A stretch of DNA of 64,000 bases from NCBI GenBank assembly GCA_963749075.1, contig CAVVLJ010000016.1, forward strand, positions 928,001 through 992,000, in the 5' to 3' direction. The position numbers were made by a program, and so were the translations under genes. The stretch comes from an uncultured Pseudomonadota bacterium (GTDB taxonomy: Bacteria; Pseudomonadota; Alphaproteobacteria; JACZXZ01). Numbering within the stretch: the stretch's first letter is position 1; each line of letters begins with the position of its first letter. The notes below the pieces were generated by a model. That model was not told the DNA's origin. It searched no databases and saw nothing but the letters and a program-made list of their open reading frames with translations. Shown piece after piece: positions 1 through 64,000 of the stretch.

Positions 1-1359
1 GCGCATGAGCGCTATGGCATGCTTGAGCGCGGCCGCCGTCGCCCCAAGCTCGGCGTCGCCGTGGCTCGCCGAGATGAGGCCGCCGGGCCGGCCGTTGAGG
101 TCGACGCCGCCGAGCAGCATGGCGAGGCGCAGCTTCTGGGCGAGCCCGGGCGGGTTGCGCACGAGCTCGAGCGGATCGTGCGTCAGGGGATCGAGCCGCC
201 CCGGCTCGAGCGGCCGGCTGCCGCCGCCGAGGCAGAAGTAGAAGCCGCTGAAGCTGCCGAAGACGGCCCAGGGCACGCGCTCCTCGGCGAGCACCTCGTT
301 GAGGCGGCGGCGCAGCGTCTCGCCATAGGCGTTGGCGCGCGCGCAGGCATCCGTCGCAGCGACGATGCCGAGCGTCGCGATGCCGGCCGCGGCCGAGACG
401 GGATTGGCGTTGAAGGTGCCCTGGTGGGCGATCTTCTCGTGGCCTTTGGCCTTGGCGGCCTCGAAGTCGAGCTCGTCGAGGATGTCCTTGCGACCGACGA
501 CGGCGCCGCCCGGGAGCCCGCCCGCGAGGATCTTGGCGAAGGTCGCGAGGTCGGGTATGACGCCGAAATGCGCCTGGGCGCCGCCGGGTGCTATGCGGAA
601 GCCGGTCACCACCTCGTCGAAGACGAGAAGGGCGCCGGACGCCGCGGTGGCCTCGCGCAGGATCTCGAGCGTGCCGGGCCTGAGCGGCCCGTTGCCGAAG
701 CTGGCACCGGTCGGCTCGAGGATGACGGCCGCGATGTCGCGGTCGGCCTCGATCGCACGCCGCATGGCCTCCGGGTCGTCGGGCCGCAGGAGCACGACGT
801 GGCGGGCGACCTCCTCGAGCACGCCCGCGGTCGGCGTGCCGTCGAAATGCGCGGCGTAGCCCGAGGTCATGTGATCGTGCCAGCCGTGGAAATGGCCCAT
901 GAGACGGGCGATCTTGCGGCGGCCCGTGAAGGCGCGCGCGAGACGGAGCGCCATCAACGTCGCCTCGGTGCCGGACGAGGTGAAGCGCAGGCACTCGGCG
1001 CACGGCACCAGGCGCTTCACCGCCTCGGCCCAGCGGATCTCGAGAGTGTGGTTGGCGCCGAAATGGCTGCCGCGATCGAGTGCGGCGTGCACGGCCGCGA
1101 TGACGTCCGGATGGTTGTGGCCGAGCAGCAACGCGCCGTGGCCGCCGAAGTAATCGACGTACTCGTTGCCGTCCACGTCCCATTTGCGCGGACCCTTGGC
1201 GTGATCGACATAGATGCCGTAGGGCGAGAGGTTGCGGCTGTCGTGCGTGATGCCGCTCGGGAAATGGCCGCGCGCTTCTAGGGCGAGCCGCGCCGAGCCG
1301 GGCGTGCGCTCGCGATAGGCGGCGATGATCCTGGAATTGGTCAGGCCGGCGTCGGGCAT
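1..1359 (-). CDS. Class III PLP aminotransferase (glutamate-1-semialdehyde aminomutase-like); 3' end runs off the window
   Basis: Manual minus-strand translation from ATG at 1359: MPDAGLTNS...WDVDGNEYVDY...FTSSGTEA...HFHGWHD...LLVFDEVVTGFR...PDLATFAKILAGG...HQGTFNANP. Missing from the ORF track because there is no stop inside the window. Confidence 0.9.
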   Translation of the reverse strand, partial: MPDAGLTNSRIIAAYRERTPGSARLALEARGHFPSGITHDSRNLSPYGIYVDHAKGPRKWDVDGNEYVDYFGGHGALLLGHNHPDVIAAVHAALDRGSHFGANHTLEIRWAEAVKRLVPCAECLRFTSSGTEATLMALRLARAFTGRRKIARLMGHFHGWHDHMTSGYAAHFDGTPTAGVLEEVARHVVLLRPDDPEAMRRAIEADRDIAAVILEPTGASFGNGPLRPGTLEILREATAASGALLVFDEVVTGFRIAPGGAQAHFGVIPDLATFAKILAGGLPGGAVVGRKDILDELDFEAAKAKGHEKIAHQGTFNANPVSAAAGIATLGIVAATDACARANAYGETLRRRLNEVLAEERVPWAVFGSFSGFYFCLGGGSRPLEPGRLDPLTHDPLELVRNPPGLAQKLRLAMLLGGVDLNGRPGGLISASHGDAELGATAAALKHAIALMR

Positions 1360-1740
1360 GGCAGCGTCACCTCGGCTTCAAGCGAGTTTGCGGCGCGATC
1401 TTAGTCTCCCCGATCGCCGGCGCGCGAGCGGCGATTTCGCGCGCATCCCCTGCGAATCCCGCGGCCGCCGAGCGAGGGGCACCCGCGGAGCGGTCGGTCC
1501 GAGTTCATACGCGGTACGCATGTTGTATAATTTTTTGTGTCACCAGATTGACTCGTTCAATTGCGAAATTAGCGTTAGATACCAATGCGCCCCTGGCGAG
1601 CGACGGGCTGCGCCTCTAACTCGCGTGAATGTTTTGCACACGAAGCTGGAGAACTCATCGATTGTCAGCGGGCAAAAACGCGCTTAACTCCATGGCCTGA
1701 GATGGCACCGCGCAAGCGAGGAGAGCGAAGGAGAGGGACG

Positions 1741-2577
1741 ATGGATACGCTGTTGGAGGCAAGGGCGAAGTCCGTGACCGCGAGCTTGAACTACCTGGCG
1801 CCGATGGCCGAAAGCCCGGTCAGCTACACCTTCGAGCCGCCGCCGGGAACGCCGTGGCGCACCGGGGAATCCGCTCCGCATTGGGTGCAGATCACGGATG
1901 GGCGCCCCTTCGCGGACCGCCTGTCCTTGGACCTGAACGGTTTCGCCTTGGTCCGCGACGTGAGCGCCGTCGCCGATTTCCATGACGAGCGCGCGCTGCG
2001 GGCGGTCTATTTGCCAGAGGCCGAGCGGCTGGTGCGCGAGGTGACCGGGGCCAGGCGCGTGATCGCCTTCGATCACAATCTGCGCCACGGCGAAAGTCCC
2101 GACGGGGGTGCCAATGGAATCAAGCCGCCGGTCAAGCGCGTGCACAACGACTTCACCGTGCGCTCCGGACCGCGCCGCGCCGCCGACGAGATCGCGGCGC
2201 GCGGCGAGCAGCCGAGCGAGGCGCTCAAGGGCCGCTTCGCCATCGTCAACGTGTGGCGCCCGATCCGCGGCCCGGTCGAGGAACAGCCGCTCGCCGCCTG
2301 CGATGCGCGCAGCATAGCGCCCGCCGATCTCGTGCGCGCCGATCTGGTCTATCGCGACCGCGTGGGCGAGACCTATTCGGTCACCTTCAATGCGGCGCAC
2401 CGCTGGTTTTATTTTCCCCGCATGACGCGCGACGAGGCGCTCCTCATCAAGGTCTTCGATTCCGCCGAGGACGGCCGCGCCCGCTTCAGCGCCCACAGCG
2501 CCTTCGAGGATCCCGCGACGCCGCCCGGCGCCGCACCGCGCGAGAGCATCGAGGTGCGCACGCTCGCGATCTTCTAG
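1741..2577 (+). CDS. CmcJ/NvfI-family oxidoreductase
   Basis: VHNDFT, RFAIVNVWRPIRGPV, PLAACDARS, HRWFYFPRM, AHSAFEDP and RESIEVR motifs typical of this family; purine-rich RBS before ATG 1741. Confidence 0.8.
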   Translation: MDTLLEARAKSVTASLNYLAPMAESPVSYTFEPPPGTPWRTGESAPHWVQITDGRPFADRLSLDLNGFALVRDVSAVADFHDERALRAVYLPEAERLVREVTGARRVIAFDHNLRHGESPDGGANGIKPPVKRVHNDFTVRSGPRRAADEIAARGEQPSEALKGRFAIVNVWRPIRGPVEEQPLAACDARSIAPADLVRADLVYRDRVGETYSVTFNAAHRWFYFPRMTRDEALLIKVFDSAEDGRARFSAHSAFEDPATPPGAAPRESIEVRTLAIF

Positions 2578-2590
2578 GCGAGTGCTGCGC

Positions 2591-3505
2591 CTAATCGCGC
2601 TCCTCGAAGTTGGCGCCGAAGTCCGCCGGCACCGCCGGGCCCCAGCGGTAGAGCGCGTCCTCCGCGGGGTAATCGGTGGCGCGCCAGGAGCTGTCGGGCG
2701 GGATCTGGTCGATGTCGCAGAAATATTCGGCCAGGCTGTTCCAGGGATCGCGCACGTAATGGAAGAAGTTCGAGCCGATGACGTGCCGGCCGAAGCCCCA
2801 GCCGTTCTTGTAGCCGGCCTCGAGCACGGTCTTGGCACCCATGCCGATGTGGTCGATCGAGGACACCTCGAAGCTCGCGTGGTGGAAGCCGGGGCGCTCG
2901 TCGCTCAAGAGCGCCACCACGTGGTGGTCGCCGCCGCCCGGCAGATGCATGAAGGCGATGATCGGGCCGCAGCGGTCGGAGAGCCGCATGCCGAGCACCT
3001 CGCCGTAGAAGCGGATCATCTCGTCGAGCCGCGGCGTATGGAGCAGCACGTGCCCCAGCCGGTGCGGCTGCACGGCCGTCTTGGCGGGACATCCGCAGGC
3101 GCCGACGCGGCCGTAATGGCCGGGCGTGTTGAGGGCGACGGCGGCCGCCGTGCGCGCCGGCTTGGCCGCCTCGGCGCGCACGTTGACGGCGTTGCCGTCC
3201 GGGTCCCTGAGCCAGATGCCGCGGCCGAAGGCGTTGTGCGGCGCGTTGCCCTCGGCGATGCCGTGCCGCGCCATGCGCGCACGCACGTCCTCGAGGCCCG
3301 CGCGGTCGGAGCCGAAGCGCAGATGGTTGAGGCGCTTCCTCTTGCCCTCGACGAGATGGACCTGGTCCTGCTCGCGCCCGGCGCAGCGGAAGGCAAGCGC
3401 GTTCTCCCGCTCCTCGGCCAAGAGGCCGAAGGTCGTGTAGAAGCGGCGGCCCGCCTCGAGGTCCGGCACGGTGAGCGCATAGCTCAAGAGCGACTGCACG
3501 GTCAT
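2591..3505 (-). CDS. Two-domain VOC-family protein (extradiol dioxygenase/glyoxalase-like)
   Basis: RLGHVLL, DHHVVAL, FHHASFEV, WGFGRHVIGSNFFHYVRDPWNSLAEY; GAGGAG RBS upstream of ATG 3505. Confidence 0.85.
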   Translation of the reverse strand: MTVQSLLSYALTVPDLEAGRRFYTTFGLLAEERENALAFRCAGREQDQVHLVEGKRKRLNHLRFGSDRAGLEDVRARMARHGIAEGNAPHNAFGRGIWLRDPDGNAVNVRAEAAKPARTAAAVALNTPGHYGRVGACGCPAKTAVQPHRLGHVLLHTPRLDEMIRFYGEVLGMRLSDRCGPIIAFMHLPGGGDHHVVALLSDERPGFHHASFEVSSIDHIGMGAKTVLEAGYKNGWGFGRHVIGSNFFHYVRDPWNSLAEYFCDIDQIPPDSSWRATDYPAEDALYRWGPAVPADFGANFEERD

Positions 3506-3623
3506 GGCGTCCTCCTCGCCGCGCCGAGCGGCGCGGATGGCGCCATTCTCCCCCATCTCGCGAGCGAGGCCAATCGCAAAGGCGCGGCCGGCGCCCCCGG
3601 CGCCGTGACGCTCGCGGGAGGTC

Positions 3624-3944
3624 TCACTTGATGGGCGAGAAGGCGGTCGGCACCATGATCTTGCTCTCCTGCGACTGCAAGGCGGCGAGCTCGCCGTTGC
3701 GCTTGAGGAAATCCGCCCACTCCGGGTCCTTCGCCATCTCGGCGCGGCGGCGCTGGCGCTCGTCGAGGCTGTCATAGGACCAGATGTGCACGACCTGGTT
3801 GAGCGGCCCGATCTCGCTCACGAAGAAGCCGACGAGTCCGCCGAGGTGCTTGAGCTGCACCGGCAGCCCGTAGCGCTCATAGAGCTCGAGCCACGGGCGC
3901 AGCTTGTGGGGGTTGAGCGTATAGGTGCGGTGGTCGATGATCAC
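3624..3944 (-). CDS. NIPSNAP family protein
   Basis: DHRTYTL...GFFVSEIGPLNQVVHIWSYDSLDERQRRR...PTAFSP; GTG start with GGGAGG RBS. Confidence 0.9.
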   Translation of the reverse strand: MIIDHRTYTLNPHKLRPWLELYERYGLPVQLKHLGGLVGFFVSEIGPLNQVVHIWSYDSLDERQRRRAEMAKDPEWADFLKRNGELAALQSQESKIMVPTAFSPIK

Positions 3945-3962
3945 GTGAGCCTCCCTGGGCGC

Positions 3963-5219
3963 CTAAGGCCGCCAGCCTTTCATCGGCCATTGGATCGGGG
4001 CCAGCGCGGCATCCTCCGGCCATACCGCCACGTAGCCCTTGCCGTGGAGCTGGATGAGGTAGGTGGCGGCCTCGATGTTCTGGCCCGTCTTGTCGAACTT
4101 GACGCCGCGATAGCCCATCATGAGCTGCGCGGGCTTGAGGTCGGTCGCGGCGAGGGCGGCCTGGATCTTGGCGGGCTCGGTCGAGCCGGCGCGATCGATG
4201 GCGTCGGCCAGCACGAGGAAGCCCTCCATGTCGCGCCCGCTCGTGTCGTCGAGATCGCGGCCGGTCTTGGCCTTGTACATCTCGTTGATGCGGTAGGTGG
4301 CGCTGCCGGGCTTGCCGATCGTCCACGCGCTGCGGTTCATGACGCCCTGCGAGATGCCGCCGACGCCCGGGATGAAGGACGGATCCGAGAAGCCGGTGTC
4401 GTCGCCGATGATCATGGGCGGCAGATAGTTGAGCTCCTTCATCGTGCGCATATAGAGGATGGCGTCGGAGGTGTAGCTCACGAAGATCACCACGTCGGGG
4501 TTCTTCTCCTTGAGCTGCAGTATCTGCGGCGAGACGTTGGCCGCGTTGGCGCTGTAGGGAATGCGCGCCGCCACCTTGAAGCCGTGCGCCTTCGCCGCCT
4601 GCTCCACGGAATCGGCGACCGAGGTGCCGTAGTCCGTGTTCTCGTTGACGATGGCGATGCTGTCGACCTTGTGCCCGGCCTTCTGCATGTCGGGGAGGAA
4701 GCGCATATAGGCCTCGGCGTAGTCCGACGCGATCGGCGTCACGCGGTAGACCCATTTGAAGCCGCGGCCGGTGATGTTGAGGGCCGCCGAATCGCCCACC
4801 ACGAAGGGAATGCCGTAGCGCTCGGCGACGGCGGTCGCGGTGAGCGTCACCGAGGATTGATAGGCGCCGAAGAGCGCGTTCACGTTCTCCTGGGTGACGA
4901 GGCGGATGGCCTGGGTCTGGCCCACCTGCGGGTCGCCCTGGTGATCGACGAAGAGGGGCGCGATCTTGGCATGGCCGAGCCCGGGGAGGCCGGCCTCCGC
5001 GGCGAGCGGCAGCCCGTTGAGCTCGGGGTGCGCGTTGTTGATGACGTCGATCGCCACTTCGATTGCGGCCTTCTCCGCCTGGCCGGCCGCACCCGCATTG
5101 CCGCTCAAGGGCAACAGGATGCCGACCTTCACCGGCTGCTGCGCGCTGGCTGGCGACGCCGCCGCGATGGCGATGGCGAAGAGGGGGGCGGCCGCGACGG
5201 CCGCGAGAAGCTTTTTCAT
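3963..5219 (-). CDS. ABC transporter substrate-binding protein, branched-chain amino acid (LivJ-like) family
   Basis: Signal peptide MKKLLAAV...ASA-QQ, VKVGILLPLSG, GAYQSSVT, ENTDYG; GGAG RBS. Confidence 0.9.
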   Translation of the reverse strand: MKKLLAAVAAAPLFAIAIAAASPASAQQPVKVGILLPLSGNAGAAGQAEKAAIEVAIDVINNAHPELNGLPLAAEAGLPGLGHAKIAPLFVDHQGDPQVGQTQAIRLVTQENVNALFGAYQSSVTLTATAVAERYGIPFVVGDSAALNITGRGFKWVYRVTPIASDYAEAYMRFLPDMQKAGHKVDSIAIVNENTDYGTSVADSVEQAAKAHGFKVAARIPYSANAANVSPQILQLKEKNPDVVIFVSYTSDAILYMRTMKELNYLPPMIIGDDTGFSDPSFIPGVGGISQGVMNRSAWTIGKPGSATYRINEMYKAKTGRDLDDTSGRDMEGFLVLADAIDRAGSTEPAKIQAALAATDLKPAQLMMGYRGVKFDKTGQNIEAATYLIQLHGKGYVAVWPEDAALAPIQWPMKGWRP

Positions 5220-5299
5220 GTCTCCTCCCAAAATCTGCATCCCCGGGTTTGACCCTCGGGGCTGAGCCCTTGACCGGGCGCTGGGGCCTGACTAGCCTC

Positions 5300-5317
5300 T
5301 GGTCAGATGTCCGGCCA
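5300..5317. promoter_or_regulatory. Putative FadR/PdhR-type operator
   Basis: Imperfect palindrome TGGTCAGA-TG-TCCGGCCA between the divergent SBP and FadR-family genes; resembles the TGGTC..GACCA operators of this subfamily. Confidence 0.45.
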
Positions 5318-5387
5318 CTTTTTCCATGCTACAAGGCTGGGCGCGCGCGATCAAGTGGCGCGCGGCCGGTGCAGAGGAGGGATGGAC

Positions 5388-6131
5388 ATGGCGACATCAG
5401 AGCGCCGCGCGCGCCCCGTCTTCGCGCCGCTGAAGACGGTGCGCAAATCGGACGAGGTCTACGGGCAGATCTACGGCCTGATCAAGCGGGGCCGCCTGCC
5501 GCTCGGCAGCAAGCTGCCGGCGGAGCGCGAGCTCGCCGCCAAGTTCAACGCCAGCCGGCAGACCGTGCGGGAGGCGCTCTACCGCGCCGAGCTCGTCGGC
5601 ATCCTCGAGGTGCGCCATGGTGCCGGGAGCTTCGTCGTCTCGGCGAGCGAGCAGGCGCCGGCCGGCGCCTCACTTGCCGGCCTGATCGCGAAGGAGGCCG
5701 GCCGCATCAACGAGTTCCTCGAGCTGCGCCGGCTCATCGAAGGGTGGTGCGTGGCGCGGGCCGCGGAGTGCGCCACGGCCGCCGACCTCAAGGCGCTCTG
5801 GCGCCTGCTCGAGCGCATGCGCAGCCTCGATCTTGCCGATCCCGAATGGGAGGCCAACGACATCGAGTTCCATCTCACCATCGCGCGCGCGACCGGCAAT
5901 CCGCTCGTCGTGCGCATGATGGGGCTCTTGCGCGAGAGCTTCGCCGCCTTCTACCGCCTGAAGCGCATCATCCCGAGCAAGGAGGAGCAGCGGCTGGTGT
6001 GGCGGCTCCACTGGGAGCTTTACGACGCCATCCGCAAGCGGGCACCCGAGCGGGCGCGAAAGAGCGTCTTGGCGCACATGGACTTCATCGCGGAGAAGTT
6101 CAAGGAAAGCGTTGCGGACATCGACGATTGA
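5388..6131 (+). CDS. GntR/FadR-family transcriptional regulator
   Basis: wHTH KLPAERELAAKFNASRQTVREAL...RHGAGSFV; FCD domain DIEFHLTIARATGN; GGAGG RBS 7 nt before ATG 5388. Confidence 0.92.
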   Translation: MATSERRARPVFAPLKTVRKSDEVYGQIYGLIKRGRLPLGSKLPAERELAAKFNASRQTVREALYRAELVGILEVRHGAGSFVVSASEQAPAGASLAGLIAKEAGRINEFLELRRLIEGWCVARAAECATAADLKALWRLLERMRSLDLADPEWEANDIEFHLTIARATGNPLVVRMMGLLRESFAAFYRLKRIIPSKEEQRLVWRLHWELYDAIRKRAPERARKSVLAHMDFIAEKFKESVADIDD

Positions 6132-6144
6132 GTAGGAGGAGCGC

Positions 6145-6903
6145 ATGAGTGCGGCGGGACGGGCGGAGAACATGTGCGCTCTAGTGACGGGCGGCGGCCG
6201 CGGCATCGGCGCCGCGATAGCACTCCGGCTCGCCGCCGAAGGGGCCAAGGTCACGATCTTGGGGCCGCACGGCGAGACGCTCGCCAACACCGTAGCCGAG
6301 GCCCGCCGGCAAGGCCGCGAGATGGACCCCCTCATCGGCGACGTGACGGTCGAGGCGGACGTGAAGCGCACGGTCGAGAAGATCGTCGGCAAGCACGGCC
6401 GCATCGACATCCTGGTGAACAACGCCGGCGCCTCGCGCTCGAAGCCCTTTTTCGAGAAGACGCGCGGCGACTGGCTCGCCGCCCTCGAGATCAATCTCAT
6501 AGCCCCTTTCCTCTGCGCCCAGGCCGCCGGCCGGCACATGGTGAAGGCGAAATTCGGCAAGATCGTCAACATCACCTCGGTGCGCGGCGTCGAGCACTGC
6601 GGCCGCGAGGGCGTCATCGACTATTCCGCCGCCAAGGCCGCCATGGTGAGCTTCACCAAGACGCTCGCCAAGGAATTTGCACCGCACGTCAACGTCAATG
6701 CCGTCGCCCCCGGCCATACCAATACGGATCTCCTGAAGACCGTGCCCGAGGAGGTGAAGGCGGCCATGCTGGCCGGCACCTATCTCAAGCGCTTTGCCGA
6801 GCCCGCCGACATCGCGAACGCGGTGCTCTTCCTCTCCTCGCGCGAGGCCGACTTCATCACCGGCCAGCATCTCGTGGTGGACGGCGGCTTCTCGCTCAAA
6901 TAG
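6145..6903 (+). CDS. SDR family oxidoreductase (FabG-like)
   Basis: TGGGRGIG, NNAG, YSAAK, ITGQHLVVDGG. Confidence 0.92.
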   Translation: MSAAGRAENMCALVTGGGRGIGAAIALRLAAEGAKVTILGPHGETLANTVAEARRQGREMDPLIGDVTVEADVKRTVEKIVGKHGRIDILVNNAGASRSKPFFEKTRGDWLAALEINLIAPFLCAQAAGRHMVKAKFGKIVNITSVRGVEHCGREGVIDYSAAKAAMVSFTKTLAKEFAPHVNVNAVAPGHTNTDLLKTVPEEVKAAMLAGTYLKRFAEPADIANAVLFLSSREADFITGQHLVVDGGFSLK

Positions 6904-6987
6904 CGGCCGGCGCGGTTATTGATCGGCGGCGGGCTTTGGCCTATTGCTGGGCGCGTGCGAGCAAGCGCGTCTGCAAGGAGGAGCGCC

Positions 6988-8130
6988 ATGCCGTTCGATC
7001 TCGCCCCCGCCGAGCCTGCGGCGATGGGTCTCCGTCCCCAGGCCCTCGAGCGCCTGGTCCGCATCATCGAAGGGCACATCGCGGCGAGCCGCTATCCCGG
7101 CGCCCAGATAGCACTTGCGCGCCACGGCAAGCTGGCGCTTTTCCGCACCTTCGGCCATGCGCAGCTGGCGCCCGAGCGCACGGCCGCGCGGCCGGACACG
7201 CTCTGGCTCCTCTATTCCAACACCAAGGTGATCACCGCGGCGGCGGTGTGGCTGCTCGTCGAGGAGGGTGCCCTCACCTTCCACGACCGCATCGCGGACC
7301 ACGTGCCCGAGTTCGCCCGCCACGCCAAGGGCGAGATCACGCTGCTCCAGCTCCTCACCCATCAGGCCGGCTTCCCGAGTGCTGCGATGCCGATGCCGTC
7401 CGCCGCCTGGGAGGATCACGATCTCCTGCGCAAGCTGGTGTGCGACTTCACGCTCGAATGGGCGCCGGGCTCGCGCGTCCACTACCACGCGGCCGCGGCG
7501 CACTGGACGGCGGCCGTGCTCATCGAGGCGGTGGCCATGATGGACTACCGCCAATTCATCCGCAGCCGCGTGATCGAGCCGCTCGGCCTCGCGCGCGAGC
7601 TCTACGTCGGCCTGCCGGAGGCCGAGGGCGCGCGCGCCGCCGTGATGCACATGCCGGAGGCCGACGGGACTGCGCAAACCCCCATGGCCGACGAGAACAC
7701 CCCTGCCTTCCGCCGCGCCGGCATCCCCGGCGGCGGCGGTTATGCCACCGCGCGCGCCATGGCGGCCTTCTACCAGATGCTGGCGGCGGGGGGCCGCCTC
7801 AACGGTACCCGGCTCTTCTCGCCGCGGATGGTGCAGTACGTCACGCGCAACTTCACCGGCGACCGGCCCGACGGCTACATGGGCATGCCCATGCACCGGG
7901 GCCTGGGACCTCACTCGCGCGGCACCACGCCGGGCATCCGCGGCCTCGGCTCGATCGCCTCGCCCTCGACCTTCGGCCACGGCGGGGTGGGCTCGTCCTA
8001 TTGCTGGGCCGATCCCGAGACCGGCGTCTCCTTCGCCTATCTCACTAACAGCCGCGTGCCCGACCCCTGGCACTCGCGCCGCCTCGACATCGTGTCGAGC
8101 GCGGTGCACGCGGCGATCGAGGACGCGTGA
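6988..8130 (+). CDS. Serine hydrolase, beta-lactamase/class C esterase family
   Basis: SxxK (YSNTK), LLTHQAG, FGHGG; AGGAGG RBS before ATG 6988. Confidence 0.88.
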   Translation: MPFDLAPAEPAAMGLRPQALERLVRIIEGHIAASRYPGAQIALARHGKLALFRTFGHAQLAPERTAARPDTLWLLYSNTKVITAAAVWLLVEEGALTFHDRIADHVPEFARHAKGEITLLQLLTHQAGFPSAAMPMPSAAWEDHDLLRKLVCDFTLEWAPGSRVHYHAAAAHWTAAVLIEAVAMMDYRQFIRSRVIEPLGLARELYVGLPEAEGARAAVMHMPEADGTAQTPMADENTPAFRRAGIPGGGGYATARAMAAFYQMLAAGGRLNGTRLFSPRMVQYVTRNFTGDRPDGYMGMPMHRGLGPHSRGTTPGIRGLGSIASPSTFGHGGVGSSYCWADPETGVSFAYLTNSRVPDPWHSRRLDIVSSAVHAAIEDA

Positions 8131-8194
8131 GGGGAGGGGGAAGCTGCTTTAGCTCGCGGCCGGGGCTAGTACGAGGAATCATTGGCGCGTAGCC

Positions 8195-8263
8195 CACCCC
8201 CCTCCCTAACCCTCCCCCTTGAAGGGGGCTCGAGCCGCGAAGCGGATCGAGGGGGAGGGGGTG
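8195..8263. repeat. REP-like GC-rich palindromic element
   Basis: CACCCCCCTCCC...CCCTCCCCCTTGAAGGGGG...GAGGGGGAGGGGGTG nested stem-loops between convergent genes. Confidence 0.55.
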
Positions 8264-8287
8264 ACGCTCGTCGCAATGATCGTGAGT

Positions 8288-8865
8288 CTAGCGAGCTTCC
8301 GTCCAGCTCTCGGAGAACGCCAGCGCGCAGGTGCTGAATGGCCGGCCTTCGCGCTCCCTTGGCCATGGCCGGCCCGCTGCCTCGATGCCGTTACGCGACA
8401 GGCGGGCGGCAAGCGCGGATAGCAGAACGGTGCACACCCCGTAAGGACGTCCCGGCGCCGCGTTGGGCTGCGTGTGGATCAGCAAGGGCTCGCCGATTTC
8501 ATACCATGTGAGGGTGATCTCGTCGTCCCGTGCTGCCACCCGCTCGGTCCAGAAATAGCGCGGATCGCCCGACTTGGTGAACTGGGCGTCGAGCACCGGG
8601 ATTGCCGCGTCTCTCGTCTCGGCATTGAGCATGCCCTGGACGGTCGCTTGCAGCCAACGCGCCATGGCAATGTTGTCGGAGTAGATGCGCCAGCGATTCT
8701 CCGTCAGCTCGCTCTTGAGATAGAGAACGTGCCCCGGTCCGGCCGGGCAAAAGATGATGCGACAGAAGCTCGCGTCGGTCTTGTTGGCGTCGCGTCCTTC
8801 TCGCTCAGCCGTATGAAGGGGTTTTCACCCGTTAGGATCAGGCGGTTGGAGTCCGCGATGCTCGT
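8288..8865 (-). pseudogene. Frameshifted hypothetical protein gene (about 192 aa if repaired)
   Basis: GGAGG RBS followed by ACG (not ATG) at 8865, reading SIADSNRLILTGENPFIRLSEKD. A one-base loss near 8793 switches to the frame DANKTDASFCRIIFCPAGPGHVLYLKSELTENRWRIYSDNIAMARWLQ...SESWTEAR*. Confidence 0.6.
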
Positions 8866-9011
8866 GGCGTAAACCTCCGGTCCATCACAGGATTGCCGCC
8901 TCCGGACGGGGAGGCCGAAGTCCCCGCCTCGCGGCAATCATGCTCGCTTCCGAGCCCGTAGGCTACCGCGTTGCAGGAGGGGAAAGGATAGCGGAGCCAG
9001 GGCCCGCGAGC

Positions 9012-11012
9012 CTACACGTCGAGTTCCTTCACGAACCTCGCGTTCTCCTGGATGAAGGCGAGGCGGAGCTCGGGCTTGCGGCCCATGAGCTGCTCGACGA
9101 GGGCGGCGGTCTCGCGCGCGTCGGGCGCCTCGGCGTCCACATGGCCGTTCGGTAGCACGACCTTCAAGAGCGTGCGCGTCCTGGGGTTCATGGTGGTCTC
9201 GCGGAGCTGCTGCGGCGGCATCTCGCCCAAGCCCTTGAAGCGGCTCGTCTCGACCTTGCCGCGGCCGGCGAACTCGGCGGCCATGAGCTCGTCCTTGTGC
9301 TTGTCGTCGCGCGCGTAGAGCACCTTGCCGCCTTGCGAGAGACGGTAGAGCGGCGGGAGGGCGAGGAAGAGCCGGCCGTCCTCGATGAGCCCGCGCATCT
9401 CCTTGTAGAAGAAAGTCATGAGGAGCGAGGCGATGTGGGCGCCGTCCACGTCGGCGTCGGTCATGATGATGACGCGGTCGTAGCGCAGCTTGTCGGCGCT
9501 GTAATGGGCGCCGAGGCCGCAGCCGAGCGCCTGCACGAGGTCGGCAAGCTCCTGGTTGGCGCGCAGCTTGTCGGCCGAAGCACTCGCGACGTTGAGGATC
9601 TTGCCGCGCAAGGGGAGCACGGCCTGGCTCTCGCGCTCGCGCGCCTGCTTGGCCGAGCCGCCTGCGGAATCCCCCTCGACGAGGAAGATCTCGGTGTCCT
9701 CGGAGGAGCGGCGCGCGCAGTCGGCGAGCTTGCCGGGGAGGCGCAGGTTGCGCGTGGCGCTCTTGCGCTTGAGCTCGCGCGCATCGCGGCGGCGCTGGCG
9801 CTCCTCGGCGCGCTCGACGATGGCGTCGAGGAGGAGCTTGGAGGCCGCCGGATCGGCGGCCAGCCAATGGTCGAAATGGTCCTTGACGTGCTGCTCGACG
9901 AGGCGCGCCGCCTCCGGCATGGAGAGGCGCTCCTTGGTCTGGCCCTGGAACTGCGGATTGCGCACGAAGAGGGAGAGCATGATCACCGCCCCGTCGGCCA
10001 CGTCGTCGGCGGCGATCTGCCTCGCCTTGCGGTTGCCCGTGAGCTCGCCGTAGGCGCGCATCGCGCGGGCGAGTGCCGTGCGCAGGCCGAGCTCGTGGCT
10101 GCCGCCGTCTGGCGTCGGCACGGTGTTGCAGTAGGAGTTGAAGAGGCCCTCGCCGTCGAGCGGCCAGGCGATCGCCCATTCGACGCGGCCCTCCTCGCCC
10201 GGGAAGCGCGCCTCGCCGGCGAAGGGGAGGGGGGTGATGGTCTTGCGCTCCTCGAGCGAGGCCACGAGATAGTCCGAGAGCCCGCCGGGGAAATGGATGG
10301 TCGCCCCGGCCGGCACATCGTCGAGGCCGGCCAAGAGCTCGGGCGCGCACTTCCAGCGCATCTCGACGACGCGGGTGAGATAGGCCTTGGCGCGCGCCAT
10401 GCGGTAGACCTGCGCCGGCTTGAGATGAACCTCGTTGCCGAAGATCTGCGGGTCGGGGTGGCAGCGCACCGTGGTGCCGCGGCGGTTCGACACGGCGCCC
10501 GCGTCCTTGAGCTTGCCCTTGGGCTTGCCCCGCGCGTAGTCCTGCACCCAGAGGCGGCGGTCGCGCGCCACCTCGACGGTCAAGCGGTCGGAGAGCGCGT
10601 TCACCACCGAGAGGCCGACGCCATGGAGGCCGCCCGCCGTGCTATAAACCTTGTCGGAGAACTTGCCGCCGGAATGGAGCGTGGTGAGGATGACCTCGAG
10701 CGCGGATTTGTCCTTGAACTTGGGATGACGGTCGACCGGGATGCCGCGGCCGTTGTCGCGCACCGTAAGCGCCCCGTCGGCCGCGAGCTCGATCTCGATC
10801 CAGCTGGCATGCCCGGCGATGACCTCGTCCATGGCATTGTCGAGGAGCTCGGCCACGAGATGGTGGATGGCGCGCTCGTCGGTGCCGCCGATATACATGC
10901 CGGGCCGGCGGCGCACGGGCTCCAGCCCCTCGAGCACCTCGATGTCCTTGGCGGTATAGCTGCCGCGTCCCTTGGCGGCACCGCCCGGCGGCAGATCGAA
11001 AAGGTCGGCCAT
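9012..11012 (-). CDS. parE: DNA topoisomerase IV subunit B
   Basis: LEGLEPVRRRPGMYIG, ELLDNAMDE, GGLHGVG, LVEGDSAGGSAKQAR, PLRGKILN, IMTDADVDGAHI, RFKGLGEM; 666 aa, lacking the long GyrB insertion. Confidence 0.93.
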   Translation of the reverse strand: MADLFDLPPGGAAKGRGSYTAKDIEVLEGLEPVRRRPGMYIGGTDERAIHHLVAELLDNAMDEVIAGHASWIEIELAADGALTVRDNGRGIPVDRHPKFKDKSALEVILTTLHSGGKFSDKVYSTAGGLHGVGLSVVNALSDRLTVEVARDRRLWVQDYARGKPKGKLKDAGAVSNRRGTTVRCHPDPQIFGNEVHLKPAQVYRMARAKAYLTRVVEMRWKCAPELLAGLDDVPAGATIHFPGGLSDYLVASLEERKTITPLPFAGEARFPGEEGRVEWAIAWPLDGEGLFNSYCNTVPTPDGGSHELGLRTALARAMRAYGELTGNRKARQIAADDVADGAVIMLSLFVRNPQFQGQTKERLSMPEAARLVEQHVKDHFDHWLAADPAASKLLLDAIVERAEERQRRRDARELKRKSATRNLRLPGKLADCARRSSEDTEIFLVEGDSAGGSAKQARERESQAVLPLRGKILNVASASADKLRANQELADLVQALGCGLGAHYSADKLRYDRVIIMTDADVDGAHIASLLMTFFYKEMRGLIEDGRLFLALPPLYRLSQGGKVLYARDDKHKDELMAAEFAGRGKVETSRFKGLGEMPPQQLRETTMNPRTRTLLKVVLPNGHVDAEAPDARETAALVEQLMGRKPELRLAFIQENARFVKELDV

Positions 11013-11110
11013 GACGGGCATTATGGTGGGGCAGGCGGCCGGCTTCAAGGGCATGCTGTGTGTTGTTGCAACGCATTCAACAAGATGTTGTGGGCAAAGG
11101 GAGCAGGACC

Positions 11111-11548
11111 ATGACCGAGCGAGCGCCGGCGCAGGATGAGGGGGCGCGGCCCGGGGCGATGCGGGAGCCCGGCGAGCCGCGCGGCGAGCTGCAGATCCGC
11201 ACGGCGACGCGCCCCGCGGACACCAACCAGAACGGCGACATCTTCGGCGGCTGGGTGCTCGGCCAGATGGACGTGGCCGGCGGCATCTTCGCCTCGAAGA
11301 TCGCCAACGGGCGGGTGGTGACCGTGGCGGTCGACGGCATGACCTTCAAGCGGCCGGTCTATGTGGGCGACGTGCTCTGCGTCTATGCCGATCTGGTGCG
11401 CGTCGGCACGAGCTCGATCACCGTATGGATCGAATCCTGGGTGCTGCGGCGCAATGCTGGCGAGCGCATCCTGGTCACCGAGGGTAATTTCACCTACGTC
11501 GCGATCGACGACGAGGGGCGGCCGCGGCGCGCGAAGGCTTCGCAGTAG
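11111..11548 (+). CDS. Acyl-CoA thioesterase (YciA-like hotdog fold)
   Basis: PADTNQNGDIFGGWVLGQMDVAG, FKRPVYVGD, FTYVAIDDEGRPR. Confidence 0.92.
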   Translation: MTERAPAQDEGARPGAMREPGEPRGELQIRTATRPADTNQNGDIFGGWVLGQMDVAGGIFASKIANGRVVTVAVDGMTFKRPVYVGDVLCVYADLVRVGTSSITVWIESWVLRRNAGERILVTEGNFTYVAIDDEGRPRRAKASQ

Positions 11549-11711
11549 GGTTGGCGCGGCAATGGTCAGAAATTGGTGCCAGAACAACGCACTAAAGGGC
11601 TCCTGAAAAATTTTGAAACGACACCGTTGCGTTTCCACAGGATTTTTGCTAGGTCTTCGTATGTTGGTAAGGCGCACGAGCCCGCGCCGACACTCTTAGG
11701 AGTATGCCACC

Positions 11712-12035
11712 ATGACGCTCAAGGCTGCCGCGATCTCGCTTGCCGTTGCTGGCGCCATCGCCTTGGCACCTCTGTCATCCGCCTCGGCCCGCGACTTCCA
11801 TCACGGCCGCGGCATTCTGTTCGGACTGTTCGGCCTGGGGGCGGCGGCGGTCATCGCCGCGGCCACGCTGGCGACGGCGCCGGTCGTGGCGCTGGCCGGG
11901 GGCGCTCCCGGCTATTACGCCCCGCCCGCGCCGGCCTACTACTACCCGCCGCCGGGCTACTACTATCCGCCGCGCGCCTATTATGCGCCGCCCGCCTACT
12001 ATGCCCCGCCTCGCGTGGGATATGGCGCGCAATAG
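11712..12035 (+). CDS. Small exported/membrane protein with Pro/Tyr-rich C-terminal repeats
   Basis: Signal peptide ending ASA, hydrophobic segment, then repeated YY(A/P)PP; AGGAG RBS. Confidence 0.75.
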   Translation: MTLKAAAISLAVAGAIALAPLSSASARDFHHGRGILFGLFGLGAAAVIAAATLATAPVVALAGGAPGYYAPPAPAYYYPPPGYYYPPRAYYAPPAYYAPPRVGYGAQ

Positions 12036-12129
12036 AAAGGCACGTCTGCTGCCCTCGCGTCGGATACGCCGCCTCGGCTGTCTGAGCGAAGCGAGCGCGC
12101 GCTAGGCGGCGCGCCGACGGGAGGTGCAG

Positions 12130-12843
12130 GTGGCGAACGAGGCAGCGCGCGGAAATGCGACGGGGGGCGTGGCGCGCCGCGGCGGACGGCCGCCGCGCCT
12201 TGAGGCCGAGCAGATCCGCGAGCGCATCCTCGACATCGCCACGGCGCTCTTCTTGAGCCAAGGCTATGGCGCCACCAGCATCGAGGCGGTGGCCAAGCGC
12301 GCCCGCATCTCCAAGCGCACCTTCTACCACCGCTTCCGCGACAAGGCCGATCTCTTCGGCGCCGTCGTGCATCGCCTTGTCGAACGGCTGCGGCCGCCGC
12401 CCCAGAACGAGGGGCAGCTCTTCGACGGCGGCGAGCTCAAGGAGATCCTCGAACGCCTTGCGGCCTTCATCCTGCGCGCAGCGCTCTCCGCGGAGGCGCT
12501 GGCGCTGCAACGCGTGATCCTCGCCGAGGCGACGCGTTTTCCCGAGCTGGCCGCCGTCGTGAACGAGCGCGGCGCACGCCAGCAGGCGATCGAGCGTATC
12601 GCCGGACTCCTCGAGCGCACGGCCCCTCCCGGCCACCCCGGCGCCGCACGCTCCCGCTTCGCCGCCGAGCAATTCCTCCTGATGGTGGTCTCGGCGCCGC
12701 AGCGCCGCGCCCTCGGCCTGGGCACGCCGCTCTCGCCGGCGGAGCTCGACGGCTGGGCGCGCGCTGCCGTCGACCTCTTCCTCAACGGCTGGCTGCCGCG
12801 AGAAATCAAGAATTTACAAGGCCCGATGAACGAGCAAGGATAG
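12130..12843 (+). CDS. TetR/AcrR-family regulator
   Basis: GGRPP...ILDIATALFLSQGYGATSIEAVAKRARISKRTFYHRFRDKADLF; C-terminal RFPEL and AVDLFLNG; start GTG 12130 or 12124. Confidence 0.92.
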   Translation: MANEAARGNATGGVARRGGRPPRLEAEQIRERILDIATALFLSQGYGATSIEAVAKRARISKRTFYHRFRDKADLFGAVVHRLVERLRPPPQNEGQLFDGGELKEILERLAAFILRAALSAEALALQRVILAEATRFPELAAVVNERGARQQAIERIAGLLERTAPPGHPGAARSRFAAEQFLLMVVSAPQRRALGLGTPLSPAELDGWARAAVDLFLNGWLPREIKNLQGPMNEQG

Positions 12844-12846
12844 CGT

Positions 12847-12921
12847 CCCATGTGCAAGACGCCCATGTGGAAGACGCCCATGTGGAAGACGCCCATGTGG
12901 AAGACGCCCATGGGCAAGACG
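12847..12921 (+). repeat. Tandem repeat, 5 x 15 bp (CCCATGTGGAAGACG consensus)
   Basis: Units at 12847, 12862, 12877, 12892 and 12907; central three identical, first and last are variants. Confidence 0.95.
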
Positions 12922-13491
12922 AATGCCTTGCGGGCGCAAAACGAGCCGCCTGCCGACGCCGAGCGCGAGGCGGCGCTCGCGGCACTTGCCGGCATGGCGC
13001 GGCGGTTCGAGGCCGTCCTCGCCGCGATCCCGGCGGAGCTTTGGCGCGAGCCGCCCGCGGCCGGCGGCTTTGCGCTGGTCGAGCACGCCTGCCACCTGCG
13101 CGACATCGAAATGGAAGGCTATCGCGTGCGCCTCGAGCGCATGCTCGCGGAAGCCGCACCGCTCCTTCCCGACCTCGACGGCGCCAAGCTCGCGCGCGAG
13201 CGCAATTACCTCGGCGAGGACCTGAGGGCGGGCTTAGGTGCCTTCGCAAGCGCGCGCGGCGAGGTCGTCCGCCGCCTGGCCGGCCTCACGTCCGCCGAGC
13301 GGCGCCGCTGCGGCACGCTCGAAGGTGTGGGCGAGATCACCATCGACGGCCTCGTCGCCAAGATGCTCGAGCACGACCGCGAACATCTTGCCGAGCTCGC
13401 GGCACTCCGAGGCGGAGCTCCTCGCGCGCGCTCGCCGCTCAATGCAGGGCGAAAACCGGTAGATCGGCGTCCTGCAGCATGGCGCGCGTGA
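12850..13491 (+). CDS. DinB-family protein (start uncertain within the tandem repeat)
   Basis: FALVEHACHLRDIE...HDREHLAEL His pattern of DinB_2; 3' end overlaps the convergent USP gene by 53 bp. Confidence 0.8.
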   Translation: MCKTPMWKTPMWKTPMWKTPMGKTNALRAQNEPPADAEREAALAALAGMARRFEAVLAAIPAELWREPPAAGGFALVEHACHLRDIEMEGYRVRLERMLAEAAPLLPDLDGAKLARERNYLGEDLRAGLGAFASARGEVVRRLAGLTSAERRRCGTLEGVGEITIDGLVAKMLEHDREHLAELAALRGGAPRARSPLNAGRKPVDRRPAAWRA

Positions 13492-14308
13492 AGCCGCCGA
13501 ATATGAGCTCCCGCGCGCGGCTGTGGCCGTAGGCGCCCATGACGATGAGATCCGCTTTGAGCCTGCGGGCGGCGGCGAGCAGCGCCTCGGGGCCGCGCTG
13601 CCCTTTCGCCGCGATGGTGCGGCTCGTGGCATTGAGGCCGTGCCAGCGGAGCTGGAGCGCCACGCCCTCGGCCGCGTCCTTGTCCTGCCGGGCGCTCTCG
13701 CCGATGCTGAGCACGGCAATCTTCTTCGCCTTGCCGAGGAGCGGCATGGCAGCACTCACCGCGCGCGCCGCCTCGGCCGAATCCTTCCAGGCGACGACCA
13801 CGGTGCGGGCGATCTCCTTCGGCGGCTCCGGCGGTGCCAGGAGCAGCGGCCGTCCGCTGCCGATCAGGATGCTGCCCACCGTGCCGAGCGGCAAGCCGCG
13901 GTCCGCCGCGGGGCGGGCCAGCACGACGAGGTCGTTGGCCCGCGCGCTGAGCGTGATGCGCTCGACCGCGTTGCCCACGCTTTCGCGCCAGGCGACAGAG
14001 ACCGCCGCGGTCTTGGCCGGCGCCGTGCGCCGCTTGATGTCCTCGCGCCGGCAGAACTCGTCGAATGTCCGCCGCGCGCGCCCGAGGCGGGCCTCCTCGC
14101 GCTTCTCGAGATCGTCCAGCAGGTCGGCGGTGACGACGCCGGCAGCCATGTCGCCGGCTCCCGCCATCACGAGCGTCTCGGTCGGATCGGCGCGGCAGAA
14201 GATGACCTCGAGATGGGCGGTGAAGAGCCGGGCCACGGTCGCGGCGGTGCGGAGCGCCGGATCGTCGCTGTCGTCGCCGGTCACGGGCACCAGAATGGTC
14301 TTGATCAC
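13439..14308 (-). CDS. Universal stress protein (tandem USP domains)
   Basis: IKTILVPV, VVAWKDSAEAARAV, ADLIVMGAYGHSRARELIFGGFTR; GGAGG RBS and GTG start. Confidence 0.92.
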   Translation of the reverse strand: MIKTILVPVTGDDSDDPALRTAATVARLFTAHLEVIFCRADPTETLVMAGAGDMAAGVVTADLLDDLEKREEARLGRARRTFDEFCRREDIKRRTAPAKTAAVSVAWRESVGNAVERITLSARANDLVVLARPAADRGLPLGTVGSILIGSGRPLLLAPPEPPKEIARTVVVAWKDSAEAARAVSAAMPLLGKAKKIAVLSIGESARQDKDAAEGVALQLRWHGLNATSRTIAAKGQRGPEALLAAARRLKADLIVMGAYGHSRARELIFGGFTRAMLQDADLPVFALH

Positions 14309-14448
14309 GGTGCTGACATCCTCCGTCGGGGTCGCGGCACCCCGTCTATAGCGCGCGCCGCATCATTCGACAAGGTGAGCGGCATGCCGCGCGAGGCCGC
14401 GGGTGGCTGCGTCGCTTAGGCCGAATGGTGCAGGGCTGCCGGGTGATC

Positions 14449-15030
14449 TTAGGCGGGACGACGCGCTGATTTGGCCGTGCTGAGATGGCGGGCGCGTTCC
14501 TCCTCCGCTGTATCGATCGCGAGCTGGGGCGCGCGGTCGCGCATCAGCGACAAGGCCCTCTCATGGGCCTCGGGGGTCTTGGCGCCGCAGGCGTTGGCCA
14601 CGACGCGCACGAAGGCGCCGTCGTCGATCGCGGCCAGCGCCGTTGCCAGCACGCAGCAATCGGTGGAGACGCCGCAGAGCACGATCGGCGCCGTCTTTCC
14701 CGTGATCCGCTGGAGCTCCGGAATCCACTTGGAGAATTTGTGGCTGTCCACGCTTGGCGCATTGCGCCACGGCCCGGCGAGCGCCCACAGCTCGTGCTCG
14801 GGCGGCGCCGCAGCGAAACTCCATTTGCGGTAATAGTCGCTCCAGCTGCCCGCGATGTCGCCGGGCGGCACGAAGCGCGTGAAGACCGTTCGCGGAGCGA
14901 AGAGCGGCAGGAGCCCCGCGATCTTCTCCGCGACGGCCGCGAACGGCGGCGTGCACCATGGGCTGTCGCGCTCCGCGAAGACGTTCTGCATGTCGATGAC
15001 GACGAGCCAGCCGGCATCATGTGCGCCCAT
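14449..15030 (-). CDS. Isochorismatase-family cysteine hydrolase
   Basis: LVVIDMQNVF, KFSKW, LCGVSTDCCVLATALAAID. Confidence 0.88.
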   Translation of the reverse strand: MGAHDAGWLVVIDMQNVFAERDSPWCTPPFAAVAEKIAGLLPLFAPRTVFTRFVPPGDIAGSWSDYYRKWSFAAAPPEHELWALAGPWRNAPSVDSHKFSKWIPELQRITGKTAPIVLCGVSTDCCVLATALAAIDDGAFVRVVANACGAKTPEAHERALSLMRDRAPQLAIDTAEEERARHLSTAKSARRPA

Positions 15031-15049
15031 CGCCGCCCTTACCCCGTGC

Positions 15050-15860
15050 TCACGAGACCCGCGAGAGGAACGCGCGCGTGCGCGAGTTCTCCGATGCGGC
15101 GAGAACCTGCTCCGGCGCACCGCTCTCGACGATGACGCCGCCGTCCATGACGGCGACCACGTCCGCCACGTCCCGCGCAAACGAGATCTCGTGGGTGACG
15201 ATGATCATCGTCATGCCGCCCGCGGCAAGCGCTCGGATGACGTTCGAGCACCTCGCCGACGAGCTCGGGGTCGAGCGCCGAGGTCGGCTCGTCGAACAGC
15301 ATGAGCTTCGGGCGCATCGCCAATGCCCGGGCGATGGCGACCCGCTGCTGCTGCCCGCCGGAGAGATGCCGCGGGTAGCTCTGCGCCTTGTCGGCGAGGC
15401 CGACCTTCTTAAGGAGCTCATGCGCCCGCTCCATGACTTCGGCCCGCGGCTCGCGCTTGATGCGCATGGGCGCGTCGGTCACGTTGCCGAGCACCGTCAT
15501 GTGGGCGAAAAGATTGAAGTTCTGGAACACCATGCCGATCTCGGAGCGCTGCCGGCAAAGCTCCCTCTCGCTGAGCTCGTGGAGCTCGCCGTCGCGCTCG
15601 CGATAGCCGATGGGATGACCGTCCACGTAGATGAGGCCGCGGTCGATGGTCTCGAGGCCGTTGATGCACCTCAGCAAGGTGCTCTTGCCGGCGCCGGAGG
15701 GGCCGAGGAGACAGACGACCTGGCTCTTCCAGGCCGCGAAATGCACGCCCTTCAGGACCAGGTTGGCACCGCGCGATTTCCAGACGTCGATGCCCTCCAC
15801 CATCGCGCGCCCCGCGGCACGATGCGATCCGGCGTCGTTCGGTTGCTCTGCCGTCTTCAC
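15050..15860 (-). pseudogene. Polar amino-acid ABC transporter ATPase (GlnQ-like) with a +1 frameshift near 15243
   Basis: [33 protein letters not shown] in one frame; the expected continuation [27 protein letters not shown]...RTRAFLSRV lies in another frame. One extra base at 15243-15244; may be a sequencing error. Confidence 0.85.
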
Positions 15861-15951
15861 CGCTGCGGCCTGCCCATGCGAAGCATCGCCAATCTATCTG
15901 CGCCGCGCGGCACTCGCAAGGAGCTGCGCGCCGGCGCGCAAGCGAGCACGC

Positions 15952-16905
15952 TCAGCGCGGCAAGCCGGCCGCGGCGCGCGGGTGCCGCGCGTGCTCCGGC
16001 TCCCGCCGTGGCGAGGGAAATTGGGCGAGCAGCCATTCCTGAAAGGCAAGCGCCTCGCCGCTCGACTTCCTGTCGGCGATGACGAAGTAGTAGGCGCCGT
16101 CGGTGTGCATCACGGCGTCGACCGGCCGCACCAGGGTGCCGCGGGCGAGGAGATCGTCGGTCAAGAGGCTCCAGCCGAGTGCTATGCCCTGTCCCGCGCA
16201 GGCCGCCTGCAGCAAGAGGGGCAGGCTGTTGAATTTGATGTGCCGATGATTGGTGTTGCTGACGCCCTGGCTGGCGAACCACAGCGACCAGTCGATGAGG
16301 TTGACGCGGTTGCCGTCCAGCATGAGCAGTATCTCGCCGAGCAGCTGCTGCACGTTGCCGAGCGCCGGACGGCCGCCGAGATAGGACGGGCTGCAGACGG
16401 GAAAGGCGTCCCCCTCCCTGAGGAAGGTGGTGCTGAACCCGGGCCAGGAGCCGCGGCCGAAGGCGATGCCGACGTCCGCACGGTCGGCGACGGCGTCGAA
16501 GCCGAGGTCGGAGGCCACGATGTGGACGTCGATGTCCGGGTGGAGGGCGCGGAAGTCCGGCAGCCGGGGCACCAGCCAGAAGGTGGCGATCGCCGAGGTG
16601 GTCCCGATCATGACGGTGGGTTGGCCCGCGCTGCGGACGTCCTCCGCCGCGGTGGCGATGCATTCGAAGCTCATGGCTACGGCGCGGTAGAGCCGGCGGC
16701 CCTCGGAGGTGAGCTCGAGGCCGCGATGCTGGCGCACGAAGAGGGCAATGCCGAGCTCGAGCTCGAGCGCGCGCACCTGCTGGCTGACCGCCGCCTGGGT
16801 CACCTTGAGCTCGCGCGCGGCGCTGGTGAAGCTCAGCTGCCGCGCCGCCGCCTCGAACGCCATCAATCCGGAAAGGCGCGGCAGGCGCCTCGAAAATCCG
16901 CTCAT
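15952..16905 (-). CDS. LysR-family regulator (GcvA-like)
   Basis: LPRLSGLMAFEAAARQLSFTSAARELKVTQAAVSQQVRALE; WLVPRLPDFRALHPDI. Confidence 0.93.
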   Translation of the reverse strand: MSGFSRRLPRLSGLMAFEAAARQLSFTSAARELKVTQAAVSQQVRALELELGIALFVRQHRGLELTSEGRRLYRAVAMSFECIATAAEDVRSAGQPTVMIGTTSAIATFWLVPRLPDFRALHPDIDVHIVASDLGFDAVADRADVGIAFGRGSWPGFSTTFLREGDAFPVCSPSYLGGRPALGNVQQLLGEILLMLDGNRVNLIDWSLWFASQGVSNTNHRHIKFNSLPLLLQAACAGQGIALGWSLLTDDLLARGTLVRPVDAVMHTDGAYYFVIADRKSSGEALAFQEWLLAQFPSPRREPEHARHPRAAAGLPR

Positions 16906-17004
16906 CGGGCCCCTCGGCGCTGGCGTGGAACCGGGAACGCTGGCAGATCGCAAGAATGATAGAGGAATAGTGCCCCTCGCACCCGCGGTCCAGCCCTAAG
17001 CAGG

Positions 17005-17572
<568 letters not shown>

Positions 17573-17717
17573 CGACAGCGCTTGGGTCGGCCCGCCGACG
17601 GGTCAAAGCCTAGCGCTCCACCTGGCGCAAAACCGTAAAGTCGACCTATGGGCAACATTGATTACATCCCTCGTTGTGTGTTTCAATCCAGGCTTGCAGA
17701 TGCTCTGGGGGAAGAGC

Positions 17718-18437
17718 ATGGGTGGGATGCATGAATTCCGAACCCGGTTTCCGGTGGAGGCCGGTAAGGTTGATAACGATACGGGATTGCCTAATGCGGT
17801 CACGGTCGCCTTCTGGCGTGACGTTGACAATTGGGACGGTATAGTGCCAATTGAGGAACACGTTCAACAGTGCTGCATTCGGGCCAACTTTTCAGGTAAC
17901 AAAGTGGCTCTACTGCGGGGCGAGAATCTGGGTACATCGCAGCAACCGACGAGCATTGCGAACGCCGTTGCGAGCCCAAAGACGTTGGACCCAACTCACG
18001 CTCCCCCGCCTCTACGCCACGAAGCCGAGCGATGGTTGCGCGGCATCGCATCTACTGTCGATGCGACCAGCGCCCTCACGGAATTTAAACGCCTATTCGG
18101 CTCATTCCGGCTACGAAACCATAGGATTTTTGCATTTCGAAATCCGGATAACCCTCGCAATCCTTTAGGTGTTCCAAATCTTGATATCCACTTCCGTCGA
18201 CTCGCGATACCAGGCGCGAATCCCGCCGATTATCTCATGCTCGCCTACGAGCCGGATGGCGCAGACGAGGTCCGCCAGCCCACGGCCCTCGACGCAGGCA
18301 ATGATCTCAGGAACCTGGAAATGTTCGAGCCCGGCGGCTATACACGACCCGAGGGCGGCCTTGATGGCGTACCTGAAGTCGTTACGACGCCCCCTTTGGG
18401 CCGCCAAGTGACAGTTCCGCCAAGGCAAATACGATGA
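17718..18437 (+). CDS. Hypothetical protein (island ORF1); C-terminal RxPTxxDAG...FxPGGxT...GxPEVV motif, possibly ART/toxin-like
   Basis: About 239-aa open frame in low-GC DNA; GGGGAAG before ATG 17718 (alternative ATG 17727); stop overlaps the next start (ATGA). Function is inferred only. Confidence 0.7.
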   Translation: MGGMHEFRTRFPVEAGKVDNDTGLPNAVTVAFWRDVDNWDGIVPIEEHVQQCCIRANFSGNKVALLRGENLGTSQQPTSIANAVASPKTLDPTHAPPPLRHEAERWLRGIASTVDATSALTEFKRLFGSFRLRNHRIFAFRNPDNPRNPLGVPNLDIHFRRLAIPGANPADYLMLAYEPDGADEVRQPTALDAGNDLRNLEMFEPGGYTRPEGGLDGVPEVVTTPPLGRQVTVPPRQIR

Positions 18438-19180
18438 CCAAGGCGCAATGGAAGGAGCTAATTCTTCGCGTGATTTTGACCGCAGGTGCGGAACCGCCCG
18501 ATCGGTCCGGGCGGACCCCATACGATCTCCTGACTGATCGGATGCGTTCTCTCGACAACGGCGATGACGAGTGGAACCGCGCACTTGGCGCCGTTGTAGA
18601 GATTGTGCGCAATCCCGACGGGGCGGATGTTCAGGCATGGCTGCGGCTCATAGGGTTGCTTGAGGAGCTTGCGCCATTGCCGCGCAAAGTTAGAGAAACA
18701 CTGGTTGGGTCGGTTGAAGCGCGCCAGCCCGCTAATTCGGATTTCCGTGCATACCTCATCCGAGTGCTTGCATCAGTAGACGCCCCAATCGATTGGGAAA
18801 GACTACGGCGAAGTGGCATTTCCGAAGAATTCTCACGCAACTCACCCCTGGTGTGGGCGGATGCACTTGTTTGTGGAAATCGCCTCGATGAGGCCTGCGG
18901 TATAGTTCGGCATCTTCTTTCGTCCGACACAGTTACCGCCGAATCTGTCGCAGAATTGCTCAGCCGTTGGAGCTACCGACTGCCAAACGATGAGACGAAG
19001 GAAATCTTCAACGATTTCCGGGATGCGGCAAAACCTGCGGAGCGTCATATATTTGACGAGTGGGCTAGACGTTCCGGACACGGGGAGTGGGCCTCGCGCG
19101 ATCCGCGGCCTCTAGCGAGGACGAGGCCGTCTCTTATGGGCGACGATGAGCGGGATTGGCTCCGGCAGGTTTCAGCATAA
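18434..19180 (+). CDS. Hypothetical, apparently alpha-helical protein (island ORF2)
   Basis: 248-aa ORF in low-GC DNA with ATGA coupling to ORF1; amphipathic helical pattern; no recognisable motif. Confidence 0.75.
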   Translation: MTKAQWKELILRVILTAGAEPPDRSGRTPYDLLTDRMRSLDNGDDEWNRALGAVVEIVRNPDGADVQAWLRLIGLLEELAPLPRKVRETLVGSVEARQPANSDFRAYLIRVLASVDAPIDWERLRRSGISEEFSRNSPLVWADALVCGNRLDEACGIVRHLLSSDTVTAESVAELLSRWSYRLPNDETKEIFNDFRDAAKPAERHIFDEWARRSGHGEWASRDPRPLARTRPSLMGDDERDWLRQVSA

Positions 19181-21834
19181 ACGCGGCCACGAGGGGATTA
19201 CCGGAAGTGCGCTCGATTTCGTTTGACGTTGACGATTTGCCGTACGGCGCGCTACTTCCGCAGCTCCTCGACGCGGTGTTCGCCTCGCTGGGGATTCTCG
19301 CTAATCGCGGCCTTGGTGGTAGCGGACTACAGGAGTTAGATCATGGAGCGATTAACGCGGCTTTCTCATTCCTGACCGATGCGCCGCGAGAGGGAATAAA
19401 CCGCCACCTAAGCTACCACGTCGGCCAAGAATTGCCCGGACTGTGGGCTGAGGGTAGCAGCACCAAAAAGCAAGCTGCACAACCGACACGCATGAGCCTG
19501 GTGATATGCAACTGGTTCGACGCAATCGATGACGCAAAGCGCTGGCGTATCCACCCGGCATCTACCGGCCGTCGACGCAGGGAGATGCCCGTGGCATTCC
19601 TTCCGTCGCCCCTGGCGATTCTGTATGACCTCCTGACTGATCCGGAGGACTCCTCCACGCGAGCGTATGCACAGGTTTCTATACGCAACATACTTCTTAG
19701 GTCATTTCGAATTGCTCCATCGGGATTCGGTCCCGCCCCTGAGGGGTGGAAAACCATGACCCCCGAGGATGTGTCAGTAGCGCTCTCAACGATTTCCACG
19801 TTTCATGCCGGGCGCGACAATATCCGGGCCGCGCGTCGTAGCGATATCGACAATTTCGTTCGGCACTTCATGGCGGCCAAGGGCATGATGCACTTTCGGT
19901 TCGGGTCTCGGGAAAACAAACCGACGGACGGTCTAAGGGATCGGTCCGAATACTGCAAACGGGGTATATTGCACCCGAAAGCGGAGTCATTTGAGTTCCG
20001 CCCTGATCCGGATTTGGCCCAAGTTCCGGGACTTTCCGACATCGAGAATGAAATTTGGGGAGTTCCTCTACCTGTCAGGGGAGCAGACACCCTCTTTTTT
20101 GGCGGCCTGCGGTTTTCGGAAACCGGTGGTCTGGTTGTTGGTGTGTCGGGCGGACCTGGGACTGGTAAGACTTCGTTTGCCCTGTCGTTGATCGGGCGGT
20201 TGGCGCCCTTAGGCACAAAAACACTTTATGTTACGGCTGAAGAGGCAAAGGAAGACCTCTACGCTCGAATTTCATCGATCGTAGCTGATAGGACAAAGCG
20301 GCTTAGTTTCGCGCCAAAATATGACAGAACGGGCAGCTCGGATTGGCTGTTCATCCGAAGCGGGAGAGATCCGAGTAACCCAGATCAAGAATTAGACCCG
20401 GAACTTCTGGTTAATTTTTTGGAGGATATCCGAACCATCAGATCGGAAACCCGGCAAGAATATGCTCCAAGTGCTCCACCTCCGCATCCGTGTAAATTAG
20501 TCGTTGTTCTGGACAATCTTCACAGTTTCGTTCCACATCTTCCGAGTCCCGACGAGAAAAATTCGCAGCACCCGCTTGAGCAAATTATCTCGGCCTGCCG
20601 TTCTATCGGTGCCCTTGTAATAGCAACCTTTGCTAAAGACTGGTGGGGGAGCGCTTGGATCGACTATCTTGTCGATACCGCGGTTGAACTTGAGTACGAA
20701 CAAACGAATGTCCGGGGCCATAAGCCGGCCCGTCTGATGATCCTGAGGAAAACGCGTCAGCAAATCTCACGGCCCGGCGCGCACGGGTTTCATATGTCCG
20801 GCAACTCAGGCTTTCGGATCACGCCGCAAATACCTTCCCAGCTGGACAGGAAGGCGATTTTTAAGAGTGTATTGCCGGATCGGGATTGGCAAATCGACGT
20901 GTTTCGGAGACCTTGCTTTCGCGATGAGTTGGCGGGCATGCCGGGTGCAATGAAGGGGACCCGAGTACCGGAATTCGATACCGCATCTCTCAATGATCAT
21001 CTGCGAATTGCTGTAAACTCTCACGTCCTCCTGCATGGCAAGGGGAGTGGTGGGAAAGCGGGGCTTGCGCTCAAAATCGCCGTCGCTCCGATCCTACCCT
21101 TTGTCCCCTTAAGCTCGGCTCACGTCAAACGTCGAAAGGTCCTTGTCATCTCTTTTCTATATCCGGAACAGTACTATTTGGACGTTAGCGATCATCTGCA
21201 TGCGTTGGCCAAGAGGGAATACGATGACGCCGGCGTCGCAGTTAGCGAACAAGCCCGCGTTGAAGTTGTTTCGCTGTATCCTGGATACATCCAGCCTGAG
21301 GACCTGTTTGATCGGATTATGAGGCGAATCGATAAAGCTGAACTAGAAGGCGAGCCCTTTACGGCAATTGTTCTCGATGGCCTCCACAACGTGGGCCTCC
21401 AGTTTCCGTTGCTCCAGGACTACCCAATGCTATGGCCGGCGCTATACGCAACACTTCGCCGAAAGAAGCTGACTGTCGTGACCACCCACACGATGATCAC
21501 GGTAGAGAGTGGTGTCAGCCATACTGAGTCGATTTCGATCGATGATCCGCGTTCATTGCCCCTTTTACAGGCGCTTGTTCAAGGGTCGGACTATGTCCTT
21601 GCTATAGACCGTGTGCCCAATCCAAAAACAAAATGGCCCGAAGACTATCAAGGAATTGGCGCAGCGATGGAAGTTCGGGTTGTCTCTGCAAATTACCAAG
21701 GAATTCCGCAAGACGAGCTGTTTTGGAGCCGAGACAAACTCGTTTTGTTTATAGACCAAGAGTCCCAACCAAAGCTCAGCTTACAAACGTCGCACGCAAT
21801 CCAAAGTCGCTCCAATTTATCAAGCCGAGAGTAG
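19156..21834 (+). CDS. KaiC/RAD55-like tandem RecA-fold ATPase with unknown N-terminal region (island ORF3)
   Basis: Domain 1: GGPGTGKT (20149-20172), LYVTAEE, VVVLDNL, YLVDTAVEL, RLMILRKTR...GAHGFHMSGNSGFRITP. Domain 2: HVLLHGKGSGGKA, AIVLDGLHN, SDYVLAI. Start TTG 19156 or GTG 19207. Confidence 0.8.
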   Translation: MAPAGFSINAATRGLPEVRSISFDVDDLPYGALLPQLLDAVFASLGILANRGLGGSGLQELDHGAINAAFSFLTDAPREGINRHLSYHVGQELPGLWAEGSSTKKQAAQPTRMSLVICNWFDAIDDAKRWRIHPASTGRRRREMPVAFLPSPLAILYDLLTDPEDSSTRAYAQVSIRNILLRSFRIAPSGFGPAPEGWKTMTPEDVSVALSTISTFHAGRDNIRAARRSDIDNFVRHFMAAKGMMHFRFGSRENKPTDGLRDRSEYCKRGILHPKAESFEFRPDPDLAQVPGLSDIENEIWGVPLPVRGADTLFFGGLRFSETGGLVVGVSGGPGTGKTSFALSLIGRLAPLGTKTLYVTAEEAKEDLYARISSIVADRTKRLSFAPKYDRTGSSDWLFIRSGRDPSNPDQELDPELLVNFLEDIRTIRSETRQEYAPSAPPPHPCKLVVVLDNLHSFVPHLPSPDEKNSQHPLEQIISACRSIGALVIATFAKDWWGSAWIDYLVDTAVELEYEQTNVRGHKPARLMILRKTRQQISRPGAHGFHMSGNSGFRITPQIPSQLDRKAIFKSVLPDRDWQIDVFRRPCFRDELAGMPGAMKGTRVPEFDTASLNDHLRIAVNSHVLLHGKGSGGKAGLALKIAVAPILPFVPLSSAHVKRRKVLVISFLYPEQYYLDVSDHLHALAKREYDDAGVAVSEQARVEVVSLYPGYIQPEDLFDRIMRRIDKAELEGEPFTAIVLDGLHNVGLQFPLLQDYPMLWPALYATLRRKKLTVVTTHTMITVESGVSHTESISIDDPRSLPLLQALVQGSDYVLAIDRVPNPKTKWPEDYQGIGAAMEVRVVSANYQGIPQDELFWSRDKLVLFIDQESQPKLSLQTSHAIQSRSNLSSRE

Positions 21835-21886
21835 CGACAGAGACGAAGCAACTCAGTTGGCGAATGCATGAATTTGAGGAAAGATA

Positions 21887-22916
21887 ATGAAGAAACCGGT
21901 TGCGATCGACTTGTTTGCCGGATGCGGTGGCTTGACTTTAGGCCTTGAGCAAGCTGGTTTTCGTGTTATTGGGGCTGTCGAAATTGATTCTTTGGCTGCG
22001 ACAACATACAGAACCAACCACCCCCGTGTGTTGGTAAAGCAAATGGACATTCGGCAGCTCCCGGCAACGCAGTTACGGCGGGACCTTAAACTCCGTCGTG
22101 GGCAACTCGACCTTCTCGCTGGGTGTCCGCCGTGCCAAGGTTTCTCCACGCTGCGCACGCGCAATGGTTCGAATAGGAACAGAGACGCGCGAAACGACTT
22201 GGTTTACGAAATGCTCCGCTTCACGAGAGCGTTTCGCCCGAGAGCCATAATGATGGAGAACGTCCCCAAGCTTCAAGATCGTAAGTCATTTAAAGACCTT
22301 TGCAATGCACTTCGGCTACTCGGTTATCAGCTAAACTCCGACATCAAGGATGCGGGTCTTTACGGTGTTCCCCAACGCCGGCAACGTCTTATTCTTCTGG
22401 CCGGCCGCGGCTTCAACATACAGTTCGCGATCGAGTTCGCGCCGCTTTCGTACTGTGCGGGGAGCGATCGGTCGAATGGCGAAGCCGGGCAATAGCAAAG
22501 ACGCACTTCATAACCTCCCAGAAAAGAAACGGTCGCTGAGGGTGCGTAGGCTGATAACGGACATTCCCAAAGATGGCGGGAGCCGCGGCGACTTGCCCAA
22601 GAGACGGCAGTTGCCGTGTCACAAGAGGAGCGACGGCTTCAGCGATACGTACGGCCGCATGGCCTGGAACAAGGTGGCGCCGACCATAACAAGCGGTTGC
22701 TTTAATCCATCAAAGGGGCGTTTCCTCCACCCAGAACAAAATCGTGCCATTACTATGCGGGAAGCAGCACTCCTTCAAGGGTTCCCTCGCGATTACTCGT
22801 TCGAACTATCGCGGGGAAAGGAGGCAATAGCATTGATGATCGGCAACGCCCTCCCGCCAGAGCTCATAAGACGGCATGCGTTACAAATTCGCGCGGCCTT
22901 GAGAGAGCATAGTTAG
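21887..22916 (+). pseudogene. dcm: C5 cytosine DNA methyltransferase split by a +1 frameshift near 22436
   Basis: Motifs I (DLFAGCGG), IV (GCPPCQGFS), VI (MENVP) and VIII (GVPQRRQR) in the first frame; TRD and motifs IX-X (YGRMAW..APTIT, REAALLQGFP, IGNALPP) in the second frame. Removing one T at 22436-22437 restores a single ORF. Confidence 0.88.
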
Positions 22917-22936
22917 TTCACCGAATGTGGTAGGTG

Positions 22937-23399
22937 ATGGCCAACGTTTTTTCGCGAGACAAACGCTCCGACATCATGTCGAGGGTAAAGAGCCGTGGGA
23001 ACCGAGCCACGGAGCTCCGCCTAATGCGCATATTTCGCGAGTACGGTATCCGGGGCTGGCGGCGCCACTCGGCAATTTTTGGAAACCCTGATTTTGTTTT
23101 TCCGGCAGCGCGTCTGGCTGTGTTCGTGGACGGATGCTTTTGGCATAGCTGTCCTACTCACGGCAGCGTCCCCTCCAGTAACTGTGCGTTTTGGAGTCTG
23201 GAAGCTAGACCGGAATCGGATGCGGGATCGCCAAGTGCGTCGGAAATTGTGCCGCTTAGGATGGCGCGTGCTTCGCGTGTGGCAGCACGACCTTAGAGAG
23301 CCCGATCGCGTGGTGCGCCGGGTTACCCGATCAATAGACTCGGTTGCTACTGAGCCGCGAGGCGGAAACGGGCGGCGGCGGAAAGGTCGGAGCCGGTAG
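22937..23399 (+). pseudogene. vsr: Very-short-patch repair endonuclease split by a +1 frameshift near 23200
   Basis: KRSDIMSRVKSRGN, GNPDFVF, VFVDGCFWHSCP in one frame; KLDRNRMRD...LGWRVLRVWQHDL in another; one extra G at 23200-23201. Confidence 0.88.
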
Positions 23400-23439
23400 G
23401 CGTCCAGGGTTTCCCCGACGTTGTCCAAGTTACAGAGTT

Positions 23440-23555
23440 GGTCGTGTAAGGGCGGCTTAAAGATAAAGGGCGAGGTTCTTGCCGGTCTCGAGCGGCGGCG
23501 GCGCTTGGGTTCGGAGGAGAAGGCTGGGATCGTCGCGGAGACGATGCTGCCGGCG
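23440..23555 (+). mobile_element. IS66-family tnpA 5' remnant
   Basis: EVLAGLERRRRLGSEEKAGIVAETMLP matches the IS66 TnpA N-terminal pattern EVxxGxERRRRWSxEEKxxIVAE; truncated at the repeat junction. Confidence 0.65.
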
Positions 23556-24116
23556 GCGCCTACTCGGCGGCCTCCTCGGCCGGAATCGCGGGCGCCGGGT
23601 CCGCGTGCCGGAAGCCGCCCGACTGGCGCTGCCAGAGGCGCGCATAGCTGCCGCCGCTCGCCAAGAGCTCGGCATGGCCGCCTTCCTCGAGGATGCGCCC
23701 GTGGTCGAGCACGACGAGGCGGTCCATGCGCGCGATGGTGGAGAGCCGGTGCGCGATGGCGATCACCGTGCGGCCGCGCATGAGGCCGTCGAGCTGCTCC
23801 TGGATCGCCGCCTCGACCTCGGAATCGAGGGCCGAGGTCGCCTCGTCGAGGACGAGGATGGGCGCGTTCTTGAGGATCACCCGCGCGAGTGCGACGCGCT
23901 GGCGCTGCCCGCCCGAGAGCTTGACGCCGCGCTCGCCCACGTGGGCCTCGAAGCCGCGGCGACCTTGCCAATCCTCGAGCCCCTCGATGAACTCGAGCGC
24001 GTGCGCGCTCGCGGCCGCCTGCCGCACCTCCTCCTCGCTCGCCTCCGGCCGGCCGTAGCGGATGTTGTCGCGGATCGAGCGGTGGAGGAGCGAGGTGTCC
24101 TGCGTCACCATGGCGA
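23549..24116. repeat. Direct repeat copy 2 (568 bp), forming the 3' end of the intact ABC exporter
   Basis: Gap-free alignment to 17005-17572. Confidence 0.95.
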
Positions 24117-25431
24117 TGTGGGCGCGCAGGCTCTCCTGCGTGACGTGGGCGATGTCCTGCCCGTCGATCGTGATGCGCCCGCCTTCGAGCTCATAGAAGC
24201 GCAGGAGCAGGTTGACGAGGGTCGACTTGCCGGCACCCGAGCGCCCGACGAGGCCGACGCGCTCGCCGGGCTCGATCGCGAGGTCGATGCCGTGGAGCAC
24301 GCCGCGCTCGGTGCCGTAGCCGAAGCGCACCCGCTCGAAGCGGATGCGGGCCGCGCCCACGCGCAGCACCGCGGCATCCGGGCGGTCCGTCAGCTGCCGC
24401 GGCACCGCGATCGAGCGCATGCCGTCCTGCACGACGCCCACGTTCTCGAAGATCGAGGTGACGTTCTGCGCCACCCAGCCGGCGATGTTGGCGATCTGCC
24501 AGGTGAGCGGCAGCGCCATGGCGACCGTGCCCACGGCGATGCTTCCGTCGTTCCACAGCCAGACCGCGGCCGCTCCCGTGCCGACGACCATCGTGGCATT
24601 GAGCGTCGTGAGCCCCAGGCTGAAGAAGGTGATCACGCGCAATTGCCGGCGGAAGCTCTCGGTATGGTCGTCGATCGCCGCGCGCACGAAATTGTCCTCG
24701 TCGCGCGGCCGCGCGAAGAGCTTGACCGTGACGATGTTCGTATAGCTGTCGACGACCCGGCCGGTGAGGGCCGAGCGCAGCTCGGACATCCGCCGCGAGC
24801 GTTCGCGCAAGCGGGGGACGAAGTAGCGCAGCAGCGCCACGTAGCCGGCGAACCACAGCAGCACGGGGAGCGCCAGGCGCTTGTCGTTCGAGCCCATCAT
24901 CAGCACGGCGCCGCCGCCGTAGACGAGGATGTACCAGACCGCGTTCGTCGACATGACGAGGCTCTCGCGCAACGCCGGACCCGTCTGCATGACGCGGTTG
25001 GCGAGGCGGCCGGCGAAATCGTTCTGGAAGAAGGCCCAGCTCTGCCGCACCACGTGCCAGTGGCTCTGCCAGCGGATGAGGTTGCTGAGGCCCGGATTGA
25101 TGGCCTGGTTGGTGATGAGGTTCTGGAGCAGGAGGGCCGCCGGCCGGGCGAGCAGCAGCACGAGCGCCATCCCGACGAGCAAGCGCCAGGCCTCGGCAAA
25201 GAGCGCGCCCGGCGCGTGACTCGAGACGAGGCCCACCAGCCGGCCGATGAAGAACGGGATCGTGGTGTCGAGAGCCGCCACCGTGAAACCGGCGGCGAAG
25301 AGGGCGACCACCAGCCCGCGCGCCTGCCGGGCGTAATGCCAGTAGAAGGCCATGAGCCCTGAGGGCGGCGGCGCCTCGGGCGAGAGTGCCGTGGGGACGA
25401 GCAGGCTCTCGAAGAAACGGAAGACGCGCAT
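23560..25431 (-). CDS. ABC exporter, fused permease/ATPase (MdlB/MsbA-like)
   Basis: N-terminal TM helices, [44 protein letters not shown]. Confidence 0.93.
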   Translation of the reverse strand: MRVFRFFESLLVPTALSPEAPPPSGLMAFYWHYARQARGLVVALFAAGFTVAALDTTIPFFIGRLVGLVSSHAPGALFAEAWRLLVGMALVLLLARPAALLLQNLITNQAINPGLSNLIRWQSHWHVVRQSWAFFQNDFAGRLANRVMQTGPALRESLVMSTNAVWYILVYGGGAVLMMGSNDKRLALPVLLWFAGYVALLRYFVPRLRERSRRMSELRSALTGRVVDSYTNIVTVKLFARPRDEDNFVRAAIDDHTESFRRQLRVITFFSLGLTTLNATMVVGTGAAAVWLWNDGSIAVGTVAMALPLTWQIANIAGWVAQNVTSIFENVGVVQDGMRSIAVPRQLTDRPDAAVLRVGAARIRFERVRFGYGTERGVLHGIDLAIEPGERVGLVGRSGAGKSTLVNLLLRFYELEGGRITIDGQDIAHVTQESLRAHIAMVTQDTSLLHRSIRDNIRYGRPEASEEEVRQAAASAHALEFIEGLEDWQGRRGFEAHVGERGVKLSGGQRQRVALARVILKNAPILVLDEATSALDSEVEAAIQEQLDGLMRGRTVIAIAHRLSTIARMDRLVVLDHGRILEEGGHAELLASGGSYARLWQRQSGGFRHADPAPAIPAEEAAE

Positions 25432-25647
25432 GCTTTGCGATCCTCGTGGCGTGGTCGTGGCGCCGCCCGGGCGCATGTCCTCATGCGAGATACGAGCGAC
25501 GCCGGTCAGGCCGGCGCTTCCCGGGCGGCAGCGGCGGCGGCGCCCGCGTCGACCATTGGACGATCGCAGATTGAACGCCGCAGTTTACTTCGTCGCGGCG
25601 CTGAGTTCGAGAAAAAGCAGGCGGCGACGGCGGCCGGCACGTGCGCG

Positions 25648-26574
25648 CTATCGGAGGTCCTCTTTCTCGCCGTCGAGCGGCAGCTTGAGGTACGCCGCGC
25701 GCCAGCCCTGCCACTCGCCCCGATAGTGGATCTCGATGAAGTACTGCACGATCGACAGCACGGTCGTCAGCGCCAGATACCAGAGCGAGGCCACGATGAG
25801 CAGCGGGATCGTCTCGAACGTCCGGCTGTAGATGTTGCCGGCCAACTCCATGAGCTCCTCGAGCGCCACGACGCTGGCGAGCGAGGAATATTTGAGCATG
25901 CCGATGACCTGATTGCCGGTCGGCGGCACGATGGCCTTCATGGCCTGCGGCAAGACCACGACCATCAGGGTCTGGAGCCGCCCGTAGCCGAGCGACTTGG
26001 CCGCCTCCGTCTGGCCGAGATCCACCGAGAGGATGCCGCCCCGCACGATCTCGGCCATGTAGGCGCCCTCGTTGAGCCCGAGGCCGAGAAGGGCGGCGGT
26101 AAAGGAGGAGATCGCCACGGTGCTCGGCACGGAGAGGAATTTGGGGCCGCCGAAGGGGATGCCCAGGGAGAGCGCAGGGAAGAGCGAGGCGAGGTTGTAC
26201 CAGAAGACGAGCTGCACCAGGACGGGCGTGCCGCGGAAGAACCAGATATAGGCGCCCGCGGCGAGCGCCATGACGTTGTTTCCCGAGAGCTTCATGGCCG
26301 CCAGGACCAGGCCGATCGCGATGCCGGCCGCCATGACCAGGAGGGTGAGCTCGCAGGTCATCGAGAGGCCGGAGAGGATCTCGCTTTCGAGCATGTATTT
26401 CGCGACGACGGACCACTCGAACCCGGGGTTGGTGAGCACCTGGAAGACGACCCAGGCGACGAAGACCGCGACGGCGGCAGCGCCGACCCATTGCCCCCAG
26501 CTCGCGCGGCGCACCACCTTGACCGGAGGGCCCGCCTCGGGGCTGCGCTTCTCGACTGCGGGTCCTGGCTCCAT
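25648..26574 (-). CDS. Polar amino-acid ABC transporter permease
   Basis: YIWFFRGTPVLVQL, EGAYMAEIVRGGI..VDLGQTEAAKSLG, LKYSSL. Confidence 0.92.
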   Translation of the reverse strand: MEPGPAVEKRSPEAGPPVKVVRRASWGQWVGAAAVAVFVAWVVFQVLTNPGFEWSVVAKYMLESEILSGLSMTCELTLLVMAAGIAIGLVLAAMKLSGNNVMALAAGAYIWFFRGTPVLVQLVFWYNLASLFPALSLGIPFGGPKFLSVPSTVAISSFTAALLGLGLNEGAYMAEIVRGGILSVDLGQTEAAKSLGYGRLQTLMVVVLPQAMKAIVPPTGNQVIGMLKYSSLASVVALEELMELAGNIYSRTFETIPLLIVASLWYLALTTVLSIVQYFIEIHYRGEWQGWRAAYLKLPLDGEKEDLR

Positions 26575-26672
26575 GACGGCATTATCCCGGCTGAGTGCGG
26601 CTACCATAGCAGCGGGCCGCGCCGCACATCAACGAGGGGTCGGCCGGGGTGCGCGCGGGTACGGCGCCGAAT

Positions 26673-26726
26673 GGATTTCCTCATCCTTCGAGACGGGCCT
26701 GCGGCCCTCCTCAGATGAGGAAATCC
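26673..26726. repeat. REP-like palindromic element
   Basis: 13-bp perfect inverted repeat GGATTTCCTCATC / GATGAGGAAATCC around CTTCGAGACGGGCCTGCGGCCCTCCTCA. Confidence 0.7.
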
Positions 26727-26805
26727 GCCAAACCTGGAGGCGGCGGTAGGCAACGCTCCCCGCGGGCAGCTCCGCAGCCGGGCGCTCAGGCGGCGGTAAG
26801 GCGCC

Positions 26806-27702
26806 TCACTTGGCCCCGCCCTTCTGCACTTCCTCGAGCGTGAGCGCCGCATCGGCGACGCCGAACTGGTCGAGTATCTTCTCGTAGGAGCCGTCGCGCA
26901 CCATGTCCTCGAGCGCGCGGCGAAACGCCGCCGCGAGCTCGGCGTTGTCCTTGGCGATCACGATGCCGGCGAGGCTCGTCGTTCCCGCGAGCGTGCCCTG
27001 GGTCATGCTGAGCTTGTCGTTGCGCTGCGCCACATAGACGCCGACCGCGCGGTCGGTGAGGAAGCCGTCGCCCCGCCCGTTGGCGACCGCGAGATAGGTG
27101 TCGGCGCTGTCCGGGAAATATTGCAGGGTGATGGGCTTGTCCTTCGCGGCGACGCATTGGTCGGAGATGCGCTGGGCGACCGCGACCTGCGAGCTCCCTT
27201 GGGTGAGGCAGAGGGTGCGCCCGCAGAGGTGGGCGATGGTCACGTCCGTGACGCCGTGGCGGACGAGGAGGCCGAGCCCGCCCTTATAATAGTCGACGTA
27301 CTGCACGATCTTGAGCCGCTCGGGCGTCTCCGCGAGCTGATCGACGCCGGCATCGAAGCGGCCGGTCGAGACGCCCGGGACGATTGCCGGGAACTTAACA
27401 TCGGTGAAGTTGGGCGTGAGCCCGAGCCTCGCCGCGAGTGCCCTCATGAGGCGGATGTCGAGGCCGTCCGGCTGCCCGTCCGCCGTCTTGAAGTCGAAGG
27501 GCGGCCATTGCAGCGAGGTCGCCACCTCGAGCGTGCCCGAGCTCTTGTTCTTGGCGGGCAAGAGGGCGCGGGCGGCCTGATCGACGGCCGCCGCCGGCGC
27601 CGCGCTCGAGGCGGTCTGGGCGTTGCATAAAGCGGGGACGACCAAGGCCGCCGCCAGTCCGAGGCCAAGTAGCCAGCTGCTGCGTTGCTGTACGTCTGCC
27701 AT
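26806..27702 (-). CDS. Polar amino-acid ABC transporter substrate-binding protein (family 3)
   Basis: Signal peptide, WPPFDF, GLDIRL, GVSTGRFD, DGSYEKILDQFG; GGAGG RBS. Confidence 0.9.
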   Translation of the reverse strand: MADVQQRSSWLLGLGLAAALVVPALCNAQTASSAAPAAAVDQAARALLPAKNKSSGTLEVATSLQWPPFDFKTADGQPDGLDIRLMRALAARLGLTPNFTDVKFPAIVPGVSTGRFDAGVDQLAETPERLKIVQYVDYYKGGLGLLVRHGVTDVTIAHLCGRTLCLTQGSSQVAVAQRISDQCVAAKDKPITLQYFPDSADTYLAVANGRGDGFLTDRAVGVYVAQRNDKLSMTQGTLAGTTSLAGIVIAKDNAELAAAFRRALEDMVRDGSYEKILDQFGVADAALTLEEVQKGGAK

Positions 27703-27807
27703 GATACGAAGACCCTCCTCTGAATGAATGCCCTGATTCCAGGTGCTTGCGATGCGGGTTGCCGATGGCGATTCGCGGCCTTCCTCGCTGAGAAGCGCTC
27801 GCGTCCG

Positions 27808-28860
27808 CTATTGCGCCGCCGCGGGGCGGCGCTCGAGCAGCGCTCCGACATCCTCGACGAAGGACCGCATCACCTCGGCGATGCCCGTGCCCTTGCAGGC
27901 ATGCGGGCGGATCGTGATGCCGGTGACCTCCGGCCGCAGCATGGCGGCGATCCGTGCCGCGACGCGCTCGGGGCTGCCGGCGAGCATGCTCGCATCGACC
28001 ACCTCCAGCGGCAAGGCCGCCGCCGCGGCGTCCGCGAGCGATTTGTCCTGCTTCGCCGCGATGGCCGAGAACTCGGCCGGCACGCTGACGCCGAGGCGGG
28101 TTAAGAAATCCCAGCGCGGATAGGCGCTGATGAGGCGCAAGGCGAGGCGCCGGCGCATGGCCTCGATCGCCGCCGTCTCGTCGCGCGAGATGCAGACCTC
28201 CCAGCGCAGATTGATGTCGATCTCGCCCATCGCGCGGCCGGCCTTGGCCGCACCCTCGGCGATCTGCGCCAAATAGAAGTCGAGCGCCGCCGGTGCCGCG
28301 ATGTTGGCGATCAGCACGCCGTCGGCAAGCTCGCCCGCGAGCCGGCTGATCTGGGCGCCCTGGGTCGCGATGTAGATCGGAACGCGCTGGCGCAGCGGCG
28401 TGAACTCGAGCCTGGCGTCTCTCAGCGAGATCACCTTGCCGTCGTAGCTGACCTCCTCGCCGAGCAGCAGGCGGCGGACGATGGCGATGGTCTCGCGCAT
28501 GGCGGCCACGGGCAAGGTCTTGGCGATGCCGAGCTCGCGAAAGCCGGCGCCGCCGAGGCCGAGGCCGAGCACCGCCCGGCCTTGGGAAAGCTCGTCGAGC
28601 GTCGCGATCGCTGCGGCGGTGACCGCCGGGTGGCGCGAATAGGGGTCGGTGACGCCGGTCCCGAGCAGGATGTCCGTGGTCCGCATCGCGACGCTGGCGA
28701 GGCCGACGTAGCACTCGCGCAAGAGGCGCACGTCGGTGTACCAGAAGCTGCGGTAGCCGAGCTCCTCGGCGAGTGCGCCGAGCCGCAGCAGCTCGCCGGC
28801 CGGATACTCCGCATTCAGGAGGACGCCGAGCGGCCGCGTTGCGGAGGAAGCTGCGCTCAT
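27808..28860 (-). CDS. LLM-class flavin/F420-dependent oxidoreductase (Mer-like)
   Basis: AEELGYRSFW, LGTGVTDPYSRHPAVTAAAIATLDELSQGRAVLGLG, AGELADGV. Confidence 0.88.
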   Translation of the reverse strand: MSAASSATRPLGVLLNAEYPAGELLRLGALAEELGYRSFWYTDVRLLRECYVGLASVAMRTTDILLGTGVTDPYSRHPAVTAAAIATLDELSQGRAVLGLGLGGAGFRELGIAKTLPVAAMRETIAIVRRLLLGEEVSYDGKVISLRDARLEFTPLRQRVPIYIATQGAQISRLAGELADGVLIANIAAPAALDFYLAQIAEGAAKAGRAMGEIDINLRWEVCISRDETAAIEAMRRRLALRLISAYPRWDFLTRLGVSVPAEFSAIAAKQDKSLADAAAAALPLEVVDASMLAGSPERVAARIAAMLRPEVTGITIRPHACKGTGIAEVMRSFVEDVGALLERRPAAAQ

Positions 28861-29051
28861 TTACGTTGACGATCCGGCCACAAGAGCCCGCCGATGCTCC
28901 AGTTCTCCCGCTTCACCTCGTCGATCACCACGTGGACGGCCTCGGGGGGGACGGCGGCCACGCGCGCAACCACCTCGGTAATGCCCTTCACGAGCTCCCG
29001 CTTCTGATCGAGCGAGCGGCCATCGTACAGCGAGACGGTCACGATCGGCAT
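28857..29051 (-). CDS. 4-oxalocrotonate tautomerase family protein
   Basis: Catalytic Pro1: (M)PIVTVSLYDGRSLDQKRELV...ENWSIGG; GGAGG RBS. Confidence 0.9.
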   Translation of the reverse strand: MPIVTVSLYDGRSLDQKRELVKGITEVVARVAAVPPEAVHVVIDEVKRENWSIGGLLWPDRQRK

Positions 29052-29097
29052 GGCATGCCCTCCGGGAGGCGGCCCCAACGGCCGAGAGCTCAATCGC

Positions 29098-29412
29098 TCA
29101 GAGATGGACTTCCTTGAACTCGCCCACGCTCTCGAGCGGGCTCGCGAGGATGGTCTTCGCCTTGGCGCGCAACGCCGCCTCGGCCGGTGCCGCCTGCCAC
29201 TTCTCGAGATCGGCGCTGCTCTCCCAGCCATTGACGAGAAGCCAGCTGTTGGCCTCCTTGGTGTCGCGCAGCAGGAGGGAATAGACGCAGCCCGGCCAGG
29301 CGCACATCTGCGGCAGGATCTCGTCGCGCCGGAAGGCCAGGTACACCTCCTCCTTGCCCGGCTGAACGCGGGCGCGGGAGACGGTGACGAAGAGATCCTT
29401 GTGGTAATGCAT
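29098..29412 (-). CDS. Antibiotic biosynthesis monooxygenase (ABM) domain protein
   Basis: RVQPGKEE...PGC...WESSADLEKW; AGGAGG RBS. Confidence 0.75.
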   Translation of the reverse strand: MHYHKDLFVTVSRARVQPGKEEVYLAFRRDEILPQMCAWPGCVYSLLLRDTKEANSWLLVNGWESSADLEKWQAAPAEAALRAKAKTILASPLESVGEFKEVHL

Positions 29413-29643
29413 CGAGCACCTCCTCTCGAGACGGCAGCTCAGCACAGCGGGGCCGCTCGCCCTTCCTCGGAAGGCTAGGGGTGCCGCTTGGGGTGCATCA
29501 ACAAAAGATTTGCCGGGGAACGACGCCCCAGCTGAGCTAAGGGCAGGCGGGGAAAGCGTTGTGGCCGAGCGCGCGCTCCCCACCCCCGGGGCTCTTGGTC
29601 CCGGGAGTGGGAAGACGGGCGAGGCGAGGCGGCGGCCTGGCGG

Positions 29644-31122
29644 CTACTCCGCCGCTTGCGGCCTCTTCTCCAAGCCGAGCCGCTCGGCGACGCCGCGGCC
29701 GTAGGCCGCGTCCGCCTTCGCGAAATGCTCGATCTGGCGCAGCTGGATCATCTCCGGTACGCCTTGCATGGCGGCGGCGACGTTGTCCATGAGCTGCTTT
29801 TTCTGCGTCGGCGACATCAGGCGGAACAATGCACCCGCTTGGCCATAATCGTCGTTGCCCTTGCGGTGGTCGTAGCGGTCCGCTTCGCCCGAGATCGGCA
29901 GCGGCGGCTCCTTGAAGCGCTGGTCCTCGACCGGGCCGCCGAAGCTGTTGGGCTCGTAATTGACGGCTCCGCCGAAATTGCCGTCGAACCGCATGGCGCC
30001 GTCGCGGTGATAGTCGTGGACCGGACAACGCGCCTTGTTGACCGGCAGGCTCTCGTAATTCACGCCGAGGCGATAGCGATGCGCATCGGCGTAGGAGAAG
30101 ATGCGGAACTGCAGCATCTTGTCCGGGCTGTGGCTGATCCCCGGCACCACATTCGCCGGCGAGAACGACGCCTGCTCCACCTCGGCGAAATAGTTATCCG
30201 GATTGCGGTTGAGCTCCATCACGCCGACCTCGACCAGCGGATAGTCTTTGTGCGGCCAGACCTTGGTCAGGTCGAAGGGGTTGTAGGGCGTCTTGGAGGC
30301 GTCCGCCTCGGGCATGATCTGCACGCTGAGGCGCCACTTCGGATAGTCGCCGTGCTCGATCGCCTCGAAGAGGTCCCGCTGATGGCTCTCGCGGTCGCCG
30401 CCGACGATGCGCGCCGCCTCCGCGTCGGTCAAATTGGCGACGCCCTGCATGGACTTGAAGTGGAACTTCACCCAGAAGCGCTCGCCCTTGGCGTTGATGA
30501 AGCTGTAGGTGTGGCTGCCGAAACCATGCATATGGCGATAGGTCTTGGGCAGTCCGCGGTCGGAAAACAGGATGGTGACCTGATGCAGGCTCTCGGGCGA
30601 AAGGGACCAGAAGTCCCACATCGCCGTCGGGTTGCGCAGGTTGCTCTTGGGATCGCGCTTCTGCGTGCGGATGAAGTCGGGAAACTTGTAAGGGTCGCGC
30701 ACGAAGAAGACAGGCGTGTTGTTGCCGACGAGGTCCCAATTGCCCTCGTCCGTGTAGAATTTCATCGCGAAGCCGCGCACGTCGCGCTCGGCGTCGGCGG
30801 CGCCCCGCTCGCCCGCTACGGTCGAGAAGCGCACCAGGCACTCCGTCTTCTTTCCCACCTTGCCGAACAGAGCGGCCTTCGTGTAGCGGCTGACGTCCTT
30901 GGTCACGGTGAGCGTGCCATAGGCCGCCGAGCCCTTCGCATGCACCACCCGTTCCGGGATACGTTCGCGGTTGAAATGGGCGTGCTTCTCGAAGAGCTGC
31001 CAATCCTGCACGAGCAACGGCCCGCGCGGACCGGCGGTCAGGCTGTTCTGATTGTCACCGACGGGTATGCCGGCGGCCGTGGTGAGCACGGCACCCCCGG
31101 CACTGCTGGATTTCTTGACCAT
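29644..31122 (-). CDS. katA: Monofunctional small-subunit heme catalase
   Basis: [48 protein letters not shown]; AGGAGG RBS. Confidence 0.96.
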
Positions 31123-31200
31123 GATACGCCCTCCTTTCGCGAGCGGCCCGGAGATGCGAAGCAAAGCCGTACATATTCGCTGCCTCGCTCGGGACGCGCA

Positions 31201-31214
31201 TTGATCCAGATCAA
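31201..31214. promoter_or_regulatory. FNR/FixK box upstream of katA
   Basis: Perfect TTGAT-CCAG-ATCAA. Confidence 0.75.
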
Positions 31215-31346
31215 GTTGCCGGTGCGACGGGCGCAGCGGCGCGTTCTCGATGCGGAGACGGTGGACCGGATGCGGCGGCCGGTCCAATGAGTTCTTCTTG
31301 TCAAATAAATCGGAAATTCAATGACGAGGCGGGCACCGCCGGCGAT

Positions 31347-31360
31347 TTGATCAGGATCAA
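31347..31360. promoter_or_regulatory. FNR/FixK box upstream of the hemerythrin gene
   Basis: Perfect TTGAT-CAGG-ATCAA, with CATACT at 31381 roughly where a class II -10 would be. Confidence 0.8.
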
Positions 31361-31453
31361 TGCGACGCGCTCGAGCCCGGCATACTCTGCAATCCAGCCA
31401 CGAGATCCGGCAGTCTCGACGGTCGAGACGGGCAAATTGGGGATTTCCTTGCG

Positions 31454-32035
31454 ATGCACGAAATCCTTCAGACGCTGCGGCAGGAGCACCGGAATATCCT
31501 CAGCCTGATCAGCGCGCTCGAGTGGCAGGTGGCCGAGTTCGAGCGCGGCAATGTGCCCGACTACGACGCGATCGGCGCGAATGTCGAGTATTTCCTGAAT
31601 TTCCCCGATCTTTTCCATCATCCGAAAGAGGATCTGGTGTTCGCGAAACTGCGCGAACGCGACCCGGCAGTGGCTGCCGGCGTCGGCGAGCTGCGCCGCT
31701 TGCATGAGGAGCTCGGCGCGCGCACGCGGGAATTCTCGGCGAGTGTGCACGCCGTGCTCGACGAGCTGGAGATTCCGCGCAACGCATTCATTCAACGGGC
31801 GCGCCGCTTCATCGAGCTGCAGCGCCAGCATATCGAGATGGAGGAGGCCGGCTTCTTTCCCGCCGCCGACAAGACGCTGACCGCGGAAGACTGGGCGGAT
31901 TTGAAGGCGTGCATGACGACGGCGGAAGACCCCTTGTTCGGCGAAAACGTCTCGCTAAAGTTCGACCACCTGCGCCAGATGATTCTGACCTGGCAGGCCG
32001 AGGACGAGCTCCTCGGGCGCGAAAACAAGGCATAG
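31454..32035 (+). CDS. Hemerythrin-domain protein
   Basis: LRQEHRNI, HHPKEDLVF, LHEEL, HIEMEE..FFP. Confidence 0.88.
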   Translation: MHEILQTLRQEHRNILSLISALEWQVAEFERGNVPDYDAIGANVEYFLNFPDLFHHPKEDLVFAKLRERDPAVAAGVGELRRLHEELGARTREFSASVHAVLDELEIPRNAFIQRARRFIELQRQHIEMEEAGFFPAADKTLTAEDWADLKACMTTAEDPLFGENVSLKFDHLRQMILTWQAEDELLGRENKA

Positions 32036-32140
32036 CTTGTAGCTCTCGCCCGGTAAAAAGAGTTCGCGCGAAACCCTGCCAGAGATCGGGTGCCGCTCGG
32101 CGCCCGGCGTTTGCACGCCGGCAGGCATTAAACTCGCATC

Positions 32141-32177
32141 ATAGCCCCCTGGAATTCCGCGGGTTCCAGGGGGCTAT
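32141..32177. terminator. Strong hairpin between convergent hemerythrin and glnA genes (possible terminator)
   Basis: 14-bp perfect inverted repeat ATAGCCCCCTGGAA / TTCCAGGGGGCTAT; no clear U-tract. Confidence 0.5.
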
Positions 32178-32195
32178 CCAGGCTGTCTCTTGGTC

Positions 32196-32329
32196 TAGAG
32201 CGCGATCCACTCAAATCGAATCGGGCATTCACCTCGTCATTCCCGCGAAAGCGGGAATCCAGCAGAGCCTGGAGCCCCGCTTTCGCGGGGGCGACGCCGG
32301 GCGTTTCAACCTGGTCGGATCATGCTCTA
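32196..32329. repeat. Nested palindromic/MITE-like element
   Basis: Outer ends TAGAGCGCGATCC...GGATCATGCTCTA enclose an inner REP-like unit GTCATTCCCGCGAAAGCGGGAATCCAG...CTGGAGCCCCGCTTTCGCGGGGGCGAC. Confidence 0.7.
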
Positions 32330-32370
32330 ACGCGATTCAGCCAATTTGCTGAGACGGCTCAACTCTCCGC

Positions 32371-33783
32371 TCACGCGCTGTAGTACATCTCGAATTCGAC
32401 CGGGTGGGGCGTGTGCTCGAAGCGGAAGACCTCCTCCCACCTGAGCTCCATGTAGGAGTCGATGAGGTCGTCGGAAAACACGTCGCCCTTCTTGAGGAAG
32501 TCGCGGTCGCCGTCGAGGGTCAGGAGGGCCTCGCGCAGCGAGCCGCACACGGTCGGCACCGACTTGAGCAACTCTGGCGGCAGGTCGTAGAGGTTCTTGT
32601 CGATCGGATCGCCGGGATGGATCTTGTTCTGGATGCCGTCGAGCCCCGCCATCAGCATCGCGGCGAAGCCGAGATAGGGGTTGCAGAGCGGGTCCGGGAA
32701 GCGCACCTCGACGCGCTTGCCCTTCGGGCTCGAGACGAAGGGGATGCGGCAGGCGGCCGAGCGGTTGCGCGCCGAATAGGCGAGCAGCACCGGCGCCTCG
32801 AAGCCGGGGATGAGGCGCTTGTAGCTGTTCGTCGTCGGGTTGGTGAAGGCGTTAATCGCGCGCGCGTGCTTGATGATGCCGCCGATGTAGTAGAGGGCCA
32901 GCTCCGAGAGGTCGGCGTAGCCCGAGCCGGCGAAAAGCGGCTTGCCGCCCTTCCACACCGACTGGTGGGTGTGCATGCCCGAGCCGTTGTCGCCGAACAC
33001 CGGCTTCGGCATGAAGGTCGCGGTCTTGCCGTAGGAATGCGCCACCATCTGCACGCAGTACTTGTAGACCTGCATGCCGTCGGCCATCTTGGTCAGCGTG
33101 CTGAAGAGGATGCCGAGCTCGTGCTGGGCAGGCGCCACCTCGTGGTGGTGCTTCTCCACCTTGACGCCCATGGCGGCGATGGCATCGAGCATCTCGGAGC
33201 GCATGTCCTGGGCGGAGTCGACCGGCGGCACCGGGAAATAGCCGCCCTTGATGGGCGGGCGATGGCCCGAGTTGCCCTCCTCGTACTTGCGCCCGCTGTT
33301 GTAGGGGCCCTCCTCGCTGTCGATGAAGACCGAGTGCTCGTTCATGGCGGAGCGGAAGCGCACGTCGTCGAACACGAAGAACTCGGCCTCGGGACCGAAG
33401 TAGGCGGTGTCGCCGATGTCGGTCGCCTTGAGATAGGCCTCGGCGCGCTTGGCGGTCGAGCGCGGGTCGCGGCCGTAGGCCTCGCCGGTCATGGGCTCGA
33501 GCACGTCGCAGACCAGCACAAGCGTGGGTTGGGCCATGAAGGGATCGAGCGCCGCCGTTTCCGGGTCGGGCATGAGCGTCATGTCTGAATCGTTGATGAC
33601 TTTCCAGCCGGCGATCGAGGAGCCGTCGAACATGACGCCTTCCTCGAGGAAGGACTCGTCGAAATTGCTGATCGGATGGCTCAAGTGCTGCCATTTGCCG
33701 CGCGGATCGGTGAAGCGGAAGTCGACGTACTTGACGTCGTGCTCCTTGATCATTGCGAAGACGTTTTCGAACTTCTTCGACAT
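32371..33783 (-). CDS. glnA: Glutamine synthetase type I
   Basis: [35 protein letters not shown], adenylylation site NLYDLP. Confidence 0.98.
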
Positions 33784-33838
33784 CGGTTTTGTTCCCTTCT
33801 TTGCTGGCCGAATGTGCGTGCCGTGCCGAGGTAATGCG

Positions 33839-34195
<357 letters not shown>

Positions 34196-34323
34196 TTAAA
34201 GGCCTTTGCCGCGTCCACGCCGTCGGAATTGCGGCGCGCGCGGTGTCGTTGCACAGGGGCCCTCGTTGGCGTCGCGGCTCCTCTTGCGTGCCCGATGGTC
34301 GCTCCTGACGTATCCGGCCTTTT

Positions 34324-34340
34324 AGCATGGCGCGTGCCAA
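34324..34340 (-). promoter_or_regulatory. Sigma-54 promoter of glnBA
   Basis: Minus strand TTGGCACGCGCCATGCT with exact GG-N10-GC spacing. Confidence 0.85.
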
Positions 34341-34412
34341 CCGCCGGAAGACCGCAAAGTCCCGTGGCCCTGCGGCTTTTGGCCTCGATTATGCGACATC
34401 CGACCAAAGAAA

Positions 34413-34429
34413 TGCCCATTTTTTATGCA
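34413..34429. promoter_or_regulatory. Putative NtrC binding site
   Basis: TGCCCATTTTTTATGCA, a 17-bp TGC-N11-GCA with AT-rich core, about 75 bp upstream of the sigma-54 site. Confidence 0.65.
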
Positions 34430-34457
34430 AATGCATAGCGGTAAAGCGAAAGGCCGC

Positions 34458-35630
34458 TCAGCTGTCCGCCAAGGCGGCGCGGATGCGGCCCATCGCGCGC
34501 TCGATGTTCTCGGTGCTGTTGGCATAAGAGAAGCGGATATAGCCCTCGCCATAGCGCCCGAAGCTCGTACCGGCGACGGTGGCGACGCCGGCCTCCTCGA
34601 GAAGCTTCTGCTGCAGGCCGCGGGCATCGTAGCCGGTGCCGCTGATGTTGGGGAAGGCGTAGAAGGCGCCGCCCGGCTCGACGCAGCGGAAGCCGGGGAG
34701 CTGGTTCAAGGCGCGCACGATGACGCGGCGGCGCTCGTCGAACGCCTTGACCATCATGGCCACGCTGTCCTGCGGGCCGGCGAGCGCCGCGAGCCCGGCA
34801 TATTGCGCCGCCGCGTTGACGCAGCTATGGCAATTGACGGCGAGGCGCTCCGCATGGGGGAAGAGCGCTGCCGGCCATACGCTGAAGCCCAGGCGCCAGC
34901 CGGTCATCGCGTAGGTCTTGCTCCAGCCGTCGAGCAGGATGACGCGCTCGCGCATCGCCTCGTAGGCGAGGAGCGAGGTGTGCTTCCGCCCGTCGTAGAG
35001 CATCTGGCCGTAGATCTCGTCGCTGAGCACGGCCACCTGCGGATGGGCGAGGAGGCCGGCGACCAGCTTGTCGAGCTCGGCCTTGGGCACGGCACCGCCC
35101 GTGGGGTTGGCCGGGCTGTTGAGGATGAGGAGGCGCGTCCGCGGCGTGACGCGCGAGAGCACCTCCGCCGCGTCGAAGGAGAACTCGTTCTTCTCGTAGA
35201 GCGGCGTCGGCACCGCCTTGGCACCGGTGAAGTTGATCGCCAACTCGTAGATCGGGAAGCCGGGGTTGGGGTAGAGGATCTCCGCACCGGGCTCGCCGAA
35301 CATGAGGATGGCGAAGAACATGGTGACCTTGCCGCCGGGCACGATGAGGACGCTTCCGGGGTCGACGGCGACGCCGTGCCGGCGGGCGAGATCGGCTGAG
35401 ACCGCCTCGCGCAGCGCCGGGATGCCGGCCGCTGCCGTGTAGCCGTGATGGCCGTCCCGCAATGCCTTGCAGCCCGCCTCGACGATGTGGTCGGGAGTCT
35501 TGAAGTCGGGCTGGCCGATGCCGAGGTTGACGATGTCGCGGCCGGCCGCGGCGAGCGCGTTGGCGCGGGCGAGGACCTCGAACGCGGTCTCGGTGCCAAG
35601 GCGGGAGAGCCCGGCGGCAAGCTGCAGCAT
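34458..35630 (-). CDS. Class I/II PLP aminotransferase (aspartate aminotransferase-like)
   Basis: LGIGQPDF, NSPANPTG, SDEIY, GWSKTYAMTGWRLG, GGAFYAF. Confidence 0.93.
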   Translation of the reverse strand: MLQLAAGLSRLGTETAFEVLARANALAAAGRDIVNLGIGQPDFKTPDHIVEAGCKALRDGHHGYTAAAGIPALREAVSADLARRHGVAVDPGSVLIVPGGKVTMFFAILMFGEPGAEILYPNPGFPIYELAINFTGAKAVPTPLYEKNEFSFDAAEVLSRVTPRTRLLILNSPANPTGGAVPKAELDKLVAGLLAHPQVAVLSDEIYGQMLYDGRKHTSLLAYEAMRERVILLDGWSKTYAMTGWRLGFSVWPAALFPHAERLAVNCHSCVNAAAQYAGLAALAGPQDSVAMMVKAFDERRRVIVRALNQLPGFRCVEPGGAFYAFPNISGTGYDARGLQQKLLEEAGVATVAGTSFGRYGEGYIRFSYANSTENIERAMGRIRAALADS

Positions 35631-35768
35631 GGGGAGAACCTCCGGAAGAGCGCGCGCCACTATGCCTGAGGTGCCGGCCGGGGGCAAACGCGAAGGCGGC
35701 AAGGCGGCTTCCGCGAGGCGGCGGTTTCGTGCTAAATCGCCGCCTTCGCGGCGATCGGGCCTGCGTCC

Positions 35769-36971
35769 ATGAAATCCGCCAACAGCATTCTCTCCGGCTA
35801 CGGCACGACCGTCTTCGAGGTCATGTCGCGTCTCGCCATCGAGCACCGCTCGATCAACCTCGGGCAAGGCTTCCCCGACGGCAACGGCCCGGCGGACGTG
35901 CGGGCCCAGGCAGCGCTCTTTCTCGAGGACCGGCCCAACCAGTACCCGCCCATGCTCGGCGTGCCCGAGCTGCGCCAGGCGGTGGCCCGGCACGCCGAGC
36001 GCTTCTACGGCCTCGAGGTCGATTGGGAGCGCGAGGTGATGGTCGCTTCGGGTGCCACGGAGGTGCTGGCGAGCTGCCTCTTCGGGCTCATCGAGCCGGG
36101 CGACGAGGTCGTGCTGCTCGAGCCGCTCTACGACAGCTACCTGCCCATCGTGCGCCGCGCCGGCGCCGTGCCGCGCCTGGTGCGGTTGGCACCGCCGGAT
36201 TGGGAGCTGCCGCGCGACGCCCTCGCTGCGGCCTTCTCCGACAAGACCAAGCTCATCCTCCTCAACTCGCCGATGAACCCGGCGGCGAAGCTTTTCGCGC
36301 GCGAGGAGCTGGCTTTCATCGCCGGCCTCCTCGAGCGCCACGACGCCTACGCGGTGTGCGACGAGGTCTATGAGCATCTCGTCTTCGACGGCCGGCCGCA
36401 CATCCCGCTCATGACGCTCCCCGGCATGCGCGGGCGGTGCCTGCGCATCGGCTCGGCCGGGAAGACCTTTGCGCTGACCGGCTGGAAGGTCGGTTACGTG
36501 ACGGCGCCGCCAGCGCTCCTGCAGCCGGTCGCCAAGGCGCACCAGTTCATCACCTTCACGACGCCGCCCAACCTGCAGCGCGCCGTGGCCTACGGCCTCG
36601 CCAAGGAGGACGGCTATTTCCGCGAGCTCGCCCGGGCGCTCGAGCAGAAGCGCGACGCCTTCGCCGCGGGATTGGCGGAGATCGGCTTTGCCGTGCTCGA
36701 CTGCCAAGGCACTTATTTCATCAGCGCCGACTTCCGCCCGCTCGGCTTCCAGGGCGACGATGTCGAGTTCTGCCGTCACATCACCGTGGAGGCGGGAGTG
36801 ACGGCAATCCCGGTGAGCGCCTTCTACGAGGGCGGGGGACCGCGCCATTTCGCGCGCTTCGCCTTCTGCAAGGAGGACGCCGTGCTCGCCGAGGCGCTCC
36901 AGCGCCTCAAGCGCCACTTCGGCCGCGGCCGTGCCGCCGGCCGGAGCCGGCGCGCGGGCGGCGGTGCTTGA
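35769..36971 (+). CDS. Class I/II PLP aminotransferase (YbdL/kynurenine aminotransferase-like)
   Basis: INLGQGFPD, NQY, GATE, CDEVYEH, SAGKTFALTGWKVGY, RFAFCK. Confidence 0.92.
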   Translation: MKSANSILSGYGTTVFEVMSRLAIEHRSINLGQGFPDGNGPADVRAQAALFLEDRPNQYPPMLGVPELRQAVARHAERFYGLEVDWEREVMVASGATEVLASCLFGLIEPGDEVVLLEPLYDSYLPIVRRAGAVPRLVRLAPPDWELPRDALAAAFSDKTKLILLNSPMNPAAKLFAREELAFIAGLLERHDAYAVCDEVYEHLVFDGRPHIPLMTLPGMRGRCLRIGSAGKTFALTGWKVGYVTAPPALLQPVAKAHQFITFTTPPNLQRAVAYGLAKEDGYFRELARALEQKRDAFAAGLAEIGFAVLDCQGTYFISADFRPLGFQGDDVEFCRHITVEAGVTAIPVSAFYEGGGPRHFARFAFCKEDAVLAEALQRLKRHFGRGRAAGRSRRAGGGA

Positions 36972-37036
36972 CCGCCGCCAAGCAAAGGATTAGAGACGTG
37001 CGGCCTTGTTGCCCCGCACCCTCGTGGGGACTCGGC

Positions 37037-37113
37037 GGCGGGCGTAGCTCAGTTGGTAGAGCGCCAGGTTGTGGTCCTGGATGTCACGGGTTCGAATCCC
37101 GTCGCTCGCCCCA
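37037..37113 (+). tRNA. tRNA-His (GUG), with G-1 and C73
   Basis: Cloverleaf GCGGGCG...CCAGG-TT-GTG-GT-CCTGG...GGTTCGAATCC...CGCTCGC-C-CCA. Confidence 0.95.
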
Positions 37114-37292
37114 CCGACGCGCCGCCGGAGAGGATTGCGGCGGAAGCGCAAGGCTCGGCAGAAGCGCAAGACGAGCCGGCTGGAAACCGAGAGCCGGTTC
37201 GGCAAATCGCAGCATGGGCGCGCGAAGATCGGACGGCGGAGCGGCTGGGGCCGCGGCCCGCCGGGGTATCAACCTGCACACGAGGTATCCTT

Positions 37293-37844
37293 ATGAGAGG
37301 CAAGATCACAGCTCTGGCAGCCGCGGCCGTGGTGCTCGGGGCTCTCGCCCAGGCGCCCGGCGCAGCGGCCCAGAGCCCGCTCAATATCGCGGTCATCGAT
37401 CCCCAGTATCTCCTGCAGAATTCGGAGGCCGGGAAGAGCATCCGCGCCCAGCTCGACAAGCTGCACGCCGGCGAGGAGCGCGCACTCAAGACCGAGCAAG
37501 ACAATGTGACGAAGCTCGATCAGACGCTCGGACAACAGCGCGCCACGCTGCCCGCCGCCGAATTCGAGAAGCGCGCCCAGGAGGTCAGGCAGAAGGCCGT
37601 CGAGCTGCAGCGCGACGCCCAGGCGCGCGAGGCCAGATTGAATGCCGCCTACAATACCGCCGCGCAGAAGCTCGAGCAGAGCATCGAGCAGCTCGTAGCC
37701 GAGCTCGTCAAGGAGAAGGGCTATCTCTTCGTTCTCAAGCGCGTGGCGGTGATGGCCAACGCGAACTTGCCGGACCTCACCGCCGAAATTCTCAAGCGCT
37801 TGAATCAGCGCGTGCCCACGGTCGCGGTCGAGATGCCGAAATAG
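37293..37844 (+). CDS. OmpH/Skp-family periplasmic chaperone
   Basis: Signal peptide, IAVID...NSEAGKSIRAQL, coiled-coil body, DLTAEILKRLN. Confidence 0.85.
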   Translation: MRGKITALAAAAVVLGALAQAPGAAAQSPLNIAVIDPQYLLQNSEAGKSIRAQLDKLHAGEERALKTEQDNVTKLDQTLGQQRATLPAAEFEKRAQEVRQKAVELQRDAQAREARLNAAYNTAAQKLEQSIEQLVAELVKEKGYLFVLKRVAVMANANLPDLTAEILKRLNQRVPTVAVEMPK

Positions 37845-37903
37845 CCGCCGCCGCCGAGGCGGACGTAGCAAGCGGCCGATGATAGAGGGAGGAGGACCGC
37901 AGC

Positions 37904-38662
37904 ATGGGCTCAGCCGATAAGGTCGCCATCGTCACCGGCGCCGGCAGCGGCGTCGGCAGGAGCGTTGCACTGGCGCTCCTCGCGGAAGGCTATGCCGTGG
38001 TCCTGGCCGGGCGGCGGAAGGAAGCACTCGACGCCACAGCCGAGGCGGGCAAGGCGAGCGGCGGGCGCACGCTCTCGGTCCCCACCGACGTGCGCGATCC
38101 CGCCTCGGTCAAGGCGCTCTTCGCCAAGACCAAGGAGAGCTTCGGCCGGCTCGATCTGCTCTTCAACAACGCCGGTACCGGAGCACCGCCCGTGCCGCTC
38201 GAGGACCTCACCTACGAGCAGTGGAAGACGGTCGTCGACATCAACCTGACCGGCAGCTTCCTCTGCACCCAGGAAGCCATCAAGATCATGAAGGCGCAAA
38301 CGCCGCGCGGCGGGCGCATCGTCAACAACGGCTCGATCTCGGCCCACGCGCCGCGGCCCAACTCGGCGCCCTACACCTCGACCAAGCACGCCATCACCGG
38401 CCTCACCAAGTCGACCTCGCTCGACGGCCGCAAATACGACATCGCCTGCGGCCAGATCGACATCGGCAATGCCGCCACCGAGATGACGGCGCGCATGAAG
38501 AACGGCGTGCCCCAGGCCAACGGCACGATCGCCGTCGAGCCGACCATGGACCCCAAGTGCGTGGCGAGCGCCGTCGTCTATATGGCGAGCCTGCCGCTCG
38601 ACGCCAACGTGCAGTTCCTCACGGTGATGGCCACGAAGATGCCCTTCATCGGGCGGGGTTGA
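37904..38662 (+). CDS. SDR family oxidoreductase
   Basis: [25 protein letters not shown]. Confidence 0.92.
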
Positions 38663-38678
38663 CGGTCCGCTCGCGTGC

Positions 38679-39248
38679 TCAGAAGAGCTTCTCGCGGTAG
38701 GAGCCGCTGCCGCCCGTGTGGCTCGCGGGCACGCGCTCGCCCGCGCGCCAGGCGTCCGGCGGCACGAACGGCCCCTGCCACAGCCCGTGCTGGGTGAGGC
38801 GCGCGTCCTCCTCGGCCTTCTCGTAAAAGAGCGTGCGGGTGCGGTCGGCCACCGCCCAACCGGCGTCGATCAGGGCGCGGGCGACATCGACCTTTCCCAC
38901 GGAGCACACGCCGAGCGCGTCGTTGTTCTGGTCGACGCCATGCGGCTGGCAGCTCGCCGTGCCGTCCTTGACGAGCGCTGCGAGCGCTGCGCGCGCTTCC
39001 ACCCCGCAAGGGTACTCCTTGCCCGACGCGTCGTCGCACACCTCGTCGATGTCGGGCGCGTCGATGCCGTAGAGCTTGAAGTGCCGGCCGCCGACCTCGA
39101 GGTGCGTGGCATCGACGACCACGGCAGTTCCGCTCACGCGCGTCGCGTCCTCGGCGCGGACGCCGGCCGCGAGTGCTAGCGCTGCGAGGGCCGCGAGGCC
39201 GGCCATGAGCCAGCGGGCGGCAGCGGGGCGCATGGGCGAGGCGGCCAT
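38679..39248 (-). CDS. Thermonuclease (SNase-like) family exported protein
   Basis: LYGIDAP, C...YPCG, GWAVA, AEEDAR...GLWQGPFVPPDAWR. Confidence 0.85.
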   Translation of the reverse strand: MAASPMRPAAARWLMAGLAALAALALAAGVRAEDATRVSGTAVVVDATHLEVGGRHFKLYGIDAPDIDEVCDDASGKEYPCGVEARAALAALVKDGTASCQPHGVDQNNDALGVCSVGKVDVARALIDAGWAVADRTRTLFYEKAEEDARLTQHGLWQGPFVPPDAWRAGERVPASHTGGSGSYREKLF

Positions 39249-39285
39249 GGCGGAGGACGGCGGCGCCGCTTTCCGGCGGCGTCCT

Positions 39286-39600
39286 TCACTTGAGCGGCGA
39301 GAAGGGGGCCGGAATGAGCAGCCGGTTCTCCATCTTCTCGACGAGGGGCAGGATCTTGGGGGCGTAGGCGAGCCACGTCGGGTCCTGCCACAGCTTGGCG
39401 CGGCGCCGCGCGCGCTCTTCGAGGGACTCGTAGGCCCAGATGTGCACCACTTGGTTGAGGGTGCCGAACTCGGTCTGGAAGTAGCCCACGAGGTTGCCGA
39501 GGATGGCCTTCTGCACCGCCAAGCCCTCGGCCTCGTACGTCTTGAAATAGGCGGCGAGCGCCCCCGGCTTGAGCGTGTAGGTGCGTTCTTCGTAGATCAT
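39286..39600 (-). CDS. NIPSNAP family protein
   Basis: YEERTYTL...GYFQTEFGTLNQVVHIWAYESLEER...PAPFSPL. Confidence 0.9.
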   Translation of the reverse strand: MIYEERTYTLKPGALAAYFKTYEAEGLAVQKAILGNLVGYFQTEFGTLNQVVHIWAYESLEERARRRAKLWQDPTWLAYAPKILPLVEKMENRLLIPAPFSPLK

Positions 39601-39661
39601 CCTCTCTGCTCCCCGCTGTGCCGGCTTTCTTTATCAGGCCGCGCGCCGGCGGGGGAAGCCA

Positions 39662-40531
39662 TTACTTGCCAGGCGGCGGGGCCTTGACGGGCGGGGGGGC
39701 TACGGCCGGCGTCTCGGGTTCGAGGGCCGGCGCCGGCGCCGGCTGCTCGGCGGGTGCGGCGGCCGGCGTCTCCGCGGCCGGGCTCCCCGGCTCGGGGGCC
39801 TGCTGGCCCGCCGTCTCGGCGATCGAGGGATATTTCTGCTGCAGCTTGGCGAGCGCCTCCTGGGTGACATAGGAGCCGGGCTTCGAGTTCTTATCGAACT
39901 GGATCGTGAGCAGCACGCGCGAATCGATGAAGTCGTAATGGCCGTAAGTGCCGAGGCCGGCCGGCAGCCCCAGAGTGGCATAATCGTAGTAAACGGGAAC
40001 GCAGGTGCATTCTATGTTGTTGCTTGCCGCGCATCTTTCCACGCACGCGCGGTAGACTGTGGGATCGGTGAAGGTGTTGTTCTTCACGAGGACGTGGAGG
40101 AAATTGCTGCGGTCGGTGATGTCGAAGGCCGGTGCGCCGTTCTCCTGCGCGAGCAGTGCTGCGCGGTAGGTCGCCAGATCGAACGTGACGTTCAAATAGA
40201 TCTCCGCCTCGGTATTGCGCTGCGGCTCGGTGAGCGCGTAAGTCGGCTTGAGCTTGGCCTCGAAGAAGACCTTGTAGGTCGTGTCGTCGACCTTCTGGAT
40301 GAGGTAGCCGTAGGCGTTGGGCGGCCGAATGATATTGGCGCAGGGCCACACGGTCGCCGGGCACACCATCTGATCGAGGTCGACGTCCGGGCCGGCGATG
40401 CCTTCGCTGCCGCCGCTCTGGAGCGGGGGCACTTGATGGAAGGCGGACGAGCAGGAGGCGACGAGCAGCAGAATAGCCGCTGCACCGGCCCACCCCAGCC
40501 ACCCCTTGACGCTCTCCCGCGGCTCTTTCAT
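39662..40531 (-). CDS. Putative lipoprotein with Cys-rich insert and Pro/Ala-rich tail
   Basis: Lipobox-like LVASC after a hydrophobic stretch; YRAALLAQENG..FDI reminiscent of CC0125/CC1285-type lipoproteins. Confidence 0.65.
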   Translation of the reverse strand: MKEPRESVKGWLGWAGAAAILLLVASCSSAFHQVPPLQSGGSEGIAGPDVDLDQMVCPATVWPCANIIRPPNAYGYLIQKVDDTTYKVFFEAKLKPTYALTEPQRNTEAEIYLNVTFDLATYRAALLAQENGAPAFDITDRSNFLHVLVKNNTFTDPTVYRACVERCAASNNIECTCVPVYYDYATLGLPAGLGTYGHYDFIDSRVLLTIQFDKNSKPGSYVTQEALAKLQQKYPSIAETAGQQAPEPGSPAAETPAAAPAEQPAPAPALEPETPAVAPPPVKAPPPGK

Positions 40532-40713
40532 CGGCCAACCTGCTCGTGAGGGCAACGCTTGCGGAACGGCCCATGATAAGGGCTCCGCCGCCCGGAAGGC
40601 AATGGAGAAGCGCGCGCAACGCGCTTATGTTCGGCCGCTTGGCCCCCGTGGCACCGCGGGGCTAACATCGTGCGCTGGCAGCAGTGCCGTCTCAAGTCGA
40701 GGATCGCCCGGCC

Positions 40714-42237
40714 ATGCACGCGCCGTCCCGCAATGCCCTGGCGCTCCTCACGGCCGAGGAGATGGCGCGCGCCGACCGGGCGGCCGTGGCTGGCGGTGTG
40801 CCGAGCGAGCAACTCATGGAGGCGGCCGGACGCGCCGTGGCCGATGCGGTGCGGGCGCGGGCGGCCTTGGGCAGCGTCCTCGTCCTCTGCGGGCCGGGCA
40901 ACAACGGCGGCGACGGCTTCGTCGCCGCCCGCCACTTGCGCGAGGCCGGTTGGCCGGTCAGGGTGGCGCTCCTCGGCGAGCGGCAGTCGCTCAAGGGCGA
41001 TGCGGCGCTCAACGCCGGCCGCTGGGGCGGCGACATCGAAGCACTCGGCCCGCCAGCTCTTGAGGGTGCCGCCCTCGTCGTGGACGCCCTTTTCGGCGCC
41101 GGTCTGACGCGGCCCCTCGAGCGGGCGGCCCTGGCCACGGTCAAAGCCTTGGCCGGGCGCGGCATCCCCGTCGTCGCCGTCGACGTGCCGAGCGGGCTCC
41201 ATGGCGACAGCGGCCAAGTGCTGGGCGCGGCGCCGGAGGCGCGCCTCACCGTTACCTTCTTCCGCAGGAAGCCGGGCCATGTCCTGCTGCCGGGCCGGCT
41301 CCTTTGCGGCGAGACGCTGGTCGCCGACATCGGCATCCCCGCGAACGTGCTGGATGAGATCGAGCCGCGCACCTTCGCCAACGACCCCGCACTCTGGCTC
41401 GAGCGCTATCCCTGGCCGACGCTCCTCGATCACAAATACCGCCGCGGCCACGCATTGGTGGTTGCCGGCGGCCGCATGACCGGGGCCGCCAAGCTCGCCT
41501 CGCGCGCGGCCTTGCGCGCCGGCGCCGGCCTCGTCACCGTGACCAGCCCGCCCGCCGCCGAGGCCATCTTCCAGACGGCGATGGCCGGCCTCCTTACCGA
41601 GCCCTTCTCCGGCCTCAACTCCTTCAAGGGCGTGCTGGAGAGCCGGCGCAAGAGCGTCTATCTCCTCGGCCCGGGCAACGAGGCCACGGAGGAGACCGCG
41701 GCCCGTGTGCTGGCAGCGCTGGCGACCGGGCGGCCTTGCGTGCTCGATGCCGACGCGCTCAGCGCCTTTGCGGACGACCCCCAGATGCTCCTCGCCGCCA
41801 TCAAGGGGCCGGCCGTCATGACCCCGCACGAGGGCGAGTTCGCGCGCGTCTTCTCCGCAAAGGGCGACAAGCCGAGCCGGGCGCGCAGCGCTGCGCGGGA
41901 GAGCGCCGCCGTCGTGCTGCTCAAGGGCGGCGACACGGTCGTCGCAGCGCCGGACGGCCGTGCCGTGATCTGCGACAACGCGCCGCCGACCCTCGGCACG
42001 GCAGGTGCAGGCGACGTGCTCGCCGGGCTCATCCTTGGCCTTCTCGCCCAGGGCATGGCGCCCTTCGAGGCCGCGGCGGCTGGCGCTTGGCTGCACGGCG
42101 AGGCCGCCGCGGCCTCAGGGCCGGGACTTATTGCCGAGGATCTGCCCGAGGCGATTCCCGCGGTCTTGCGGCGCTTGAGCGCACGCGCGGACGCGTTGCA
42201 CAAGGGGGCGCGCGGGGGTATTTGGATATGGCCATGA
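40714..42237 (+). CDS. nnr: Bifunctional NAD(P)H-hydrate epimerase/dehydratase
   Basis: LMEAAG, CGPGNNGGDG, VDALFGAG, VDVPSG, GAGLV, VLDADAL, TPHEGEF, AGAGDVLAG. Confidence 0.95.
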   Translation: MHAPSRNALALLTAEEMARADRAAVAGGVPSEQLMEAAGRAVADAVRARAALGSVLVLCGPGNNGGDGFVAARHLREAGWPVRVALLGERQSLKGDAALNAGRWGGDIEALGPPALEGAALVVDALFGAGLTRPLERAALATVKALAGRGIPVVAVDVPSGLHGDSGQVLGAAPEARLTVTFFRRKPGHVLLPGRLLCGETLVADIGIPANVLDEIEPRTFANDPALWLERYPWPTLLDHKYRRGHALVVAGGRMTGAAKLASRAALRAGAGLVTVTSPPAAEAIFQTAMAGLLTEPFSGLNSFKGVLESRRKSVYLLGPGNEATEETAARVLAALATGRPCVLDADALSAFADDPQMLLAAIKGPAVMTPHEGEFARVFSAKGDKPSRARSAARESAAVVLLKGGDTVVAAPDGRAVICDNAPPTLGTAGAGDVLAGLILGLLAQGMAPFEAAAAGAWLHGEAAAASGPGLIAEDLPEAIPAVLRRLSARADALHKGARGGIWIWP

Positions 42238-43673
42238 AAACCGCGGAGAAGAAGTTCGTGGAGAAGTCCGGCCTCATCGACCGCACGCTCCGCAACCTGC
42301 GCGGCGCGTGGAACGAGATCGCCCAGGCCGCGGCGGGCGCGCTCGCCGGCGGCACCGGCCCGCTCTTGGCCGACGGCGGCGATGAGCGGCTCAGAGAACA
42401 GATGCGCGTCTGTCTCGAGGGCCGCGGGGGCGAGGTCTCGGCGCGTGCGCGCGCCGCCTCGCTCGGCCGCAGCTATCTGGCGCTCGATCGTGCCGGCCGC
42501 AGACGCTTCCTCGGCATCCTCGCGCACGAGTTCGACGTCGACCATGCCGCCGTCGACCGCGCCGCAGACGCCCTCGGCAAAGCCGATGGCGGCGAGACGG
42601 CGCGCCGCCGCGCCGAGCGCGAGCTGCGTGCGGCCCTGGAAGCGCCGCGCGTGAAATTGCTGACCCAGTTCAACGAATTGCCAGATGGCGTTAAGTTTCT
42701 AGTTGACCTGCGCGCCGAGCTCCTCGAGATTGCCGGCCGCGATCCTGCGCTGGCGGCGCTCGAGGCCGATCTCAAGGATCTGCTGGCCTCGTGGTTCGAT
42801 GTCGGCTTCCTCGAATTGAGGCGCATCGGCTGGGATTCCCCGGCGGCCCTCCTCGAGAAGCTCATCGCCTATGAGGCGGTGCACGAGATCGACGGCTGGG
42901 GGGACCTCAAGAACCGCCTCGACTCGGACCGCCGCTGCTTCGCCTTCTTCCATCCCCGCATGCGGGACGAGCCGCTCATCTTCGTCGAGGTGGCGCTCTA
43001 CAGCGGCCTGGCCGACAACATCCAGCGCCTGCTCGACCCGGCGGCACCGGTCGAGGACGCGCACGTCGCGGACACGGCCATCTTCTATTCCATCTCGAAT
43101 GCCCAGAGAGGGCTGGTGGGCATCAGCTTCGGCGGCTTTCTCATCAAGCGCGTGGTTGCGGAGCTGGCGGGGGAATTCCGCAATCTCAAGGGGTTCGCCA
43201 CCCTCTCGCCGATGCCCGGCTTCAGGAGCTGGCTCGAGGGGATGCTCGCGGCGGATAGCCCGGCGCTCCTGCTCGCGGCCGAGCGCAAGGCCATTGCGCA
43301 GCTCCCGATCGGCATCGGCGACGACGGCGCCTTTGCCACTCTCATCGGCCTGCCGGCCTGGTACGACGACGAAGCGGTGGCCAAGGCGCTCAAGGCGCCG
43401 CTCAAGCGGCTTGCCGCGCGCTATCTCGTGGAGGAGCGGCGCGAGGACGGCCGCGCGCGCGATCCGGTGGCGCATTTCCATCTTTTGAACGGCGCCCGCG
43501 TCGAGCAGATCGACTGGCTGGCCGACCGCTCGGAGAAGGGCGTCGCCCAGTCCTACGGCATGATGGTCAACTACCGCTACCGCGAGCCCGACATCGAGGC
43601 CAACCACGAGGCCTATAAGGGAGAGGGCATGGTGGCGGCCTCGCCGGCCGTGCGGGCGCTCCTGCGCGGCTGA
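42234..43673 (+). CDS. Malonyl-CoA decarboxylase
   Basis: LLEKLIAYEAVHEI, RRCFAFFHP, FYSISN, TLSPMPGF, DPVAHFHLLNGA, SYGMMVNY; ATGA overlap with the nnr stop. Confidence 0.93.
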   Translation: MKTAEKKFVEKSGLIDRTLRNLRGAWNEIAQAAAGALAGGTGPLLADGGDERLREQMRVCLEGRGGEVSARARAASLGRSYLALDRAGRRRFLGILAHEFDVDHAAVDRAADALGKADGGETARRRAERELRAALEAPRVKLLTQFNELPDGVKFLVDLRAELLEIAGRDPALAALEADLKDLLASWFDVGFLELRRIGWDSPAALLEKLIAYEAVHEIDGWGDLKNRLDSDRRCFAFFHPRMRDEPLIFVEVALYSGLADNIQRLLDPAAPVEDAHVADTAIFYSISNAQRGLVGISFGGFLIKRVVAELAGEFRNLKGFATLSPMPGFRSWLEGMLAADSPALLLAAERKAIAQLPIGIGDDGAFATLIGLPAWYDDEAVAKALKAPLKRLAARYLVEERREDGRARDPVAHFHLLNGARVEQIDWLADRSEKGVAQSYGMMVNYRYREPDIEANHEAYKGEGMVAASPAVRALLRG

Positions 43674-43832
43674 GCCGCCGGCCCTCCTTAAGATTTCGCG
43701 CCGGGCCTCACATGTATTTTGAGGAAAACCGTCTAACCCTTCGTGATTTAGCTTGAAATTCGCCGCGTTCTTTACTTAAATCCAATGTATATCGAACGTC
43801 CGGGCGGACGAGGGGCAGGGGCGAGGGCGGAC

Positions 43833-44108
43833 ATGAGCGGGCGGGCGCAAAGGCTGAGCAGCGTCTTCTTCCGACGCGGCGAGCTCTTCGAGTTCATCAA
43901 GGCGGGGGCGAGCTTCCGGCGCGAGTTTGCCGATAAGACGGTCGAGACCGCCGAGGTGCTCGATGTCTTCACCGACCCCCACAGCATCCCCCACGTGCGC
44001 TTCGAGTTCACCGTGCTGCGCCCCGGGCACGAGCCTTACGGCTCCGGCCCGCGCATCATGGCGCTCAAGAAGTTCTGCCAGAACTACGTGGAGCGTCTCT
44101 CGCGCTGA
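43833..44108 (+). CDS. Small hypothetical protein
   Basis: 91-aa ORF with host-like codon usage, GAGGG RBS, IPHVRF...GPRIMAL..F...Y. Confidence 0.65.
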   Translation: MSGRAQRLSSVFFRRGELFEFIKAGASFRREFADKTVETAEVLDVFTDPHSIPHVRFEFTVLRPGHEPYGSGPRIMALKKFCQNYVERLSR

Positions 44109-44264
44109 GCCTCGGGCGCAGCCGCGGCGCGCCGCCCCGCCCGCCGGCCGGCCGTTGTCTGGCGTGCCCGGGTTTGCTCGCTGAAAGCCTGAAGACGCGA
44201 AATGCCGATTGACAGCGCGGACTGCGAACGGAATGCTGCGCTGCACAGAGGCAAAGAAGCAGCC

Positions 44265-45587
44265 ATGCCGAGCCCGAGCGCTCCCCGCATCCTCGCCGAG
44301 CCATACGCTGCAACAATCGACGTGACCAGGCGGATCGGGCTGCGCGGCTTCGCGCCCGGCGAGCGGGTGGCGCTGACCGCGACGCTGCGGCAGAACGATG
44401 CCAGCACCTGGCGCAGCGAGGCGGTCTTCGTGGCCGACGCCGGCGGTCTTGTCGATGTCGCGACGGCGGCACCGCTCGCGGGAACCTATGCCGGGGCGTC
44501 GCCGATGGGGCTGGTGTGGTCGATGCGGCAGACCGGCGAGCCTGTGGCGCAGGGAACGCCGTTCGACCAGACGGCGGTGCAGACGGTGCGGCTCGCCGCC
44601 GTGGCGGAGAGCGGGACGGCAGAGGGCTCGTTCGAGCAGCACTTCGTGGCGGCCGGCGTGGAGGTCGTGCCGGTCCGGGAGAGCGGCATGGTGGCGACGC
44701 TGTTCGCGCCGTCGGGCGGCGGCTCCCATCCGCTGGTGGTGATGCTCAGCGGCTCCGGCGGCGGGTTGATGGAGGCGCGCGCGGCACTCTTCGCGGCGCA
44801 CGGATATGCCGCCCTGGCGCTGGGCTATTTCGGCGCGGCAGGATTGCCGCCGACGATCTCTGAGACGCGTCTCGAGTATTTCGAGAGCGCCCTCAGATGG
44901 GCGCGGCGCACGCTGGCGCCTGCCGGCGGCTTCATCGCGGTGGCCGGCGTCTCCCGCGGCGGCGAGCTCGCGTTGCTGCTCGGCGCCACGATGCCCGATG
45001 AGATCGATGCCGTGATTGCCTATGTGCCGAGCTCCGTGACCAACGGCGTGCTGAACGCGGGGCGGCCCGGGGAGAGCCGGCACGCGCCGAGCTGGTCGTG
45101 GCGCGGCCGCAACTTGCCGGTGCTGGCCGCGGACAATCCGCGGGCGGACTGGGCCTTGTTCGATGATGCGCCGGCGCCGAAGCGACAGACTCCGGCGTTC
45201 CTTGCCGCCTTGCAGGATGCGCAGGCGGTGGCGCGCTCGAGCATCGCCGTGGAGCGCATCAAGGGGCCGGTGATGCTGATCTCGGGACGCGACGACGGGC
45301 TGTGGCCGTCGGCGCGCTTCGCCGAGCTGGTCGAGGAACGGCTGGCGGCGGCCAAACATCCCTATGCGGTCGCACACCTCTGCTACGGCGATGCCGGGCA
45401 CGCGATCGGCTATCCCCATGTGCCGACCACGGTGCTGGCGCGGGCGCACCCGGTGTCGGGGGTGGAACTGGCCTATGGCGGCACGGCGGAGGGCAATGCC
45501 CGGGCCGGCGCCAAATCCTGGCCGGCGGTGTTGGAGTTTCTCGACGCGGCGCGGCAATCCGTGCGGCGACGGCAGAGACGGGCATGA
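44265..45587 (+). CDS. Acyl-CoA thioesterase / BAAT-family alpha/beta hydrolase
   Basis: N-terminal FVADAGGLVD...GTYAG..PMGL, GSGGG, nucleophile GVSRGGE, DDGLWPS, AGH. Confidence 0.88.
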   Translation: MPSPSAPRILAEPYAATIDVTRRIGLRGFAPGERVALTATLRQNDASTWRSEAVFVADAGGLVDVATAAPLAGTYAGASPMGLVWSMRQTGEPVAQGTPFDQTAVQTVRLAAVAESGTAEGSFEQHFVAAGVEVVPVRESGMVATLFAPSGGGSHPLVVMLSGSGGGLMEARAALFAAHGYAALALGYFGAAGLPPTISETRLEYFESALRWARRTLAPAGGFIAVAGVSRGGELALLLGATMPDEIDAVIAYVPSSVTNGVLNAGRPGESRHAPSWSWRGRNLPVLAADNPRADWALFDDAPAPKRQTPAFLAALQDAQAVARSSIAVERIKGPVMLISGRDDGLWPSARFAELVEERLAAAKHPYAVAHLCYGDAGHAIGYPHVPTTVLARAHPVSGVELAYGGTAEGNARAGAKSWPAVLEFLDAARQSVRRRQRRA

Positions 45588-45603
45588 CATCGGGGGGCAA
45601 GAC

Positions 45604-46665
45604 ATGATGCGTTCGATGGCGTTGGCCGCCGTGCTGCTGGCCCTGGCGGCGCCGGCCGCGCGCGCCGAGCACATCACCATCGGCCTGGCCGTCCCGATGG
45701 GCCCGACGGACACCATGGCGGCGGCGGCGGAGCTCGGGCTGTTCAAAGCGGAAGAGCTGGAGCCGGAGTTCATCGTCTTCCAGGGCGCCGGCGCGCTCTT
45801 GCCGCAGATCGCCACCAAGCAGGTGCTGATCGGCCTGCCGCTGACCGAGCCGGTGCTGGCCTCCTACCAGCCCGGCAATGCGCCGCTGCCGGTGGTGTTC
45901 TTCTACAACGCGAGCCCCTACAACGGCCTGGAGCTCTCGGTGCTGGCGGACGGGCCGGTCAAGAGCATTGCCGATCTGCGCGGAAAGTCGATCGGCGTGG
46001 GGGCCTTGACGTGGGGCACGATTCCGCAGACGCGCTCGCTCCTGCGCGCGAGCGGGCTGCATCCCGGCAGCGACGTCGATATCGTGGCGGTCGGCGTCCT
46101 CGGCGCCGGGTTCGAGGCGTTGCGCAGCGGGCGGGTGGCGGCGCTGAACTTCAACGAGAATTGGAACGATTTGCTGGAGCAGCAGGGCACCAAGATCCGC
46201 CGCCTGCCGTTCCCGCCGGCGTATCGGCGCATGATCAGCAACGCCTACGTGGCGCATCAAGACACGTTGAAGAACGATCCCCAAATCCTCGCGCGGTTCG
46301 GCCGGGTCGTCGCGGAGGCGGCGGTCCTTTGCGGCGCCAATCCGCGCTTCTGTGTCGAAGCGTTCTGGCGGGCCCATCCGGAAGCGAAGCCGAAGGAGGA
46401 GGATGCGGCGAAGAGTCTGGCCGGTGCCGTGGCGAGCAGGGCCAAGAGCAGCTGGAAGACGCTGCACGAGGAAAGCGGGCATGACCGGGTGCTCGGCCAG
46501 TTCGACCTCGGCATCATCCGCGACTACGTGAAGGCGATGCAGCAATCGGGAGAGTTCGCCAGCAGCGACATTCCGCTGGAGAAGCTGTTCAGCAACGCCC
46601 TGGTGCCGGAGTTCGCGAAGTTCGATCGCGCGGCGCTAATCGCGCGCGCCCGGGCGGCGCATTGA
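45604..46665 (+). CDS. NitT/TauT (NMT1/SsuA-like) ABC substrate-binding protein
   Basis: Signal peptide ARA-E, ELGLFKAEEL, VKSIADLRGKSIGV. Confidence 0.85.
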   Translation: MMRSMALAAVLLALAAPAARAEHITIGLAVPMGPTDTMAAAAELGLFKAEELEPEFIVFQGAGALLPQIATKQVLIGLPLTEPVLASYQPGNAPLPVVFFYNASPYNGLELSVLADGPVKSIADLRGKSIGVGALTWGTIPQTRSLLRASGLHPGSDVDIVAVGVLGAGFEALRSGRVAALNFNENWNDLLEQQGTKIRRLPFPPAYRRMISNAYVAHQDTLKNDPQILARFGRVVAEAAVLCGANPRFCVEAFWRAHPEAKPKEEDAAKSLAGAVASRAKSSWKTLHEESGHDRVLGQFDLGIIRDYVKAMQQSGEFASSDIPLEKLFSNALVPEFAKFDRAALIARARAAH

Positions 46666-46672
46666 CCGGGCA

Positions 46673-47434
46673 ATGCTGGAGGCAGCGGCCGCCGGGCTGA
46701 TCTACCGGACGCGGCGCGGCAGCATCGCAGCACTGGATGGCGTGGATCTGAGCATCGCGCGAGGCGCCTTCGTGTCGCTGATCGGCAGCTCCGGCTGCGG
46801 CAAGTCGTCGTTGTTGAAGCTGTTCGCCGGGCTGATGCGGCCGAGCGCCGGGGTGATCCGCGTCGACGGGACGGCAGTCAAGGGGCCCGACCGCCGCATC
46901 GGCATCGCCTTCCAGCGGCCGACCCTGATGCCGTGGAAGACGGTCATTGAGAATGTGCTGGTGCCGGCGCACGCGCAGGGCCGCGACGAGCGCGCGAGCC
47001 TGCGCCGTGCGGAGGCGCTGCTGACGATGGTCGGCCTGGCGGGCTTCGCCGAGGATTATCCGCGGGAGCTCTCCGGCGGCATGCAGCAGCGCGTCGGGCT
47101 GGCGCGCATGCTGGTGCATGAGCCGGAGGTGCTGCTGCTCGATGAGCCGTTCGCGGCGCTGGATGCGCTGACCCGCGAGGAATTGATGGCGGAGTTGCAG
47201 CTCCTATGGCTGGCGCAGGCGCGCACGGCGCTCTTCGTGACGCACAGCATCGCCGAGGCGGCGTTCCTCTCGGATCGCGTGCTGGTGATGTCGCCGCGGC
47301 CGGGACGCGTCGTCGCCGACATCGCCGTGCCGTTCGCCCGGCCGCGCGCGATTGAGCTCCTGGAGACCGCCGAGTTCGCAGCACTGACCGGGCGCATCCG
47401 GCGCGCGCTCGATACGGCGGGCGGGCGGGCGTGA
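46673..47434 (+). CDS. NitT/TauT ABC transporter ATPase
   Basis: GSSGCGKS, LSGGMQQR, LLDEPFAALDALTR, FVTHSIAEA. Confidence 0.92.
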   Translation: MLEAAAAGLIYRTRRGSIAALDGVDLSIARGAFVSLIGSSGCGKSSLLKLFAGLMRPSAGVIRVDGTAVKGPDRRIGIAFQRPTLMPWKTVIENVLVPAHAQGRDERASLRRAEALLTMVGLAGFAEDYPRELSGGMQQRVGLARMLVHEPEVLLLDEPFAALDALTREELMAELQLLWLAQARTALFVTHSIAEAAFLSDRVLVMSPRPGRVVADIAVPFARPRAIELLETAEFAALTGRIRRALDTAGGRA

Positions 47435-48210
47435 TGCGCATCCTCTCGCGGCTGGGACCTCCTCTGGCGACGCTCGGCGTGGTGGTGTTCGCGTGGTGGG
47501 CGGCGGTGCGCGGGCTGCACATGGAGGCCTACCTGCTGCCGGCGCCGGGCGCGGTCGCCCGGGCGATCTACGACGGTTTCGCCGACGGCAGCTTTTGGCC
47601 GCATATCGCGGCGACGGTGGAGGCGTCGGCGATCGGCTTCGCCGTCGGCAGCGCCATCGCGGTGGCGCTCGGCGTGGCGCTGGCCGAGCAGCCGATCTTC
47701 GAGCGCTTCCTCTTTCCCCTGATCGTGGCGCTGCAGGCGATGCCGAAGGTGGCGCTGGCGCCGCTCATCCTGGTGTGGTGCGGCTTCGGGCTGGAATCGA
47801 AGGTCGTGCTGATCGTGCTGATCTGCTTTTTCCCGCTCTTCGTGAACGTGGTCGTGGGCATCCGCAGCGCCGATCCGGATCTGATCGATCTCTGCCGGGC
47901 GTCCTGCGCCTCGCGCTGGTACATCTTCCGCAACGTCAAGCTGCCCTCGGCGGCGGGGAACATCTTCGCGGGATTGCAGATCGGTGCGAGCCTGGCGCTG
48001 ATCGGCGCGGTGGTGGGCGAGTTCGTCTCGGCGCAGCGCGGGCTGGGATATCTCATCGCTTCGTCCATGGTGAACATGAGCGTGGCCACGATGTTCGCGG
48101 GAGCGATTCTCCTGGCCCTGATCGGCATCGCCGCGACGGCGGCGGTCCGCTGGGTGCATGCGCGGGTGGTGTTCTGGGAGGGGCAGGGGGAGCAGGCGGA
48201 TCGGGAGTGA
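47431..48210 (+). CDS. NitT/TauT ABC transporter permease
   Basis: LLPAP, PKVALAPL, GAVVGEF...GLG; GTGA overlap with the ATPase stop. Confidence 0.92.
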   Translation: MMRILSRLGPPLATLGVVVFAWWAAVRGLHMEAYLLPAPGAVARAIYDGFADGSFWPHIAATVEASAIGFAVGSAIAVALGVALAEQPIFERFLFPLIVALQAMPKVALAPLILVWCGFGLESKVVLIVLICFFPLFVNVVVGIRSADPDLIDLCRASCASRWYIFRNVKLPSAAGNIFAGLQIGASLALIGAVVGEFVSAQRGLGYLIASSMVNMSVATMFAGAILLALIGIAATAAVRWVHARVVFWEGQGEQADRE

Positions 48211-48256
48211 AACGTGGCTCTGGCGCAAGCGGAGTTTTATGGGGGATAATCCCGCC

Positions 48257-50611
48257 ATGCCCGATACCGCCTCCCTCGTACCGCCCGCCAAGGCGATCGA
48301 GCCCGCGGCGCTCGCCGCCTTGCAGCAGCTCGAGCGCAAGGTGCTGTGGCTCTCCTCCTGGATGATCCACAACGCCAATCACCTGCGCACGAGCCGCGAC
48401 GGGCTCAAGGTGGGCGGCCACCAAGCCTCCTCAGCCTCGGTGGCGACGCTCCTCTCGGCGCTCTATTTCCACGTCCTCAAGCCGGCGGACCGCGTGGCGG
48501 TCAAGCCGCATGCGAGCCCCGTCTTCCACGCCATCCAGTATCTCCTCGGCCACCAGAGCCGGGAGAAGCTCGCCGCCTTCCGCGCCCTCGGCGGCGCCCA
48601 GTCCTATCCCTCGCGCAGCAAGGACGGCGACGACGTCGATTTCTCGACCGGCTCGGTCGGTCTCGGCGTCGCCATGACGAGCTTCGCCTCCCTCGTGCAG
48701 GACTATGTCCGGCTCAAGGGGCTGGCACCCCCGGACGCCGAGGCCGGCCGCATGGTGGCGGTGGTGGGCGACGCGGAGCTCGACGAGGGCAACGTCTACG
48801 AGGCGCTGCTCGAGGGCTGGAAGCACGAGCTGCGCAACGTCTGGTGGGTCATCGACTACAACCGCCAGAGCCTCGACAACGTCATCGCCGACCGCCTCTA
48901 CAGCCGCTTCGACAGCCTCTTCGCCGCCATGAAGTGGCGCGTGGTGACGCTCAAGTACGGCAAGCGCCTGGAGGCGGCCTTCGCGGAGCCGGGCGGGGAG
49001 GCGCTGCGCGAGTGGATCGACGCCTGCCCGAACTCGCTCTATTCGGCGCTCTGCTTCAAGGGGGGTGCCGGCTGGCGCGCGCACCTCGCGGCCGACCTCG
49101 GTGGCAACCCTGCCATCGCGCGCGTCCTTAAGAGCCACGACGACGACGCCCTCCACGCCCTCATGACCAATCTCGCCGGGCACGACATGGCGGCCGTGCT
49201 CGAGGCCTTCGATGCCGCCGAGGGCGACGAGCCCGTCTGCTTCATCGCTTACACGATCAAGGGCTTCGGGCTGCCCTTCGCCGGCCACAAGGACAATCAC
49301 GCCGGCCTCATGAACCGCGAGCAGATGCGGCACTTCAAGGAGATGATGCGCATCGCCGACGGCGAGGAATGGAAGCGCTTCGCCGGCCTCGAGCTGCCGG
49401 CCGACGAGCTGCAGCGCTTCCTCGACCAGGTGCCCTTCGCCGCCCGCTTCCCGCGGCGCTACGAGACGGCGGCGGTCGCCGTGCCGCAGCGCCTCGAGGT
49501 GGCGCACGAGGCGGAGGCCTCGACCCAGGAGGGCTTCGGACGCATCCTCAACGAGATCGCGCGGAGCGGGAGCGAGCTCAGCGCGCGCATCGTCACGACC
49601 TCGCCCGACGTGACCGTATCGACCAACCTGGGGCCCTGGGTCAATCGCCGCGGCATCTTCTCGCGCGTGCGCCGGGAGGACGTGTTCAAGGAGGAGCACG
49701 TGCTCTCGGCTCAGCGCTGGGTGCAGTCGCCCGACGGCCAGCACATCGAGCTCGGCATCGCCGAGAACAACCTCTTCATCCTGCTTGCCGCCTTGGGGCT
49801 CGCCGGGCCGCTCTTCGGCGCGCGCCTGCTGCCGGTGGGGACGCTCTACGATCCCTTCATCAAGCGCGGCCTCGACGCCCTCAACTACGCGCTCTACCAG
49901 GACGCGCGCTTCATGCTGGTGGCGACGCCCTCGGGGCTCACCCTGGCGCCCGAGGGCGGGGCGCACCAGTCGGTCGCCACGCCCCTCATCGGCCTGGGCA
50001 TGCCCAATCTCGAATTCTTCGAGCCGGCCTACGTCGACGAGCTCGCCGAGATCATGCGCTGGGGCTTCGCCTACATGCAGGCGCCGGACGGCCGCTCGCT
50101 CTATCTCCGCCTCTCGACGCGGACGCTGGCGCAGCCGGCGCGGCCGATGAGCGAGGCGACGCGCCAGGCGATCATCGCCGGCGGATACTGGATCGTGCCG
50201 CCGGCGGCCGGCGCCGAGCTCGCCCTCGTCTATAGCGGCGCCGTGGCACCCGAGGCCGCGGAGGCTCACCGCCAGCTCCTCGAGGACCTGCCCGGCGCCG
50301 GGCTGCTTGCCGTCACCTCGGCGAGCCGGCTCCATGCCGACTGGCTGGCGCGGCGCGAGGCGAGCCACGTGGCCGAGCTCCTAGCCCCGCTCTCGCCCGC
50401 GGCAGGGCTCGTCACCTTGATCGACGGCCACCCGGCGACGCTCTCCTGGCTGGGTGCCGTGGCGCGCCATGCCGTGCATCCGCTCGGCGTCGATCATTTC
50501 GGCCAGTCGGGCGACATCCCCGATCTCTACCGCGCCTACGGCCTCGACGCGGACGCCGTCCTCGATGCCGCCGCGGCCCTCGTGCTGAGGGGGCGGCGCG
50601 CGACCGCGTGA
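48257..50611 (+). CDS. AceE-like 2-oxoacid dehydrogenase E1 / transketolase-family TPP enzyme
   Basis: KVGGHQASSAS, QSYPS, STGSVGLG, GDAELDEG (TPP motif), LGIAENN, EGGAHQS, FGQSG. Confidence 0.88.
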   Translation: MPDTASLVPPAKAIEPAALAALQQLERKVLWLSSWMIHNANHLRTSRDGLKVGGHQASSASVATLLSALYFHVLKPADRVAVKPHASPVFHAIQYLLGHQSREKLAAFRALGGAQSYPSRSKDGDDVDFSTGSVGLGVAMTSFASLVQDYVRLKGLAPPDAEAGRMVAVVGDAELDEGNVYEALLEGWKHELRNVWWVIDYNRQSLDNVIADRLYSRFDSLFAAMKWRVVTLKYGKRLEAAFAEPGGEALREWIDACPNSLYSALCFKGGAGWRAHLAADLGGNPAIARVLKSHDDDALHALMTNLAGHDMAAVLEAFDAAEGDEPVCFIAYTIKGFGLPFAGHKDNHAGLMNREQMRHFKEMMRIADGEEWKRFAGLELPADELQRFLDQVPFAARFPRRYETAAVAVPQRLEVAHEAEASTQEGFGRILNEIARSGSELSARIVTTSPDVTVSTNLGPWVNRRGIFSRVRREDVFKEEHVLSAQRWVQSPDGQHIELGIAENNLFILLAALGLAGPLFGARLLPVGTLYDPFIKRGLDALNYALYQDARFMLVATPSGLTLAPEGGAHQSVATPLIGLGMPNLEFFEPAYVDELAEIMRWGFAYMQAPDGRSLYLRLSTRTLAQPARPMSEATRQAIIAGGYWIVPPAAGAELALVYSGAVAPEAAEAHRQLLEDLPGAGLLAVTSASRLHADWLARREASHVAELLAPLSPAAGLVTLIDGHPATLSWLGAVARHAVHPLGVDHFGQSGDIPDLYRAYGLDADAVLDAAAALVLRGRRATA

Positions 50612-50711
50612 GGGTACTGCTGCCGGGCGGCCCGCGGCCACGGCGCCAGCGCTGCCCCTTGAACCCGGGGTGCGGAGGGCTTAATAGAAGCCCCCGGCGT
50701 GCCCTCGCGCT

Positions 50712-50798
50712 GCGGGCGTGGCGGAACTGGTAGACGCGCCAGGTTTAGGTCCTGGTGACCGCGAGGTCGTGGGGGTTCAAGTCCCTCCGCCCGCACCA
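50712..50798 (+). tRNA. tRNA-Leu (UAG)
   Basis: GCGGGCGTGGCGGAACTGGTAGACGCG, anticodon arm CCAGG-TT-TAG-GT-CCTGG, long variable arm, GGTTCAAGTCC, ACCA. Confidence 0.95.
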
Positions 50799-50847
50799 GG
50801 GACGCGCTTCAAGCGAAGATGTTCAGCCCCTAGCTGTCGGGATCGAG

Positions 50848-52197
50848 ATGCAGGTAACGCAAACGGCGGTCGACGGCCTCAAGCACGAGTTCAAGGTCGT
50901 GGTCAGCGCGGACGACATCGAGGCGAGGGTGAGCACGCGGTTGGCGGAGCTCGCCAACCAGGTGCGCGTGCCCGGTTTCCGGCCGGGCAAGGTGCCGCTC
51001 GCCGTGCTCAAGCGGCGCTACGGCGATTCGGTGCTCGGCGAGGTCGTCGAGCGCGCGGTCGCCGACAGCTCCGAGAAGGCGATCAGCGAGCAAGGCCTGC
51101 GCCCGGCGCTGCGCCCCAAGATCGAGATCACCTCGTTCGAGAAGGGCAGCGACCTCGAATACAATATGGCGCTCGAAGTGCTGCCCAAGATCGAGCCGGT
51201 CGACTTCACGACGCTCACGCTCGAGCGGCTGACGGCCGAGGTGAGCGAGGAGGAGGTCGCCGACGCGCTCAAGCGCCTGGCGGCCCAAAGCAAGCGGAGC
51301 GAGCCCGCAGCCGCCGGCCACAAGGCGGAGAAGGGCGACATCGCGGTGATCGACTTCAAGGGCACCATCGCGGGCCAGGGCTTCCCGGGCGGCAGCGCCG
51401 AGGGGCATTACCTCGAGCTCGGCTCCGGCCGCTTCATCCCGGGCTTCGAGGAGCAGCTCGCGGGCCTCGAGGCGGGCGCCGAGAAGACGATCGAGATCAC
51501 TTTCCCCGCCGACTATGCCGTCGAGAGCCTCAAGGGCCGGGAGGCCAGCTTCGCGGTCAGCGTCAAGGAGCTGCGCCGGCCAACGGCGAGCGAGGTGGAC
51601 GACGCGCTGGCCAAGGATCTGGGGCTCGACAGCCTCGAGGCGCTGCGCAAGAACGTGCGCGAGCGCCTGGAGCGCGAGCATGCCGAGCTCTCCAAGGCCA
51701 GGCTCAAGCGGGCGCTCCTCGATGCGCTCGCCGCGGGCCACCACTTTGCCGTGCCCGAGGGTATGGTCGAGATGGAGTTCGCGCAGATCTGGCAGCAGGT
51801 CGAGGAGGGCAGGAAGCGCGGCGAGCTCGACCCCGACGAGGCGGCCAAGGACGAGGCGGCGCTCAAGGCCGACTACCGCGCCATCGCCGAGCGCCGCGTG
51901 CGCCTGGGCCTGCTCCTTTCCGAAGTGGGCCGGCAGCACGATATAAAGGTGGCTGCCGAGGAGATGAACCGCGCCATGTTCGACGAGGCGCGGCGCTTCC
52001 CCGGGCAGGAACGGCAGGTGCTGGAATACTTCAAGCAGTCGCCCGAGGCGCTCGCCCAAGTGCGGGCGCCGCTCTTCGAGGGCAAGGTGGTCGACTTCAT
52101 CCTCGAGCTCGCCAAGCCCAAGGAGCGCAAGGTGACGCTCGCCGAGCTCGTCAAGGAGCCGGAGGAAGTGCGAGCGGAGGCGGCTGCCACCGCTTAG
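50848..52197 (+). CDS. tig: Trigger factor
   Basis: PGFRPGKVP, FKBP-like LELGSGRFIPGFEEQL, AERRVRLGLLL. Confidence 0.97.
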   Translation: MQVTQTAVDGLKHEFKVVVSADDIEARVSTRLAELANQVRVPGFRPGKVPLAVLKRRYGDSVLGEVVERAVADSSEKAISEQGLRPALRPKIEITSFEKGSDLEYNMALEVLPKIEPVDFTTLTLERLTAEVSEEEVADALKRLAAQSKRSEPAAAGHKAEKGDIAVIDFKGTIAGQGFPGGSAEGHYLELGSGRFIPGFEEQLAGLEAGAEKTIEITFPADYAVESLKGREASFAVSVKELRRPTASEVDDALAKDLGLDSLEALRKNVRERLEREHAELSKARLKRALLDALAAGHHFAVPEGMVEMEFAQIWQQVEEGRKRGELDPDEAAKDEAALKADYRAIAERRVRLGLLLSEVGRQHDIKVAAEEMNRAMFDEARRFPGQERQVLEYFKQSPEALAQVRAPLFEGKVVDFILELAKPKERKVTLAELVKEPEEVRAEAAATA

Positions 52198-52248
52198 CGC
52201 GGAGAGTGCGGCAAGGCCGGGAATACGGAAGGAAGGACTGGAAAGGCG

Positions 52249-52893
52249 ATGGTCGAGCGCAGCGAACCCGAGATGCAATACCTCATCCCCATGGTCGTCG
52301 AGCAGACGAGCCGCGGGGAGCGCTCTTACGACATCTACTCGCGTCTGCTCAAGGAGCGCATCATCTTCCTCACCGGGCCCGTCAACGACGCGGTGGCGAG
52401 TCTCGCCTGCGCCCAGCTGCTCTTTCTCGAGTCGGACAACCCGAGCAAGGACATCGCCATCTACATCAATTCGCCGGGCGGCGTCGTGACCTCGGGCCTG
52501 GCGATCTACGACACCATGCAATATGTACGGCCCAACATCATGACCGTGTGCATCGGGCAGGCAGCGAGCATGGGCTCGCTGCTCCTCGCCGCCGGCACCA
52601 AGGGCAAGCGCTTCGCGCTCCCCAATGCGCGCATCATGATCCACCAGCCCTCGGGCGGCGCCCAGGGCCAGGCCACGGACATCGAGATCCAGGCGCGCGA
52701 GATCCTCAACCTTCGCTCAAGGCTCAACCAGATCTACGTCAAGCACACCGGCCAGCCGATCGCGGTGATCGAGCAGGCGGTCGAGCGCGACAAATTCCTC
52801 TCGCCCGACGAGGCGCGCGACTTCGGCCTGGTCGACGAGGTGGTGGTGAGCCGCCCGGTGCCCGCGGACGCCGACAGCGCAGCCAAAGCCTGA
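52249..52893 (+). CDS. clpP: ATP-dependent Clp protease proteolytic subunit
   Basis: [34 protein letters not shown]. Confidence 0.98.
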
Positions 52894-53109
52894 GCTGCTT
52901 GGAACGCGATTTGCATGAAAAAAGGGGAGAGGCGGACGCCGGCCGTCCGCCGCGCATTCCGCATCTCGGCTCCGTCCGCTCCGACGGAGTCGCGCCCGGG
53001 CGGCAGCGGGAAGGCGCGAATCGGGAATTTTTAGCCATTGTCCCCGGGCGATGGCCGCGGTTAACATGAGGACGCTGCGGCTAGCAGCCCTCCTCGAGAC
53101 GGTGTTGGC

Positions 53110-54375
53110 ATGACCAAGTCTTCCGGCGGCGATTCCAAGAACACCTTGTACTGCTCTTTCTGCGGCAAGAGTCAGCACGAGGTGCGCAAGCTCATCGCGG
53201 GCCCGACCGTGTTCATCTGCGACGAATGCGTCGAGCTCTGCATGGACATCATCCGGGAGGAGCACAAGACGACGCTCGTGCGCTCGCGCGACGGGGTGCC
53301 CACGCCGCGCGACATCCGCCTGGTCCTCGACGACTACGTGATCGGGCAGACCCATGCCAAGAAGGTGCTGTCGGTCGCCGTGCACAATCACTACAAGCGG
53401 CTCGCCCACGGCGCCAAGAACAACGACGTCGAGCTCTCCAAGTCGAACATCCTGCTCGTGGGGCCGACCGGCTCCGGCAAGACGCTCTTGGCACAGACCC
53501 TCGCCCGCATCATCGACGTGCCCTTCACCATGGCGGACGCCACCACGCTGACCGAGGCCGGCTACGTGGGCGAGGACGTGGAGAACATCATCCTCAAGCT
53601 GCTCCAGGCGGCGGACTACAACGTCGAGCGCGCCCAGCGCGGCATCGTCTATATCGACGAGGTCGACAAGATCAGCCGCAAGTCGGACAACCCCTCCATC
53701 ACCCGCGACGTCTCGGGCGAGGGCGTGCAGCAGGCTCTCCTCAAGATCATGGAGGGCACCGTCGCGAGCGTGCCGCCCCAGGGCGGGCGCAAGCATCCGC
53801 AGCAGGAGTTCCTCCAGGTCGACACCACCAACATCCTCTTCGTCTGCGGCGGCGCCTTCGCCGGCCTCGAGAAGATCATCGCCCAGCGCCAGCGCGGCTC
53901 CTCGATCGGCTTCGGAGCCGACGTGCGCGGCCCCGAGGAGCGCCAGACCGGCGAGGTGCTGCGCGACGTCGAGCCCGAGGATCTGCTCAAGTTCGGCCTC
54001 ATCCCCGAGTTCATCGGCCGGCTTCCCGTGGTGGCGACCCTCGACGACCTCGACGAGGAGGCGCTCGTCGAGATCCTCATCAAGCCGAAGAACGCGCTCG
54101 TCAAGCAGTACCAGCGGCTCTTCGAGATGGAGGGCGTCAAGCTCGGCTTCACCGAGGATGCCATGCGCTCGATCGCCAAGAAGGCCATCCTGCGCAAGAC
54201 CGGTGCCCGCGGCCTGCGCTCGATCATGGAGGCCATTCTCCTCGACACCATGTTCGATCTGCCGAGTCTCGACGGCGTGGAGGAAGTCATGATCAACCGC
54301 GAGGTGGTGGACGGCCGCGCCAAGCCGCTCCATATCTATGCGGACCGGCAGAGCGATCTGGGGACGAGCGCCTAA
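53110..54375 (+). CDS. clpX: ATP-dependent Clp protease ATPase subunit
   Basis: CSFCGK zinc finger, [22 protein letters not shown] loop, GARGLR. Confidence 0.98.
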
Positions 54376-54407
54376 AGAGCCGTGCGGGCGGCGGGTGGCC
54401 CCCGCCC

Positions 54408-54436
54408 CTTGATCGGGGGCGCGGCCAAGCCTACCT
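54408..54436 (+). promoter_or_regulatory. Putative RpoH (sigma-32) promoter of lon
   Basis: CTTGAT-N16-CCTACCT resembles the alphaproteobacterial RpoH consensus. Confidence 0.45.
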
Positions 54437-54511
54437 AATATGGTCGTTCGCCCCGGGCCAGCCGGGGCTGCAAGCTAAGGGGCCGGCCGCCGCGCCGGAC
54501 GAAGGGGTCGA

Positions 54512-56920
<2,409 letters not shown>

Positions 56921-56972
56921 GGCAGCGGCGGCCGGGAGCACGGAAGCACTTGCCCGCGGCGCGGCTCGTCAA

Positions 56973-57000
56973 TTGACGCTGCAAATGGCCGCGACTAAGA
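56973..57000 (+). promoter_or_regulatory. Putative sigma-70 promoter of hupB
   Basis: TTGACG-N16-CTAAGA. Confidence 0.4.
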
Positions 57001-57070
57001 TGACGGCGTCGTTCGCTATTTGGTTTCTCAAGCTTTTCCATAGCTTCCACTCGTAAGGGGGGGCCCCAAG

Positions 57071-57343
57071 GTGAATAAGAACGATCTCGTTGCCGCGGTG
57101 GCGGCCAGCACCGGTTTGTCCAAGGGCGACGCCGACAAGGCGGTCGATGCGGTGTTCGATTCGATCACCCACTCCCTCAAGAGCGGCAACGAGGTGCGCC
57201 TCGTCGGCTTCGGCACTTTCGTGGTGACCAGGCGCGCGGCATCCGAGGGCCGCAACCCGCGCACCGGCGAGAAGATCGCCATCCCCGCCTCCATGCAGCC
57301 CAAGTTCAAGGCGGGCAAGGGGTTGAAGGACGCGGTCAACTGA
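57071..57343 (+). CDS. hupB: DNA-binding protein HU
   Basis: MNKNDLV...VRLVGFGTF...GRNPRTGEKI...FKAGKGLKDAVN; GTG start. Confidence 0.96.
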   Translation: MNKNDLVAAVAASTGLSKGDADKAVDAVFDSITHSLKSGNEVRLVGFGTFVVTRRAASEGRNPRTGEKIAIPASMQPKFKAGKGLKDAVN

Positions 57344-57609
57344 CGGCCGCGCGCCCCAGGTAAAATCCGCAGCGCCGATGCCGAGACGTGCGCCCGCGGG
57401 CCGGGCGTGCGGAGAGGCGCATTCTGCAAAGGGCTTTTTGCATCGTGCGAATGGCGCCGGGCCGCCGCGGCTTGCCCGCCTGGGCCGCGGGCGCCTATAT
57501 AATGCCGCATGCGCCGGCAGCGTCTCGCGGAGACCACGATTGCATTCCAGCTGTTTCAATGGCTTAAAGTGAGCTGCTTGGCCAAGGCAACGCCGGGGGT
57601 CACAGCGGC

Positions 57610-57684
57610 GGGCGGTTAGCTCAGCGGTAGAGCACCTGCCTTACACGCAGGGTGCCGGCGGTTCGAATCCGTCACCGCCCACCA
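57610..57684 (+). tRNA. tRNA-Val (UAC)
   Basis: GGGCGGT...CCTGC-CT-TAC-AC-GCAGG...GGTTCGAATCC...ACCGCCC-A-CCA. Confidence 0.95.
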
Positions 57685-57757
57685 ACGCTCGGTCAGCAAG
57701 GCGAGGCGGGCCGGAGGCTGGAGAGGCGAGGGGGGCAGCGCCTTGCGCCCGCGTTCC

Positions 57758-57785
57758 TTGACACCCCGGGAGCGCTCGTCTAAAT
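57758..57785 (+). promoter_or_regulatory. Putative sigma-70 promoter of tRNA-Asp
   Basis: TTGACA-N16-CTAAAT about 25 bp upstream of the tRNA. Confidence 0.55.
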
Positions 57786-57810
57786 CCAGGCACCCGTGCG
57801 GGCGCCATGC

Positions 57811-57887
57811 GGGGGTGTAGCTCAGTCGGTTAGAGCGCCGGCCTGTCACGCCGGAGGTCGCGGGTTCGAGTCCCGTCGCTCCCGCCA
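57811..57887 (+). tRNA. tRNA-Asp (GUC)
   Basis: GGGGGTG...CCGGC-CT-GTC-AC-GCCGG...GGTTCGAGTCC...CGCTCCC-G-CCA. Confidence 0.95.
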
Positions 57888-58132
57888 TTCCGCCATCGCG
57901 AGTGCGGCCAACGATGACGCGTCGCTGCGTCATAAGGCCGCAGCGGGCGGCGCGGAATTCAGCCGGTCACCCGGCTTCGCTGCAGCGCAAACTGTTCCTT
58001 TTCTTTGCCCGCGCCTGTACATATAGTACGGGCGCCGCGCGGGGACGGACCATCGGGGCTCGTCGCGAGGCGGCGGCATTTCAGCAAGCTGAGGCGGCCT
58101 CGCCGGCCGCCCCAGGCGGGCGGGCGCTGACC

Positions 58133-58498
58133 ATGGCCGAAGTGCTCAGGAACTACCTGCCGATCCTGATCTTTCTCGGGATTGCCGTCGCCGTCTCGGT
58201 CGCCATGGTGGTGGCCTCGCTCGTGATCGCCCGCCAGCGGCCCAACTCCGAGAAGCTCTCGGCCTACGAGTGCGGCTTCGAGGCGTTCGGCGATGCCCGC
58301 GCCAAGTTCGACGTGCGTTACTACCTGGTGGCCATCCTCTTCATCATCTTCGACCTCGAGGTCGCCTTTCTCTTTCCCTGGGCGGTGACGCTCGGGAAGA
58401 TCGGCCTCTTCGGCTTCTGGTCGATGGTCGTCTTCCTCGCCGTGCTCACCGTAGGCTTCGTCTACGAGTGGAAGAAGGGAGCGCTCGAATGGGAGTAG
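58133..58498 (+). CDS. nuoA: NADH-quinone oxidoreductase subunit A
   Basis: [35 protein letters not shown]. Confidence 0.97.
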
Positions 58499-59046
58499 AG
58501 CACGAGGCGATGACAGTCGCTCCCGCCCAGGCGCTGGCCCCAGGCGACGCGCAGGATGCCCTCTTGAGGGTCGTGAGCGACGAGCTCACCGACAAGGGCT
58601 TCGTCGTCGCCAACATCGACAAGCTGGTCAATTGGGCACGCACCGGCTCGCTCTGGCCCATGACCTTCGGGCTCGCCTGCTGCGCCATCGAGATGATCCA
58701 CGCCTACATGAGCCGCTACGACCTCGACCGCTTCGGCGTGGTGCCGCGCGCGAGCCCGCGCCAGTCGGACGTGATGATCGTCGCGGGCACCCTGTGCAAC
58801 AAGATGGCGCCGGCGCTGCGCAAGGTCTACGACCAGATGGCCGAGCCGCGCTGGGTGATCTCCATGGGCTCCTGCGCCAACGGCGGCGGCTATTACCACT
58901 ACTCCTACTCGGTCGTGCGCGGGTGCGACCGCATCGTCCCCGTCGACATCTACGTGCCCGGCTGTCCCCCCACCGCCGAGGCGCTCGTCTACGGCATCCT
59001 GCAGCTCCAGAAGAAGATCAGGCGCACGGGGACGATCGCGCGCTAG
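58489..59046 (+). CDS. nuoB: NADH-quinone oxidoreductase subunit B
   Basis: [26 protein letters not shown]. Confidence 0.97.
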
Positions 59047-59077
59047 CGCGGCCTCCCAGCCGACGCGGAAGACGACC

Positions 59078-59689
59078 ATGGACCAGTCGCTCAAGGATCT
59101 CGGCGATCATGTCGCGGCCGCATTGCCGGGCGAGATTCTCGACGTGGCGGTCGGCCATGGCGAGCTCATGCTGCGCGCGAGACGCCCGGCGATCCTCCGG
59201 GTCCTCGCCTTCCTGCGCGACGACGGGGCGTGCGCCTTCAAGCAGCTCGTCGATGTCTGCGGCGCCGACTATCCCGAGCGGCCGGAGCGCCTCGAGGTCG
59301 TCTACAACCTCCTGAGCCTCGCCCACAACCGGCGCGTCCGCGTCAAGGTGACGACCGACGAGGAGACGCCGGTGCCGTCTGCGACCGCGCTCTTCTCCTC
59401 GGCCATCTGGTTCGAGCGCGAGGCCTGGGACCTCTACGGCGTGTTCTTCGAGAACCATCCGGACCTCAGGCGCATCCTCACCGACTACGGCTTCGAAGGG
59501 CACCCCTTGCGCAAGGACTTCCCGCTCACCGGTTACGTCGAGATGCGCTACGACGATGAGGAGAAGCGTGTCGTCTACGAGCCGGTCAAGCTCACCCAGG
59601 AGTTCCGCACCTTCGACTTCATGAGCCCGTGGGAGGGCATCACCAAGGCCGTGCTTCCCGGCGACGAGAAGGCGGAGGAGAAGCCCTGA
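59078..59689 (+). CDS. nuoC: NADH-quinone oxidoreductase subunit C
   Basis: [32 protein letters not shown]. Confidence 0.97.
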
Positions 59690-60867
59690 TGGGCGAGGTG
59701 CAGATCAAGAACATGACGATGAACTTCGGCCCGCAGCATCCGGCGGCGCACGGGGTTCTGCGCATGGTGCTGGAGATGGACGGCGAGGTGATCGAGCGCG
59801 CCGACCCGCACATCGGCCTCCTCCATCGCGGCACCGAGAAGCTCATCGAGTACAAGACCTACCTCCAGGCCGTGCCCTATTTCGACCGCCTCGACTACGT
59901 CTCGCCCATGGCGCAGGAGCATGCCTTCGCCCTCGCCGTCGAGAAGCTACTCGGTATTGCGCCGCCGCCGCGCGGGCAGTACATCCGCGTGCTCTTCGCC
60001 GAGATCACGCGCATCCTCAATCACCTCCTCAACGTGACCTCCTTCGCCCTCGACGTGGGGGCCATGACGCCCATGCTGTGGGGCTTCGAGCAGCGCGAGA
60101 TACTCATGGAGTTCTACGAGCGCGTCTCGGGCGCGCGCATGCACGCGGCCTATTTCAGGCCCGGCGGCGTGCACCAGGACATGCCCGCGGGGCTGCTCGA
60201 GGACATCGCAATTTGGGCGGAGCAGTTCCCCGCCTTCATCGACGACATGGAGGCGCTCCTCACCGAGAACCGCATCTTCAAGCAGCGCACCGTCGACATC
60301 GGCACGGTGAGCGCCAAGGACGCCTTGGACTGGGGTTTCACCGGTCCCATGCTGCGCGCCTCGGGGATCGCCTGGGACCTGCGCCGGGCGCAGCCCTACG
60401 ACGTCTACGGCGAGATGGATTTCGACGTGCCGGTCGGGCGCAACGGCGACTGCTACGACCGCTATCTCGTGCGCGTCGAGGAGATGCGCCAGTGCCTCCG
60501 GATCATCAAGCAGGCCTGCGAGGGTATGCCCGGCGGCCCCGTCGTGATGCAGAACCACAAGCTGACGCCGCCCTCGCGCGGCGAGATGAAGCGCTCGATG
60601 GAGGCGCTCATCCACCACTTCAAGCTCTATACCGAGGGCTATCACGTGCCGGCCGGCGAGACCTACACCGCCGTCGAGGCGCCCAAGGGCGAGTTCGCCG
60701 TCTACCTCGTGGCCGACGGCACCAACAAGCCCTACCGCTGCCACATCCGCTCGCCGGGCTTTGCCCACCTCCAGGCCATGGACTTCTGCGTCAAGGGCCA
60801 CATGCTGGCCGACGTGGTGGCAATCCTCGGCGCCATGGACATCGTCTTCGGCGAGGTCGACCGGTGA
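59689..60867 (+). CDS. nuoD: NADH-quinone oxidoreductase subunit D
   Basis: [30 protein letters not shown]. Confidence 0.97.
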
Positions 60868-61475
60868 GCGGAGGGGTCGCCAACGAGCCCGCGAGCTTCG
60901 CCTTCACGCCGGAGAACCGCGCCAAGGCCGAGGCCCACATCGCCAAATATCCCAAGGGGCGGCAGGCGAGCGCCGTGCTCGCACTCCTCGACCTTGCCCA
61001 GCGCCAGGCGGGGGGCTGGCTGCCCCGTGCTGCGATCGAGCATGTGGCGGGCCTCCTTGCCATGCCGGCGATCCGCGCCTACGAGGTCGCGAGCTTCTAC
61101 TCGATGCTCAGCCTCAAGCCGGTCGGCAAGCATCTCGTGCAGCTCTGCCGCACCACGCCGTGCTGGCTGCGCGGCTCGGACGCCGTGCGCGACGCCTGCA
61201 AGCGGAAGCTCGGCATCGCCATCGGCGAGACGACGGCCGGCGGCAGCTTCACCCTGGTCGAGGTCGAGTGCCTCGGCGGCTGCGTCAATGCGCCCGTGGT
61301 GCAGATCAACGACGATCTCTACGAGGACCTCACGGCGGAGCGCATGGAGGAGATCCTGACCCTGCTCCAGCGCGGCGAGGCAGTGCCCTACGGCGTGCAG
61401 ATCGAGCGCCAGTTCTCGGCGCCGGTGGGCGGCCTCACGACCCTCAAGGAAGCCGGCGCTGCGGAGAAGGCGTGA
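60864..61475 (+). CDS. nuoE: NADH-quinone oxidoreductase subunit E
   Basis: EVASFY, CRTTPC, ECLGGC..AP; GTG start overlapping the nuoD stop. Confidence 0.95.
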
Positions 61476-62752
61476 TGCTCGAGGACAAGGACCGCATCTT
61501 CACCAACCTCTACGGCCAGCACGACTGGCGGCTCGCCGGCGCCAGGCGGCGCGGCAACTGGAGCGGCACCAAGGAGGTGCTTGCCAAGGGCCGCGACTGG
61601 ATCGTCGACGAGGTCAAGAAGTCGGAGTTGCGCGGGCGCGGCGGCGCCGGCTTTCCGGCCGGCCTCAAATGGTCCTTCATGCCCAAGCAGTCGGACGGAC
61701 GGCCGCACTACCTCGTGGTCAATGCCGACGAGTCGGAGCCGGGCACCTGCAAGGACCGCGACATCCTGCGCCACGAGCCCCATCTCCTGCTCGAGGGCTG
61801 CCTCATCGCCGGCTTCGCCATGGGGGCGCACGTCTGCTACGTCTACATCCGCGGCGAGTTCTACCGCGAGGCGGAGAACCTCCAGATCGCCATCGACGAG
61901 GCCTATGCCGCCGGCCTCATCGGCAAGAACGCGAGCGGCTCGGGCTGGGACTACGACGTCCATCTCCACCGCGGCGCCGGCGCCTATATCTGCGGCGAGG
62001 AGACGGCGCTCCTCGAGAGCCTCGAGGGCAAGAAGGGCCAGCCGCGTCTCAAGCCGCCGTTCCCCGCCGCCGTCGGCGTCTACGGCTGCCCCACCACCGT
62101 CACCAACGTCGAGACCGTGGCGGTCTCTCCCGAGATCTGCAAGCGCGGGGCGGCCTGGTTCGCAAGCATCGGCCGGCCCAAGAACACCGGCACCAAGATC
62201 TTCTGCATCTCCGGCCACGTGAACCAGCCGTGCAACGTCGAGGAGGCGATGAGCATCCCCTTGAAGGAGCTCATCGAGCGCCACGCCGGCGGCGTGCGCG
62301 GCGGCTGGGACAACCTCCTCGCCGTGATCCCCGGCGGCTCGTCGGTTCCCTGCATCCCGAAATCCATCTGCGAGACCGTGCTGATGGACTTCGACGCCTT
62401 GCGCGACGTGAAGTCCGGCCTCGGCACCGCGGGCGTCATCGTGATGGACCGCTCGACCGACATCGTCGAGGCGATCTGCCGCCTGGCACTCTTCTACACC
62501 CACGAGAGCTGCGGCCAATGCACGCCCTGCCGCGAGGGCACGGGCTGGATGTGGCGCGTGATGAAGCGCCTGGTGCGCGGCGAGGCGGAGGTCAGGGAGA
62601 TCGACAAGCTCCTCGACGTCTCGACCGAGATCGAGGGCCACACCATCTGCGCGCTGGGCGACGCCGCCGCCTGGCCGATCCAGGGCCTGATCCGCCACTT
62701 CCGGCCCGAGCTCGAGCGGCGCATCGGCGCCTATCGCGCGGCCGCGGAGTAG
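61475..62752 (+). CDS. nuoF: NADH-quinone oxidoreductase subunit F
   Basis: [43 protein letters not shown]. Confidence 0.97.
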
Positions 62753-62761
62753 GAGGCCGCC

Positions 62762-64000
62762 ATGCCGAAGCTCAAGATCGACGGGCGGGAGATCGAGGTG
62801 GCGCCGGGCACCACGGTGCTGCAGGCCTGCGACGAGGCGGGCATCGAGGTCCCGCGCTTCTGCTACCACGAGCGCCTGTCGATCGCCGGCAATTGCCGCA
62901 TGTGCCTCGTCGAGATGGAGAAGTCGCCGAAGCCGATCGCGAGCTGCGCCATGCCGTGCGCCGAAGGCATGGTGATCAAGACCGACACGCCCATGGTGAA
63001 GAAGGCGCGCCAGGGCGTCATGGAGTTCCTCCTCATCAACCATCCGCTCGACTGCCCGATCTGCGACCAGGGCGGCGAGTGCGACCTGCAGGACCAGGCC
63101 ATGGCCTATGGCCGCGACGGCAGCCGCTTCAGCGAGAACAAGCGCGCCGTCAAGGACAAGTACATGGGGCCGCTCGTCGCCACAATCATGACGCGCTGCA
63201 TCCACTGCACGCGCTGCATCCGCTTCGCGACCGAGGTGGCGGGCGTGCCCGAGCTCGGCGCCGTTGGCCGCGGCGAGCACATGGAGATCACGAGCTATCT
63301 CGACCGCGCCATCCATTCCGAGCTCTCGGGCAACATCATCGACCTCTGCCCGGTGGGCGCGCTCACCTCCAAACCCTATGCCTTCATGGCGCGCCCCTGG
63401 GAGCTCAGCAAGACCGAATTGATCGACGTCTTCGATGCGGTCGGCAGCAACATCCGCGTCGATGCGCGCGGCAGCGAGGTGATGCGCGTGCTGCCGCGGC
63501 TCAACGACGACATCAACGAGGAGTGGCTCGCCGACAAGAGCCGCTTCGCGGTCGACGGCCTGCGCCGCCAGCGCCTCGACCGCGCTTACGTGCGCGTGGA
63601 CGGCAAGCTCGCCGAGGCGAGCTGGGAGGAGGCCCTCGCCGCGATCGCGGCGCGCCTCAAGGGTGTTAGCGGCGCGCGCATCGCAGCACTTGCCGGCGAC
63701 ATGGCGGACGCCGAGGCCATGGCGGCGCTCAAGGATCTGATGACTGCACTCGGCTCGCCCCACCTCGACTGCCGGCAGGACGGTGCGGCGATCGACCCGG
63801 GATGCCGCTCGGGCTATCTCTTCAACACGACGATCGCCGGCATCGAGCGGGCAGATGCCATCCTCCTCATCGGCAGCGATCCGCGCCGCGAGGCGCCGAT
63901 CATCAACGCCCGCATCCGCAAGCGCTATCTCGCCGGCGGCGTGCGCATCGCGGCCGTGGGTCCCGCAGCCGATCTCACCTATGCCTACGAGCATCTCGGT
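62762..64000 (+). CDS. nuoG: NADH-quinone oxidoreductase subunit G (runs off the window)
   Basis: Manual translation MPKLKIDG...[18 protein letters not shown]...[15 protein letters not shown]...RCIHCTRC; not in the ORF track because there is no stop in the window. Confidence 0.96.

Follow-up and report, generated by a model that had tools for sequence, protein, structure and literature searches.

Discrimination of self from non-self by DNA methylation is the oldest known form of bacterial immunity, and the restriction halves that act in it draw, to our knowledge, on few kinds of motor (SF2 helicases, AAA+ McrB, and SMC or GHKL types) together with recognisable nucleases. In CglI and NgoAVII the nuclease is of the PLD type. 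According to the portions of the published reports available to us, the motor of these two systems is an SF2 helicase of the DEAD family (DEAD-Z1), and their R-protein combines site recognition with the nuclease (PMC4267653, PMC4267654, PMC5861437, PMC5737866). The locus described here lies in a 64,000-nucleotide stretch of DNA from an uncultured Pseudomonadota bacterium, which is called the window below. As far as those portions allow a comparison, it resembles CglI and NgoAVII in coupling a stand-alone methylase to a multi-subunit restriction half with a separate ATPase subunit, and a combination of type II-like modification with type I/III-like nucleotide hydrolysis, as in those systems, is proposed for it. 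Within the same limits it differs from them in its ATPase, which is of the tandem KaiC/RecA class, in having two further subunits of unassigned family, and in showing no recognisable nuclease; no DEAD, Z1 or PLD family was matched by ORF1-3 in Pfam or PADLOC.

Of a classical type II restriction-modification (R-M) system, the locus has the stand-alone DNA methyltransferase with its catalytic motifs, but an endonuclease of known nuclease fold or family was not found in ORF1, ORF2 or the N-terminal domain of ORF3. With BREX, DISARM, Druantia II, MADS, Mza and the PADLOC candidates it shares the grouping, on mobile islands, of a methylase with a number of proteins that are poorly understood or are not nucleases; unlike BREX, DISARM, Druantia II, MADS and Mza, it carries no PglZ, PLD, SF2 helicase, GHKL or Z1 protein, and unlike the systems of PADLOC 2.0.0 (BREX, DISARM, Druantia, MADS, Mza, Hma and PDC) its ORF1 and ORF2 match none of the models. 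The first-pass annotation of this DNA knew of no named system of this build, and this agrees with PADLOC 2.0.0, candidate systems included, in which only the methylase and Vsr found a match. None of the findings that the annotation had listed as overturning its proposal emerged. At E<=1e-5 the same collection gave no family for the ORF1, ORF2 and ORF3 relatives of locus L011 or for the proteins of locus L018. Full-text literature searches found no description of the cassette, and supplementary candidate-system tables outside their reach may bear on its novelty.

Ordinary methylases are paired here with a KaiC-class double ATPase and two unannotated protein families. We conclude with moderate confidence that the island is an undescribed, horizontally acquired and self-contained defence module of ATP-dependent, methylation-linked restriction type. 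If it does serve defence, both its motor class and its effector would be new to restriction biology, KaiC-like ATPases would have a concrete, testable job outside clocks, and a compact five-gene system (about 5.7 kb) would be at hand for direct cloning and testing.

Five co-oriented genes in a low-GC island

The island spans 5.9 kb (about 17.6-23.55 kb) and carries five co-oriented genes on the + strand in the order ORF1, ORF2, ORF3, C5 DNA methylase and Vsr. The genes, the direct repeat that borders them and the spacer at the right end are as follows.

17005..17574, - strand: left copy of a direct repeat of ~570 bp; 17005-17304 matches 23549-23848 at 97%, and alignment extends the match
17718..18437, + strand: ORF1, 239 aa, candidate effector, member of an uncharacterised family
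18434..19180, + strand: ORF2, 248 aa, a helical protein predicted to partner ORF1
19156..21834 (TTG start), + strand: ORF3, 892 aa, KaiC-like ATPase; the alternative start at 19207, the gene caller's choice, gives 875 aa
21887..22916, + strand: dcm-type C5 cytosine DNA methylase, split between the frames 21887-22495 and 22350-22916
22934..23399, + strand: Vsr very-short-patch repair endonuclease, split between the frames 22934-23296 and 23079-23399
23400..23548, no strand: right-end spacer of the island; a short ORF begins at 23421
23549..24118, - strand: right copy of the direct repeat; alignment extends the match to about 17574 / 24118

All five genes predicted by the first-pass annotation were recovered on the + strand at these coordinates, its spacings were correct (genes overlapping by ATGA and, if the TTG start is used, by 25 bp, then gaps of 52 bp and of 17-20 bp), and its assignments of KaiC, DNA_methylase and Vsr were all reproduced by Pfam. 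The drop in GC that it had described was also present, at 0.48-0.60 across 17.5-23.5 kb vs 0.66-0.73 in both flanks, and coincides with the gene cluster. By the ORF list and Pfam, the island holds only the five genes and no integrase, replication or transfer gene, and its DNA was absent among the matches listed in 30 relatives. Promoter- and terminator-like sites near the island were not above shuffled expectation, and neither an Rfam family nor a tRNA gene was found near it.

The left repeat copy holds just the 3' part of an ABC-transporter gene, left as an orphan (ORF 17016-17606, with Pfam ABC_tran in the C-terminal part), and the right copy forms the 3' end of an intact ABC-transporter gene at 23560-25476 (Pfam ABC_membrane and ABC_tran). 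In the spacer, the first ~45 residues of the ORF from 23421 may resemble the N-terminus of an IS transposase orfA. An IS remnant at 23421-23548 was considered and rejected; the 48-aa piece gave no Pfam match and had no second copy in its own genome.

The KaiC-like ATPase and the recurrence of the cassette

ORF3 consists of a family-specific N-terminal domain of ~290 aa followed by two KaiC/RecA-type ATPase domains. Pfam KaiC was matched at residues 307-378 (E 2.9e-10) and a PDB profile search matched KaiC 8zn5 in the first domain only (E 2.4e-10); the second ATPase domain was not found by sequence against the PDB. The tandem KaiC-type ATPase read from the letters by the first-pass annotation was supported by the predicted structure, since the AF2 model (pLDDT 76.7) superposes on full-length KaiC over both domains. 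Using Foldseek, the match to 7s66 covered 582 columns (E 2.4e-21, TMt 0.67), and full-length KaiC chains were matched over 580-623 columns with E about 1e-21, probability 1.00 and TMt 0.61-0.68.

The Walker A motif (G-P-G-T-G-K-T-S), the E-E pair and the Asp of Walker B are all present in domain 1, where G332, G335, T336, G337, K338, T339, S340, E363 and D453 are invariant (14/14 sequences) and E362 is near-invariant. In domain 2, G628, S631, G633, K634 and G636 are invariant and the Walker B D741 is near-invariant, with S-F-L-Y-P at the place of the E-E pair. Judged from these motifs, domain 1 appears to have the full set for ATP hydrolysis, and domain 2 probably only binds nucleotide because its E-E pair is replaced by S-F-L-Y-P. 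Every invariant family residue is retained in the ORF3 of the window. ORF3 therefore shares with KaiC, the circadian clock ATPase of cyanobacteria, the two tandem RecA-fold domains, the first with Walker A, E-E pair and Walker B. It differs from KaiC in the added N-terminal domain, in the second domain without the pair and in its setting, next to a methylase and on mobile elements. Among the neighbours examined, no gene matched a KaiA or KaiB family. Archaeal KaiC-like proteins have been proposed as 'signal hubs' (Makarova 2017, as represented in a paper citing it).

The P-loop region of ORF3 matched DnaB-like helicase families in PHROGs (E 1.1e-6), and in PADLOC only mad8 was matched, over 82 residues at the P-loop (E 6.8e-4, 17 bits). 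No nuclease family was found for the N-terminal domain in Pfam, PADLOC, NCBIfam or PHROGs, and a word search with this domain gained one further protein. Kinship of the domain with the FokI recognition domain was rejected, the best ESM Atlas match of 0.76 being at chance level. Neither 72,556 plasmids nor 50,697 phage records gave a tblastn match to ORF3. Across ORF1-3, four HMM libraries, the PDB sequence search and Foldseek revealed no nuclease or other DNA-acting domain, which counts against our preferred reading.

Full-length relatives of ORF3 place the gene at eight loci (the window, L001-L003, L010, L011, L017 and L018). A contig end cuts off a ninth locus, L025, after its ORF1 and ORF2 (hhalign 100% and 99.8%, respectively). 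With 8-9 loci that are not entirely independent of one another, the sample is small. The order ORF1, middle gene, ORF3 was found in six of the eight, and L010 starts inside ORF2 at a contig end. By hhalign, each of the five ORF1 candidates reaches 99.9% or more against the family profile. In L002 the middle gene is equivalent to ORF2 by position only (hhalign 2.9%). ORF1 and ORF3 keep their order, with a gene between them, at ORF3 identities of 33-37% and across phyla. These results demonstrated that the gene arrangement is not due to chance and that the same cassette recurs in unrelated genomes. The ORF3 relative in L018 has unrelated partners (hhalign below 1%), which counts against the preferred reading.

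A DNA methylase stands beside the cassette in 6/8 loci, of the C5 class in the window, L002, L010 and L011 and of the N6_N4 class in L003 and L017; the contig of L001 ends at a Vsr fragment. In L018 no methylase was found among the five neighbouring ORFs tested, six further ORFs lying outside the test. A 97/97 branch of the ORF3 tree separates the N6/N4 pair, on whose side L018 also falls, from the C5/Vsr loci, and sister ORF3s go with sister methylases (58% identical between L010 and L011, 47% between L003 and L017). The co-occurrence of ORF1-3 with a DNA methylase that the first-pass annotation had proposed is therefore seen in other genomes, and on mobile elements. Its pairing of methylase and Vsr did not hold as the defining partner, because two relatives, L003 and L017, have an N6/N4 methylase without Vsr. 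That the methylases belong to two different classes is a difficulty for the preferred reading, in which the cassette would need to recognise the sequence that its methylase, of whichever class, recognises. In L002, MzaB and MzaC lie directly downstream of the C5 methylase, which may belong to the Mza system; this too counts against the preferred reading.

The relatives are located on a conjugative element, in an integrase island and on viral contigs: L011 is flanked by the conjugation genes TraC/TraU, an integrase adjoins L010 and phage lysis genes adjoin L017. This mobile setting and, in L002, the neighbouring MzaB and MzaC speak for the preferred reading, as does the foreign GC of the island.

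ORF1, ORF2 and the proposed restriction half

No family was found for ORF2 in Pfam, NCBIfam, PHROGs or PADLOC 2.0.0, and no solved relative in the PDB; the only conserved motif in its family alignment is a P-D-R-x-G-x-T-P loop at residues 21-28. The first-pass annotation had pictured ORF1 as held by ORF2, and structure prediction agrees with it. The modelled ORF1-ORF2 complex scored 0.90 vs 0.00 for the best of three controls, a mark attained by 58/80 solved complexes and by 2/110 mismatched pairs. The model runs share at least 94% of contacts, with a partner pLDDT of at least 84. ORF2 residues 19-28 lie in the modelled interface, and the conserved loop packs on the D192-G194 segment of ORF1. 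Because neither protein has a solved relative, the score does not reflect a structure already learnt by the predictor. Collectively, the modelling supports direct binding of ORF1 to ORF2.

The open frame of ORF1 extends upstream to 17061, yet that stretch belongs to the high-GC flank, and in 91% of the 93 rows of the ORF1 family the first Met aligns with 17718. Pfam, NCBIfam, PHROGs and PADLOC 2.0.0 gave no family for ORF1, the PDB sequence search gave no solved relative and the ESM Atlas gave no usable match; a profile search collected 375 clusters at E<=1e-3. Applied to 400 other genomes of the phylum, the profile gave a strong match in a single genome, G273, and two weak matches (E about 1e-6), which lie among cytochrome, ABC and nitrogenase genes and were judged irrelevant. 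In the family alignment G207 and E220 are invariant, T189, D192, G206 and T209 are kept in at least 94% of rows, and no Lys or His is among the conserved residues; the window ORF1 retains every invariant residue. The polar cluster of T189, D192, T209 and E220, together with a P-G-G loop, looks like an active site as far as conservation can indicate. The AF2 model (pLDDT 95.5) gave no Foldseek match in the PDB at E<=1e-3, and no PD-(D/E)xK, HNH, GIY-YIG or PLD match there.

In the mechanism that we propose, the stand-alone type II-like methylase would mark the host's own DNA, Vsr would repair the T:G mismatches arising from deamination of 5-methylcytosine, and ORF1, ORF2 and ORF3 would together form the 'restriction' half. 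ORF3, a double RecA-fold ATPase of the KaiC/RadA/DnaB class that presumably forms a ring, would hydrolyse ATP in domain 1 and probably only bind nucleotide in domain 2, and its private N-terminal domain would dock DNA or partner proteins. ORF1 and ORF2 would form a tight heterodimer in which ORF2 gates or completes the putative active site of ORF1. On meeting unmethylated incoming DNA, ORF3 would spend ATP to engage or release ORF1, and the invader would be damaged. A bolder version, which we hold to be unlikely, is restriction free of any nuclease: a hexameric KaiC-type ATPase would read DNA methylation, sensed directly by the ORF3 N-terminal domain or through the ORF1-ORF2 dimer, and would license ORF1, an enzyme of a fold without solved relatives, to alter or damage unmethylated DNA by chemical means and not by classical cutting, with ORF2 as its built-in gate. 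If true, this would bring a new enzymatic principle to restriction and give the KaiC architecture a first defence role in bacteria.

The same proteins could instead act as a guard that triggers abortive infection by the PARIS- or PrrC-like logic of the first-pass annotation, with the methylase or the methylation being watched. ORF3, the sensor or switch in that annotation, would free an ORF1 toxin from ORF2 once a phage disturbed methylation or the complex, and the infected cell would die instead of the phage DNA being cut. The adjacent methylase and the lack of a recognised nuclease domain suit this explanation, as does the modelled heterodimer, in which the only conserved loop of ORF2 is buried, antitoxin-like, on the D192 segment of ORF1. 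As in DarT and RES toxin pairs, ORF1 is small and its tightly bound partner (in the model) is encoded immediately downstream, and its best Foldseek neighbours, none significant, are ADP-ribosyltransferase-fold toxins, namely DarT 7omu (E 0.12), RES toxins and the cholera toxin A chain. However, these fold matches are at chance level (E 0.12 or worse, TMq at most 0.26), hhalign of the ORF1 family profile against one of 13 DarT sequences gave only 0.12% probability, and none of the 93 family members matched a Pfam ART family with the cutoff relaxed to E<=1. An ADP-ribosyltransferase assignment was accordingly rejected and is kept as a low-odds lead, and the toxin that the first-pass annotation had suspected in ORF1 was not borne out. 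In addition, clades long co-inherited with their own methylase class are what cognate R-M predicts, whereas a guard could watch any methylase. We consider the guard explanation improbable.

Quite improbable, in our assessment, is an ordinary type II R-M system in which ORF1 or ORF2 is an over-diverged endonuclease and ORF3 an accessory or passenger. The methylases are indeed stand-alone and type II-like (PADLOC MTase_II), and type II endonucleases are notoriously hard to detect by sequence. However, the check for an ordinary type II enzyme among the ORFs recognised no nuclease family or fold, in line with the first-pass annotation, which had seen no nuclease; the high-confidence ORF1 model matches no nuclease fold in the PDB and no Lys or His is conserved in the protein. 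Furthermore, ORF1 and ORF3 are kept together in order across phyla, with a gene between them even at the ORF3 identities given above, and therefore seem to be parts of one machine.

The third explanation, on which we place a low probability, is a role in the mobile element itself, other than defence, with the methylase shielding element DNA in new hosts and a RecA-class helicase module serving replication, establishment or anti-defence. The conjugative, integrase-adjacent and viral settings of the relatives and the DnaB-like P-loop match in PHROGs favour it, but the window island carries no integrase, replication or transfer gene, and a cassette of Vsr, C5 methylase and ATPase has the layout of ATP-dependent R-M such as CglI/NgoAVII, as the available portions of the reports present those systems.

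The methylase, Vsr and two frameshifts

Pfam DNA_methylase was matched in both halves of the methylase gene (1.7e-45 and 3e-12), and PADLOC MTase_II models matched the window methylase at E 3.5e-53 and that of L002 at E 1.7e-71; Vsr was matched in Pfam at E 9.4e-19 and in PADLOC in both halves. Both dcm and vsr are out of frame in the window assembly, an observation counted against the preferred reading, and each frameshift is a single extra T, at about 22436 in dcm and at about 23199 in vsr. The public run X1 yields an independent contig (depth about 7) with one base fewer at both 22436 and 23199. Without the extra T, the methylase has an open frame of 342 aa that can be aligned over the full length with its L010 and L011 counterparts and carries F-A-G-C-G-G, P-P-C-Q-G-F-S, E-N-V and G-N-A-L-P-P, and Vsr has an open frame of 154 aa. 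Because this contig has neither extra T, the system is probably intact, and the frameshift repair that the first-pass annotation had thought necessary is probably not needed.

The window and the X1 contig show seven differences, six of them within the 1.27-kb dcm-vsr piece; all seven are at 5'-TC and six at the C of TCG, where the window has T or an extra T. This pattern fits consensus errors at a modified motif, and nanopore errors induced by modification have been described (PMC11610603, in the part of that report available to us). A decaying remnant in this genome, with methylase and Vsr frameshifted and ORF1-3 silent or crippled, is the least probable explanation, since the two out-of-frame genes and the clustering of differences in the dcm-vsr piece that speak for it are set against full-length frames in the X1 contig, a TC pattern fitting consensus errors and the retention of all invariant residues in ORF1-3. 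More generally, what look like dcm and vsr pseudogenes in an assembly can be artefacts at modified motifs.

Gene content and proposed function

The GC content of the window falls to 0.48-0.60 across ~17.6-23.55 kb, compared with 0.66-0.73 in the flanks, and five co-oriented genes occupy this whole low-GC island.

Genes of the island
17718-18437, + strand: ORF1, 239 aa
18434-19180, + strand: ORF2, 248 aa, with an ATGA overlap with ORF1
19156-21834, + strand: ORF3, 892 aa from a TTG start, with a 25-bp overlap with ORF2; the gene caller placed its start at 19207, for 875 aa
21887-22495 and 22350-22916, + strand: C5 DNA methylase (dcm) in two frames, after a 52-bp gap from ORF3
22934-23296 and 23079-23399, + strand: Vsr (vsr) in two frames

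Pfam assigned KaiC to ORF3 residues 307-378, DNA_methylase to each of the two methylase pieces and the Vsr family to vsr, and gave no match for ORF1 or ORF2; PADLOC 2.0.0 recognised only the methylase and Vsr. The gene calls, Pfam and PADLOC 2.0.0 results therefore bear out the gene description in the first-pass annotation, which had proposed a candidate defence/conflict system of a putative toxin, a helical partner, a KaiC-like double ATPase, Dcm and Vsr. We lean slightly towards regarding the island as an undescribed, mobile, ATP-dependent restriction-type module, in which the methylase would mark self DNA, an ORF3 ring would supply ATP-driven control or translocation, and an ORF1-ORF2 dimer would act as the effector. 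The basis of this reading is the gene content, the folds, the conserved linkage, the modelled interface and the probable intactness; ring formation, DNA as the target, the chemistry of ORF1 and the defence phenotype are what we infer.

This logic resembles that of the CglI/NgoAVII ATP-dependent restriction-modification systems, which are reported to join a methylase with an R-protein and an ATPase that is a subunit of its own, but whose motor is an SF2 DEAD-Z1 helicase and whose R-protein is a recognisable nuclease (PMC4267653, PMC4267654, PMC5861437, PMC5737866). ORF1 and ORF2 had 0 matches to the BREX, DISARM, Druantia, MADS and Mza models or the PADLOC candidates, and ORF3 had only a weak match among the PADLOC 2.0.0 models, including MADS (mad8, 17 bits, at the P-loop). 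The ORF1-ORF2-ORF3 cassette was not described in the main texts of the full-text literature searched. A guard or abortive-infection design appears unlikely beside the restriction-type reading.

Predicted folds of the cassette proteins

Profile searching of 1.84 billion representatives recovered 375 ORF1 clusters at E<=1e-3, 243 of them at E<=1e-10; the source names given for the 8 clusters looked up were all 'hypothetical' or 'uncharacterized protein', and 93 scanned members yielded 0 meaningful Pfam matches. Judged by sequence, the ORF1 family is sizeable and unannotated. The model of ORF1 was very confident (pLDDT 95.5) and had no match at E<=1e-3 among PDB and viral structures. Among its polar residues, T189, D192 and T209 are conserved and E220 is invariant, with an adjoining P-G-G loop. 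That the island is an ordinary type II system whose nuclease escapes recognition is improbable in our estimate. The window copy of ORF1 deviates from the L-P-C-R-L-G-L motif; its closest relatives share the variant, which is therefore a subfamily trait rather than decay.

ORF2 is helical and fast-evolving, with a single conserved loop, and neither it nor ORF1 has a solved relative. The ORF1-ORF2 complex model scored 0.90 against 0.00 for the best control (of 80 solved complexes, 58 attain the mark applied to such models, as do 2 of 110 mismatched pairs), with contact agreement of at least 94% among runs and a partner pLDDT of at least 84. Loop residues 19-28 of ORF2 are placed against ORF1 residues 192-196, and the modelling supports binding of the two proteins.

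The AlphaFold model of ORF3, of moderate confidence (pLDDT 76.7), can be overlaid on full-length KaiC across 580-623 columns (E ~1e-21, TMt 0.61-0.68), and so the 'double ATPase' of the first-pass annotation holds at the level of the model. Searched against the PDB, the family profile matched KaiC through the first domain alone (E 2.4e-10). Across 14 family members this domain keeps the Walker A G-P-G-T-G-K-T-S, E363 and the Walker B Asp, with E362 near-invariant; the second keeps a P-loop (K634) and Walker B, and S-F-L-Y-P replaces the Glu pair. The N-terminal ~290 residues are family-specific.

Relatives of the cassette and their methylases

The ORF3 family is rare, with 14 proteins including the window's own in a word-indexed search. 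Among the loci returned by pattern scans, a full-length relative was present at 3 of 9 from species genomes (L001, a gammaproteobacterial MAG; L002, Mucilaginibacter; L003, Bradyrhizobium), 2 of 7 from metagenomes (L010 and L011) and 2 of 2 from viral contigs (L017 and L018); the other 11 loci matched in the P-loop region only. The locus set comprised 8 loci with the window, 8-9 being examined in all, and the order ORF1 relative, middle gene, ORF3 was found in 6 of the 8. ORF1 homology reached at least 99.9% by hhalign in all 5 of these 6 loci other than the window. ORF2 homology was supported in L001, L011, L010, L017 and L025, and in L003 via L017; that of the L002 middle gene was not (2.9%). 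L010 begins within ORF2, and L025 stops after ORF1-ORF2, both at contig ends.

C5 methylase and Vsr both occur in the window, L002, L010 and L011, and N6_N4 methylases in L003 and L017; L001 carries a Vsr fragment before its contig ends, and L018 has no methylase among 5 neighbouring ORFs tested. In the ORF3 tree a 97/97 branch separates the N6/N4 pair from the C5/Vsr loci, with L018 on the N6/N4 side, and sister ORF3s carry sister methylases (L010/L011, 58% identity; L003/L017, 47%).

L011 is surrounded by TraC/TraU genes, L010 adjoins an integrase, L017 adjoins phage lysis genes and L018 lies within a Mu-like phage. A mobile-element function other than defence seems quite improbable relative to the restriction-type module. 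In L002 (5380-16348) the cassette has a Vsr gene on one side and on the other a C5 methylase, after which come homologues of MzaB and MzaC; the methylase/Vsr pair may serve two methylation-linked systems at once, or one system has become inserted within the other. Upstream, L002 also encodes a TraG-like coupling protein.

At L018 (4393-9187) the ORF3 relative, a distant tandem ATPase of 29% identity, lies between baseplate and tail genes. Its partners, a 467-aa protein without a family and a 225-aa winged-helix protein, are unrelated to ORF1/ORF2, and L018 may be a sister system reusing the ATPase. An ORF near the integrase island of L010 (7875-8936) gave a weak match to the CRISPR-associated family Cas_GSU0054 under the cut-off (E 0.0014), probably by chance.

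Frameshifts and borders of the island

A public soil metagenome run, kept as contigs, contained 83% of the island's sampled words. Its contigs covered 5484 island bases with 7 differences from the window (20891, 22383, 22436, 22943, 22948, 23199 and 23439), comprising 5 substitutions and 2 single bases left out by the run. The absent bases, 22436 and 23199, are the exact frameshift sites placed from the dcm and vsr translations. Without them, dcm becomes an open frame of 342 aa that contains every C5-methylase motif and vsr becomes one of 154 aa; each aligns with relatives over its whole length. The frameshifts of the window are probably not real and the module is probably intact; a decayed remnant in the window's genome is the most doubtful reading.

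All 7 differences lie in a 5′-TC context and 6 fall on the C of a TCG, although such positions make up only 5% of covered bases (277/5484); the window base is in each case a T or an extra T, and the dcm-vsr piece holds 6 of the 7. This pattern is compatible both with consensus errors at a motif whose cytosine is modified and with mutations of deamination type in a variant strain. Nanopore read errors induced by bacterial DNA modification have been reported (PMC11610603).

A direct repeat of ~570 bp (96-97% identity) brackets the island.

Repeat copies
17005-17574: left copy, an orphan 3′ fragment of an ABC-transporter gene
23549-24118, - strand: right copy, the 3′ end of the intact ABC-transporter gene 23560-25476

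This arrangement resembles integration at the 3′ end of the ABC-transporter gene, the incoming DNA having supplied one repeat copy. The island carries no integrase, there is likewise no tRNA gene or Rfam element near it, and among the matches listed for 30 relatives all fell in the flanks and none in the island. A short ORF start at 23421-23548, which has no Pfam match and occurs only once in the genome, is truncated by the right repeat; its first ~45 residues appear similar to an IS transposase orfA at the N-terminal end.
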